32,000 bases of DNA. Source: Crocosphaera subtropica ATCC 51142 (GTDB lineage Bacteria; Cyanobacteriota; Cyanobacteriia; Cyanobacteriales; Microcystaceae). The position numbers were made by a program, and so were the translations under genes. The notes under the pieces are model-generated. The model made no database searches and had not been told where the DNA came from. It saw only the letters and a list, made by a program, of their open reading frames with translations. This document shows, piece by piece, positions 1-32,000 of the stretch (position 1 is the first letter of the stretch; every line of letters begins with the position of its first letter). Where the stretch lies: positions 360,001 to 392,000 of the forward strand of contig NC_010546.1 in assembly GCF_000017845.1 (NCBI RefSeq). The letters are read 5' to 3'.

Positions 1-37
1 TGCGGTTTTTAGCCATTTTCCCTACTGCGTGGATCAT
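1..37 (-). CDS. 5' end of an ORF running off the window, possibly the permease partner of the upstream NrtA-like binding protein
   Basis: An ATG at 37..35 (minus strand) is preceded by GGAGGA, and the frame stays open to the window edge. It lies 61 nt downstream of the binding-protein gene on the same strand. Only 12 codons are visible. Confidence 0.3.
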   Translation of the reverse strand, partial: MIHAVGKMAKNR

Positions 38-70
38 TGTTTCTTCCTCCGAACTCCTGTCTCCTATTTG

Positions 71-89
71 CCCCCATTTATAAGGGGGG
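71..89 (-). promoter_or_regulatory. Short GC hairpin between the binding-protein gene and the next ORF
   Basis: The run CCCCC (71-75) pairs with a GGGGG run (84-89) around an AT loop. Hairpins in this position are common in ABC operons. Confidence 0.3.
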
Positions 90-98
90 TTGGGGGGA

Positions 99-1442
99 TT
101 AAACAAACCCAAAAATCTGAGGACCATTGGCACGAATAGGAAATTGATTCAAATACGCTACCGGATTACTAGGATCAAACGATCGCCCATCAATAAAAGC
201 GGTGTTCGTTTCCTTTTTCATATTATTACTGGGTAAGGGAATATTTAACGCTTCAGCCACCTCTTCATAGATAGTAATGGGATAGATTTTATCTAATAAT
301 TTATCTGCTTCTTTCGGATAGTCATAAATGTCTAAATCGTGCCAACGAATCATCTGAGTTAACATCCAGACTGCATGGGAACGCCACGGATAATTTGCGC
401 AATCATTTTCTCCTAAATAGTCTGCTTCTCTGTGATGAAAAATAGTATAATCGGGTATGAATCGCTGATAATTTTCAGAGGTTTCATAACTATAAGAATA
501 GTTCCCCATTAAGGTCGATTCAATCAAACTGGTATCGAGGTTTAAATAATCAGGTTGTGCTAAAATAGCAGCAACTTCTGTCTGATTTTCCAAGCGATCG
601 CAATATTGACAAGCTTCGATAACAGCAGCCATCAACGCCCTTGTTGTGTTGGGATGTTTCTTGGCCCAACCGTCCATCGTAGCTAATATTTTATTAGGAT
701 GGCCCTGCCAAATATCCCGACTCACATAACTAACAAAACCCGCTTTTTCTAATACTGTTTGTTGATTCCAAGGGGAAGACGCGCTATAACCATCAATCAT
801 CCCTGCTTGCAATTTATAAATCATTTGAGAAGCAGGAAACTCCACTAATTCTACTTCTGTTTTGGGCATTAAACCGATAGCAGATAACCAATAACGAGTC
901 AAATAAGTATCAGTCGAAAAAGCAGAATCTACTGCCAAATTAACAGGGGTTTCACGGTTTCGCCAGTAGCGTCTAATATTCTCTTCAAAGTCAGTAAAAT
1001 TGAAATAATCCACCGATGGACGTATTCCTGCGTCCCAAGCTTTTTGAGTTATAGTAATAGCACTACTATTAAGATTTAAGGTCATTAAAGAGATTAATGG
1101 GGCTTCATCTTCTCCTAATTGTGCCAAGATGGGGAAAGCATAAGGCAGTTGTCCTGCGTCCATTGTCCACCCTAGTAACTCTTCTTTGACCTCTTCCCAA
1201 GTTTCAAGTCGTTTTAGGGTAACAGACAAGCCATAACGCTCAAAAAACCCCTTTTCCTGAGCAACAATTAAGGGGGCTGCATCCCCATTCGGCACGTATC
1301 CGAGAATTAGGTTAGACTTTTCTAACGTGCCAAAATTTACATCAGTTTTTTGTTGATTGAAGATATCAACTTTACTACAAGCTGCAACCCCTAAACTTGC
1401 TAACCCTAAACCACTGTATTTAATAAAATTGCGACGTTTCAT
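99..1442 (-). CDS. ABC transporter substrate-binding lipoprotein, NitT/TauT family (NrtA/CmpA-like)
   Basis: 447 aa. The N-terminus RRNFIKYSGLGLASLGVAACS looks like a Tat/lipoprotein signal. The segment LGYVPNGDAAPLIVAQEKGFFERYGL matches the conserved NrtA/CmpA N-terminal block. Confidence 0.8.
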   Translation of the reverse strand: MKRRNFIKYSGLGLASLGVAACSKVDIFNQQKTDVNFGTLEKSNLILGYVPNGDAAPLIVAQEKGFFERYGLSVTLKRLETWEEVKEELLGWTMDAGQLPYAFPILAQLGEDEAPLISLMTLNLNSSAITITQKAWDAGIRPSVDYFNFTDFEENIRRYWRNRETPVNLAVDSAFSTDTYLTRYWLSAIGLMPKTEVELVEFPASQMIYKLQAGMIDGYSASSPWNQQTVLEKAGFVSYVSRDIWQGHPNKILATMDGWAKKHPNTTRALMAAVIEACQYCDRLENQTEVAAILAQPDYLNLDTSLIESTLMGNYSYSYETSENYQRFIPDYTIFHHREADYLGENDCANYPWRSHAVWMLTQMIRWHDLDIYDYPKEADKLLDKIYPITIYEEVAEALNIPLPSNNMKKETNTAFIDGRSFDPSNPVAYLNQFPIRANGPQIFGFV

Positions 1443-1471
1443 AAATAATTTTAACTAATAATTTTGTATTT

Positions 1472-1843
1472 TTAGGGATTAATAAAAGGACTCACATCCT
1501 GCGCCGGACAGTCTGCCAAAGCTGCTAAATTAATCGGTTTTTGTCCAAGACTAGACGGTACATAAGTGTAAGCTAAATCAACCCCTTGGTTATTAATGGA
1601 CACTTGCCAGTAATTTTCATAATCTACAGTTCCCACAGAAATAGATCGAATTGTAACAGGTTGAGGTGTGGTTTCGCCACAGGGTTCGCAAAAAAGATAA
1701 ATTAATTGATTAAGTTTGAGAAACGTTGCTGCTTTTAACGCTTGTTCTTTATCTACATAAGAACATTGATCAGCATAAGCCATCTGGGTTGAAAATGAAA
1801 TGATTGTAATGGCTAAAAGTATGATTTTGAAGAATTTTAACAT
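1472..1843 (-). CDS. Secreted hypothetical protein (signal peptide, 4 Cys)
   Basis: 123 aa with a hydrophobic N-terminus ending AYA-DQ. It lies 29 nt upstream of the NrtA-like gene on the same strand. I recognise no domain. Confidence 0.5.
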   Translation of the reverse strand: MLKFFKIILLAITIISFSTQMAYADQCSYVDKEQALKAATFLKLNQLIYLFCEPCGETTPQPVTIRSISVGTVDYENYWQVSINNQGVDLAYTYVPSSLGQKPINLAALADCPAQDVSPFINP

Positions 1844-1940
1844 AATTAACTCACTAAATTTATTTTTGATTATTTTTTAGGGTGTATAATAATCATAACC
1901 CTTTGCTATAATAAATCAAATAAATTTCTTTAAGCTAATT

Positions 1941-2147
1941 ATGTTAGAGCTAGATGATCTTAATCTTCATATTCAATATATTACCAATGACCTTGGGGAA
2001 AAAACTGCTGTTATTTTACCTATTACTGAATTTGAAGAACTTTTAGAAGATTTAGAAGATTTAAAAACTATTGCTGATAGAAAAGATGAAGAAACTATTT
2101 CCCATGAAGCAGTAATTGCTGAACTTAAAGAAGATGACATCTTATAA
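1941..2147 (+). CDS. Type II antitoxin (Phd/YefM- or RelB-like)
   Basis: 68 aa and acidic. The motif KTAVILPITEFEELLEDLEDL is typical of small cyanobacterial antitoxins. The 3' end overlaps a RelE/ParE-like start. Confidence 0.6.
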   Translation: MLELDDLNLHIQYITNDLGEKTAVILPITEFEELLEDLEDLKTIADRKDEETISHEAVIAELKEDDIL

Positions 2148-2187
2148 AATCGTTTGGAAAAAATCAGCCCAAAAAGACTTAAAATAA
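2134..2187 (+). pseudogene. 17-codon stub of a RelE/ParE-family toxin
   Basis: It translates as MTSYKIVWKKSAQKDLK followed by a stop. This is the canonical RelE/ParE N-terminus (YKIxxxxxAxKDLKKL). It overlaps the antitoxin by 14 nt and ends 17 nt before the sbcC stop. Confidence 0.45.
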
Positions 2188-2203
2188 AACTGTTCTACTT
2201 ATA

Positions 2204-5200
2204 TTAACTCACTAAATTAATTTTTGATCCTTCATTAGTTTTATACACTTCAATACGATTTTGAAAAGCTTCTTTAAATTGAGGCATGTGGGTAACTGCT
2301 AAAATACAAGAAAACTCAGAAGAAATAGCATTAATAGCTGCCACTAACCGTTCACATCCTTGTGCATCTTGAGTCCCAAAACCCTCGTCAATGATTAACA
2401 TTTGTAATGTCGTTCCTGCCCGTTGTGCTAATAATTTAGCTAAGGCTAAACGCACAGAAAAATTAATTCTAAATGCTTCACCTCCTGAATAAGTTTCATA
2501 AGCGCGAGTTCCTTTTGCATCAGAAATAATAATATCTAAAGTATCGATCATTTTAGCACTTTTTTTCCGAGAACTGCCACTTTTTCCTGCCCGTTGTGTT
2601 ATGAATCTGATATGAAATTGATTCCCTGTTAATCGTGATAAAATATTGTTAGTTTCTGTCTCTAATTGTGGTAAAACGTTTTCAATCATTAATAATTGAA
2701 TACCATTTTTACTAAACGCTTTACTTAATTCTGTATGAACCCGATATTGTTTACGAACATCGTTATATTCTTTTTCTTGTTCTTCTTGTTGTTTTTTCAA
2801 GCTTTCTAACTGAGATAAAGATTGTTCTATTCTTCCTTTTTGGCCGAGTAAATTATCTAATTGTTCTCTTTGTAATTGTAATTTTGTTTCTAAGATTTCA
2901 ATCTCTTGACTATGATCTTCAATGGTTTCTAATTGAGTAGATAACTGTTGTACAAATTTTTCTGTATCTTTTTGTTCTTCCTGATTATTATTAATTTTAG
3001 TTTCAATATTTTTTAACTGTTCTTGTAATTGAGGATAATCTTGTTTAACATCTTGTAATTTTTGATAATCAACCACACAAGATTGAGATTTACGAATATA
3101 ATCAGAAATCCGTTGATGATAGGATCGATCATAGTTTAAATTGTTTAATTCTTCTTCTATTTTATTTATTTCTTGTTTTAATTCTGAATTAGTTTCTAAG
3201 TTATTTCTTTCGGTTTCTAATTGTTCAAGTTTAGCAATAATTTCAGGTTTTTGTTGTTCGATTTTTTTCTGATTACCAATAGCATCTTCTATTCTTGCTT
3301 GTTTAATTTCTGCCCATCGTAACCTTTCAACTTCTCCCCTTGCTAATGCGTGGGTTTGTTCATCATAGTTAAGCTTTTCTAATCTTTGATTAATAATTTT
3401 AATCTCATTTTGTATATTCATTCCATAGGTTTCTGTATTAATTACATTTTCAATCATTTCTTTTTCTTTTAGTAATTTTTTTAGCTTAATTTTAACTTCT
3501 CCTGCTTGATCAAGTTGCGCTTCTATTCGAGAGAATTCTTGTTGTATATTTCCTGAAGTTTTTAGCTGATTTTCTAATTGTTTATCCTCACTAATTAATG
3601 ATTTAATATCTCGCTTAATAACGGATAATTCTTCTTGTAAAAACCAAATTTGTTGTTGCAGTTTTTCTTGTTGTTTATTTGTCTTATCAATGACATGATG
3701 GCGACGGTTTTCATCTAAGTCTTGCTCACACAAAGGACAAGTAGATTCTGGATTATTTAATAAGTTTATTTTTTGCTGTAATTCTTCTATTTTTTCTGTG
3801 TAATTTTTTTGATTAACAATTAATTTTTCTTGTGTTAGTTTTCTCTCTTGTGATTTCTCTTTAACTCTTTTTTGATAGACTTTTTGATTATCAATTTCTT
3901 GTATTTTGTTATCTAATTCTATAAGTAGTTGTCGTCTTTCGGGTATTTTTTCTAACTCTTGATGATACTGATTTTCTAAGTTTTCAAATTGTTCTAACTT
4001 AGCTTCTAAATTAGCTTTTAGTTTTTCTAATTCCGTTTCTAAGATTTGCTTTTGTTTCAATAAAGGTGTTACTGTATGTTGTAATTTATCTAATTCTTGT
4101 AACCGTTGTCGATGATTATTTAATTTTTCAACTGTTGCTTTAATATCATCAGCTTGACTGATTGTTTTTTGTAAGTCTTGTTCTTGTTCTGCTAATTGTT
4201 CTAAACGAGTTTGTTGTTGACGAATTTGTAACTGTAATTGATTATTTTTTTTGAAGATTTCTTGCTCAATTTTCTGTTTTTTCTGTTGAATATTTTGGGA
4301 AAGTTGGAATTGATGAGATAAGGTTTCTTCTTGTTTTTGTAGCAGTAGTAATTCTTCGTATTTTTCAGTCACTTCTTGTTCTTGATTAATAAGCTTATCT
4401 GCTTCATTAATTTTACGAACTAATTGAAACTGTTCTTGTTCTAATTCTTTGCTTTCTTTGTTTAAAGTTTGCTGTTTATTTTGATGCCATGTCAATTGTT
4501 CTATCCAAGCTTGACGATGACTATCTTTTTCTTTAATTTTCTGTAACTTATCTCTATGGACTTCTTGAGATTTTTGTAGCTGTTCAATCTCTTGATTCAG
4601 AGTTTTTTTCTGATTATTAATATCTTTCTTTTCTTCTAGTTGCTGTTTGATTCTATCTAGATTTAACTTAATTTGTTCCTCTTGCCCTTTATATTGTTTA
4701 GATAAATCTTTTGCTTTATCTGCTAAGGCTTGATAGTGATCTAATTTTAATAACTCTGCTAACACTTTTTTTCTATCGGCTGCACCCCGTAACATAAATT
4801 CATCAGCCCTTCCTTGACGTAAATAAGCTGAATTAATAAACGTATCATAATCTAATTTTAATGTAGAAAGAATAATTTCCTGAGTTGCTTTAATCCCTTT
4901 GCCACTCAAAGAAATAAACTCACCACTGCTATTAATTTGAAAGTCTAAAGTATTACTTCTCCCTCGTTGACGACTACGAATAATACGATAACTTTGTTCA
5001 TAGGAAATAAACTCAAAATCTACCCTAACATACTGAGCAGTAGTATGAATGATATCTTCATCTGAAGCCGTTCGACTTTTACCCCAAATTGCCCAAGTTA
5101 TTGCTTCTAATAAGGACGATTTTCCAGCACCATTTGCTCCACAAATACAAGCAGTATGTAACCCCCGAAAATCAAGGACAGTTTCTCGATAACTCAAAAA

Positions 5201-5230
5201 GTTTTTCAGGGTAAGTTGCAAAGGAATCAT
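2204..5230 (-). CDS. sbcC: SbcC/Rad50-family ATPase (exonuclease SbcCD subunit C)
   Basis: 1008 aa. It has an N-terminal Walker A (GANGAGKSS), a very long Q/E/K-rich coiled coil, a central CxxC zinc hook (STCPLCEQ), and C-terminal signature/Walker B motifs (YSGGEAFRINF, LIIDEGFG). Confidence 0.85.
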   Translation of the reverse strand: MIPLQLTLKNFLSYRETVLDFRGLHTACICGANGAGKSSLLEAITWAIWGKSRTASDEDIIHTTAQYVRVDFEFISYEQSYRIIRSRQRGRSNTLDFQINSSGEFISLSGKGIKATQEIILSTLKLDYDTFINSAYLRQGRADEFMLRGAADRKKVLAELLKLDHYQALADKAKDLSKQYKGQEEQIKLNLDRIKQQLEEKKDINNQKKTLNQEIEQLQKSQEVHRDKLQKIKEKDSHRQAWIEQLTWHQNKQQTLNKESKELEQEQFQLVRKINEADKLINQEQEVTEKYEELLLLQKQEETLSHQFQLSQNIQQKKQKIEQEIFKKNNQLQLQIRQQQTRLEQLAEQEQDLQKTISQADDIKATVEKLNNHRQRLQELDKLQHTVTPLLKQKQILETELEKLKANLEAKLEQFENLENQYHQELEKIPERRQLLIELDNKIQEIDNQKVYQKRVKEKSQERKLTQEKLIVNQKNYTEKIEELQQKINLLNNPESTCPLCEQDLDENRRHHVIDKTNKQQEKLQQQIWFLQEELSVIKRDIKSLISEDKQLENQLKTSGNIQQEFSRIEAQLDQAGEVKIKLKKLLKEKEMIENVINTETYGMNIQNEIKIINQRLEKLNYDEQTHALARGEVERLRWAEIKQARIEDAIGNQKKIEQQKPEIIAKLEQLETERNNLETNSELKQEINKIEEELNNLNYDRSYHQRISDYIRKSQSCVVDYQKLQDVKQDYPQLQEQLKNIETKINNNQEEQKDTEKFVQQLSTQLETIEDHSQEIEILETKLQLQREQLDNLLGQKGRIEQSLSQLESLKKQQEEQEKEYNDVRKQYRVHTELSKAFSKNGIQLLMIENVLPQLETETNNILSRLTGNQFHIRFITQRAGKSGSSRKKSAKMIDTLDIIISDAKGTRAYETYSGGEAFRINFSVRLALAKLLAQRAGTTLQMLIIDEGFGTQDAQGCERLVAAINAISSEFSCILAVTHMPQFKEAFQNRIEVYKTNEGSKINLVS

Positions 5231-5343
5231 ATGAATAAATCAGTCAAAAAAGCCATGGGTGCGAAGCTAGAGTTATCTAGTTTAACGATAAAACTTTGAG
5301 AACTTCTAGAGGATGTCTGCAAACTGTTACAATTATTGACAAT

Positions 5344-5490
5344 TTAACAAAGATTGAAAATTATATCAAACGTTGGGGCGGGTATCATTTCACCTCTAAA
5401 GTCTAATAATTGTACAATAACTAAGTAAGCAACTGCCAAAAAAATAGAAATAGCCCCAGTTATAATAGCGACAATTTTACCTTGATTCAT
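5344..5490 (-). CDS. Possible 48-aa single-pass membrane micro-protein (absent from the supplied ORF track)
   Basis: Manual translation gives MNQGKIVAIITGAISIFLAVAYLVIVQLLDFRGEMIPAPTFDIIFNLC. It contains one clear hydrophobic helix and sits in an otherwise empty 370-nt gap. The ribosome-binding site is weak. Confidence 0.3.
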   Translation of the reverse strand: MNQGKIVAIITGAISIFLAVAYLVIVQLLDFRGEMIPAPTFDIIFNLC

Positions 5491-5601
5491 AATTAATGGA
5501 TTCTCTTTTAAACAATCTGATTATCTATTATAGTTTCTAGATTCAAATGATGTATGATAAAAGCAATTTAAAAAATTCTCTTAACAAGGAGATAAAATAA
5601 G

Positions 5602-6036
5602 ATGTCTGAACTTAGTATGATCAAAGGTAGTTGTCTATGTGGTGCGGTCAATATTTCAACCTCTAGTATTAATCATCATCTAGCAGCCTGTCATTGTAAT
5701 ATGTGTCGTAAATGGGGTGGTGCAGCTTTATTAGGAGTTGAATGTAACGATGGTATCAGTTTTGAAGGGGAAGAAAATATTCAGGTATATCAATCTTCAC
5801 AATGGGCAGAACGTGGATTTTGCCAAAAATGTGGTAGTAATCTATTCTATAGATTAAAAGAAAATAATCACTACTATGTACCAGTAGGAATTTTTGATAA
5901 TGCTGATAATCTCGTTTTTGATTTAGAGGTTTTTATTGAAGAAAAGCCAAACTATTACTCTTTTGCCAATGAAACTAAGAAAATGACAGGAGAAGAATTA
6001 TTTTCTATGTTTTCATCTTCATCAGAAAAAGAATAA
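5602..6036 (+). CDS. GFA-family (glutathione-dependent formaldehyde-activating / CENP-V-like) zinc protein
   Basis: The cysteine pattern CLCGAV...CHCNMCRKWGG...FCQKCGSNLFY is diagnostic of the GFA domain. Confidence 0.8.
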   Translation: MSELSMIKGSCLCGAVNISTSSINHHLAACHCNMCRKWGGAALLGVECNDGISFEGEENIQVYQSSQWAERGFCQKCGSNLFYRLKENNHYYVPVGIFDNADNLVFDLEVFIEEKPNYYSFANETKKMTGEELFSMFSSSSEKE

Positions 6037-6081
6037 TTTGTCATTTGACCAGTAATGATAAAATAATATAACTGTTAGTGA

Positions 6082-6435
<354 letters not shown>

Positions 6436-6440
6436 AAATA

Positions 6441-6464
6441 GGGGCTTCCTATTATTAAGCCCCC
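6441..6464. terminator. Hairpin between convergent genes, a likely bidirectional terminator
   Basis: GGGGCTT (6441-6447) pairs with AAGCCCC (6458-6464), followed by a T-rich stretch (ATTTATTTTGTT). Confidence 0.5.
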
Positions 6465-6495
6465 AGATTTATTTTGTTATTAATTGGGTATTAAT

Positions 6496-6858
6496 TTAGT
6501 AAAAAGCATCTAAATCAATCGCTTTTGATCCACCCTCTTTTAACTGTTTTAATAAGCTTTCCAGTTGAATCCAAACTAAAGCAGCAATAAAGATGGTCAT
6601 GGGTAAAGAAATAGCATAAGATAGCCAACGATCAAAGAGAAAAATCTCTAATCCTGCGGATAAAAATACACAAATACCAATACAAATACCAAAAAAGGGT
6701 AACTGTAACCCTGAACCTTTTAGCATCTGATCAATGGGCTTTTTCAACATCGCATTAATCTGAGATTTTAGGGTTGCTTCAAACGCTAAACCACAGGTCA
6801 GACCAATAAATAGGCCGGCAACTACTAGAAAATAAGGAGGCTGAGGAAAATAGTACAT
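6496..6858 (-). CDS. Hypothetical integral membrane protein (about 3 TM segments)
   Basis: 120 aa with three hydrophobic segments. It lies 27 nt downstream of the ABC1 kinase gene on the same strand. Confidence 0.55.
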   Translation of the reverse strand: MYYFPQPPYFLVVAGLFIGLTCGLAFEATLKSQINAMLKKPIDQMLKGSGLQLPFFGICIGICVFLSAGLEIFLFDRWLSYAISLPMTIFIAALVWIQLESLLKQLKEGGSKAIDLDAFY

Positions 6859-6885
6859 AAAAGGCAGGGCTTGAATAATGATAGG

Positions 6886-8604
6886 TTAGTTGACATCGGC
6901 TGTGTCAGGAAGAATGGCTGCAACTCCTGCGGTAGAGAATTGTCGAAATGCCTTCATAGCAACACCAAATAATTGTTGAGGTTGAAGATCATCACTAATT
7001 AAAGCCCAAATTCGTTGAACTTCTTCGGTGTGTAAGCGATCGTCTTCGGTCAACGCTAACAATAATTGATGACGCAAATATCTTCCTTCATCAGACAACA
7101 AATATTGTAATCCTAATCGTGCCGTTGGCAGTAGATCAAATTGTTCATCAGAACGGGCAATACGGATCATATTTTCTAGTCGTTGCCACTGGAATTTACC
7201 ATTTTTAAATAATACTTCTAAGAGTCTTCTTCTCAGTTGAGGAGACTCTCCCGTTAATAACCGTCTGGCAACATAGGGATAGGCCACTTCCACAATTTTG
7301 AAGTTAGGATCAAGGCTAAGGGCTAACCCTTCTTGAGTAATTAATGAGCGAATAATTAACGCAAATTTCGCTGGAACTCTAAAGGGATATTCGTACATCA
7401 ATTCCGAAAAATCATCGGTGATGGTTTTGAAATTAAAATCCCCTACACTTTGCCCGATCGCATTGCCTAATACCCTTTCTAATGCAGGAATAATGGGTTC
7501 AATATCCGTATCAGGGGTTAAGAAACCTAACTTCACAAAGTCTCTGGCTAAGGCATCATAATCTTGATTGATTAACTGTACCACTGAACTAGCAATGGTT
7601 TCTTTGGTTTCTTCTTCTAACTGATCCATCATACCAAAATCAATAAATGCCATGCGGCCATCGAGGGTAGCAAACAGGTTACCTGGATGGGGATCAGCAT
7701 GGAAAAATCCGTGTTCTAGGAGTTGTCTTAACCCGGATGTGACTCCAATTTTAACGATCGCATAAGGATCAAGTCCAGCCGCCCTAATTTTGTCGGTATC
7801 AGTTAATTTATAACCCTGTATCCACTCTAAGGTTAAAATGCGATCGCTACTATAAGACCAATAAATGACGGGAACTTTAACATCGTCGTCATTTCTAAAG
7901 TTGGCTGCAAATTTTTCGGCGTTTCTCCCTTCGTTAACGTAGTCAATTTCTTCAAATAATTTCACCCCAAATTCATCGATAATCAGGGTTAAATCATGGC
8001 CTAGGTTAAGGGGTAAAAAGCGACCAAACTGACAAGCAGCCCAACGCATCAAGAAGAGATCACGGGTTAAAATGGGTCTGAGATTCGGCCGTTGTACCTT
8101 AACCGCCACTTCTTCTCCGGTATGCAACACCGCGCGGTAAACTTGTCCTAAACTGGCTGCTGCTACGGGATGGGGTGAAATCTCTCGATAGGCTTCATCA
8201 ATGCTGGTTCCCAGAGATTTTTCGATAATAGAGAACGCAATCTCGTTATCGAAGGGCGGGAGTTGATCCTGTAGCTTAATCAGTTCATCAAGAAAGTCAG
8301 GACGGATCAAGTCAGGACGGGTTGATAAAGCTTGACCCACTTTGATAAAGGTCGGTCCCAAACGGGTAAGAATTTGCCTTAATTCGGTTGCACATTTCTG
8401 TTTATTGTCTTTATCGGGGTTAAACCAGTGATCCCATTGAAGATGGAGCAAAAACCAGCCAAAAGACCAAATAATGGTAATAGCCCGTTGAATTACTTCC
8501 CAAGGATGTCGGTGGTAATAACGGGCGATCGCAGCAGCATCATAGCGTTTTTGCTGTTGGATATTTGAACTGGGGTCATATGATTCTATGGTTTGCCAAG
8601 TCAC
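6886..8604 (-). CDS. ABC1/UbiB-family atypical protein kinase
   Basis: 572 aa. The hallmark block is LGPTFIKVGQALSTRPDLIRPDFLDELIKLQDQLPPF. Kinase-like motifs FHADPHPGN and IDFG are also present. Confidence 0.9.
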   Translation of the reverse strand: MTWQTIESYDPSSNIQQQKRYDAAAIARYYHRHPWEVIQRAITIIWSFGWFLLHLQWDHWFNPDKDNKQKCATELRQILTRLGPTFIKVGQALSTRPDLIRPDFLDELIKLQDQLPPFDNEIAFSIIEKSLGTSIDEAYREISPHPVAAASLGQVYRAVLHTGEEVAVKVQRPNLRPILTRDLFLMRWAACQFGRFLPLNLGHDLTLIIDEFGVKLFEEIDYVNEGRNAEKFAANFRNDDDVKVPVIYWSYSSDRILTLEWIQGYKLTDTDKIRAAGLDPYAIVKIGVTSGLRQLLEHGFFHADPHPGNLFATLDGRMAFIDFGMMDQLEEETKETIASSVVQLINQDYDALARDFVKLGFLTPDTDIEPIIPALERVLGNAIGQSVGDFNFKTITDDFSELMYEYPFRVPAKFALIIRSLITQEGLALSLDPNFKIVEVAYPYVARRLLTGESPQLRRRLLEVLFKNGKFQWQRLENMIRIARSDEQFDLLPTARLGLQYLLSDEGRYLRHQLLLALTEDDRLHTEEVQRIWALISDDLQPQQLFGVAMKAFRQFSTAGVAAILPDTADVN

Positions 8605-8730
8605 AAGCGGTTACTAATGCCTCTGAATTCAAAATGGTTGAAAAATCAAGTATTTTAAAAATTGATATACAAAAGTATAAATATCTTAACTCTCTATTAT
8701 CCCTAATTTTCCTTTTTTTCGCAACATTTC

Positions 8731-9504
8731 TTAATCAACTACCCCATGTAACTCTTGGGGATTAATATGGGAGTGAACGATCTGGCCATCCTTAAACCAA
8801 ATCACCCGACGAGAGTGACGGGCCACCTCTGCCTCGTGAGTCACCACCACAACGGTAATGCCCACTTGATGGAGGCTTTCAAAGATATCTAAAACTTCCT
8901 CTGTGGTTTGGGAGTCTAACGCCCCTGTGGGTTCGTCAGCCAGGAGTAGAACCGGCTCGTTTACAATAGCGCGAGCAATAGCCACCCGTTGCTGTTGCCC
9001 TCCTGAGAGTTGATTGGGCTTGTTATTGATTCTGTTACCTAAACCTACTTTTTCTAACGCTTCCAGGGCCCGATTGCGTCGTTCTGTAGGGGATACCTCT
9101 CCATAAATCATGGGTAAAATGACGTTTTCTAATGCTGTCATTTGAGGCAAGAGATGGAACTGTTGGAAAACAAAGCCAATTTTTCCGTTACGGATCTCAG
9201 CCAACTGGGAATCCGGCAACCGTGACACATCTATGTTATCTAAATAATACCGTCCCGATGAAGGGCGGTCAAGACAACCCAGAATATTCATCAGCGTTGA
9301 TTTGCCTGACCCCGATGCCCCCATAATGGTGCAGTATTCTCCTTTTTCGATGGTTAAATTAATCTTATCTAAGGCTTTGACCTTTGTATTTTCACTGCCA
9401 TAGATTTTTGTAATTTCTTCTAGGCGAATAATAATCGGATGATAGTCATGGGAGGGACTGGGTTGAGATGATTTTTGGGTTAAAGAAAGACTTTCAGCCG
9501 TCAT
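8731..9504 (-). CDS. ABC transporter ATP-binding protein (MacB/LolD/DevA-like), with no adjacent permease
   Basis: Walker [10 protein letters not shown], signature [14 protein letters not shown] and Walker B LLLADEPT are all present. Confidence 0.9.
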
Positions 9505-9599
9505 AATTAATCCAATTTTTTTTAATGGTTTAATTATAACATTTTCCTTGAGAGTTTAAAATCAAATCAGTTGTTATCATGACCGAAATTAAATAACTC

Positions 9600-10145
9600 A
9601 TGGCTCAATTTTATTCTAGTTTAACGCCGGAACTGATCAAATTTATTAAAGAACAAAAAATCTTTTTTACGGCTACAGCCCCCATAGAAGGTAGGATTAA
9701 TTTATCCCCTAAAGGCATCGATACATTTCGCTGTTTAGATCAACAGACGGTAGGCTACTTAGACTTGACGGGGAGTGGTAATGAAACCTCCGCTCATTTA
9801 GAAGACAATGGACGAATGACCATCATGTTTTGCAGTTTTTCTGAGAAACCTTTAATTTTACGATTATATGGACAAGGAAAAGTTATTCATCCGAGAGACG
9901 AGGAATGGAGACAACTTTATCCTAATTTTCCGACTTATGAGGGAGAAAGACAAATGATTATTTTGACCTTAAGTTCTGCTCAAACCTCTTGTGGGTTTGG
10001 AGTGCCTATTTACGAATATCAAGAAACCAGAGACACCTTGATTGAATGGGCCAAGAAAAAAGGAAAAACCGGAATTTATGATTATTGGCAACAGAAAAAT
10101 CAAGTGAGTATTGATGGTTTGCCTACGAAACTCTTGGAGGAATAA
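9600..10145 (+). CDS. Pyridoxamine 5'-phosphate oxidase-like FMN-binding split-barrel protein
   Basis: 181 aa. The N-terminal pattern FFTATAPIEGRINLSPKG...LDLTGSGNET is typical of the PNPOx-related family. This is recognition by eye only. Confidence 0.65.
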   Translation: MAQFYSSLTPELIKFIKEQKIFFTATAPIEGRINLSPKGIDTFRCLDQQTVGYLDLTGSGNETSAHLEDNGRMTIMFCSFSEKPLILRLYGQGKVIHPRDEEWRQLYPNFPTYEGERQMIILTLSSAQTSCGFGVPIYEYQETRDTLIEWAKKKGKTGIYDYWQQKNQVSIDGLPTKLLEE

Positions 10146-10165
10146 AATATTATTATTCGTAAAAA

Positions 10166-10257
10166 ACAGAGTTTTTGAGTTTTGAGACTTAGGAGTTGGG
10201 ATTTTTGGGTTCAGGGGTAAAACAGGATCTTACCCTATGAGTCCCAGAAACGCTATA
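10166..10257. repeat. Copy A of a dispersed MITE-like repeat (copy B is at 29289..29422)
   Basis: It shares its 5' end ACAGAGTTT, an internal CAGGGGT, and a 27-nt 3' block (23/27 identical, no gaps) with copy B: TACCCTATGAGTCCCAGAAACGCTATA versus TACCTCATGACTCCGAGAAACGCTATA. Confidence 0.55.
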
Positions 10258-10327
10258 TTTAATTAATAGTCACCTCTTTTTTTCAAACTTTTAGCAGTAA
10301 CAATTCTCCGTGATTCCAGTTTTTTAA

Positions 10328-11509
10328 ATGTTAATGAAAACGATGAAGTTGACAAAATTTCTAGGTTCTCTGGTTCGTTACAGTATCCCAATGATTCTGA
10401 GTATAATTCTTAGTTTTGGGGGATTTCACGTTCTATCATCCCAAGCTGAGACTATCGGGGAACTAGCCCAAACCCCAATCAATATAACCCCCGATAGTTT
10501 TGTGGCTGAAGCCGTTGCCAAAACGGGTCCGGCGGTGGTTCGTATCGATACAGAAACGGTAGTCACCCGACAAATCGATCCCTTTTTTGATGATCCCTTC
10601 TTTCGAGACTTCTTCGGCCAACAGTTTCGCCCTCCCCAACAACAAAGAATCACTGGCCAGGGTTCTGGGTTTATTATTGATAGCACGGGTATTATTTTGA
10701 CCAATGCCCATGTGGTGAATAGTGCCGATAAAGTGACGGTTACCCTCAAAGATGGACGAACGTTTAACGGACAAGTGAAAGGAACCGACGAAATCACTGA
10801 TTTAGCAGTGGTGGCCATTAGTCCTCAAGGACAAACCTTACCGGTTGCACCCTTGGGAGACTCTGCCAATCTGAAAGTGGGAGATTGGGCGATCGCAGTG
10901 GGTAACCCTGTAGGCTTAGATAACACGGTAACCTTGGGTATTATTAGCACCATTGGTCGTTCAGCAGCGAAAGCCGGTATCCCTGATAAACGTCTCGACT
11001 TTATTCAAACCGATGCGGCCATTAACCCTGGTAACTCTGGGGGTCCATTATTAAATAGTAAAGGAGAGGTCATTGGGATTAATACAGCCATTCGGGCCGA
11101 TGCTATGGGGATTGGTTTTGCTATCCCTATCAATAAAGCCAAAACTCTAGAAAAAATCCTGGCCTCAGGGCAAAAGGTTCCTCATCCTTATATTGGGGTG
11201 CAAATGATTAATATTACCCCCGAAATTGCTAAGGAAAACAACCGTAACCCCAATTCTCCGATGATGGTTGCTGAGGTAGAGGGCATTTTAGTGGTGCAAG
11301 TGGTTCCCAATAGTCCAGCCGAAAGAGCAAGATTACGCCGTGGGGATGTGATTGTGGGGGTTAATGGACAACCGGTGAAGGATGGAACCGATTTACAAAA
11401 AATTGTCGAAAAAGCGGGCATCAACTCCAGTTTAAGATTGAAATTGTATCGAGGCGATCGCTTATTGGAGTTGACAGTGAAAACAGAACAAATGCAAGGA
11501 GTATCCTAG
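10328..11509 (+). CDS. Deg/HtrA-family periplasmic serine protease with a PDZ domain
   Basis: It has an N-terminal TM/signal segment, trypsin-fold motifs TNAHVV, DLAVV and GNSGGPL, and a C-terminal PDZ-like block (PNSPAERARLRRGDVIVGVNG). Confidence 0.9.
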   Translation: MLMKTMKLTKFLGSLVRYSIPMILSIILSFGGFHVLSSQAETIGELAQTPINITPDSFVAEAVAKTGPAVVRIDTETVVTRQIDPFFDDPFFRDFFGQQFRPPQQQRITGQGSGFIIDSTGIILTNAHVVNSADKVTVTLKDGRTFNGQVKGTDEITDLAVVAISPQGQTLPVAPLGDSANLKVGDWAIAVGNPVGLDNTVTLGIISTIGRSAAKAGIPDKRLDFIQTDAAINPGNSGGPLLNSKGEVIGINTAIRADAMGIGFAIPINKAKTLEKILASGQKVPHPYIGVQMINITPEIAKENNRNPNSPMMVAEVEGILVVQVVPNSPAERARLRRGDVIVGVNGQPVKDGTDLQKIVEKAGINSSLRLKLYRGDRLLELTVKTEQMQGVS

Positions 11510-11534
11510 TCATTTAATCTTTTTTAGTTTTAAG

Positions 11535-11565
11535 AATAGGGGGCAACCAACCGTTGACCCCTATT
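11535..11565 (+). terminator. Hairpin downstream of the protease gene
   Basis: AATAGGGG (11535-11542) pairs with CCCCTATT (11558-11565) around a 15-nt loop, followed by an AT-rich tail. Confidence 0.4.
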
Positions 11566-11644
11566 TAATGTTTAATAAGTATGTTAAGGTTAAAAGCATA
11601 ACAATAAAAAAATTATTAAATTAGTTTTTCTTAGAGAGAATATA

Positions 11645-13012
11645 ATGGAATCTTCTTTTAAGATAGTTCATCTTGAAACCTATAAGAATCGATGTCTAGA
11701 ATTTTTTAATTTCCCCTCCTTTTCCTGGCGTTTTTTACGGTTAGCATCCATCAATATTTTATCTAATTTAATGGTTCCCATTGCGGGTTTACTCAGTATT
11801 ACCTTTTTGGGACATTTACAGGATATTCATCATTTAGCAGGGGTAACATTAGCCACCATTATTTTTAACTATCTTTATCGTGCCTTAGGATTTTTACGCA
11901 CCAGCACAACAGGAATAACCGCCCAAGGAATGGGCAGAAAAGATTCTCAAGACGTTTTATTAGTGTTACTTAAAAATGGACTATTAGCCTTAAGTTTGGG
12001 ATTGATTATCTTATTATTACAGTATCCGTTAAGGTGGATCGGATTTAATTTAGTCAGTGCTGCTCCCTTAGTCAAAGCATCGGCTCAAGCTTATTATGAT
12101 ACTCGTATTCTCGGCGCACCGGCTGCTTTGCTCAATTTTGTGCTTATTGGTTGGTTTTTAGGAAAAGAACAAAGTAGTAAAGTATTGTGGCTGTCTATTA
12201 TTGGCAATGGAGCCAACGTTATTCTAGATTATTTATTAATTATTCGTTGGGGTTTAGACAGTAGTGGGGCTGGTTTAGCTACGTCTTTAAGTCAGATTAT
12301 CATGTGTTTAGTAGGGGTTCTTTTTGTTTCCCTAGACATTAATTGGAACGAAGTGAAGCAGATTGTTCAAAAAATTTCTTTTGAACAATGGAAAGGGAAT
12401 TTAATGTTAAATCGTGATTTATTTATTCGTACATTAATTTTATTATCTGCTTTCTCTTTATTTACTAATGTTAGTTCTGCTATGGGAACCTTAGTGTTAG
12501 CAGAAAATTCTGTTTTATTGCAAGTTTTTTCTTTAGTGGTATATTTTATCGATGGTTTAGCCTTTGCTACTGAATCTTTAGCCGGAAATTTTAAAGGACA
12601 AGGTATCAAAAAACAGTTAATTCCTTTACTCAAGTTTTCAGGAAGTCTTAGTTTTATATTAGCTTTAATTTCCGTTTCCGTTTTAATCTTATTTCCTAAA
12701 ACTTTATTTGGCTTATTAACCAATCATACAGAAATTTATCCTTATCTCATCTCCCATGTAATTTGGTTATTACCCGTACTGGGGTTTGGTTCGATTGCAT
12801 TTATTTTAGATGGTTACTTTATCGGTCTGGCAGAAGGGGTGATGTTAAGAAACACCGCTTTTGGATCAACATTTATCGGTTTTGTGCCTGTTGCAATTAT
12901 AGCCTGGCATTACAATAACAGTAATTTATTGTGGTTAGCTTTATCTTTATTTATGGCGACTAGGGTTTTATTATTAGGTTTAAAAGTGCCTAAAACATTA
13001 GACAACCTTTAA
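11645..13012 (+). CDS. MATE-family efflux transporter (DinF-like)
   Basis: 455 aa with about 12 hydrophobic segments. The MATE-like N-terminal pattern is LASINILSNLMVPIAGLLSITFLGHL...TGITAQ. Confidence 0.8.
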   Translation: MESSFKIVHLETYKNRCLEFFNFPSFSWRFLRLASINILSNLMVPIAGLLSITFLGHLQDIHHLAGVTLATIIFNYLYRALGFLRTSTTGITAQGMGRKDSQDVLLVLLKNGLLALSLGLIILLLQYPLRWIGFNLVSAAPLVKASAQAYYDTRILGAPAALLNFVLIGWFLGKEQSSKVLWLSIIGNGANVILDYLLIIRWGLDSSGAGLATSLSQIIMCLVGVLFVSLDINWNEVKQIVQKISFEQWKGNLMLNRDLFIRTLILLSAFSLFTNVSSAMGTLVLAENSVLLQVFSLVVYFIDGLAFATESLAGNFKGQGIKKQLIPLLKFSGSLSFILALISVSVLILFPKTLFGLLTNHTEIYPYLISHVIWLLPVLGFGSIAFILDGYFIGLAEGVMLRNTAFGSTFIGFVPVAIIAWHYNNSNLLWLALSLFMATRVLLLGLKVPKTLDNL

Positions 13013-13027
13013 GATATAGCTTGGCCA

Positions 13028-15637
13028 TTAGATGGGATTGTCTTCAGCTAACAAAGCTTCTGCGTTCTCACTCGAAAGGGGACGAGAAAATAAATAACCT
13101 TGGCCATATTTGCAACGGAGGGATTCTAATATATTCATTTGTCCTTCCGTTTCAATGCCTTCAGCAATTACATCTAAATCCAAATTATGACCTAGAGAAA
13201 TGATCGTCCGTACGATTTGAATGTATTTATGACTGTCTTTTCCGTCTTCCATCCGTCCCACAAAGGATTTATCCACTTTAAGCGTATCCACAGGAAAACG
13301 ATGTAAATAACTCAACGACGAGTAACCTGTCCCAAAATCATCAATGCTTAAGCGTAATCCTAAGCCTTTTAAACGATTGAGAAGAGAGATAGCCTCTTCT
13401 ACATTATTCATGATCATACTTTCGGTGATTTCTAATTTTAAGCGATCGCCTTCAATCCCTGCCACATCGAGAATGGTTTGAATTTGCTTGACTAGGTTCG
13501 GTTGAGAAAATTGACGGCCGGATAAATTGACACTCATAATTAAAGCAGGATTACGAGGAAACCGCTCATGCCAAGCTCGAATTTGACGACAAGCTTCGGT
13601 TAAAATCCACTCTCCTAAAGGAACAATTAACCCTGTTTCTTCGGCCACAGGAATAAAGTCCCCTGGGGAAACAAATCCTCGTGTTTTAGAATTCCAACGC
13701 ACTAACGCTTCAAAACCCGCAATGTTGCCCGTGGTTAAAGAAATAATCGGTTGATAATACAATTGAAATTCTTTTTGTTCTAACCCTAAACGTAAATCCG
13801 TTTCTAAATGCCAACGTTGTACCGCTTGGGTGTCCATTCCTGCTTCAAAGATTTGGGGACGACTGCAATTAAATTCCTTAGCTTTATGCATCGCAATATC
13901 AGCATAACGGAGTAATTCTGGTCCATGAAAGTTTCTGCCTGTTTCCTCGAAAGAAATACCCACTGTGACAGTGGGATAAATTTCTTGTCCTTGCCAAGAT
14001 AGGGGTTGACTCAACACCTGTTGTAATTTTTCAGCAAACGAGACTACATCTTGTTTGTCTTTAACTGGTTTTAACCAGATGGCAAATTCATCGCCCCCAA
14101 CCCGTCCCAAATGCTTCCGAGAATTAAGCTGTTGTTGGAGACGTTGGGACATGGCCGTTAATAAATAATCCCCTGCTTGATGGCCTAAGCCGTCATTAAT
14201 GCTTTTGAAACGATTGACATCAATGAATAAAACCGCCACTAATTCCGATTGTTGGCTAATATTTTGATGATTTAGTTGTTGTAATCTTTGTTCTAGGGAT
14301 CTTCGGTTGGCCAGTCCTGTGAGGGGGTCATGATAAGTTTGATAGACGGTTTTATAGGCTAAAACACAGGTTCCTGAGAGTAAAAAACCCAGTAGAGGCG
14401 GAACTAAAGGAATCCAACCGGATTGGGTAAATAGTAAAAAACAGAGTCCCCAGAGTCCTGCCACCACAAGGATAACATTGCCCCCTAAAATCCAGAGACG
14501 CTGCGATCGCCAAACTACCACTCCTCCCAACAAAGACCAAAACCCAATCCAGACCCACTCTACCCCTTCTGGCCAAAACCAAAACGTTTGTTCTTCTTGG
14601 AGGACAGTTCCCAGAAGTTGACTGACAATTTGCCCGTGAATTTCCACTCCGGCCATTTCAAAGTTTTCTGTGGCTGTGGCACTATAAGGGGTAGGAAAGG
14701 TATCTTTTTCATTGGGCGTTGTTACCCCAATTAAAACAATTTTATCTTTGATTAAATTCGGATCAAAATTACCCGTTAAAACATCAGTTAAAGAAATAAC
14801 TTGCCTAATTTGCTTTGAACGATATTTAACTAAAATTTGCCAGCCCATTGCTTCAGACGGAGGTAAAACATAGCCACCAGAAGTATTATTCAGGGCAATA
14901 ATTTTTGTAGAGTTAAGTTTTAAATAGTCAGGATTAACTTGAAAAGATGAATAATTATCACTTAAATAATTTAAAACAATTTGTAAAGCAAAAGAATACT
15001 CTTTTATTTTTCCCGAAGGAGACTCAACATATAAAAAAGTTCGGCGGACTACATTATCAGGATCGATCGGTAAATCACTAAATCCGACTCGATTTTTAGG
15101 AACTGTTTCAGGAGCAGTAACCCCAGGTTCGTCACCCATCGGTAGTTGTTTAACAACAACAATATTATCTTGTTCTAGAGCTTTTGTTAAAGTGTCAGTT
15201 CCTGGCGGATGAGGAATATCACGATAAATATCTAAGGCAATTAATCTAGGATTATGCTCTTGTAATTGATTCAAAACTTTGGCAATGACTTCATCAGTTA
15301 ACGGCCATTTTTTTTGTTGTTTAATATCCTCTTCGTTGACCTCAACAATTAATAAACGAGGATCAGAACCATTACTAGACACAACTCGTACCATTTGATC
15401 ATAAGCCACTAATTCTAAGAATTGTAAATGACCTGTTTGTCTTAAGGTGATGATTCCTCCAGTCACGAACAAAGTTGAGATGATAATAGAAGGTAGAGAA
15501 AATAGCCAAAGCTGTTGCGATTGTTTTTGATTATTTTTACCCGAATTAACAGGAATTCTTTTGATGTCTTCAGAAGATTTCTCGTTACTATTATCAACGA
15601 GAAAAGAACGAATTACTTGATGCAACTTAGTGATCAC
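13028..15637 (-). CDS. CHASE2 sensor domain / GGDEF / EAL c-di-GMP signalling protein
   Basis: 869 aa. After an N-terminal TM segment comes a periplasmic domain of about 300 aa with CHASE2-like blocks (LIVEVNEEDI..., IALDIYRD), then 3 TM segments. The GGDEF domain carries an intact RVGGDEFAIW. The EAL domain has EALVRW, EITES and DDFGTGYSSLSYL. Confidence 0.9.
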   Translation of the reverse strand: MITKLHQVIRSFLVDNSNEKSSEDIKRIPVNSGKNNQKQSQQLWLFSLPSIIISTLFVTGGIITLRQTGHLQFLELVAYDQMVRVVSSNGSDPRLLIVEVNEEDIKQQKKWPLTDEVIAKVLNQLQEHNPRLIALDIYRDIPHPPGTDTLTKALEQDNIVVVKQLPMGDEPGVTAPETVPKNRVGFSDLPIDPDNVVRRTFLYVESPSGKIKEYSFALQIVLNYLSDNYSSFQVNPDYLKLNSTKIIALNNTSGGYVLPPSEAMGWQILVKYRSKQIRQVISLTDVLTGNFDPNLIKDKIVLIGVTTPNEKDTFPTPYSATATENFEMAGVEIHGQIVSQLLGTVLQEEQTFWFWPEGVEWVWIGFWSLLGGVVVWRSQRLWILGGNVILVVAGLWGLCFLLFTQSGWIPLVPPLLGFLLSGTCVLAYKTVYQTYHDPLTGLANRRSLEQRLQQLNHQNISQQSELVAVLFIDVNRFKSINDGLGHQAGDYLLTAMSQRLQQQLNSRKHLGRVGGDEFAIWLKPVKDKQDVVSFAEKLQQVLSQPLSWQGQEIYPTVTVGISFEETGRNFHGPELLRYADIAMHKAKEFNCSRPQIFEAGMDTQAVQRWHLETDLRLGLEQKEFQLYYQPIISLTTGNIAGFEALVRWNSKTRGFVSPGDFIPVAEETGLIVPLGEWILTEACRQIRAWHERFPRNPALIMSVNLSGRQFSQPNLVKQIQTILDVAGIEGDRLKLEITESMIMNNVEEAISLLNRLKGLGLRLSIDDFGTGYSSLSYLHRFPVDTLKVDKSFVGRMEDGKDSHKYIQIVRTIISLGHNLDLDVIAEGIETEGQMNILESLRCKYGQGYLFSRPLSSENAEALLAEDNPI

Positions 15638-15735
15638 TACAGTTTTGATGAATGAGTAAACAAACAGATAAGATAGTTTAACTGAGAAGGACTTTCCTGT
15701 GCTGATGACATAATAGGGTTAATCTGAAAAGGTGG

Positions 15736-15751
15736 TGTGATCCTAATCACA
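15736..15751. promoter_or_regulatory. Perfect CRP-family consensus palindrome TGTGA-N6-TCACA
   Basis: The sequence is TGTGATCCTAATCACA. It lies in the 283-nt divergent intergenic region, 99 nt from the CHASE2 gene start and 170 nt from the DUF928 gene start. Confidence 0.4.
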
Positions 15752-15920
15752 ATGATGCTTAAAAAACTAGACAGCAAAGGAGAATGGAGAGTAAGATAGA
15801 AAGTAAGTTTATACAATTTATTATGTTAATTATTGTATCTAATCTTAGAGGATAAATCTTAAAACAAAATTAGTTAGGAAACTTTAAATAATTATAGAAA
15901 TTGACAAGGACATTGAAACC

Positions 15921-16769
15921 ATGTTTGACAACAAACCAATTAAAACAACAACAGGAGTGGTCACCGTGTCCGCCCTGATGCTACTCTCGTTTACCAGTAT
16001 AGGGGCTACCCAAACAGAAAGGGGTAGAAATAACGCCAATCAACCAGAAGAATCCATCGCTGACAGCATTCCCGATCGCCGTAAAGGTGGAGCCAGTCGT
16101 AGACCCCAAACCTCGCAAAATACAGAGGATGAGGAGGTAGTCCAAGCTCCCCAAAGACGTAAACCGGCAGCTAGTCGTAACGATAATAATCAATGTAACT
16201 TTAATCCTCAAGAACTGGTGGCTTTGATCCCAGAAAATCTTCACGGAAAAACCACAGAGCTTTCCCCTACATTATACTTTTCCGTTCCTGCTATTACAGC
16301 CAGCACAGAAATCGAATTTGTTCTACGAGGTCCTGAGGATGAATTAATAGAAAAACAAACTTTCTCAGGCAAAGGACAAGCAGGAATTATGAGCTTAAAA
16401 TTGCCCAAAGTTCCCCACCTTTCCTCGGCTAACTCCGAGAAAACTTACCATTGGTATTTATCAATTATTTGTAATCAAAGCGATCGGGCTGATGATGTAG
16501 TCGTCGAAGGATTACTACAACCCATTACCCTCCAATCGAACCTACTCCAACAGCTAGAAACGGCTACCCTGGAAGAACGGATCAAACTGTATCAATCCCA
16601 TGATCTTTGGCACGAAAGGTTACATACCTTAGCCAAAATGAGGCGATCACAACCCCAAAATACTCAACTCGCTCAAAAACTGGGAGAGTTACTTGAATCG
16701 GTTCAATTAGATCCCACCATCGGACAAAAACCCTTATTAGAGACTGAAATGCTCAGTTTAAGCCATTAA
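15921..16769 (+). CDS. DUF928-family secreted protein
   Basis: It has a signal peptide and basic GGASR/AASR motifs. It follows the family pattern as I recall it: C...LVALIPEN...TTELSPTLYFSVP...IEFVL...YHWYLSIIC...LYQSHDLWHERLHTLA...LLESVQL. Confidence 0.75.
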   Translation: MFDNKPIKTTTGVVTVSALMLLSFTSIGATQTERGRNNANQPEESIADSIPDRRKGGASRRPQTSQNTEDEEVVQAPQRRKPAASRNDNNQCNFNPQELVALIPENLHGKTTELSPTLYFSVPAITASTEIEFVLRGPEDELIEKQTFSGKGQAGIMSLKLPKVPHLSSANSEKTYHWYLSIICNQSDRADDVVVEGLLQPITLQSNLLQQLETATLEERIKLYQSHDLWHERLHTLAKMRRSQPQNTQLAQKLGELLESVQLDPTIGQKPLLETEMLSLSH

Positions 16770-17500
16770 TGACGGTAAAAAAGGGATTTGAGGAAAAATT
16801 GCGGTAGCACTAACATTCTTCGCCAACGCCAAGGTTCTTGATAGAGCCGATATAACCACTCTAAATTATTATTCCGTAACCACCCAGGGGCCCGACTCTT
16901 TGTTCCTGACCAAATATCAAAACTACCCCCAACCCCTACCCAAATAGCTTGGGGACACAACGCTCTATTTTCACGAATCCATACTTCTTGGCGAGGAACC
17001 CCCAACCCCACCAAAATTAAGCGAGGTTGTTGTATTTTTAGGGTATTTTTCCAGGTTTCCTGTTCTTCTGGAGAAAGATACCCATGAGCGGTAATAATAT
17101 TGGCTTCAGGCAATTTGCCACGCCAATAGTCTGCGGCCGCTGCTGTTACTCCTGGTTTACCCCCATAAAAAGCAATCACATTCCCTTGACCATTGCTTCC
17201 TAACCCTTCAATCAACGACTGGGCTAATTCAATCCCCGGACAGCGTTGCTGTTGTTGTCCTCTCATTTTTAAATAGATAACCACACCAGCCCCATCAGGA
17301 ATAACTAAATCCGCTTCTTTAATGATTTTAGCTACTAGTGGGTCTTTTTCGGCTAACATTGCCATTTCTGCGTTTAGGGTGACCACATGAACCCCTTGCT
17401 CTTTCTCAAGGCATTGCAGCAACCAACCAGTATAGTTATCCGATAAGTGAACCGGTAAACCGAGAACAGACGAAGTTTTAGGGGAAGTTCGCATGACCAT
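16766..17500 (-). CDS. WecB/TagA/CpsF-family (GT26) glycosyltransferase
   Basis: Typical GT26 features are present: VHVVTLNAEM, ADLVIPDGAGVV, LILVGLGVPRQEVW, GVGGSFD, LEWLYRL. I use the Met at 17500 (245 aa). The longer ORF to 17614 would overlap the upstream gene by 56 nt. Confidence 0.8.
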   Translation of the reverse strand: MVMRTSPKTSSVLGLPVHLSDNYTGWLLQCLEKEQGVHVVTLNAEMAMLAEKDPLVAKIIKEADLVIPDGAGVVIYLKMRGQQQQRCPGIELAQSLIEGLGSNGQGNVIAFYGGKPGVTAAAADYWRGKLPEANIITAHGYLSPEEQETWKNTLKIQQPRLILVGLGVPRQEVWIRENRALCPQAIWVGVGGSFDIWSGTKSRAPGWLRNNNLEWLYRLYQEPWRWRRMLVLPQFFLKSLFYRH

Positions 17501-17558
17501 AGACCATATCTCTACATAGGGAACAGGGAATAAGTTGCTTTTCAAAATCCACAGGCGA

Positions 17559-19718
17559 TTACCTTCTACCTTCTGCCTCCTGACTCCTACCTTCTTTATC
17601 CTTAAAACGGACAAAATTGGGCAAAATCATCATACTAATTAACCCTAACCAGGCTAAACCACTAATCCAGTTGGCCCAAGCTAACCCATGAAAGGTCGTG
17701 CGAATAGTATACGTTCCTGGTTTAAGGTCTAACCCTGTTAAATTGTAGTCTCGATAATAAACAGCAAAAATCTTGTTAAATCCCTTATCATTAACCCACA
17801 CTTTTAACATATCGGGATAATACAGCACAGGTAACTGGACAATATTAGCTTCTTCTGAAACGGTAATTTCACACACCGTACTTACGCCTTGTTGCTGACA
17901 GTTTTCTTCTGTTTCCGTGACGGGGATTAAGGTATGTTTAGGTAACATTCCATCTAAAAACAGTTGCTTAACTCGGATATTCAACGGTTGACCATTACGA
18001 GTCTCCCCTTGAACTACAAATTTTAAGCCAAAATCATGACTAGATTCGGGGAGGGATGGCAAGGGAACCTCTCCTTTTAACTCACGGGAAACCAGGGGAA
18101 AAGAACCAATCACTTTACCGTCAAGATGAACTTCTAAGGTAGCAGTCTCAGCAATATTTTCTAAGGGGACTTCTCCTTCGATAAACAGTACAGGGTTTTC
18201 TCCTGGTTCCCAAACTGGATAACGCAATTCTGCTTCTAGTAGTAAAGGATGATTAACAAAGGTATTCCAGGTGCTATATCCAGGAGTCCAGTCAGGATGT
18301 AATAAGGGTAATTCTGCTTTTCCATAAAGGGTTGTAATGGGACTGCGATCGAGATAATCTAATGCCCCAGAATAGCGAAATAAAGGTTCTTGTAGTAATT
18401 GATCAACGGTTAAGGTTCCCTTCGCTGCAGGAAGCCAAGGACGACTCGCAAAGACAATAATTAAAATCCCTAGAATGAGATGACGACGGTCTAATCTTCT
18501 CCTAAAGATTAACACCGTAGCGTAGGCTGTTAATAATGCCCCTGCCCACATGACATGAGTTAAAAGACGAAAAGTGAATTGTGTCACCCATAATTGACGG
18601 GGTAAAATAGCCCAAATATTAATGGGACTCCAAGTCAAAAATAGAGCCACAGCGAATACCCAAAGTAGAGCAATCATGTAGGGACGAGTTTTGTTGAGTT
18701 TAGCAGGGATAGAAGGAGAAAAATAATAATAGTACATCACTACAAGCCAAGCCCCTAATAAAATCCATCCTATAGCAGGATGTAAACCATAAGTCCCTGC
18801 TAAACCTGTTTCCGAGGGTTCAGGGGGTAAAGATGTGGGAGAGAGTAAATTAGCGAGGGGTGTATAATTATTGGTATAAAAAGGATTATTACGGTTAAGT
18901 TGTTTAGAAATAGCTAAATGAGAAGAAATAAAAACAACAGGAGCGAGGAAATAAAATCCTAATAACCATCCTAAACCGTAACTTTGAAGAGGAGGGATTA
19001 AACGGGAAAAGGTAAAATCAGTTTTCCTTGTTTGTATAACAACAATTAAGGCTAAAAGGGCAAAAAATAAGGTGCCATAAACAAAGGTAATAATATGAGT
19101 AACGGCTAAACAAAACCAACTAATGGCACTGAAAATAAGATAACGCCGTTTTCCTGTTAAGTAACATTGAATGACATAGTATAAAACAACGGGTAAAATA
19201 CCTTGGGCAATGGCTTCGGTAAAGGCTCCTCTGGCATGAATATTATTTAAAAAATAAGGAGCCGACATATAAGCAACTCCTGCTAAAATTGCAGCAACAC
19301 GGGATTGCGTCAATTGACAGCTTAAACGATAGATATAAAATCCCCCGATGGTTAAAGCTATTATAATCACTAATTTATACGCTTCGTAAGGATTGGTTGG
19401 GGTCACTAATTTATAAAACCAACCTCCGATAAAATAGGGCAACTGACTATAAAATTGAAACCCAGGATAACGCCAACTATTATTTTCAAGGGGGGCAACT
19501 CTTAAGGGGAATTGTCCTTCTATAATTGCGGTTCTCGCTTGGGCAATATATCCAACATGGGAAGCAGTATCATTAAAGTTTCCGTTAATAATTTGTGATG
19601 AGGCCATAGGTGCCATTAATGATATGGCAACAATGCTATATAACAGTAAAATGCCTATAGCAAGACGATGTTTATATAGCCATTGGTGAACAGATTTTAT
19701 GATATCTTTTAAAGTCAT
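17559..19718 (-). CDS. Large polytopic membrane protein, GT-C-like putative glycosyltransferase with a C-terminal soluble domain
   Basis: 719 aa. The first 430 aa or so contain about 12 TM segments and the remaining 280 aa are soluble. The architecture resembles the cyanobacterial proteins often mislabelled PTPS-related membrane proteins. The function is inferred from architecture and context only. Confidence 0.5.
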   Translation of the reverse strand: MTLKDIIKSVHQWLYKHRLAIGILLLYSIVAISLMAPMASSQIINGNFNDTASHVGYIAQARTAIIEGQFPLRVAPLENNSWRYPGFQFYSQLPYFIGGWFYKLVTPTNPYEAYKLVIIIALTIGGFYIYRLSCQLTQSRVAAILAGVAYMSAPYFLNNIHARGAFTEAIAQGILPVVLYYVIQCYLTGKRRYLIFSAISWFCLAVTHIITFVYGTLFFALLALIVVIQTRKTDFTFSRLIPPLQSYGLGWLLGFYFLAPVVFISSHLAISKQLNRNNPFYTNNYTPLANLLSPTSLPPEPSETGLAGTYGLHPAIGWILLGAWLVVMYYYYFSPSIPAKLNKTRPYMIALLWVFAVALFLTWSPINIWAILPRQLWVTQFTFRLLTHVMWAGALLTAYATVLIFRRRLDRRHLILGILIIVFASRPWLPAAKGTLTVDQLLQEPLFRYSGALDYLDRSPITTLYGKAELPLLHPDWTPGYSTWNTFVNHPLLLEAELRYPVWEPGENPVLFIEGEVPLENIAETATLEVHLDGKVIGSFPLVSRELKGEVPLPSLPESSHDFGLKFVVQGETRNGQPLNIRVKQLFLDGMLPKHTLIPVTETEENCQQQGVSTVCEITVSEEANIVQLPVLYYPDMLKVWVNDKGFNKIFAVYYRDYNLTGLDLKPGTYTIRTTFHGLAWANWISGLAWLGLISMMILPNFVRFKDKEGRSQEAEGRR

Positions 19719-19732
19719 ATAAGTTAAAATTC

Positions 19733-21505
19733 TTAATTAAGTTTATAAACAAAAATAATATCGTTTCGAGAAAAAATCGGTTGATTGTTGATTAAAAAGC
19801 TCCAATTTTCAGTAGCAACAGGATTATTCTCTTTTTGAGCATGAATTTGTTGTTTTACGGTACTATCGATAAGCAGATACTCATACGGCAGTTGGGTGAT
19901 GGTTTCTGTTTCTGGATTAAATCTAGGTTGAGCATAATAGGATTGAATATTGATAGGATAGTTTTCGATTTTACTTAATAAATCAAGATATTGGACAAAA
20001 CCAATATTAACCCCAAAAAGTTGATAAGTAATGACATTGTTATTATCCTCTGGTAAGCGGTTCTGGGTTAGCAAGTATTTTACCCCATGCTCGGTTTCTT
20101 GTCCCCAGTTAAGGGTTGAATCATCGGCTAATTTCCATTTTTCTTGATTCCAAAGTGGGTTAACATAACTCAAAGATTGACTAATTCCTACAATTCCTAA
20201 ATAGACATAAAGGGTTAATCCTCCTAGTAAGACGTATTTTTGCCATTTATGTTTCAAAATGACTGTTAAACTAGCTATTAATAAGTAAACAAATAATACA
20301 AGAGGATAAAAATATCGATAACCAATAATAAAACGACTATCTTTAGTTAACCAAAAATAAATGAGAGGATAAGCACTGCCTAAAATGATTAAAGGTAAGA
20401 TTTTTTTATTGATATAGTTTGTAATTACTATCTTCTGATAACTAATGTTATAAATTAAAGCTAACAATAAAAATAATCCGATGATAAATAGACCAGGATT
20501 TTCTTTAAACCAAAATATTTTAGTTAAATAGCCTAAAGAAGTCATTGACATGAATTGTCCATTCCAAAAAGGTTCTCTAATACCTCCTGCTGTACTCAAA
20601 TTCATCTTAATGCCATCAATATAAGCCCACAAATTGTCAATTAAAGATTGATTAGGTAAATTTCTAAATGCCCACCGATACATTAAACTGATTAATAAAG
20701 CTTGAATGATTAAACTAAAAACAGCTAACACTGAAAACTGTTTCAACTTTTGTTTTTTATTTTCTTTGAATAGATATATGGCAATAAAAATATAAGTCCC
20801 TATCGTAATAGGAAGTAGAATTAAATTACTAAATTTTGCATTAAGTGCTATAAAAAAACAAACTGTAAAAACAAGAAAGTGAAATCCTAAAAAATTATCA
20901 TCAGTGTTAATAACAGTATCATAAATCACCATCAACGTCAGAATAGATAATAAAGCATAGACACTAACAGCAACATCAAAAGCAATTAAAAAATTATGAC
21001 TATAAAAGCTAGGAGAGAAAACATATAATACAGCAAATACTAAAGAAATTTGAGAAGGAATTTTCTTGAAAATAAAAGTATATAAATAGAACCAGATAAA
21101 AATAAAACTATTAAAAATCAAATAGGGTAAACGTAAACTCAATAATAATCGATAAAAATTATTAGCATTGTCCATTAAGAGAGTATAACCTAAATTGAAA
21201 GCTGCTAGACGTGCCTCAATACTCTCTTCTCCACTAACAATATTAATACTAGGAACTTCTAAATTATAATTAGGAAAAAATACACTCAGAATAAGGGAAT
21301 TAATTAACTTAAAAAATAGAGGATGTTCTTGATTTAATCCTAAACCTTGGGTATAAGCATACGCCGCACCAATATAAGCAGATTCATCTGAAGTGATAGA
21401 TGTTTGATCTATCAAATGAAAACCAATGATATAATAAAGGACTATCAAAAAAATAAACAATAATTGCCTAGGAAATTCCTCAAGACGAATATATTTAAAC
21501 CCCAT
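19733..21505 (-). CDS. GT-C-fold membrane glycosyltransferase (ArnT/PMT, GT39/GT83-like)
   Basis: 590 aa with many TM segments. The first extracytoplasmic loop carries an acidic D-E motif (SITSDESAYIGAAYAY) of the kind seen in ArnT/PMT enzymes. Confidence 0.6.
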   Translation of the reverse strand: MGFKYIRLEEFPRQLLFIFLIVLYYIIGFHLIDQTSITSDESAYIGAAYAYTQGLGLNQEHPLFFKLINSLILSVFFPNYNLEVPSINIVSGEESIEARLAAFNLGYTLLMDNANNFYRLLLSLRLPYLIFNSFIFIWFYLYTFIFKKIPSQISLVFAVLYVFSPSFYSHNFLIAFDVAVSVYALLSILTLMVIYDTVINTDDNFLGFHFLVFTVCFFIALNAKFSNLILLPITIGTYIFIAIYLFKENKKQKLKQFSVLAVFSLIIQALLISLMYRWAFRNLPNQSLIDNLWAYIDGIKMNLSTAGGIREPFWNGQFMSMTSLGYLTKIFWFKENPGLFIIGLFLLLALIYNISYQKIVITNYINKKILPLIILGSAYPLIYFWLTKDSRFIIGYRYFYPLVLFVYLLIASLTVILKHKWQKYVLLGGLTLYVYLGIVGISQSLSYVNPLWNQEKWKLADDSTLNWGQETEHGVKYLLTQNRLPEDNNNVITYQLFGVNIGFVQYLDLLSKIENYPINIQSYYAQPRFNPETETITQLPYEYLLIDSTVKQQIHAQKENNPVATENWSFLINNQPIFSRNDIIFVYKLN

Positions 21506-21786
21506 AAAGCTCCCATCAACCAGGATTAGTCCACCCTAAAGTCTAGTGAATAAGGTTTATCATACGTTGGATAATTTGTCAAAAAAAATTGAAACTAAAT
21601 TTTAGTCAATGGTAAGAAAAGCCTAGACAAAGACTTATCATACAAAGGTTTCAGTAATTAGTAATCTGCTCATGTTTCGGGTTATGGTATATTCATTATT
21701 AATCTGAGGAACTTACAAGAGAGGCAGAAGAGTCGTATAATAAAGCATTTAGCTTAATCTATTAAGATAGGCAATTGAATCAAACT

Positions 21787-22662
21787 ATGGCAATTAAGGA
21801 TTATTTAATTAATAAACTGCGTAGAGTCTTAGGCATTATTGATATTTTAGCAGCCCTTGATCAAGTTCTAAAAGATCAAAAGCGAGAGTTAATTAAAGAA
21901 ATTCTCAATCAAATTAAACCAGGAAGTATAGTTGAATGTTGTATCAATGATGTGGAACTTTTAGCCCCCATTGAACCCTTACAAGTCTATCAACATTGTG
22001 TTTTTCCTAATGCAGAACAAAAACTTAATTTTTTGATTGAAAATCATTGCGCTGAGTGGTTATGTTCTCATATAAACTATGGAGATACTGTGCTAGATAT
22101 TGGGGCTGCTTTTGGGGTCATTAGTTTTCCGTTAGCTAAAGCAGTGGGTAAAAAAGGTCATATTTATGCTTTTGAACCCGCTAAAAATACCCAAGATACC
22201 TTACAAAAAATTCTCAGTTTAAATCACATTTCTAATATTACTGTAGTTACTCAAGCAATTTCCGACAAATCTGGAATTGCTGAATTTATTGAATATAGCC
22301 AAGATAATGAGTCAAGTTGGGCTTCAGACACTTCAACTTTAGCCTCAGATAATAATATTGATGAGTACAAGAAGTTTACCACTTATCAAGTTTCTGTGAT
22401 AACTTTAGACGAATATATAGCTAAAAATGCCATAGAACCATCAGCGATAAAAATGGATATAGAAGGCTTTGAATTTTATGCCTTACAAGGTGGAAAACAA
22501 ACATTAGAAAAATATTTACCTTACCTATGTATTGATATTCATGCTGATGTTAAAACTGGAAAATCCTCTTTAGTGGAAATTGAACCTTTTTTACAATCTC
22601 TTGGTTATAGTTTGACGATGGAAGAACATACCCTCTATGGAATTCCCCCTGAAAAAACATAA
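21787..22662 (+). CDS. FkbM-family SAM-dependent methyltransferase
   Basis: It has the SAM motif VLDIGAAFG and the FkbM signature IKMDIEGFEFYAL. I prefer the ATG at 21787 to the TTG at 21775. Confidence 0.8.
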   Translation: MAIKDYLINKLRRVLGIIDILAALDQVLKDQKRELIKEILNQIKPGSIVECCINDVELLAPIEPLQVYQHCVFPNAEQKLNFLIENHCAEWLCSHINYGDTVLDIGAAFGVISFPLAKAVGKKGHIYAFEPAKNTQDTLQKILSLNHISNITVVTQAISDKSGIAEFIEYSQDNESSWASDTSTLASDNNIDEYKKFTTYQVSVITLDEYIAKNAIEPSAIKMDIEGFEFYALQGGKQTLEKYLPYLCIDIHADVKTGKSSLVEIEPFLQSLGYSLTMEEHTLYGIPPEKT

Positions 22663-22746
22663 CGATATACAATAGGCTCATCATTTATATTATTAAGCAT
22701 CAGTTATTGATTTTCAGTGTCCCAACAACCTAAGAGGCTGTGAACA

Positions 22747-23748
22747 GTGTTAATTTCCATTATTATTCCCTGTTATAACGAACAAGAAGTTATTCAAATC
22801 ACTCATAATCGTTTAGTATCCGTTTTAGAAAAAATAACGCCCCAATTTGAACTAATTTACGTTGATGATGGTAGCCAAGATCAAACGGCTGATCATTTGC
22901 GACAATTACAGCAAAAAGACGAACGGGTCAAAGTTGTTTTATTATCTCGCAATTTTGGGCATCAAATGGCAGTAACAGCAGGATTAGACCATATTTGTGG
23001 CGATGCGGTTGTCTTAATTGATGCGGACTTGCAAGATCCCCCAGAAGTCATTCAAGAGATGATCGATCGCTGGTATGAAGGGTATGATGTTGCTTACGGA
23101 GTCCGTACCGATAGACAAGGAGAAACCCCTTTTAAACTATGGAGTGCTAAAGCATTTTATCGCATCATGAATCGTCTGTCTGATGTTACAATTCCCCTCG
23201 ACACAGGAGACTTCCGTTTAATGGACCGTCAGGTGGTAGAAGCGTTAAAAATGATGCCGGAACGCGATCGCTTTTTACGGGGAATGGTGAGTTGGGTGGG
23301 GTTTCGTCAAGTAGCTGTTCCCTATCAACGGAGTCCCCGTTTAGCTGGAGTGAGTAAGTATCCTTTGTTTAAAATGATTCGCTTTGCAGCCGATGGTATT
23401 TTATCCTTTTCTTTAGTTCCTTTAAGAGTCGCTATTTGGGCTGGTTTATTCACCGTTGCTTTATCTATCATTGGCATTATTTATGCTTTATTTGTGCGAC
23501 TTTTTACCCTGAGTTGGGTTCCTGGGTGGACAATTTCTTTTATTGCTATTTTATTTATTGGTGGCATTCAATTAGTCTTTTTAGGAGTCATTGGTGAGTA
23601 TATTGGACGGATTTATCGTGAAGATAAACGTCGTCCTCTCTATTTAGTCCGAGAACGATTAGGATTTCAATTTGACAATCAAAATAGTCATCGTCACCGA
23701 GGTAAAAAAGTTACCTACGCTGGAGAAAATTCCAACGAAATGATTTAA
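22747..23748 (+). CDS. GT2 polyprenyl-phosphate glycosyltransferase (GtrB/ArnC/DPM1-like) with 2 C-terminal TM helices
   Basis: It starts at a GTG preceded by AAGAGG. Motifs ISIIIPCYNE, YVDDGSQD and IDADLQDPPE are present, followed by two hydrophobic helices and a basic tail. Confidence 0.85.
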   Translation: MLISIIIPCYNEQEVIQITHNRLVSVLEKITPQFELIYVDDGSQDQTADHLRQLQQKDERVKVVLLSRNFGHQMAVTAGLDHICGDAVVLIDADLQDPPEVIQEMIDRWYEGYDVAYGVRTDRQGETPFKLWSAKAFYRIMNRLSDVTIPLDTGDFRLMDRQVVEALKMMPERDRFLRGMVSWVGFRQVAVPYQRSPRLAGVSKYPLFKMIRFAADGILSFSLVPLRVAIWAGLFTVALSIIGIIYALFVRLFTLSWVPGWTISFIAILFIGGIQLVFLGVIGEYIGRIYREDKRRPLYLVRERLGFQFDNQNSHRHRGKKVTYAGENSNEMI

Positions 23749-23790
23749 TAATTGAAGACATAATTAATGACATAGGAGAGAAAATTAACC

Positions 23791-24999
23791 TTGAATAATA
23801 TTTGTCGTGTTTGTGATTCAACTAATTTAGAATTAGCTATTGATTTAGGACATCAACCCTGGTGTAATAATTTCTTGAAACTTGAAGAAGTGGGACAAGA
23901 ACCCTTTTATCCCCTCAGAGTTTTATACTGTCATAATTGTGGGACGGTTCAATTAGATTATACCGTTAAAAAAGAAATTATGTTTGGGGATCATACCTAT
24001 CTTTCTGGAGTGACAAAATCCCTCAGTGAACACTTTAAAAATGTTGCCCATGAAGTGGATGATCGCTTCTTTAAAAATACCCCGAATAAGTCCGTTTTAG
24101 ATATTGGTTCCAATGATGGAACACAACTGAAACATTTTCAAGCTTTAGGATATGATGTTTTAGGGGTAGAATCTTCAAAAACCACTGCAAAAATAGCCGA
24201 AGAAGCAGGAGTTCCTACGGTCAATGATTTCTTTAATTTAGAGGTAGTCAAACGCCTTGATCGTAAATTTAACGCTATTAACGCAGCCGGTGTCTTTTTC
24301 CATTTAGAAGAGTTACATTCTGTCACTGAAGGAATAAGAGAAGCATTAACAGAAGATGGTGTTTTTGTAGTTCAATTCCTCTATATGAAGCGAATTGTTG
24401 ATAATTTAGCTTTCGATCAAATCTATCATGAACATCTATTATATTACAATCTTAACACCATTGAAGTTTTATTAAATCGTCATGGTTTATCCATGTTTGA
24501 TGCTTATTTATCACCCATTCATGGTGGATCAATTATCGGGTTTGTTACTCACAAAGGAGAGAAACAAGCAAGCGATCGCTTACAAAAAATGCGTCAAGCA
24601 GAAGTAGAGGAAAAAAGTAATGAATTTTCTACTTATTTAGACTTTTCTAAGCGTATTGAACAGATGAAAGCTGATAACTTAGCTTACTTGGATAAAGCTA
24701 AAAAAGAAGGTAAAAGTGTCTGGGGTTTTGGCGCACCGGTTAAAGGTAATACCATGTTAAACTACTTCGGTGTGGGGACACAATACCTTGATTATTTAGT
24801 AGAAAAAAATGAACTGAGACGGGGACTTTATTCACCTGGAATGCACATTCCTATTGTCATTGAAAAAGAATTAACCGAACTTCCTGACATTTATTATGTA
24901 TTAGCTTGGAACTTCAAAAAAGAAATTTTAGCTAATAATCAGCATTTGATTGATAAAGGAATTGAATTCTATTTTCCTGTTAATCCTCAAGACATTTAG
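23791..24999 (+). CDS. NDP-hexose C-methyltransferase-like enzyme (zinc-ribbon N-domain plus class I SAM methyltransferase, TylCIII-like)
   Basis: It starts at a TTG preceded by AGGAGA. The pattern CRVCDS...LGHQPWCNNF...CHNCGTVQL forms a zinc ribbon. The SAM motif is VLDIGSNDGT, and the C-terminal domain is typical of sugar C-methyltransferases. Confidence 0.75.
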   Translation: MNNICRVCDSTNLELAIDLGHQPWCNNFLKLEEVGQEPFYPLRVLYCHNCGTVQLDYTVKKEIMFGDHTYLSGVTKSLSEHFKNVAHEVDDRFFKNTPNKSVLDIGSNDGTQLKHFQALGYDVLGVESSKTTAKIAEEAGVPTVNDFFNLEVVKRLDRKFNAINAAGVFFHLEELHSVTEGIREALTEDGVFVVQFLYMKRIVDNLAFDQIYHEHLLYYNLNTIEVLLNRHGLSMFDAYLSPIHGGSIIGFVTHKGEKQASDRLQKMRQAEVEEKSNEFSTYLDFSKRIEQMKADNLAYLDKAKKEGKSVWGFGAPVKGNTMLNYFGVGTQYLDYLVEKNELRRGLYSPGMHIPIVIEKELTELPDIYYVLAWNFKKEILANNQHLIDKGIEFYFPVNPQDI

Positions 25000-25023
25000 G
25001 ATTATCTTATAATAGTTGTAAGG

Positions 25024-25083
25024 TGGGCAATATTCAGCAAAACTCATCAAAACCTATCCATAAACTCTTCTCAATATTGCCCA
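25024..25083. repeat. Perfect 11-bp inverted repeat with a 38-nt spacer
   Basis: TGGGCAATATT (25024-25034) pairs with AATATTGCCCA (25073-25083). It lies between the C-methyltransferase stop and the DUF29 start. Confidence 0.7.
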
Positions 25084-25121
25084 TCTCTATTTTATTGCTA
25101 TTATAAGGAGGAGAACTAATC

Positions 25122-25573
25122 ATGAAAACAGTAAAAAAACTTTACGAAACTGACTTTAATTTGTGGTTAGAAGAAACAGCAAGATTACTTAAAGAAAATA
25201 AATTAGAGGAATTAGATATTGAGAATTTAATCGAAGAAATTGAAGCATGGAAAGAAGTGAAAAAAAAGGATTTCGTAGTAACTTAGAACAATTATTACTA
25301 CACCTTTTAAAATGGAAATATCAAAAAAATAAACGATCAGGAAGTTGGGAAAGTTCTATTATTGAACATCGTAATAGAATGTTAGACGACTTAGAAGATA
25401 GTCCCAGTTATAAACCTTATTATGACAATATTTTTGATAAATGTTATCAGAATGGTAGAAAATATGCTAAAGCACAAACGGGTTTGCCTATCAAGACTTT
25501 TCCTGAAGTTTGTCCCTTTCCTAAAACAGAAATTTTAACCTCTGATTATCTTCCTGAAGATGACAATAATTAA
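25122..25573 (+). pseudogene. DUF29-family gene split by a 1-nt frameshift at about 25245
   Basis: A strong SD (AAGGAGG) is followed by an ATG at 25122. That frame encodes MKTVKKLYETDFNLWLEETARLLKENKLEELDIENLIEEIEA and then stops. The rest of the DUF29 consensus (MERSEKKGFRSNLEQLLLHLLKWKYQ...) continues in the ORF at 25247-25573, in a different frame. Confidence 0.7.
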
Positions 25574-25798
25574 AGGCTATCAGTATTCGATTAGAATGAG
25601 TTAGACGATTATAATTAAGGTGTTGAAAAACATCTAATTATCTGTCTTAACCCATAATTTTAGATGGATAAAACCATGAAAAATATCTTAAAAATTACTT
25701 TAAAAATAGTCTCTTAGATAGCAACTAAATTATAATTAAATAATCAGTGTAAAGATTATGCTGTAAATTACAATTATTGTAGAGACTATTAACAGACT

Positions 25799-27307
25799 AT
25801 GACCCTGAAATCATCTAACTATCAATTTACTTATACCCCTCATTATAAACCTAATCAACTAATTTGTGGTCATGGACAAACAGCAATTATTACAGGATGG
25901 ACCGTCAGACAAACTATTGCTAAAAAATTGAACCCAGAAGATTACGCTGTTATCGGAAATTTATACAGTCCCACAAGAGGAATTAGTCCTTTAATTCGTA
26001 ATTTATTAGCGAATCCTCATGTGAGATTTTTAGTTATTTTAGATGCAACCAAAGAAGACAAAAATGCAAGAGGATGTCAATGTTTATTAGACTTTTTACA
26101 ACAGGGTTTTACTCAAGGAACCAGTGATACAGGTCGAGATATTTGGGTAATAAATTCTGAGATTACTGGTTATATTGACATAGAAATTGATGCTAATGCT
26201 TTAGAAACTTTGCGTCAATCTCTTGACTATAAATTAGTAAACTCTATAAGTGAAGCAATCAATTTTATTAAAGAATTTAGTCAACAAAAAAACAAACAAC
26301 CTTGGGGAGAACCTTTAACTTTCCCCATGATGGAAACTACTCCTACAGTATTACCTGGTCCTAGATATGGTCATCGTATTGAAGGGAAAACCATTGCAGA
26401 AACTTGGGTTAAAATATTGCATCGAATTAAAACAACAGGAACCATTAGACCAACTCAATATGGACAATGGCAAGAATTAATTGATTTGACCTCTATTATA
26501 ACAGATGAACCCTTAAATTTCTATTTTCCTAGTTCTAATTATTTACCTATAAAACGAGATTTTATTAATGATTATATTGGACAGATTTTAGACGATGCAC
26601 CCCAAAAAGAAGGGGTAAAATACACTTATGGTCAAAGGTTGCGATCGTGGTTTGAACGAGATCAAATTCAACAAGCAATTGATAAATTAATAACTGATAA
26701 AGACTCATCTAGAGTGGTGATGTCTCTTTGGGATGTGAAAGATTATGAAAATAATGATAGTCCTCCTTGTCTTAATCATATTTGGGTAAGAATTGTTGAT
26801 AATGAGTTATCATTAACAGCAACTTTTCGTAGTAATGATATGTTTTCTGCTTGGCCAGCAAATGCAATGGGTTTAAGAGCATTACAAAAACATATTATAG
26901 AACAAATAAATAAAACTTCTAACCATAATTTTCAATTCGGACCATTAATTATTATCAGTCAAAGCGCACATATTTATAGTGATTGTTGGGAACACGCAGA
27001 CAAGGTTATTGAAACAGAATATACTAGAATATGTCAGCAAAAAAACTATACTGATCCCAGTGGTAGTTTTTTGATTTCTATTAAAAATAATCAAATTATA
27101 GTTGAACATATTACCCCAGGTTCAGGGGAAGTGGTTAACTGTTATTCAGGAAAAACAGCGAAACAAGTTTACCAAAAAATTGCTGATACTTGTCCTGGTC
27201 TTGAAGTCAAACACGCTATGTATTTAGGGTCAGAATTACAAAAAGCAGAAATCTGTTTAGTTACAAATACAGATTTTTATCAACAAGATATACCTCTTGT
27301 TTTTTAA
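25799..27307 (+). CDS. Three-domain thymidylate-synthase-like fusion: MtrA-like N-domain, methanogen-type TS core, and a DUF4346-like C-domain
   Basis: 502 aa. The core carries TS-fold motifs SRVVMSLWDV, SPPCLNH (catalytic Cys), TFRSNDMFSAWPAN and SQSAHIY. The first 165 aa or so resemble MtrA (AIITGW...GNLYSPTRGISPLIRNLLANPHVRFLVIL). The last 90 aa or so resemble DUF4346 (DPSGSFLISI...HAMYLGSELQKAE). Confidence 0.75.
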   Translation: MTLKSSNYQFTYTPHYKPNQLICGHGQTAIITGWTVRQTIAKKLNPEDYAVIGNLYSPTRGISPLIRNLLANPHVRFLVILDATKEDKNARGCQCLLDFLQQGFTQGTSDTGRDIWVINSEITGYIDIEIDANALETLRQSLDYKLVNSISEAINFIKEFSQQKNKQPWGEPLTFPMMETTPTVLPGPRYGHRIEGKTIAETWVKILHRIKTTGTIRPTQYGQWQELIDLTSIITDEPLNFYFPSSNYLPIKRDFINDYIGQILDDAPQKEGVKYTYGQRLRSWFERDQIQQAIDKLITDKDSSRVVMSLWDVKDYENNDSPPCLNHIWVRIVDNELSLTATFRSNDMFSAWPANAMGLRALQKHIIEQINKTSNHNFQFGPLIIISQSAHIYSDCWEHADKVIETEYTRICQQKNYTDPSGSFLISIKNNQIIVEHITPGSGEVVNCYSGKTAKQVYQKIADTCPGLEVKHAMYLGSELQKAEICLVTNTDFYQQDIPLVF

Positions 27308-27352
27308 TCTGTTAATATATAAAAATATAAGAAATAATTTTTCAAAAAAGAT

Positions 27353-28039
27353 ATGACTATCTTAAGTGATCAAGATATAAGGCAAGAAATAGGGATCAAT
27401 ATATATATCTATCCCTATAAAAAAGATAATCTTAAAGGATCTAGTTATAATTTAACTGCCAGTCAATTAGCTTGGGATTTGTCTACTAGAAAAAGTATTT
27501 ATGATAGCAGTCAAAACAAAATTACCATTCAACCTAAGACAACTGCTTTAATAGAAACTAATGAAAGTATTTGGGTATCTCAAAAAATATCTGGAACTTA
27601 TTATTCCCGTGTTAGAGAAGTTTCAAAGGGTACTGGACATATTAGTACAACACTTGATCCTAACTATATTGGATGTTCTTTAATTGCGTTACGTAATCAT
27701 AGTCAATCACCCATAGAAATAACACCTGAAACTGATCCTTTTGTCACCCTTATTTTCCAATATTTACATACACCATCAACCAAAGAACAAACTAGGAATA
27801 CTTCAGGACGAAGAGATTTACTTAGCACACTTGGAATACAATTGAATAAAGAAGAAACAGAATTTCTAGATCGAGAGTTTATGAATAATAAAGATGCACT
27901 ATTGAATAAATTACTAGAATGTGATGATTATAAAATCATACAAAAAAACGAGAGCAAGAAGAAAAAGAGAGACTTGAACAAATATCAAATCAAAAGAAAA
28001 ACCTTTTTTTTAAAAAACAATAACAATATCTTATTTTGA
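27353..28039 (+). CDS. dCTP-deaminase-fold (dUTPase superfamily) protein, divergent, with a charged C-terminal extension of about 80 aa
   Basis: The N-terminus ILSDQDI...INIYIYPY...LKGSSYNLTAS and the core TLDPNYIGCSLIALRN align by eye with the Dcd blocks (LCDRDI, IDPGWSGCIVLEFYN). The Dcd catalytic Glu position is Ala. The tail is Lys-rich (KKKKRDLNKYQIKRK). Confidence 0.65.
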   Translation: MTILSDQDIRQEIGINIYIYPYKKDNLKGSSYNLTASQLAWDLSTRKSIYDSSQNKITIQPKTTALIETNESIWVSQKISGTYYSRVREVSKGTGHISTTLDPNYIGCSLIALRNHSQSPIEITPETDPFVTLIFQYLHTPSTKEQTRNTSGRRDLLSTLGIQLNKEETEFLDREFMNNKDALLNKLLECDDYKIIQKNESKKKKRDLNKYQIKRKTFFLKNNNNILF

Positions 28040-28218
28040 GCAGTTGTCTGATAATATTAATTATATCAGCTATTTGGCTAAGTAATAATCAAAATAAATT
28101 ACAGTCCAAATCCTGGTATAATACAGCTAATAAAGTGATTGAGTGGGTATTGCCTACTATTACAGTAATATTAGTAAACTTATGGATTAATGACATAGAT
28201 CGTAAAGCTAATAAATGA
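28036..28218 (+). CDS. Possible 60-aa two-TM micro-protein, translationally coupled to the Dcd-like gene
   Basis: Its TTG start overlaps the upstream TGA (TTGA). Two hydrophobic segments are present (CLIILIISAIWL and VLPTITVILVNLWI). There is no in-frame ATG, so the call is uncertain. Confidence 0.35.
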   Translation: MSSCLIILIISAIWLSNNQNKLQSKSWYNTANKVIEWVLPTITVILVNLWINDIDRKANK

Positions 28219-28225
28219 AACCAAA

Positions 28226-28263
28226 ACTATCATACTATATAAAAACTATCATACTATATAAAA
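28226..28263. repeat. Perfect tandem duplication of a 19-bp unit directly upstream of dut
   Basis: ACTATCATACTATATAAAA occurs at 28226-28244 and again at 28245-28263. The repeat ends 15 nt before the dut ATG. Each unit contains a TATATAAAA -10-like element. Confidence 0.9.
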
Positions 28264-28278
28264 AGGAAATGTGAGGAA

Positions 28279-28707
28279 ATGCAGATTAAAATCATTAAAT
28301 TAAAAGAAAAAGCAATTATTCCAAAATATGAACATGATAATGATTCAGGACTTGATTTAGTTTCTACAGAAACTGTAGAAATACCATCAGGAGAAAGTAA
28401 ATTAGTTAAAACAGGAATTTCCATTGAATTACCTCCTAATACTGAAGCACAAATCCGTCCGAGAAGCGGACTCGCATTAAAACATCAAATCACTGTTTTA
28501 AACACCCCAGGAACTATTGATGAAGGGTACAGAGGAGAAATAGGGGTTATCTTAATTAATCATGGTAAAAGATCCTTTAAAGTCACTGAAGGAATGAGAA
28601 TTGCTCAGATGGTAATTGCTCCTGTTATTCGAGTAAAAATCCAAGAAGTTGAGCAATTAAGTGATACAATCAGAGGACAAGGTGGCTTTGGTTCAACAGG
28701 GGTTTAA
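28279..28707 (+). CDS. dut: dUTP diphosphatase (trimeric dUTPase)
   Basis: 142 aa with all the classical motifs: [40 protein letters not shown] and [10 protein letters not shown]. Confidence 0.95.
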
Positions 28708-28724
28708 CGTTATTCTTTTTAGCA

Positions 28725-29009
28725 ATGAATATCCCCCAATTTTTTGAGTGGGACGAAAATAAACGTCAAGCTAATATAGAGAAACATGGGATAGACTTTG
28801 CTGACTTAGAGAGGATTTTTACTAATCCATTTATACAGCGTATCGATAACCGTGTTAATTATGGGGAAACAAGAATTATTCTCTTAGGTGAATTAGACGG
28901 AGTTATCCTCTATATTGTATATACTTGGCGTGGGGATCTCTGTCGGTTTATTAGTGCTAGGAGGGCCAACCAACGTGAAAGAAACAAATATTACCAGAGT
29001 GTCTCGTGA
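28725..29009 (+). CDS. BrnT-family (DUF497) type II toxin
   Basis: FEWDENKRQANIEKHGIDFADLERIF...RFISARRANQRERNKY matches the BrnT family pattern. Confidence 0.85.
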   Translation: MNIPQFFEWDENKRQANIEKHGIDFADLERIFTNPFIQRIDNRVNYGETRIILLGELDGVILYIVYTWRGDLCRFISARRANQRERNKYYQSVS

Positions 29010-29181
29010 AGAATGGGCAAAAATGAAGGGTGAAACCGATTGGGATAAGATTAAAGGGATGACTGATGAGGAGATCGAAAAAAATGCCTTAGATGATCCC
29101 GATAGTCAACCTATTCCTGATGAAATGTGGGAAGATGCTCAAGTTGTTTTTCCTCAACAAAATACCGCAGTCAACAGTTAA
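28975..29181 (+). CDS. BrnA/DUF4415-like antitoxin (start uncertain)
   Basis: It contains GETDWDKIKGMTDEEIEKNALDDPDSQPIPDEMWEDA, which is typical of DUF4415 partners of BrnT. I assume the GTG at 28975, which overlaps the BrnT 3' end. An ATG 16 codons downstream is an alternative start. Confidence 0.7.
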   Translation: MKETNITRVSREEWAKMKGETDWDKIKGMTDEEIEKNALDDPDSQPIPDEMWEDAQVVFPQQNTAVNS

Positions 29182-29184
29182 CAG

Positions 29185-29244
29185 TATCAACGAACTTTCT
29201 TGAAGAACAAAGACCAACATGGGATGAAGAGTTTATCATGATAG
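29185..29244 (+). pseudogene. Ghost 5' fragment of the dCMP deaminase gene
   Basis: These 60 nt are 53/60 identical, without gaps, to 29901-29960 (the start region of the intact deaminase gene). The start ATG has become ACG. The fragment encodes (T)NFLEEQRPTWDEEFIMI versus MTFLEEQRPTWDEYFIMI. Confidence 0.75.
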
Positions 29245-29288
29245 TGATGTATAAACCCATGATATAGCAGTTTTCATACTTGTGAGGT

Positions 29289-29422
29289 ACAGAGTTTGTA
29301 GGGGCGGGTTTTTGATAGAAGCTATAATATCAAAACATATCCCAGATAAACCCGCCCGTACAGGGGTTAGGGGTTAGGGATAAGAAGTTAAAGTGTACCT
29401 CATGACTCCGAGAAACGCTATA
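29289..29422. repeat. Copy B of the dispersed MITE-like repeat, carrying nested inverted repeats
   Basis: Its termini are shared with copy A (10166-10257). The outer 9-bp inverted repeat is TGAGGTACA (29283-29291) / TGTACCTCA (29394-29402). The inner 10-bp inverted repeat is GGGCGGGTTT (29302-29311) / AAACCCGCCC (29348-29357). Confidence 0.55.
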
Positions 29423-29431
29423 AATATCTGA

Positions 29432-29518
29432 AAAATTGCTTTAAAAACGTCAGATAAGCATTTTGAAGAAGAAATTACAGCAATGGTTAAAGAAGTAAGA
29501 AATAAGATAAGTGAATGA
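29432..29518 (+). pseudogene. C-terminal remnant of an antitoxin, truncated at its 5' side by the repeat element
   Basis: The open frame KIALKTSDKHFEEEITAMVKEVRNKISE has no start codon. Its TGA overlaps the following ATG in an ATGA arrangement. Confidence 0.4.
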
Positions 29519-29770
29519 TGAAAGTTTTACTAGATAGTAATGTCTGGATTTCTGGATTACTTTGGAGAGGAAAAGCTAGAGAAGTAATTAACTTAGCTCA
29601 ACAAAAAAAGATTACAGTTCTTTGCTATCGTTGAATGAGTTAATAGAAACTTTCAATTATCCTAAACTTCAGCGTCGTTTAAATCAGAAGATTTACTAAT
29701 TTTGCAAGAGTTTAATTCTATTCCTATTGTAACAATTGCTCATTTTTTAGAATTTTATCAAGACTCATAA
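29515..29770 (+). pseudogene. Eroded PIN-domain toxin
   Basis: It starts MMKVLLDSNVWISGLLWRGKAREVINLAQQKKITVLCY and then stops. LNELIETFNYPKLQRRLNQ and EDLLILQEFNSIPIVTIAHFLEFYQDS continue in two other frames. The central part of the domain is missing. Confidence 0.6.
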
Positions 29771-29905
29771 GAGATATTAAAATAATTTTTATAACTTTTA
29801 CGTTTACGAGAAATTTTAATTAACTTGCCACTGCTTACATCAACGGATCATAATAGAGTTTAGGAGTAACAAAAACCCCCTATAACTACCTGTTTAAAAT
29901 TATCA

Positions 29906-30448
29906 ATGACCTTTCTTGAAGAACAAAGACCCACTTGGGACGAATACTTTATCATGATAGCTAAATTAGCTGCTACTCGCTCAACCTGTTTGGCTTTCCC
30001 AGTGGGTGCAGTGATCGTCAAAGATAGACAATTATTAGCTACGGGGTATAATGGCTCACCATCAGGAACAGCACACTGTACAGCACAAGGATTCTGTTAT
30101 CCTGGACTCGATAGCTGTGATAGTTCTAGTAGTCTCCCTTCCCGTGCCATTCACGCTGAAGCCAATGCCATCGCCCAAGCAGCTAAATATGGCATTTCGA
30201 CCCACGGAGCTAGTATTTATGTTACCTTAGAGCCATGCGTTTCTTGTTTAAAATTAATTATCTCTGCAGGCATTAAAGACGTTTTTTATGAAACAGGGTT
30301 TAACAAAGGAGAAAAAGCTCTCGTTAGGGATGCTTTTCTCAAAGATGGATTAGTCAATTTAACCCAGATTCACTTATCCTCAGAAACGGCAAAACGTGCT
30401 TCCATTTTTCTCTTAAACCCCACATCAGTTGCCAGAGAAATGACTTAA
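29906..30448 (+). CDS. Zinc-dependent dCMP deaminase (CMP/dCMP deaminase family, ComEB-like)
   Basis: 180 aa. It begins WDEYFIMIAKLAATRSTC and has the zinc motifs HAEANAI and PCVSCLKLI. Confidence 0.9.
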   Translation: MTFLEEQRPTWDEYFIMIAKLAATRSTCLAFPVGAVIVKDRQLLATGYNGSPSGTAHCTAQGFCYPGLDSCDSSSSLPSRAIHAEANAIAQAAKYGISTHGASIYVTLEPCVSCLKLIISAGIKDVFYETGFNKGEKALVRDAFLKDGLVNLTQIHLSSETAKRASIFLLNPTSVAREMT

Positions 30449-30475
30449 CCATCTAACTTTCATCGTGAGGACAAA

Positions 30476-32000
30476 ATGCAGACGAAATCTTCATCTTCTC
30501 ACCTGTATCATGAACTTTCAGACTTAGAAGTTCTCAAAACTTTTAACAGCGATGTCGAAAAGGGTTTAACCGCCGAAGAAGTGGCCAGACGATTAGAACA
30601 ATATGGCTTTAACGAACTGGAAATAAAACAGGGAAAACCTGCCTGGCTAAGATTACTCTTACAATTTCATCAGCCTTTGCTGTACATTCTACTCATTGCA
30701 GGGGCGATCAAAGCGTTACTCGGTTCTTGGACTAATGCCGGGGTGATTTGGGGGGTAACCATGATCAACGCTGCGATCGGCTTTATTCAAGAATCGAAAG
30801 CCGAAGAAGCGATCGCCTCCCTGTCCAAAGCCGTCACCACCGAAGCCACTGTCATCCGTGATAATAGTACCATCGAAATTCCTTCACGAGATTTAGTCCC
30901 AGGAGACATTGTTCTCTTAGTGTCTGGGGATAAAGTCCCCGGAGATTTAAGACTCTTAAGGGTTCGTAACCTGCAAATTGATGAATCTGCACTCACAGGA
31001 GAATCCCTCCCCGTCACCAAATCTGTCTCCCCTTTACCTGCCGAAACCACTTTAGCCGAACGCACCAATATGGCTTATACCGGCAGTTTCGTCACCTTTG
31101 GCCAAGGCAAAGGAATAGTCGTCGCCACCTCAGAAGCCACCGAAGTCGGTAAAATTTCCCAGTCCCTCGATCAACGGGTCAATCTTAACACTCCCCTCAC
31201 CCGCAAATTTACCAAGTTTAGTCAGACCTTGGTGTATGTCATTTTGGCTTTGGCAACCCTGACCTTTACCATCGGTATCGGCCAAGGAGAGTCTTGGGTC
31301 TATATGTTTGAGGCAGCCGTTGCCTTGGCGGTGAGTGCCATTCCTGAAGGTTTACCGGCCGTTGTCACCATCACCTTGGCCATCGGAGTCAACCGCATGG
31401 CCAAACGTAACGCTATTATTCGCAAATTAAGTGCCGTCGAAGCGTTGGGGAGTGCCACCGTCATTTGTTCAGATAAAACAGGAACCCTTACAGAAAATCA
31501 AATGACGGTTCAATCGATTTATGCAGGAGAAGAACAATATAGTGTAAGCGGTGGTGGTTATAGTCCCAAAGGGGAGATTTCCTGCGATCTTCAAGAACCC
31601 CATTCTCATCAATCCATTGACACCTTGAGTCCGGTGTTAGAAGACTGTTTGAAAGCAGGATTATTGTGTAATGATTCCCATTTAGAAGCCCGTCATGCAG
31701 ATTGGATGGTAGTGGGGGACCCCACGGAAGGGGCTTTAATTGCAGCCGGGGCCAAAGCCGGGTTAAGCCAAGCTGCCTTAAACAACGCCATGCCTCGCTT
31801 AGATGTGATTCCGTTTGAATCAGAGTTTCAGTATATGGCCACTTTACATCGGGATGGGGAAGAATCGCAATCTGAAAGGGTGATTTATGTCAAAGGATCC
31901 GTAGAAGCCATTTTAAGCCGCTCTCAATACCAATTACAGCATGATGGTCAACGGGTGAGAATTGATCGCGCTTTTATTGAAGACAAAGTTGAGAGGATGG
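30476..32000 (+). CDS. P-type cation-transporting ATPase (PacL-like, type II), N-terminal 508 codons; continues beyond the window
   Basis: The ATG at 30476 is preceded by GTGAGGA. Motifs [28 protein letters not shown] and the phosphorylation site CSDKTGTLT are present. The frame stays open to position 32000, so it is absent from the ORF track. Confidence 0.95.

Follow-up and report, generated by a model that had tools for sequence, protein, structure and literature searches.

Genes for pyrimidine deoxynucleotide metabolism lie close together on one strand of the Crocosphaera subtropica ATCC 51142 genome, which raises the question of whether they form a consolidated housekeeping operon for dTMP supply, a horizontally acquired module that reshapes dNTP pools in the manner of anti-phage systems, or a pathway for a modified pyrimidine. 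A sequence-only reading of the locus had offered these three explanations without choosing among them. In a stretch of 32,000 nucleotides (hereafter, the window) we found five coding features and a number of insertions at positions 25799-30448, all on the forward strand and at the coordinates given by that reading. The same-strand cluster is therefore real, although some of the gene identities proposed for it, and the significance attached to its lack of HIP1 sites, did not hold. The interpretation was likewise upheld in part: the first explanation is supported, the second has indirect support for a single component, and the third found no support. The segment is most probably a conserved cyanobacterial housekeeping locus for the supply of dTMP precursors. 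Its core of thymidylate synthase (TS), Dut, and dCMP deaminase is vertically inherited, ordinary and widespread in cyanobacteria, and nothing in the cluster is unusual except the broken gene of a membrane-anchored protein, DcdTM.

Gene order downstream of thymidylate synthase

In order to determine how common this arrangement is, we examined 64 TS loci with at least 3 kb of downstream sequence and counted full ORFs inside those 3 kb. A gene for dUMP supply is encoded in this interval in 48 of the 64 loci; dCMP deaminase is found in 25, Dut in 19, canonical Dcd in 18, and a DcdTM-like protein in 16. The clustering is not due to chance, since it recurs in so many related loci, and the suggestion that it is a rarity better known from phages does not apply to cyanobacteria, where the arrangement is common. 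No locus has both dCMP deaminase and canonical Dcd within these 3 kb. The remaining 16 loci, for example in Microcystis, have no nearby dUMP-supply gene; therefore, the linkage is common but not obligatory.

The order TS-(DcdTM)-Dut-dCMP deaminase is common to Crocosphaera, UCYN-A, and diatom endosymbionts. In UCYN-A (L026) and four diatom endosymbionts (L017-L019 and L021) the genes for TS, Dut, and dCMP deaminase are adjacent, with neither DcdTM nor toxin-antitoxin (TA) genes. Nostocales and Oscillatoriales show a variant order with canonical dcd on the opposite strand. Genes have also been displaced at this site: in two loci (L011 and L014) the deaminase gene is reduced to its C-terminal half (residues 89-178) beside an inserted dcd. 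Gene order conserved across cyanobacteria, UCYN-A and the diatom endosymbionts included, supports a consolidated housekeeping operon and contradicts horizontal acquisition of the segment as a whole.

Enzymes of the conserved core

The first gene (25799-27307, forward strand) encodes a protein of 502 amino acids whose sequence matches that of cce_0382 from C. subtropica ATCC 51142 at 100% identity. Pfam and NCBIfam models divide it into an MtrA-like N-domain (residues 43-178), a ThyA-type catalytic domain (residues 194-410; PF00303, 64.7 bits against a cut-off of 24.3), and a pterin-binding C-domain, PterinBD-DUF4346 (residues 419-497; 89.7 bits). The catalytic Cys of ThyA (within 'SPPCL'), the RSxD motif, and the Asn matching N177 of the E. 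coli enzyme all align with solved ThyA structures. This three-domain fusion is present in 368 GTDB species genomes and is 63-88% identical across cyanobacteria; our literature search found no paper on it.

The dut gene (28279-28707, forward strand) encodes a canonical trimeric dUTP diphosphatase (NF001862, 191.5 bits against a cut-off of 103; PF00692, 116.5 bits) that is 65-91% identical in cyanobacterial loci, as determined by tblastn. The last gene (29906-30448, forward strand) encodes a zinc-dependent dCMP deaminase of housekeeping type with a length of 180 amino acids (PF00383, 94.1 bits; TIGR02571, 130.6 bits), in which the HAE and PCxxC motifs are readable and which is 71-96% identical in related loci (tblastn). 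It shares only the deaminase core with models of anti-phage dCTP deaminases: its score against NF041025 is 92.8 bits, where the cut-off is 400, and its match to the PADLOC dCTPase model is limited to residues 79-128.

Judging from family membership, the three proteins would act on a common route to dTMP. The deaminase would convert dCMP to dUMP, Dut would convert to dUMP the dUTP that is formed from dUDP and would thereby keep uracil out of DNA, and the three-domain ThyA-type enzyme would methylate dUMP to dTMP.

The broken gene for DcdTM

Between TS and dut, a Dcd-like ORF (27353-28039) and a 'micro-membrane ORF' (28036-28218) had been described as separate genes. They are two pieces of one gene (27353-28218, forward strand), a pseudogene that includes cce_0383 and corresponds to a membrane-anchored protein of the Dcd/dUTPase fold. 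Intact DcdTM homologues are 260-330 amino acids long and carry two transmembrane (TM) helices at the C-terminal end. We read the lesions from translations compared with an intact homologue of 289 amino acids (P0122) and from a DNA alignment with locus L007. Measured against an undamaged copy from a Crocosphaera MAG, the gene has lost 1 bp at approximately 27942/27943 and gained 6 bp that introduce a TAA in frame at 28021-28023. Through this frameshift and stop, DcdTM of ATCC 51142 is inactivated, or at least deprived of its membrane anchor.

As the N-terminal 195 or so residues remain in an open frame with the fold domain intact, the gene might still yield a truncated, soluble and active protein. 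In that case the 228-amino-acid product (cce_0383) would function as a soluble protein of the Dcd/dUTPase fold, the cluster would encode four working pyrimidine-nucleotide proteins, and the lesions would reflect strain-specific remodelling or a sequencing artefact. The uninterrupted fold domain (residues 1 to approximately 150) is 70-71% identical to the nearest intact homologues (P0122 and P0123), and the invariant residues of the family are readable in the ORF. Additionally, the frameshift falls in a run of A residues, where the 2008 assembly may contain a sequencing error; a nearby DUF29 gene is also frameshifted (at 'gaagcatggaaag'), which is compatible with assembly errors. However, there are two independent lesions, and a sequencing error is a less likely source of the 6-bp insertion. 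The C-terminal TM helices are kept in all 50-odd homologues and in 58 metagenomic lineages, and C. watsonii WH 8501 carries a disruption of the gene that arose independently. A functional truncated protein is therefore unlikely, and we infer that the copy in the window is a relic.

Even an intact copy would add no step from dCTP to dUTP, since the family lacks the required residues. Every member of the family has other residues in place of the catalytic Glu of dCTP deaminases (in 'TLEF') and of the RS[SG] motif, and lacks the motif-2 Ser. DcdTM scores 41 bits with PF22769 and only 31 bits with TIGR02274, for which the cut-off is 92.8, and its best match in both sequence and fold is an archaeal dUTPase from T. 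pacificus (8Y1W; E = 2.5e-13, target-normalised TM-score 0.86, rmsd 1.9 A). Taken together, these observations rule out a dCTP deaminase. The claim that the cluster holds both routes to dUMP is thus not sustained: it encodes one deamination route, not two. DcdTM is likely a non-deaminating pyrimidine-dNTP-binding protein working with Dut. No Dcd from C. subtropica or C. watsonii was present among the best 120 relatives (at least 74% identical) of a Dcd encoded in a Crocosphaera MAG; thyX, a canonical thyA, and dcd are presumably lacking in the ATCC 51142 genome.

Origin of the segment and its later insertions

The absence of HIP1 sites and the AT-richness of the segment had been pointed out as peculiar. 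The window contains 10 HIP1 sites in 32 kb and has two longer HIP1-free gaps elsewhere (7.2 and 8.7 kb), which makes the gap in this segment ordinary. The GC content is indeed low (0.29-0.33), but equally low values occur in two other stretches of the window. Promoter and terminator scans, which bear on co-transcription of the genes, returned 27 sites against 25.1 expected in shuffled sequences and 1 site against 2.8 expected, respectively. We found no tRNA gene in 24000-32000 and no Rfam family in 24900-30700, and the segment therefore lacks the signatures of an island; neither an integrase nor a tRNA gene flanks it.

These features bear on the possibility that the whole cluster, or at least DcdTM, Dut, and the deaminase, is a horizontally acquired anti-phage module for nucleotide depletion, with the TA genes as island passengers. 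Its AT-richness and TA genes would fit such an origin, as would the surroundings of DcdTM relatives outside the cyanobacterial housekeeping locus, which we found in 58 non-redundant metagenomic lineages. Dut immediately follows DcdTM in 30 of the 48 assessable lineages (gaps of -68 to +282 bp), and an anti-phage dCTP deaminase (487-933 amino acids; 295-368 bits with the PADLOC model) adjoins it in seven lineages. Other neighbors are type I R-M, SIR2, HNH, integrases, Septu PtuA, PARIS AriA, an endolysin, and a capsid protein. The intact DcdTM-Dut pair thus appears to behave elsewhere as a mobile, defence-associated two-gene module; we found no description in the literature of an association between DcdTM and anti-phage dCTP deaminases. 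These contexts lend indirect support to such a role for DcdTM alone, however, and not for the rest of the cluster. TS, Dut, and the 180-amino-acid deaminase are syntenic across cyanobacteria at 70-90% identity and have been retained even in reduced genomes of 1.4-3 Mb, and the deaminase consists of the catalytic core only. PADLOC gave no matches for DcdTM, TS, Dut, or BrnT, and DcdTM itself is broken in both ATCC 51142 and C. watsonii and missing in the endosymbionts. With an ordinary HIP1 gap and unremarkable flanks in addition, an acquired anti-phage module is quite improbable.

It is highly improbable that the product of the TS fusion is a modified pyrimidine that feeds DNA modification, such as 5-hydroxymethyl-dUMP or a different C5 adduct formed via the pterin/corrinoid-type domains of the enzyme. 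The enzyme is atypical in its N- and C-domains, and its score of 136.5 lies below the NCBIfam equivalog cut-off of 174.55, by which a related C5-transfer chemistry may be possible. The conserved Cys and Asn alone are not known to separate TS from dUMP hydroxymethylase, and phages carry the same three-domain gene. The phage copies, however, adjoin ribonucleotide reductase, which is the usual place of a thymidylate synthase, and TS has no linked gene for a kinase, a glycosyltransferase or any other modification enzyme. The fusion is also kept in minimal endosymbiont genomes. ThyX occupies the TS position in Dendronalium (in the order ThyX-DcdTM-Dut-dcd-dcd-CobO-Adk), and in Kastovskya (L032) the TS fusion has a C-terminal relic of ThyX upstream of it. 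A published COG count of 23 ThyX and 8 ThyA in 31 cyanobacterial genomes (PMC5954106) is consistent with either ThyX or ThyA, one per genome.

Within the housekeeping locus, the elements outside the pathway would be later additions in the Crocosphaera lineage: the DcdTM gene directly upstream of dut, brnT and a short partner ORF downstream of dut, and an insertion of approximately 650 bp that contains the MITE-like element together with the dead PIN module and would have copied 67 nt from the 5' end of the deaminase gene. The brnT gene (28725-29009, forward strand) encodes a type II toxin, a ribonuclease, that matches PF04365 over its full profile (94.1 bits, positions 1-77 of 77). Located between dut and the deaminase gene, it is an insertion confined to certain lineages: L006, L007, and L025 carry it, and C. 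watsonii (L010), L013, UCYN-A, and the spheroid bodies do not. An intact BrnTA pair had been reported, which is borne out for the toxin only. The putative antitoxin is a short BrnA-like ORF (28999-29181, forward strand; 60 amino acids from GTG, or 52 from ATG at 29023) that extends over the stop codon of brnT, is missing the DNA-binding part usually found at the C-terminus, and has no Pfam or PADLOC match even at E <= 1. The window is colinear with L007 through the end of this ORF, and therefore the short form is not strain-specific.

The gene-fragment scar, MITE-like repeat, and dead PIN module noted previously are all real and are lineage-specific insertions. The scar (29178-29244) derives from the dCMP deaminase gene, whose 5' end is duplicated here as a 67-nt direct repeat of 29894-29960 with 87% identity, and it forms the left edge of the insertion of approximately 650 bp; the window is colinear with L007 except for 29248-29893. 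The remnant of a PIN-type TA module (29424-29770, forward strand) comprises an antitoxin 3' end, an N-terminal PIN fragment (29515-29634; PF13470, 25 bits, positions 1-38 of 115; TIGR00305, 25 bits), and decayed sequence with stop codons in all frames. The MITE-like element (29263-29422) consists of nested inverted repeats (29263-29291/29394-29422 and 29297-29311/29348-29362), and its core motif occurs four times in the window at no more than two mismatches, against 0.1 expected.

Conservation of the thymidylate precursor locus

The run of pyrimidine genes described in the sequence-only reading was borne out on the forward strand by open reading frames and by Pfam and NCBIfam matches. It opens with a three-domain thymidylate synthase of 502 amino acids (TS fusion; 25799-27307, 100% identical to cce_0382), followed by a weak match to the Dcd fold (27353-28039; PF22769, 41 bits; identical to cce_0383), a canonical trimeric dUTPase, Dut (28279-28707; NF001862, 191.5 bits against a cut-off of 103; TIGR00576, 191.1 against 102.55), and a zinc dCMP deaminase of 180 amino acids (29906-30448; PF00383, 94.1 bits against a cut-off of 25). 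The translation of the deaminase shows the HAE motif in 'AIHAEANAI' and the PCxxC motif in 'LEPCVSCLKLI'. On the ComEB model TIGR02571 it scores 130.6 bits, below the cut-off of 219.45, which indicates family-level similarity and not equivalog status. dUMP is supplied either by Dcd together with Dut, as in E. coli, or by a dCMP deaminase, as in Gram-positive bacteria and eukaryotes, and the Dut and deaminase of the window are ordinary members of these standard routes.

In order to survey synteny, which the earlier reading had called for, we drew gene order from the 80 best TS loci, each with 10-kb flanks, the TS fusion having been found in 368 GTDB species genomes. Gene order is conserved across cyanobacteria. 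The same-strand arrangement TS-(DcdTM)-Dut-dCMP deaminase, in which DcdTM denotes the Dcd-fold gene discussed below, is present in relatives of Crocosphaera, in UCYN-A (L026) and in four diatom endosymbionts (L017-L019, L021). A gene supplying dUMP lies no more than 3 kb downstream of TS in 48 of the 64 loci that have at least 3 kb of sequence on that side; within 3 kb of TS these 64 loci carry dCMP deaminase (25), Dut (19), Dcd (18) and DcdTM-like genes (16). Physical linkage to TS distinguishes the dUMP-supply genes of cyanobacteria from those of E. coli, where thyA, dcd and dut are unlinked.

The two deamination routes, Dcd and dCMP deaminase, substitute for each other at this one locus. 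Related cyanobacteria instead encode a canonical Dcd of 193-199 amino acids here, in many Nostocales and Oscillatoriales canonical dcd lies on the opposite strand with CobO and Adk after it, and dCMP deaminase and canonical Dcd occur together within 3 kb in none of the 64 loci. Relics of displacement are also found: in two loci deaminase residues 89-178 alone remain beside an inserted canonical dcd (L011:8759-9028, L014:5978-6250), and in Kastovskya a 40-residue relic of the ThyX C-terminus lies upstream of the TS fusion (L032:8866-8985). Dendronalium has a ThyX gene in the TS position, in an otherwise identical neighborhood. A published table counts 23 ThyX and 8 ThyA among 31 cyanobacterial genomes (PMC5954106).

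Taken together, the synteny, including that of the endosymbionts, the displacement relics, the substitution by ThyX, the ThyX and ThyA counts and the alignment of ThyA residues presented below support the housekeeping supply of dTMP, the first of three functions that the earlier reading had left side by side. The cluster is very probably an ordinary, conserved housekeeping dTMP-precursor locus that also contains lineage-specific junk and a single accessory gene, now decayed. Such a locus is neither a foreign island nor a pathway for DNA modification, nor a design that joins both routes to dUMP. This last proposal fails because DcdTM lacks the deaminase residues and is disrupted. Most of the mystery is thereby removed; the original observation is real, with two corrections, namely that one broken gene had been counted as two and that an antitoxin is unverified.

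The antitoxin belongs to the insertions in this segment. The brnT toxin gene (28725-29009, forward strand; PF04365, 94.1 bits against a cut-off of 34.5) covers the full-length profile, and with a short partner ORF it is found in three related loci and is absent from C. watsonii, from locus L013 and from the endosymbionts. The partner resembles BrnA at its N-terminus by eye only, and no BrnA domain was matched in 28999-29181 by Pfam or PADLOC models even at E <= 1; of the supposedly intact BrnTA pair, the toxin stands and the antitoxin has no HMM match. Colinearity of the window with the Crocosphaera MAG locus L007 extends over 25117-29247 and resumes at 29894, which marks 29248-29893 as an insertion. 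It is bordered by a 67-nt duplication of the 5' end of the deaminase gene (87% identical), and contains a MITE-like element of nested inverted repeats (29263-29422) and a PIN fragment (29515-29634, forward strand) that is overlapped by the tail of an antitoxin gene. The fragment ends after 39 amino acids, matches profile positions 1-38 of 115 with 25 bits against a cut-off of 27, and is not a complete PIN domain. The gene-fragment scar, the MITE-like repeat and the dead PIN module noticed earlier were thus all recovered.

Two compositional features were rejected as signs of foreign origin. HIP1 sites are indeed absent from the segment, which is unremarkable given that the 32 kb hold 10 sites and that two longer HIP1-free gaps lie elsewhere in the window. 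The segment is low in GC (0.29-0.33), as had been noticed, but two other stretches of the window are equally low, and orthologous loci are syntenic in relatives, which also argues against foreign origin. No tRNA genes were found in 24000-32000, no Rfam families in 24900-30700, and no integrase-sized ORF among the ORFs of 24000-32000, a part of which was covered by the family scan. Promoter-like sites number 27, against 25.1 expected in shuffles; the single terminator-like site, against 2.8 expected, lies on the opposite strand inside the MITE.

The three-domain thymidylate synthase

The TS fusion resembles ThyA in its central part and is distinguished from it by an additional N-domain of about 180 amino acids and an additional C-domain of about 80. 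Residues 43-178 of the fusion, in the region 25799-26340, are MtrA-like (NF002128, 51.6 bits), residues 271-410 match PF00303 with 64.7 bits against the Pfam cut-off of 24.3, and residues 419-497 match the pterin-binding module PterinBD-DUF4346 (89.7 bits). No NCBIfam thymidylate synthase equivalog cut-off is reached: the best model is archaeal TIGR03283 ('thy_syn_methano'; 136.5 bits, below the cut-off of 174.55), which makes the short archaeal ThyA type the closest, and on the bacterial models, with cut-offs of 108-405, the fusion scores 43-55 bits.

The residues characteristic of ThyA are retained. The segments 'SPPCLNH' and 'FRSNDMFSAWPANAMG' of the fusion align with 'PPCH' and 'RSADMFLGVPFNIAS' of solved ThyA structures, placing the catalytic Cys in the PC motif, the RSxD motif and the uracil-reading Asn in register. 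The equivalents of E. coli ThyA C146, R166, S167, D169 and N177 are kept, the catalytic and dUMP-binding residues are invariant across 12 cyanobacterial fusion sequences, and the His/Tyr close to the domain's C-terminal end also aligns. One difference from ThyA is the substitution of one Arg of the 'SRR' motif ('DSSR'). An AlphaFold model built on the 12-sequence alignment was poor (pLDDT 66, pTM 0.44) and was left out of the fold search for this reason. A full-text literature search returned no biochemical characterization of the fusion and no papers on DUF4346 or cce_0382.

From its sequence we infer that the TS fusion is the thymidylate synthase of the locus and has this enzyme activity. 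The role is indirectly supported by the presence of ThyX in the TS position in Dendronalium and by the retention of the fusion in reduced genomes. Cyanobacteria without ThyX, including nitrogen-fixing UCYN-A and diatom spheroid bodies, appear to depend on this uncharacterized enzyme. It may run a cofactor cycle unlike that of classical ThyA, and its corrinoid-type and pterin-binding domains raise the question of cofactor use and of the missing DHFR. Its N-domain falls in the corrinoid-binding MtrA family, and its C-domain is a module that binds pterin; a corrinoid-dependent cycle is pure speculation. A gene for cob(I)alamin adenosyltransferase (CobO, PF02572) lies no more than 3 kb away in 21 of the 64 loci (CobO in L030-L085), a link that is perhaps coincidental since CobO adjoins the ThyX-type locus as well.

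The enzyme is also found in viruses. The earlier reading had likened the cluster to that of phage T4, and in outline the set of T4 genes (cd, td, 42, 56) is the same: dCMP deaminase, a TS-family enzyme and dUTPase/dCTPase. Unlike the T4 genes, the cluster of the window is chromosomal, vertically conserved and without surrounding phage genes. The complete three-domain TS was found in 82 IMG/VR contigs of uncultured viruses at 40-63% identity (e.g. L086-L165). In one of them (L102:7986-9530) it is followed by the large and small subunits of ribonucleotide reductase, near virion structural and head-decoration proteins, and in another (L097:8004-9533) the terminase large subunit (gpA) is nearby. 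Among isolated phages in GenBank we found neither DcdTM nor a full-length TS fusion, only distant TS-domain matches at 24-31% identity. The ribonucleotide reductase context in phages fits the thymidylate-synthase role of the fusion, and the occurrence of the three-domain enzyme in viral contigs shows that phages borrowed a host TS and that the cluster is not phage-derived.

A broken gene of the Dcd fold

The sequence-only reading had recognized a Dcd-like ORF and, downstream of it, a separate micro-membrane ORF. Comparison with intact relatives shows that the two are a single broken gene, DcdTM (27353-28218). Intact homologs of cce_0383 have 260-330 amino acids and two hydrophobic helices at the end. 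The window follows one of them (P0122, 289 amino acids) in a single frame until about 27942 and then in another frame through 'EQEEKERLEQISNQKKNLFFKKQ'; this second frame meets a TAA at 28021-28023 and resumes, in the same frame, as a 60-residue ORF ending at 28218. Aligned at the DNA level with the intact L007 gene, the window shows a deletion of 1 bp in an A-run and an insertion of 6 bp, 'CAATAA', which carries the stop, so the window holds no intact DcdTM reading frame. In C. watsonii WH 8501 DcdTM has been disrupted independently, with a net loss of 223 bp and a shifted frame.

A second disrupted gene lies within 2.5 kb. Directly upstream of the cluster, the DUF29 gene (25122-25573, forward strand) is split into overlapping ORFs of 54 and 108 amino acids by a frameshift relative to the intact L007 copy, which could reflect either decay or an assembly error.

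In order to examine the active site, we aligned about 60 DcdTM sequences with canonical Dcd, with Dut and with an archaeal dUTPase. No DcdTM sequence has the deaminase Glu (E. coli E138, 'TLEF'), its position being taken by Ala, Ser or Thr; 'LIALRNHS' occupies the place of Dcd 'TLEFSNS', and HS[KR]V stands in place of RS[SG] (the Ser111/Arg115 motif), while the motif-3 Asp is retained ('TLDP'). The reference used here is what we take to be the E. coli Dcd sequence; cyanobacterial canonical Dcd and the archaeal dUTPase structure 8Y1W gave the same register. The NCBIfam dCTP deaminase equivalog is missed as well (TIGR02274, 31.3 bits against a cut-off of 92.8).

The nearest relatives in sequence and fold of the DcdTM N-domain, at 29% identity, are archaeal Dcd-like dUTPases. 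The best profile matches among PDB sequences are dUTPase of Thermococcus pacificus (8Y1W) and dUTPase P45 (9LN0), with an E-value of 2.5e-13. An AF2 model (pLDDT 84) has the Dcd/dUTPase beta-barrel and a helical linker and ends in two long helices, and in a Foldseek search it superimposes on 8Y1W with a target-normalized TM-score of 0.86 and an rmsd of 1.9 A; Dcd-Dut and Dcd structures rank after it. A literature search under the codes 8Y1W, 9LN0 and 9LN3 brought up only unrelated materials-science papers. Judged by these alignments, DcdTM is not a dCTP deaminase, and the conversion of dCTP to dUTP that had been assigned to it is unsupported, given the replaced catalytic residues and an archaeal dUTPase as best match. 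Both DcdTM and the archaeal enzymes are without the deaminase Glu. DcdTM differs from them in its phosphate-binding motif (RSS to HS[KR]V), in YDLR (to YNLT) and in the motif-4 Gln (to Thr), as well as in the added linker and the two C-terminal trans-membrane helices. Owing to these replacements, dUTPase activity of DcdTM is doubtful.

Canonical dcd is probably absent from ATCC 51142, as suggested indirectly by the finding that the best 120 matches of the Dcd of the Crocosphaera MAG, down to 74% identity, include no protein of C. subtropica or C. watsonii. In other genomes some canonical dcd genes encode 581-588 amino acids and bear an intein (L072:12472-14238, L081:6221-7966, and L176:6709-8457 from Nostoc sp. 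PCC 7107); PF14890 is matched in L176, and an insert of about 360 amino acids interrupts the tblastn matches.

DcdTM, Dut and anti-phage deaminases

DcdTM is closely associated with Dut. In cyanobacteria it always lies directly upstream of dut, whatever precedes it (TS fusion, ThyX or neither). Two further DcdTM-like subtypes with C-terminal trans-membrane helices are encoded at the TS/dut/dcd locus of other cyanobacteria, on the forward strand (L025:11763-12608, L047:11538-12308, L051, L073) and on the reverse strand (L011:7231-7953, L030:11569-12270, L035, L058, L067); one subtype lies between TS and dCMP deaminase, with no Dut detected, and the other beside canonical dcd. A metagenome scan yielded 122 DcdTM relatives, of which 58 lineages were left after housekeeping contexts were removed and the rest collapsed at 85% identity. 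Dut follows DcdTM in 30 of the 48 assessable lineages, with a gap of -68 to +282 bp and often overlapping.

The proposal that the cluster is an acquired anti-phage module that alters dNTP pools draws on the neighbors of DcdTM in these lineages. In seven of them a protein of 487-933 amino acids directly adjoins it, usually with Dut next, in a tight three-gene operon. The long protein is upstream in L226, L227, L235, L237, L247 and a group of 16 human-gut contigs around L251, and downstream in L257. These long deaminases belong to the anti-phage dCTP deaminase family: four scanned singly matched the PADLOC model with 295-368 bits, and the remainder were assigned by phmmer homology to those four. 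Other neighbors include type I R-M and ERF in Halodesulfovibrio and, elsewhere, SIR2, HNH, integrases, methyltransferases, PtuA, AriA, an endolysin and a capsid protein. The defense and mobile neighbors and the adjoining deaminases indirectly support an anti-phage role for DcdTM(-Dut) only; the rest of the cluster in the window is syntenic housekeeping, and its DcdTM copy is a relic of the module. A zinc-deaminase core is common to the window deaminase, the anti-phage dCTP deaminase (PADLOC dCTPase, NF041025) and AvcD/DcdV, but the window enzyme, with 180 amino acids, does not have the anti-phage architecture, an N-terminal domain plus deaminase exceeding 400 amino acids, and its context is housekeeping. 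It scores 92.8 bits on NF041025 against a cut-off of 400, and its PADLOC dCTPase match spans residues 79-128 (profile positions 436-485 of 630). PADLOC gave no matches for DcdTM, TS, Dut, BrnT or the BrnA-like ORF.

In the bioRxiv preprint by Tal et al. (10.1101/2021.04.26.441389) the defensive dCTP deaminase is a single gene, and dUTP is cleared by the housekeeping dUTPase of the host; by term search, that text mentions no operon partner, neighboring Dut gene or transmembrane protein. We found no earlier description of DcdTM-Dut beside the anti-phage dCTP deaminase. A tentative and rather doubtful reading is that DcdTM and Dut serve nucleotide-depletion immunity as an accessory module of two genes, so far undescribed. 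DcdTM would then be a catalytically disabled, membrane-anchored trimeric protein of the Dcd/dUTPase fold. Its ligand would be a pyrimidine dNTP, dUTP being the most plausible, and it would act at the membrane as a non-catalytic sensor or effector, with co-translated Dut setting the level of the ligand. Where the operon order is anti-phage dCTP deaminase, DcdTM and Dut, the burst of dUTP from the activated deaminase might serve both as the signal for DcdTM and as the substrate that Dut removes. The cyanobacterial module would have lodged beside the native dut in the dTMP locus, and the copy in ATCC 51142 has decayed. A family of such pseudo-enzymes tightly coupled to Dut could extend single-gene nucleotide-depletion defense to a multi-gene variant. 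The parts worth further work are the association of DcdTM-Dut with the anti-phage dCTP deaminase and the uncharacterized three-domain TS.

Two metagenomic loci are of additional note. In L245 a small deaminase of 192 amino acids is followed by DcdTM and then Dut, the same gene set as in the window. In the Nostocales-like L180 (1787-3286) an ORF matching ThyX lies upstream of DcdTM-Dut and, at 499 amino acids, has twice the usual length, which may reflect an intein or a miscalled start.

Follow-up and report, generated by a model that had tools for sequence, protein, structure and literature searches.

A thymidylate synthase core of archaeal type flanked by MtrA-like and DUF4346 domains in Crocosphaera subtropica

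Background

Two classes of enzymes, ThyA and ThyX, are known to synthesize dTMP, and both are drug targets. The protein studied here, cce_0382 from the cyanobacterium Crocosphaera subtropica ATCC 51142, has a core that shares its fold with the canonical ThyA (EC 2.1.1.45) of E. coli and M. tuberculosis (Foldseek E of about 1e-12). Contrary to ThyA, cce_0382 has two additional domains; the identity is about 20%, the N-terminal third does not align at the sequence level, the Trp80/Trp83 motif is missing in the linear alignment, Arg126/Arg127 are partly kept and there is no closing segment. ThyX probably fulfils the same physiological role and is the alternative enzyme in other cyanobacteria (PMC5954106), but its fold and chemistry are unrelated and the Pfam scan of cce_0382 detected no ThyX family. 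The methanogen thymidylate synthases (TS) described by TIGR03283 have, like cce_0382, a short core devoid of the ~50 C-terminal residues of ThyA, and they share with it the Cys, Arg-Ser-x-Asp, Asn and His-x-Tyr motifs. They differ from cce_0382 in that the latter belongs to a folate-using cyanobacterium and has its core flanked by an MtrA-like domain on one side and by DUF4346 on the other. The archaeal TS enzymes have themselves barely been characterised (PMC9931769, PMC9012536).

MtrA is a subunit of the Na+-pumping methyl-H4MPT:CoM methyltransferase that also has cytoplasmic homologues, and its Rossmann-like domain is homologous to the N-terminal domain of cce_0382 (profile E = 9e-11). Both have in common the tail-loop positions Thr53/Ser, Gly57 and Asn64 and part of the meander, but cce_0382 lacks His84, Glu54, the membrane helix and the mtr operon, and its neighbours are genes of dNTP metabolism. 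The DHFR-TS of protozoa and plants resembles cce_0382 in the possession of an N-terminal cofactor-handling domain next to TS and in its comparable total length. Nevertheless, the N-terminal domain of cce_0382 matches no DHFR family and cce_0382 has a third, C-terminal domain. The Foldseek matches to DHFR-TS proteins are length artefacts, with rmsd values of 19-25 Å.

Domain organisation of cce_0382

The window analysed is a stretch of 32,000 nucleotides, in which the gene for cce_0382 is complete. The open reading frame starts with ATG and its translation is 100% identical to the database protein of C. subtropica ATCC 51142. The protein is made up of three modules, namely an MtrA-like Rossmann domain (residues ~12-165), an archaeal-type TS core (~190-413) and DUF4346 (419-497), which are distributed as follows.

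25799..27307, + strand: complete gene of cce_0382, a three-module TS-like protein of 502 aa (open reading frame, translation, identical database protein)
25832..26293, + strand: MtrA-like Rossmann domain, residues ~12-165 (family profile, NF002128, model)
25955..26017, + strand: GNLYSPTRGISPLIRNLLANP, residues 53-73, the best-conserved stretch of the N-terminal domain (alignments)
26048..26083, + strand: loop TKEDKNARGCQC, residues 84-95, at the site of the MtrA His84 loop (HMM alignment, MAFFT alignment A8)
26294..26365, + strand: linker between N-terminal domain and core, residues 166-189, with a conserved PWG..P..FP segment (model, cyanobacterial alignment)
26366..27037, + strand: archaeal-type TS core, residues 190-413 (TIGR03283, PF00303, hhalign, Foldseek)
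26768..26770, + strand: codon of Cys324, which is predicted to be the catalytic nucleophile and matches Cys146 of E. coli ThyA (alignments; codon checked)
26828..26863, + strand: block R344-S345-N-D347...W-P-A-N355 (alignments to ThyA)
27053..27289, + strand: DUF4346, residues 419-497, with the motif HAMYLGSELQKAE...YQQD (PF14251)

The AlphaFold2 model of the protein (pLDDT 91.2, pTM 0.75) contains folded units at residues 17-162, 190-413 and 423-489. The first of them is an alpha/beta unit. The linker 166-189 is devoid of regular secondary structure in this model, and its residues W169, F175 and P186 are invariant among the cyanobacterial members. The first-pass annotation of this DNA had proposed the same three domains, and the profile searches reported below bear all of them out, well above chance expectation. 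All the motifs that it cited occur in the translation: GISPLIRNLLANPHVRFLVIL at residues 61-81 of the N-terminal domain, SPPCLNH at 321-327, FRSND at 343-347, WPAN at 352-355 and AHIY at 390-393. It knew of no characterisation of this architecture; our literature searches likewise gave no paper describing it, and text searches for DUF4346, cce_0382, MJ0757 and TS together with MtrA, corrinoid or Mtr returned nothing relevant.

The thymidylate synthase core

The methanogen-type model TIGR03283 is the best model for the core, in agreement with the archaeal affinity suggested by the first-pass annotation. It matches residues 194-397 over model positions 3-198 of 201 (E = 8e-40), with a score of 136.5 bits that lies below the equivalog cut-off of 174.55. 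PF00303 matches residues 271-410 (E = 1e-17, 64.7 bits for a gathering cut-off of 24.3) and hhalign aligns the core to residues 88-250 of E. coli ThyA with a probability of 97%. Among the PDB structures retrieved by Foldseek are ThyA, the T4 dCMP hydroxymethylase, MilA and AfhB (E from 2e-12 to 1e-10), and the target-normalised TM-scores against structures of the TS superfamily reach 0.82.

Residue conservation was counted in 128 diverse representatives of the fused family, which are 31-63% identical to cce_0382 and in which the catalytic residues are at least 95% conserved. ThyA Cys146, Arg166, Ser167, Asp169, Asn177, His207, Tyr209 and Tyr94 all have equivalents in cce_0382. The position of Cys324, within SPPCLNH, is occupied by Cys in 126 of the 128 representatives. 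R344 and S345 correspond to the ThyA residues Arg166 and Ser167, involved with the dUMP phosphate, and are conserved in 126/128 and 128/128 representatives, respectively. D347 is the counterpart of the pterin contact Asp169 (Asp in 124/128), and N355 that of Asn177, responsible for uracil selection (Asn in 127/128). The earlier argument that this Asn points to uracil is thus upheld, the specificity residue of the T4 dCMP hydroxymethylase being D179 (title of PDB 6L18).

Other parts of ThyA are less easily found. The arginines 126 and 127, which ThyA subunits contribute to each other at the dimer interface, fall on Ser304 and Arg305, and a basic residue is present at either position in 83/128 representatives. 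The ~80 residues at the beginning of the core (190-270) cannot be aligned by sequence to ThyA residues 1-87, a part of ThyA that includes Arg21, Glu58, Trp80 and Trp83; E226 is only a candidate for the equivalent of Glu58. By linear alignment, the positions of Trp80 and Trp83 are taken by Ile263 and Asp266. Finally, the core stops shortly past His391-Ile-Tyr393, and the C-terminal closing segment of ThyA (~50 residues) is absent.

The MtrA-like domain

When the single cce_0382 sequence is compared with the MtrA models, PF04208 gives E = 0.083 and 13 bits, under its cut-off of 25, and TIGR01111 gives 12.3 bits for a cut-off of 249. The family profile of the N-terminal domain, for its part, retrieves the MtrA structures 5LAA, 8Q3V, 5L8X and 9QTQ (E from 9e-11 to 7e-5, and no higher than 4e-8 for the first three) in alignments that span nearly the entire soluble domain of MtrA. 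Moreover, NF002128 covers residues 43-178 of cce_0382 (E = 7.6e-14), and precomputed PF04208 matches exist for non-cyanobacterial members of the family. The first-pass annotation had understood this domain as a putative pterin- or one-carbon-carrier-related module, but MtrA is a corrinoid (B12) protein and not a pterin binder. In the copy carried by cce_0382, both His84, the ligand of the cobalt, and its partner Glu54 are missing.

The cobalamin contacts of MtrA, including the His84 ligand and the Glu54 relay, are taken as defined in PMC4915002. The stretch GNLYSPTRGISPLIRNLLANP aligns with the loop and helix of MtrA that bind the nucleotide tail and phosphate of cobalamin (K52-T53...G57, V61, N64), and each of the residues G53, Y56, G61, N68 and N72 is conserved in 90% or more of the 128 representatives. 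The best-conserved residues of the domain (Y56, S57, G61, L65, N68 and GYID at 124-127) map to the tail-binding loop and to the "meander" of MtrA. The position of Glu54 corresponds to Pro58 in cce_0382. The Gly-His dipeptide known from MtrA is missing in the loop TKEDKNARGCQC; the "hi" residues of MtrA come out of the HMM alignment as an insertion relative to the fused family, which amounts to a deletion of His84. A His occurs only sporadically in this loop (14 of 128 fused representatives), and its sole near-invariant residue is D87, present in 96% of the 128 and invariant in the 94-sequence alignment A5.

These alignments show that, at the level of sequence, the fused family has lost the cobalt ligand His84 and the relay Glu54 and that the predicted nucleotide-tail pocket is the most conserved part of the domain. 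Because of this loss, the fused enzyme probably no longer uses a His-ligated cobalamin. Nevertheless, corrinoid iron-sulphur proteins are an exception that works without any cobalt ligand from the protein (PMC4915002), so the loss of His84 is no proof that the cobamide itself was lost. The strong conservation of the former cobalamin pocket argues that some ligand may still be bound there. In apo-MtrA, a malate sits in the phosphate site of the cobalamin (PMC4915002).

DUF4346

PF14251 is found in cce_0382 with E = 2e-25 and 89.7 bits, for a cut-off of 29.6. Modelled on its own (pLDDT 83.5), the domain consists of three strands followed by two helices. The motif H-x2-YLG-x-EL-x-KAE...Y-x-QD is identical in the long TS, in MtrA-DUF4346 and Pterin_bind-DUF4346 proteins and in stand-alone forms, and the partners of DUF4346 elsewhere are corrinoid-binding or pterin-binding methyl-transfer modules. 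The invariant residues of the flanking domains are W34, G53, G61 and D87 in the N-terminal domain and D419 and H472 in DUF4346. A structural analogue was sought for DUF4346: the PDB gave no significant sequence match, and the Foldseek matches, none better than E = 0.03, all had high rmsd and were ribosomal proteins. The tail of the alignment between the core and ThyA had hinted that DUF4346 could be the displaced C-terminal segment of ThyA, an idea that was rejected given an hhalign probability of 0.4%. Genes for TS, DCD or Tmk are absent within 5 kb of the methanogen Pterin_bind-DUF4346 loci L072, L078, L082 and L085, and a unified three-component model is therefore unsupported.

A split version of the same modules

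The modules of cce_0382 also exist as two genes. Of the 26 loci for which downstream sequence is available, 25 have a gene for a two-domain MtrA-DUF4346 protein immediately followed by one for a short TS, namely a Saccharibacteria MAG (L067) and 24 of 25 metagenome loci (the metagenome contigs of the split set being L087-L113). The metagenome loci were found by a scan with the three-sequence alignment A9, whereas the single MtrA-DUF4346 query from L067 matched nothing. The split genes sit within DCD/Tmk operons; in L067 the order is DCD, MtrA-DUF4346, short TS, Tmk, and two metagenome loci carry DCD-MtrA-DUF4346 fusions. None of 52 ordinary mtrA loci shows the split-type arrangement. No methyl-pterin-binding domain and no reductive activation partner was seen in the split operons.

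The split system has the same three modules, pathway neighbours and DUF4346 motif as cce_0382, and its short TS is likewise of archaeal type (TIGR03283, E = 5e-43). Contrary to cce_0382, it consists of two polypeptides in which the MtrA and DUF4346 domains are contiguous, and its short TS has Lys-Thr where cce_0382 has Arg344-Ser345. The MtrA domain of the split partner also differs by its score against PF04208 (E = 7e-46) and by the retention of His84 and Glu54. His84 is kept in 29/29 split-partner proteins, and Thr53, Gly57 and Asn64 are retained as well; Glu54 is found in 29/29 too, but its position was fixed by the search pattern. The possibility that the fused N-terminal domain is nearer to the split-partner MtrA than to ordinary MtrA was rejected (median 31.1 vs 30.7 bits). 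The comparison of both arrangements shows that the MtrA-like domain and DUF4346, as judged by their sequences, represent in fused form a dedicated partner protein made of two domains.

Genomic neighbourhood

Three genes downstream of the TS gene, all on the same strand of the window, are related to the supply of dUMP.

27353..28039, + strand: dCTP-deaminase-like (DCD-like) gene, 228 aa, 45 nt past the TS gene (PF22769, E = 2.6e-10)
28279..28707, + strand: dUTPase gene (PF00692, E = 9e-34; NF001862, 191 bits for a cut-off of 103)
29906..30448, + strand: dCMP/cytidine deaminase gene (PF00383, E = 5.5e-27)

The dCTP-deaminase-like neighbour, or a fusion to it, recurs in other phyla, and in UCYN-A4 and further cyanobacteria the TS gene adjoins a dCMP/cytidine deaminase gene. 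Operons with the orders dCMP deaminase-TS-DCD (L001) and TS-DCD-NT5C (L004, L005) were observed, as well as a TS-DUF4346-DCD fusion protein (P0409). Within a distance of 5 kb, 27 of 50 cyanobacterial loci and 14 of 18 other loci have a neighbour from the dUMP pathway. Genes that supply dUMP cluster with the long TS gene in both bacteria and archaea. This conserved linkage and the fusions, involving dCTP deaminase, dUTPase, dCMP deaminase and Tmk, support dUMP as the substrate, as had been predicted from the sequence.

Possible functions

It is very likely that cce_0382 makes dTMP. We favor, with a probability of roughly 55%, the interpretation that it is the housekeeping thymidylate synthase of the cell, endowed with a degenerate corrinoid-protein module, and that its flanking modules are obligate partners of the core. 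The obligate character of the modules is suggested because their split form is co-encoded with TS and absent at ordinary mtrA loci. The core (190-413) would bind dUMP via Arg344, Ser345 and Asn355; Cys324 would attack C6 of dUMP, and a pterin cofactor bound by Asp347 would donate a one-carbon unit to C5. In a cyanobacterium, this donor would most likely be 5,10-methylene-tetrahydrofolate. Tyr277, His391 and Tyr393 would then finish the ThyA-type chemistry and yield dTMP. It is the genomic context that points to the formation of dTMP from dUMP and CH2-H4folate. In the fused enzyme, the two modules are probably an obligatory structural or ligand-binding scaffold, which may serve to shut the active site or to retain the donor tail, thereby substituting for the C-terminal ~50 residues and the Trp80/Trp83 region of ThyA.

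Several alternatives may be considered. One possibility, which seems unlikely, is that the synthesis is still assisted by a corrinoid in the fused enzyme: a base-off, His-off cobamide (the cyanobacterial cobamide is pseudocobalamin) would act as methyl carrier or as two-electron donor. In the first case, the dUMP enolate activated by the Cys would attack CH3-Co(III); in the second, the electrons would go to the exocyclic methylene intermediate. In both versions folate would not be oxidised to dihydrofolate. The split partner, which keeps the cobalamin-site residues examined and is encoded directly upstream of the TS gene in 25/26 loci, speaks in favor of such a mechanism, as do the mapping of the best-conserved residues of the fused N-terminal domain to the tail-binding loop and "meander" of MtrA and the association of DUF4346 elsewhere with corrinoid- or pterin-binding methyl-transfer modules. 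Yet, His84 and Glu54 are gone throughout the fused family, D347, the Asp in contact with the pterin, is retained as in ThyA, the operons contain neither a methyl-pterin-binding domain nor a reductive activation partner, and a large number of the hosts belong to the DPANN or CPR groups, whose members generally synthesize few cofactors. A broader version, rather improbable in our opinion, would consider the MtrA-type domain and DUF4346 as the cofactor half of a third thymidylate route, in which the split cobamide protein feeds a methyl group or two electrons and cce_0382 is its single-chain descendant. In that case the pterin would not be oxidised and dihydrofolate reductase would not be needed; cce_0382 would still use the relay, with the cobamide His-off or another ligand in the conserved pocket.

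Alternatively, the flanking domains could be a ligand sensor (dTTP/dCTP allostery) or carry out a pterin reduction or recycling comparable to a built-in DHFR. The conserved pocket corresponds to a phosphate-binding site, the one that in apo-MtrA is filled by malate instead of the cobalamin phosphate (PMC4915002), pterin recycling is a live issue since many ThyX-type organisms have no recognisable DHFR (PMC1971073), and DHFR-TS sets a precedent for an N-terminal accessory domain on TS. Nevertheless, neither motifs nor Pfam matches indicative of NAD(P)H or flavin binding occur in cce_0382, the structural matches to DHFR-TS are artefactual, the ancestral partner resembles a corrinoid protein rather than a reductase and TS enzymes are not classically allosteric, all of which makes this explanation quite improbable. 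It is very improbable that cce_0382 functions as a simple ThyA-like dTMP synthase and carries its extra domains as removable evolutionary baggage. All the alignable catalytic residues of ThyA are in the core, and the 201 positions of the methanogen TS profile TIGR03283 span the core only; but purifying selection acts strongly on both flanking domains, bacterial and archaeal members with as little as 31% identity share the architecture, and the unfused modules are encoded beside the TS gene in 25/26 loci. The same conservation of the modules to 31% identity, and the fact that they are still co-encoded with the TS gene when unfused, speak against the dispensability of the extra domains that the first-pass annotation had envisaged. 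Its suggestion of 5-hydroxymethyl-dUMP as the product also appears unlikely for a housekeeping gene that is kept in reduced endosymbionts. More generally, a pyrimidine-modifying enzyme with a product of this kind, similar to the phage dUMP/dCMP hydroxymethylases, could be imagined in view of the several chemistries that the TS fold allows (T4 dCMP hydroxymethylase, MilA and the dCMP hydroxylase AfhB are among the proteins closest to cce_0382 in structure) and of the absence of the folate-closing C-terminal segment of ThyA. The housekeeping distribution that includes reduced endosymbionts, the thymidylate kinase in the operons, the apparent complementarity with ThyX and the single long TS locus recovered in two viral-contig scans render it extremely unlikely.

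If the modules of the favored dTMP synthase only scaffold its active site, the family illustrates how a minimal archaeal TS core can be completed; if they carry cofactor chemistry, they would represent a new route to a DNA precursor, with a bearing on B12 dependence, on DHFR-free folate recycling and on the metabolism of ultra-small symbionts. The ThyA-fold core of the fused family was never found without both partner modules, one of which descends from a vitamin-B12 protein. The family thus offers a first functional handle on DUF4346, on MtrA-like domains devoid of the His and possibly on the unexplained "cytoplasmic MtrA homologues". As cce_0382 is a soluble protein of 502 aa from a cultured organism, the question can be directly tested.

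Distribution of the family

The three-module family is large and diverse. It is present in about a quarter of the sequenced cyanobacteria, including the nitrogen-fixing UCYN-A/nitroplast lineage and the endosymbionts of diatoms, as well as in Chloroflexi, CPR bacteria and DPANN archaea, and it is probably the only dTMP synthase of these hosts. The non-cyanobacterial members were reached with a single distant query (P0169), and genome contigs were scanned with the C-domain alignment A7; the profile of distant representatives (A2) matched cyanobacterial proteins only. Identity across cyanobacterial orders is 65-88%, and the three-module architecture holds in bacteria and archaea down to 31% identity. 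UCYN-A4 and the endosymbionts of Epithemia and Rhopalodia have kept the gene. A phage origin was considered and rejected: a viral-contig scan with a single protein was empty, and a DUF4346 pattern gave one contig with a long TS and one fragment. A COG census of 31 cyanobacterial genomes counted 23 with ThyX and 8 with ThyA (PMC5954106), numbers that are consistent with an either/or distribution. The genera of the ThyX lineage Prochlorococcus and marine Synechococcus do not appear among the long TS matches; they carry stand-alone DUF4346 only.

Domain organization of cce_0382

In a protein database search, the protein studied here is 100% identical to Crocosphaera subtropica ATCC 51142 cce_0382, which shows that the window belongs to a cyanobacterial chromosome. 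Its gene and profile matches are as follows.

25799-27307, + strand: three-module thymidylate synthase (TS) gene, ATG start, ORF of 502 aa
Residues 43-178: N-terminal domain, NF002128 (390-aa 'MtrA' model), E 7.6e-14
Residues 50-106: N-terminal domain, PF04208 (MtrA), single sequence, E 0.083, below cut-off
Residues 194-397: core, TIGR03283 (methanogen-type TS), E 8e-40, 136.5 bits against an equivalog cut-off of 174.55
Residues 271-410: core, PF00303 (thymidylate synthase), E 1e-17, above cut-off
Residues 419-497: C-terminal domain, PF14251 (PterinBD-DUF4346), E 2e-25, above cut-off

The motifs quoted by the first-pass annotation are all present at their positions in the translation, and its observation of three modules is confirmed: the PF14251 and PF00303 profiles that it named exceed their cut-offs, TIGR03283 matches below its own, and an AlphaFold2 model based on a mixed alignment of 94 sequences (pLDDT 91.2, pTM 0.75) is confident and resolves into three folded units (17-162, 190-413, 423-489). 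The proposed resemblance of the N-terminal domain to MtrA, a corrinoid methyltransferase subunit, stays below cut-off in the single-sequence PF04208 search and holds for a profile built from 21 N-domain sequences, which matches the MtrA structures 5LAA, 8Q3V, 5L8X and 9QTQ (E 9e-11 to 7e-5) over almost the entire soluble MtrA domain. Precomputed PF04208 matches are also present on family members outside cyanobacteria. The domain is homologous to MtrA but lacks its defining features (a score above cut-off, His84/Glu54, the operon or membrane anchor), and its proper name is MtrA-like rather than MtrA.

The catalytic core

By a Foldseek search with the model, the core belongs to the TS superfamily (E about 1e-12), with matches to ThyA of several organisms, T4 dCMP hydroxymethylase, the CMP hydroxymethylase MilA and AfhB, a recently solved phage dCMP hydroxylase (target-normalised TM-score 0.82). 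The hhalign comparison with E. coli ThyA has a probability of 97%.

Equivalent residues in the window protein and ThyA (hhalign)
Tyr277: Tyr94
Cys324: Cys146
Arg344: Arg166
Ser345: Ser167
Asp347: Asp169
Asn355: Asn177
His391: His207
Tyr393: Tyr209

These alignable ThyA catalytic residues are each kept in 124-128 of 128 full-length representatives (31-63% identity to the window protein), as are Trp203, Glu226, Tyr259, Tyr275, Arg280 and Trp311. The uracil-selecting Asn355 is found in 127 of the 128 and the specificity residue of T4 dCMP hydroxymethylase is Asp179 (title of PDB 6L18), which sustains the earlier argument opposing Asn (uracil) to Asp (cytosine). Nevertheless, the core differs from ThyA in several respects: its first ~80 residues give no sequence alignment, the Trp80/Trp83 folate wall has no recognisable counterpart, only 83 of the 128 representatives have a basic residue equivalent to the interface pair Arg126/Arg127 (Arg305 in the window protein), and the last ~50 residues of ThyA are missing, as they are in methanogen-type TS. 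The latter is the nearest kin of the core in the superfamily, in agreement with the archaeal flavour noticed initially, yet the core remains below the equivalog level of that type.

After size normalisation, the core is structurally closest not to ThyA but to the AfhB entries 9IQU and 9IQC (PDB, 2025), compact TS-fold dCMP hydroxylases with FAD bound in one entry. These structures show that a short TS fold can sustain folate-independent chemistry.

Gene context of the fused form

On the same strand, the TS gene is followed, in this order, by genes for a DCD (dCTP deaminase)-like protein, dUTPase, a BrnT toxin and dCMP deaminase.

27353-28039, + strand: DCD-like gene, 228 aa, starting 45 nt 3' of the TS gene
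28725-29009, + strand: BrnT-family toxin gene (PF04365, E 6e-27)
28915-29181, + strand: candidate antitoxin ORF of 88 aa, overlapping the BrnT gene

The DCD-like product has a weak dCTP-deaminase-like match (PF22769, E 2.6e-10; TIGR02274, 31 bits, cut-off 93) and a Lys-rich C-terminal extension of ~80 aa, and its orthologues follow the TS gene in several other cyanobacteria (loci L007, L014, L016, L020). The linkage is also seen well beyond cyanobacteria: dCMP deaminase, TS and DCD genes touch each other in L001, the order is TS-DCD-NT5C in Woesearchaeota (L004, L005), DCD lies 0.5-2.5 kb from the long TS in L002 and L006, and P0409 (L003:6001-8097) is a TS-DUF4346-DCD fusion protein of 698 aa. 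Taking the fetched loci together, 27 of the 50 cyanobacterial long-TS loci and 14 of the 18 others have a dUMP/dTMP-pathway gene no more than 5 kb away. This recurring linkage supports dUMP as the substrate, as the first-pass annotation had predicted, and dTMP as the product.

The BrnT gene and the overlapping ORF, which may encode its antitoxin, split the dNTP-metabolism cluster between dUTPase and dCMP deaminase. A one-carbon-related gene, encoding a homologue of the glutathione-dependent formaldehyde-activating enzyme GFA (PF04828; 5602-6036, + strand), lies 20 kb upstream and shows no tie to the TS gene. The region directly upstream (16766-24999) is a polysaccharide-type cluster, with genes for a WecG/TagA glycosyltransferase, a membrane protein containing a PTPS-related domain, an FkbM methyltransferase, a GT2 glycosyltransferase and a C-methyltransferase among others. 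This cluster seems to have no connection with the TS gene.

The corrinoid site and the split operons

In MtrA, the cobalt ligand His84 is hydrogen-bonded to Glu54, Lys52-N, Thr53, Gly57-O and Asn64 hold the nucleotide tail of cobalamin, Tyr18 and Val61 sandwich the base, and a 'meander' segment, GAIPF(Y/F)xEN, also takes part in cobalamin binding (Wagner et al., PMC4915002). The cobalt ligand is lost in the fused family: alignments show that the Gly-His dipeptide is deleted and that Pro or Ala occupies the Glu54 position, a sporadic His occurring in this loop in only 14 of the 128 representatives. The best-kept N-domain residues (Gly53, Tyr56, Ser57, Gly61, Leu65, Asn68, Asn72, Asp87 and Gly-Tyr-Ile-Asp 124-127) align with the former tail pocket and meander. 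The ex-cobalamin site probably retains a role, in binding a ligand or in contacting the core.

The modules also occur as a split system. Locus L067 (3869-6871) encodes, in order, DCD, MtrA-DUF4346, a short TS (258 aa; TIGR03283, E 5e-43), thymidylate kinase (Tmk) and DeoC. A metagenome scan added 28 two-domain MtrA-DUF4346 genes (39-66% identity; L087-L113 with the operon), L067 being the only split locus with a taxonomic label. The short TS lies directly 3' of MtrA-DUF4346 in L067 and in 24 of the 25 metagenome loci with downstream sequence; in the remaining one, L114, this sequence covers merely 0.5 kb. Among the metagenome split loci, DCD is upstream in 17 and 3' of the TS gene in three, and at least eight have Tmk after the TS gene. 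DCD is fused to MtrA-DUF4346 (about 513 aa) in two loci (L104:3392-4930, L105:798-2345). None of the 52 ordinary mtrA control loci from the same scan has TS, DCD or Tmk nearby.

His84, Thr53, Gly57 and Asn64 are each present in 29 of 29 split partners, and the Tyr18 position holds 26 Tyr and three Phe; Glu54 is also found in all 29, a count biased by the search pattern, which fixes this residue. Since these cobalamin-site residues are kept, the split partner looks like a real corrinoid protein; it also looks like one dedicated to thymidylate synthesis. The split operons and the mtrA control indicate that the three modules form a conserved functional unit, fused or split, and their association is obligate. 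No description of the DCD-MtrA-DUF4346-TS-Tmk operon was found in the literature searched. This corrinoid-protein/TS operon seems the most interesting by-product of the analysis, and it could represent a third mechanistic class of enzymes that make thymidylate.

DUF4346

Scanning genomes with a DUF4346 motif, followed by Pfam searches on the matches, revealed four architectures.

Architectures of DUF4346 proteins
(i) MtrA-like-TS-DUF4346: the family of the window protein
(ii) Pterin_bind (PF00809)-DUF4346, about 490-535 aa: methanogens
(iii) Genuine MtrA (PF04208, E 7e-46)-DUF4346, 295 aa: Saccharibacteria MAG, L067
(iv) Stand-alone DUF4346, about 130-165 aa: Prochlorococcus, Synechococcus, Cyanobium

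DUF4346 is partnered by the long TS core, by a corrinoid domain or by a pterin-binding barrel, which supports the view in the first-pass annotation that it accompanies one-carbon-carrier enzymes. A polar motif (Asp419, Gly422, His472, Tyr475-Leu-Gly477, Glu479-Leu, Lys482-Ala-Glu484, Tyr494 and Gln496-Asp497) is identical across the four architectures and implies a single molecular function in every one of them. Architecture (ii) corresponds to TIGR00284 ('dihydropteroate synthase-like'), which explains the weak matches to that model. Synteny does not tie these methanogen genes to TS: in the MAG loci L072, L078, L082 and L085, TS, DCD and Tmk are all absent from the surrounding 5 kb. The domain folds into three strands and two helices (stand-alone model, pLDDT 83.5), and neither its sequence nor its fold gave a significant match in the PDB. 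Its identification with the C-terminal segment of ThyA was rejected, as the two are not homologous.

The stand-alone proteins of ThyX-lineage picocyanobacteria carry a beta-sheet insertion (L070, L071, L075, L077, L079, L081, L083). In Synechococcus RCC307, the DUF4346 gene (L077:4818-5318) is flanked by a FemAB-like gene and, in convergent orientation, a gene for a B12-binding radical-SAM protein; a RibD_C (DHFR-like reductase) gene is found 1.5 kb upstream.

Proposed function

The window protein is very probably a dTMP synthase acting on dUMP. The complete reading, to which we give a probability of about 55%, is that it is the dTMP synthase of the cell: Cys324 would attack dUMP, Asp347 would hold a pterin-bound one-carbon unit, probably methylene-H4folate, and the two flanking modules, derived from a corrinoid partner, would act as a scaffold or bind a ligand. 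A hydroxymethylase, or an enzyme with another product, would find relatives among the Foldseek matches, but seems extremely improbable beside the housekeeping distribution and the thymidylate kinase genes of the operons.

The other alternatives concern the flanking modules. A His-off cobamide could still participate in the fused enzyme, since the former tail pocket is the best-kept part of the N-domain; with Gly-His and Glu54 gone, this seems unlikely. That the flanks form a nucleotide-sensing or pterin-recycling module is decidedly unlikely. The dispensability of the extra domains, raised in the first-pass annotation, is contradicted, as far as comparative genomics can, by the fused or split unit, and such baggage is very improbable. 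The preferred reading remains that of a dTMP synthase with a device of corrinoid-partner descent.

Distribution

The sequence family is already known, since public annotations name it 'thymidylate synthase' or 'DUF4346 domain-containing protein'. Text searches of the literature returned no paper on DUF4346, cce_0382 or a TS linked to MtrA or corrinoids, and archaeal-type TS enzymes remain essentially uncharacterised according to recent papers (PMC9931769, PMC9012536). The family is large: searching cluster representatives gave 2,439 matches at E<1e-3, and 380 at E<1e-30. Among the best 150, the majority are 450-550 aa long and align over their full length in a single stretch. Named members come from many cyanobacterial orders (65-88% identity to the window protein); UCYN-A4, the endosymbionts of Epithemia and Rhopalodia, and Prochloron also have the protein. 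The conservation of the long TS in strongly reduced endosymbionts suggests a housekeeping function. It is also found in Chloroflexi (Oscillochloris, Viridilinea, Dehalococcoidia), Patescibacteria/Parcubacteria and DPANN archaea (Woese-, Nano- and Aenigmarchaeota).

In a COG census of 31 cyanobacterial genomes, ThyX was present in 23 and ThyA in 8 (PMC5954106), numbers that fit an either/or pattern; we infer that the 'ThyA' of those eight genomes is the long TS. Picocyanobacteria are expected to use ThyX (PMC5954106), and the genome scan with the DUF4346 motif found no long TS in them, only the small stand-alone protein.

Two MAGs, Tatlockia sp. (L046) and Candidatus Gracilibacteria (L026), encode a long TS whose DUF4346 region shares 58-61% identity with that of the window protein; since such values are typical of cyanobacteria, binning contamination is likelier than a true occurrence. 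A complete long TS (L167:2756-4264) with strong scores for all three modules lies on the 23 kb IMG/VR contig UViG_3300046049_000081, which is classified as viral and may be a cyanophage, a prophage or a misclassified contig.

Follow-up and report, generated by a model that had tools for sequence, protein, structure and literature searches.

Introduction

The enzyme Dcd (E. coli 1xs1; TIGR02274; EC 3.5.4.13) and the bifunctional Dcd-Dut proteins (M. jannaschii 1ogh, M. tuberculosis 2qlp) share a superfamily and the Pfam model PF22769 with the protein family described here. Ser111 and Arg115 of the G-x11-G loop reportedly have catalytic roles in Dcd. The catalytic Glu138 of E. coli Dcd (E145 in M. 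jannaschii) is a past target of active-site mutagenesis, as seen from PDB entries of E138A/D and E145A/Q variants. The best match to the family in both sequence and structure is given by the archaeal Dcd-type monofunctional dUTPases (Pyrococcus 'P45' 9ln0/9ln3; Thermococcus pacificus 8y1w), which are soluble proteins of about 155 aa. A sensor combined with a transmembrane effector is a general design in abortive infection, realised in CBASS, Thoeris, retron and Pycsar effectors. The anti-phage dCTP deaminase (AvcD; PADLOC dCTPase) was described as a single-gene system (Tal et al. 2021, preprint, 10.1101/2021.04.26.441389).

Here we analyse a 32,000-nt stretch of the Crocosphaera subtropica ATCC 51142 genome, referred to as the window. 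At positions 27353-28218 a first-pass annotation had proposed a Dcd-fold protein without catalytic residues, with a Lys-rich tail and a translationally coupled membrane micro-ORF. This segment is one broken gene, and the picture of a gene plus coupled micro-ORF is wrong. The family to which it belongs, defined here as Dcd/dUTPase-like plus 2-TM, is uncharacterised: literature searches on Dcd-like proteins, on inactive dUTPases and on transmembrane dUTPases in defence returned nothing on it, and we found no paper mentioning it. Taken as a whole, our best explanation is a broken gene whose intact relatives are non-catalytic deoxyuridine/deoxycytidine-nucleotide sensors coupled to a membrane effector. 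We hold it tentatively, as somewhat less than an even chance.

Results

Extent and architecture of the family

The family comprises about 380 clusters (E<=1e-30) from cyanobacteria, Firmicutes, Methanosarcinaceae and others. Its members consist of a DCD/dUTPase beta-barrel, a helical stalk and a 2-TM hairpin, and a hydrophobic 19-mer follows residue 170 in the same polypeptide in 123 of the 126 representatives of at least 240 aa. Outside the cyanobacteria the gene is surrounded by genes of restriction-modification, Dnd, plasmids and prophages. Type I R-M, Dnd, GmrSD, PIN, dGTPase, HEC-05, PDC-S11, integrases and transposases are found nearby, some members occur in prophages, and Bacillus conjugative plasmids carry others, one beside SIR2 and with solo copies there. 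A phage origin was rejected, with no match in 50,697 phage genomes and only four family loci in IMG/VR; BFVD gave matches to the N-domain only, and PHROGs only a weak generic dCTP-deaminase family. Assignment to a known defence system was likewise dismissed. PADLOC models run against the window protein, the intact orthologue P0002 and two long Clostridia forms gave no significant match, only a 13-bit coiled-coil match to ZacA and nothing for full-length members. The 'dUTPase' candidate of DefensePredictor is a different, three-domain system.

Fold and active-site residues

The fold call of the first-pass annotation was borne out at the monomer level. The window protein passes the Pfam DCD model PF22769 (41 bits, cutoff 27, E 2.6e-10) and stays below the trusted cutoff of the Dcd equivalog TIGR02274 (31.3 bits, cutoff 92.8) and the gathering cutoff of the trimeric dUTPase model PF00692 (17 bits, cutoff 22). 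An AF2 monomer model of P0002 (pLDDT 93) has C-terminal helices at residues 191-243 and 255-288. Foldseek ranks the archaeal dUTPases 8y1w/9ln0/9ln3 first for this model (TM 0.80-0.85 at 28-30% identity), followed by Dcd-Dut and Dcd, and the family profile matches the archaeal dUTPases with E 2.6e-19.

For the active site, a MAFFT alignment of the window protein with E. coli Dcd and three canonical cyanobacterial Dcds was used. The N-terminal blocks and the G-x11-G loop align (GTYYSRVREVSKG to GWLDGRSSLARLG), and Arg110, His121 and Asp128 (E. coli Dcd numbering) are retained, while Trp131 is changed to Tyr. Val stands in place of Ser111, Ser in place of Arg115 and Ala in place of Glu138 (LIALRN vs VLEFYN). 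The alignment reproduces the one first made by eye and confirms these losses. The canonical cyanobacterial Dcds next door retain both Ser111 and Arg115. The losses hold across the family: of 143 representatives selected by profile, 140 have Val in place of Ser111, none has Arg at position 115, and position 138 is occupied by Ala, Ser or Thr and never by Glu or Asp. The sugar-stacking aromatic is W, Y or F in all 143, and the Asp128-equivalent, the motif-3 Asp of dUTPases, is Asp in 118, Asn in 13 and Gly in 10 (Asn or Gly in 23/143, 16%).

Of the dUTPase motifs, the Asp and aromatic of motif 3 (I-D-x-x-Y) are present in the window protein as L-D-P-N-Y. The motif-2 Ser (R-S-S/G) is missing from its S-R-V, the motif-4 Arg/Gln is absent, and no GFGS-type motif 5 (R-G-x-x-G-F-G-S-T-G) was found across the window ORF. 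The adjacent dut carries both the motif-2 Ser and motif 5. The family has its own signature, GTY[HY]S[KR]V..VS.G.GHI[GS]TTLDP.[YW].G..LI...N, present in the window as GTYYSRVREVSKGTGHISTTLDPNYIGCSLIALRN, and family-specific invariant polar residues, namely His84, Ser85, His96, Thr99, Thr100, Asp102 (the dUTPase motif-3 Asp) and Asn115.

These residues raise the question of whether members might be active enzymes of altered chemistry, i.e. membrane-bound nucleotide hydrolases or other nucleotide-modifying enzymes which would use the His/Ser/Thr/Asp constellation in place of the Dcd/Dut residues. The very strong conservation of GTYHS[KR]V..VS.G.GHI.TTLDP points to a constrained pocket, Asp102 and the Tyr/Trp are mostly kept, and the closest structures are real dUTPases which likewise lack Glu138. 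Indeed, a missing Glu138 does not by itself mark an enzyme as dead, because the Thermococcales dUTPases 8y1w and 9ln0 also do without it (Met). A predicted absence of chemistry is better argued from two residues that 8y1w/9ln0 keep and that are missing here, the motif-2 Ser and the Arg of AR.G. Moreover, the near-invariant Val at the motif-2 Ser, the missing motif-4 Arg/Gln and P-loop-like motif-5 arm of the window protein, and the replacement of the motif-3 Asp in part of the family all speak against catalysis, and a second dUTPase beside dut would be redundant. We regard an enzyme of this kind as unlikely.

Gene neighbourhood

The window gene lies on the forward strand in a conserved pyrimidine-dNTP cluster. 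Upstream, a thymidylate-synthase-like gene (25799-27307) encodes an MtrA-like N-domain, a TS core and a DUF4346 pterin-binding domain; such a gene is found upstream in 10 of 63 loci scanned, and also in PCC 7424, UCYN-A and Anabaena. Downstream, dut (28279-28707; PF00692 116.5 bits, NF001862 191.5 bits) starts on the same strand 60 nt past the stop of the hairpin remnant described below and encodes a canonical trimeric dUTPase in which all five motifs are present. The cluster closes with a ComEB-like dCMP deaminase gene, also on the forward strand (29906-30448; PF00383 94 bits), with identical synteny in a Crocosphaera MAG and UCYN-A. In cyanobacteria the family gene is located inside a conserved arrangement of TS/ThyX, family gene, dut, and Dcd or dCMP deaminase. 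It is a paralogue and not Dcd itself, since genuine Dcd genes adjoin it in many cyanobacteria.

Family genes show tight linkage to one of two partners, dut or a gene for an AvcD-like anti-phage dCTP deaminase. Of 67 species loci, 41 have dut in the +1 position, often with an overlap of 1-4 nt. In at least 11 Clostridia loci the same-strand neighbour is the AvcD-like deaminase (PADLOC dCTPase, 270-345 bits), and one locus (L070) holds family gene, dut and AvcD-like deaminase together. That the partner Duts form a special subfamily is only partly supported: identity across phyla is high, with those of a Lachnospiraceae MAG and Methanococcoides 71-72% identical to the window Dut (E. coli Dut 38%), but the window Dut is an ordinary cyanobacterial Dut.

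This context would also suit a membrane scaffold or regulator of housekeeping dTMP synthesis with no immune role. The inactive barrel would then dock on the trimer of its homologue Dut (or Dcd), perhaps stacked trimer on trimer like the hexameric Dcd-Dut enzymes, and hold or regulate the route dUTP->dUMP->dTMP at the membrane. The position between TS-like/ThyX and dut with a canonical Dcd or dCMP deaminase adjoining (23 cyanobacterial loci, PCC 7424 and Anabaena) is consistent with this role, the start/stop overlaps often seen with dut suggest that the two are co-translated and form a complex, and the partner Dut is unusually conserved across phyla. Nevertheless, such a scaffold leaves unexplained why Bacillus plasmids carry solo copies, why AvcD-like deaminases are partners where dut is missing, and why the gene has R-M, Dnd and prophage neighbourhoods. 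Furthermore, the gene is dispensable. UCYN-A retains TS, dut and dCMP deaminase at this syntenic site without the family gene, and the window copy is broken. We consider the scaffold improbable. Loss from the reduced UCYN-A genome and splitting in several other lineages (further split copies are L027, L039 and L045) mark the family gene as accessory.

A single disrupted gene in the window

The two reading frames of the first-pass annotation exist, as does their TTGA overlap: a 228-aa ORF at 27353-28039 and a 60-aa ORF at 28036-28218. Intact orthologues are 260-330 aa long (the closest 286-289 aa), and the sequence of the supposed micro-ORF forms their own C-terminus. The first part of the gene (27353-27948, forward strand, residues 1-198) covers the DCD/dUTPase-like beta-barrel (about residues 1-145) and the first linker helices, and is 70-79% identical to intact Crocosphaera orthologues; the window protein scores 340 bits with the family HMM. 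The extra charged C-terminal region noticed earlier is thus mostly genuine, as residues from about 150 to 198 are the beginning of the helical linker of the family.

Its remainder is a frameshift product. One A has been lost from the run at 27942-27948 on the forward strand (now A7), visible as a one-column gap in the DNA alignment with intact orthologues, and beyond this run three-frame translation finds the family similarity carrying on in the -1 frame. The 'Lys-rich tail' (27949-28039, forward strand; residues 199-228, NESKKKKRDLNKYQIKRKTFFLKNNNNILF), which ends with TGA at 28037-28039, is the out-of-frame translation downstream of the deletion and resembles no homologue. Translated in the other frame, 27949-28020 gives REQEEKERLEQISNQKKNLFFKKQ, which matches KRKEEANQRLQQISNQKKNIFFKKQ of P0002. 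A second lesion follows on the forward strand at 28017-28028, where the perfect tandem duplication ACAATA/ACAATA, read directly from the sequence and a 6-nt insertion relative to two intact orthologues in the DNA alignment, creates a TAA (28021-28023) in the ancestral frame. The remaining 63 codons plus stop (28027-28218, forward strand), including the 60-aa ORF, are the remnant of the C-terminal two-helix membrane hairpin. They agree with P0002 at its C-terminus in almost every residue (…WYNTANKVIEWV.PTITVILVNLW.NDIDRK.NK) and score 34 bits with the family HMM.

The C-terminus of the orthologues, the frame switch and stop, and the -1-nt and +6-nt lesions establish that these reading frames derive from one gene. 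The ancestral protein, about 286 aa long, began with a beta-barrel of Dcd/dUTPase fold, continued in a charged helical stalk and ended in a membrane hairpin of two helices. Barrel and hairpin are separated by frameshift and TAA in the window copy and joined in one polypeptide in the orthologues. Translational coupling to a separate micro-ORF is not upheld, and no orthologous locus has the two-gene design. What stands of the proposed membrane tether is that the family is membrane-anchored, by a segment of the same protein which the window copy has lost contact with. Judged from its sequence, the strain could make no more than a truncated, soluble protein of 228 aa whose tail is nonsense. Since two lesions disconnect the hairpin, the copy is most likely non-functional or truncated, and the system in the window is decaying and probably inactive.

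A functional split, in which a soluble 228-aa Dcd-like protein cooperates with a 60-aa two-TM peptide separately initiated at TTG 28036, is very unlikely. The TM-coding remnant is still nearly identical to the orthologues, the ORF1 stop overlaps the TTG, and the state is stable over four read sets. However, the similarity of the remnant is equally consistent with a recent lesion, the TTG is merely the first start-like codon past the new TAA and has no preceding Shine-Dalgarno sequence, the last 30 residues of ORF1 are nonsense when compared with the family, and the other split copies are broken at different places. Programmed -1 frameshifting was also considered: slippage on an A_AAA_AAC heptamer, as phased in ORF1, would bring translation back into the family frame. 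It was rejected because the TAA at 28021 follows, so that no single recoding event rejoins the hairpin. An Rfam search of the window returned no RNA family. A sequencing or assembly artefact that hides an intact gene is scarcely credible even with one lesion in a homopolymer and a nearby second gene (DUF29, 25122-25573) likewise split, as four other read sets of the same strain (independently assembled Logan contigs) are 100% identical over 1.9-5.3 kb, which rules out an assembly error, and the second lesion is a clean 6-bp tandem duplication, atypical of read errors.

Discussion

The sensor-effector explanation applies to the intact members of the family. The barrel probably still trimerises and binds a deoxy-pyrimidine nucleotide, as Arg110, His121, Asp128 and the sugar-stacking aromatic are kept. 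It would probably be unable to deaminate, or to hydrolyse as dUTPase does, as Ser111/motif-2 Ser, Arg115, Glu138 and dUTPase motifs 4 and 5 are gone. Of the alternative partners, the AvcD-like deaminase makes dUTP/dUMP and Dut removes dUTP; since the partners raise or lower dUTP, a deoxyuridine-nucleotide receptor is the most economical model, with dUTP as the most likely ligand. Occupancy would be relayed along a trimeric stalk to a bundle of six membrane helices, which would permeabilise or signal. Dut might set the threshold or act like an antitoxin, and the defensive deaminase might supply the signal. Ligand and effector role are predicted here from residues and neighbours only. A dCTP/dUTP sensor or regulator, one of the roles suggested by the first-pass annotation, is still most consistent with the gene context, and the family may belong to an accessory, probably defensive module.

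Several observations weigh against the sensor-effector explanation. The position in a conserved housekeeping cluster of cyanobacteria suits a role in metabolism or regulation no less well than one in defence, the invariant polar residues of the family could form a new active site, no PADLOC model matches the family, and the Asp128-equivalent varies among the representatives. Going further, the family could be an unrecognised class of trimeric nucleotide-gated membrane effector with a logic like that of P2X receptors: a pseudoenzyme of dUTPase fold would read the pool of dUTP (or dUMP/dCTP), the six-helix bundle would open or signal, and the whole would be an abortive-infection or checkpoint device with Dut as threshold-setter or antitoxin and the AvcD-like deaminase as signal generator, moved as a module between Bacteria and Archaea and onto plasmids and prophages. 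This extended form is speculative and, in our estimate, improbable.

For the window, the result replaces an attractive but wrong picture: micro-ORF coupling and Lys-rich tail give way to a decaying accessory gene. The family is a large, phylogenetically broad group of membrane-anchored proteins of Dcd/dUTPase fold which appear to have lost both known chemistries, have kept a highly constrained pocket, and are wired to two enzymes that raise or lower dUTP. A sensor of the dUTP pool would link nucleotide-depletion immunity by AvcD-like dCTP deaminases to a membrane effector and would explain what the extra dut genes long noticed on mobile elements are for. If instead a Dut scaffold, the family would be the first example of a factor that organises bacterial dTMP synthesis at the membrane.

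Among the described systems, Dcd has the residues replaced in the family at positions 111, 115 and 138, and its equivalog cutoff is three times the score of the window protein; where Dcd has its C-terminal lid motif, the family has N..GR.D. The archaeal dUTPases share with the family the beta-barrel, the missing deaminase Glu and the D-P-x-aromatic motif. They keep R-S-S and A-R-x-G, whereas the family has [KR]-V-x and V-S-x-G and adds a helical stalk of 50-180 aa and two TM helices, beside a separate canonical dut. The anti-phage dCTP deaminase acts on the same nucleotide pool and is the direct neighbour in the Clostridia loci mentioned above, but its fold, a zinc-dependent CDA with a kinase-like domain, is unrelated, and the family protein has no match to its model. 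We know of no abortive-infection effector with a Dcd/dUTPase-fold sensor or one that monitors a normal dNTP intermediate. In the build proposed here, the family resembles the sensor-plus-TM abortive-infection proteins: a small ligand-binding domain is fused to one or two C-terminal TM helices, and the genes lie in defence islands, plasmids and prophages.

Locus and fold assignment

A 228-aa ORF (27353-28039) lies between a gene for a 502-aa thymidylate synthase (TS)-like protein (25799-27307) and dut (28279-28707), and overlaps by TTGA a 60-aa ORF with a TTG start (28036-28218). Beyond dut follow genes for a BrnT toxin and for a ComEB-like dCMP deaminase (29906-30448). The 228-aa product passed the cutoff of Pfam DCD PF22769 (41 bits, cutoff 27, E 2.6e-10) and missed those of the Dcd equivalog TIGR02274 (31 bits, cutoff 92.8) and of PF00692 dUTPase (17 bits, cutoff 22). 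Thus the predicted Dcd-type fold, already proposed in the first-pass annotation, is well above chance, yet by curated thresholds the protein is neither Dcd nor Dut. The TS-like protein has an unusual architecture, with an MtrA-like N-domain, an archaeal-type TS core (TIGR03283 136 bits, under cutoff) and a DUF4346 pterin-binding domain. Its gene is conserved next to dut in cyanobacteria, and even the reduced genome of UCYN-A has kept it there; the protein therefore probably serves these organisms as their working TS.

Catalytic residues

The window protein was aligned by MAFFT with Dcd of E. coli and with three canonical Dcds that neighbouring genes encode in cyanobacteria. The alignment reproduced the earlier by-eye match to E. 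coli Dcd and, together with 143 family representatives picked by profile and not by motif, confirmed the claimed loss of Ser111, Arg115 and Glu138 (E. coli Dcd numbering), which are Val, Ser and Ala in the window protein and its family. Arg110 (as Arg/Lys), His121 and Asp128 are kept, and Trp131 is Tyr/Trp. Val occupies the Ser111 position in 140/143 representatives; Arg is found in 0/143 at the Arg115 position (S104/A10/T9/N9) and an acidic residue in 0/143 at the Glu138 position (A83/S30/T21), and the Asp128 position reads D118/N13/G10. Conservation is very strong in the motif GTYHS[KR]V..VS.G.GHI.TTLDP.[YW].G, which is specific to the family. Ser111 and Arg115 are implicated in catalysis by E. 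coli Dcd. According to PDB entry titles, E138 and H121 are mutagenesis targets.

The nearest solved relatives are the Thermococcales monofunctional dUTPases 8y1w and 9ln0/9ln3 (profile E 2.6e-19, Foldseek TM 0.80-0.85). Like the family they lack Glu at the Glu138 position and have Met there, so loss of Glu138 alone does not imply a dead enzyme. However, they keep R-S-S and A-R-x-G, whereas the family has [KR]-V-x and V-S-x-G, and dUTPase motifs 4 and 5 were not found in the 228-aa ORF. The family combines a Dcd/dUTPase fold with absence of the residues known to be catalytic in either enzyme type. The overall pattern is loss of catalytic residues and retention of those that make nucleotide contacts in Dcd and dUTPase structures. 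That the family protein is an enzyme with new chemistry is unlikely.

Domain architecture

The AF2 model of P0002, one of the two closest homologues, was built from a 34-sequence alignment (mean pLDDT 93.2) and comprises a beta-barrel (residues 1-145), short helices (150-188), one long helix (191-243) and a second helix (255-288). A Kyte-Doolittle scan revealed a hydrophobic 19-mer beyond residue 170 in 123/126 representatives of at least 240 aa. A membrane hairpin is fused to the Dcd/dUTPase-fold domain in this family, and the long Clostridia forms (360-418 aa) differ solely by a longer charged helical linker.

Distribution and gene neighbours

Among 1.84 billion cluster representatives a profile search yielded 383 clusters at E<=1e-30, and GTDB species genomes scanned with a motif yielded 68 loci from cyanobacteria, Clostridia, Bacilli, Methanosarcinaceae, Desulfobacterota, Riflebacteria, Elusimicrobia and Bacteroidota. 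Neighbours were counted over 67 loci by an ORF and HMM script. In 41 of the 67, dut follows next on the same strand (gap -82 to +163 nt, overlaps of 1-4 nt being common). These 41 include 23 cyanobacterial loci as well as Halodesulfovibrio, Methanococcoides and many Firmicutes. In place of dut, at least 11 Clostridia loci have an adjoining same-strand gene that matches PADLOC dCTPase, the model of the anti-phage dCTP deaminase (270-345 bits); the encoded proteins have 735-817 aa, and a few related loci encode shorter forms of 604-662 aa. A Bacillota MAG (L070:3497-7480) carries consecutively on one strand genes for an AvcD-like deaminase (817 aa) and the family protein (393 aa) and a dut fragment (106 aa). 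Linkage to dut or an AvcD-like deaminase looks obligate.

The cyanobacterial order is TS-like or ThyX, family gene, dut, then canonical Dcd or dCMP deaminase. Non-cyanobacterial neighbours include type I and type IIG restriction-modification, DndBCD/Pbe, GmrSD, PIN, dGTPase, HEC-05, PDC-S11 and mad5 genes, integrases, and IS91, Mutator and Tn7 genes. Solo copies reside on nine Bacillus-group plasmids, one adjoining a SIR2 gene. Three of four IMG/VR matches place the family-dut pair within recognisable prophages; the isolated phage genomes searched contained no family gene. In one prophage the pair lies between a replication/methyltransferase module and the large terminase gene (L085:6187-7259), in another directly after tail and endolysin genes (L084:5926-7469). 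UCYN-A shares the order TS-like - dut - dCMP deaminase - TrkA - TrkH with the window region and carries no trace of a family gene. Because of this absence and of split copies in Nostoc flagelliforme, a Mastigocoleus MAG and a lake MAG, the gene is dispensable. It behaves as an accessory and mobile gene.

Two loci occur in Nostoc flagelliforme FACHB-838, and each has a dut of its own behind the family gene, which is split in one (141 + 66 aa; L027:6001-6801) and intact in the other (307 aa, PCC 7107-like subtype; L056:6007-6930). In Nostoc sp. PCC 7107 (L014:9709-11457) the canonical Dcd gene convergent with the pair bears an intein (582 aa, PF14890); the uncommonly long Dcd gene of a Phormidium MAG (L032; 510 aa) may reflect an insertion too. 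Anabaena cylindrica has a divergent 259-aa member (L092:4130-4909, minus strand; 134 bits) with TM hairpin, inverted relative to dut, in which the near-invariant His96 is Asn.

The window Dut, with all five dUTPase motifs, is of the ordinary cyanobacterial kind: many cyanobacterial Duts, that of UCYN-A among them, are 75-90% identical to it. Family-paired Duts of a Lachnospiraceae MAG and Methanococcoides are 71-72% identical to it, other non-cyanobacterial partners 56-68% and E. coli Dut 38%. This comparison suggests that family gene and dut may have moved as a unit, possibly from cyanobacteria outward.

Proposed function

Tentatively, and at somewhat less than even confidence, we favour a sensor. 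The barrel would trimerise as in its relatives and hold a deoxy-pyrimidine nucleotide without turnover, and its occupancy would be passed via the stalk to a six-helix membrane bundle. The ligand would most likely be dUTP, the metabolite common to both partner enzymes, made by AvcD-like enzymes and destroyed by Dut; alternatively, it could be dUMP, the product of both. It is improbable that the family protein serves Dut and dTMP synthesis as a membrane scaffold or regulator.

Disruption of the window gene

Nearly all homologues of the 228-aa ORF have 260-330 aa. Identity to the window protein is about 70% for the two closest ones, P0002 (289 aa) and P0003 (286 aa), both of which contain the 60-aa sequence within their C-termini (…KKQYIILSSCLIVLIM…WYNTANKVIEWVIPTITVILVNLWFNDIDRKSNK). 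In a three-frame translation similarity of the 228-aa ORF ends entirely after …DDYKIIQK, and the frame of the 60-aa ORF (…KKREQEEKERLEQISNQKKNLFFKKQ*QYLILSSCL…) agrees with P0002 except for the stop. DNA alignment with two intact Crocosphaera orthologues mapped two lesions: the A7 run at 27942-27948 is one base shorter, and six additional bases at 28017-28028 form a perfect tandem ACAATA|ACAATA, creating a TAA at 28021-28023. Repair of both gives 199 + 24 + 63 = 286 codons. A -1 slip on A_AAA_AAC, considered as rescue, regains the frame but still encounters the TAA.

The two ORFs are almost certainly a single broken gene, and the window copy is a pseudogene or truncation due to ordinary gene decay. 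Two features of the first-pass annotation consequently fall: the Lys-rich tail (residues 199-228) results from translation out of frame, and the supposedly separate, coupled two-TM micro-ORF is in homologues joined to the Dcd-like part as the C-terminus of one protein, its TTG "start" being merely the first start-like codon past the new stop. A functional two-piece system in this strain is very unlikely. Four Logan assemblies (SRR26036486-89) contain the same ORFs with 100% identity to the window over 1.9-5.3 kb; therefore the disrupted state is real in strain ATCC 51142, and an artefact has a negligible chance.

A second disrupted accessory gene lies 2 kb upstream, where a DUF29 gene (25122-25573) has been split, leaving two overlapping ORFs of 54 and 108 aa. 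The latter, also called in a Logan contig (L002), matches Pfam DUF29 profile positions 37-138, and the former reads like the absent N-terminus. Downstream, a 67-nt direct repeat (29178-29244 and 29894-29960, 87% identity) duplicates the 5′ end of the dCMP deaminase gene, its first copy adjoining a BrnT / BrnA-like cassette (28725-29181) between dut and deaminase. As these genes are just 31 nt apart in UCYN-A, the cassette looks like an insertion leaving a target duplication. Its 88-aa ORF (28915-29181), overlapping the brnT end, had no Pfam match and resembles the N-terminal half of a BrnA/DUF4415 antitoxin (…TDWDKIKGMTDEEIEKNALDDPDSQP…); it may be truncated, since its end coincides with the start of the duplicated fragment.

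Comparison with known systems

The DefensePredictor candidate that contains a dUTPase is another system, distinct from the family. The family has no place in PADLOC, and no description of it was found in the literature searched. The family protein belongs to the PF22769 superfamily and fails membership tests for Dcd, Dcd-Dut and Dut; we classify the family as a new branch of the Dcd/dUTPase superfamily, non-catalytic and TM-fused. Its family-level pattern offers a concrete testable lead where dNTP metabolism and phage defence meet.
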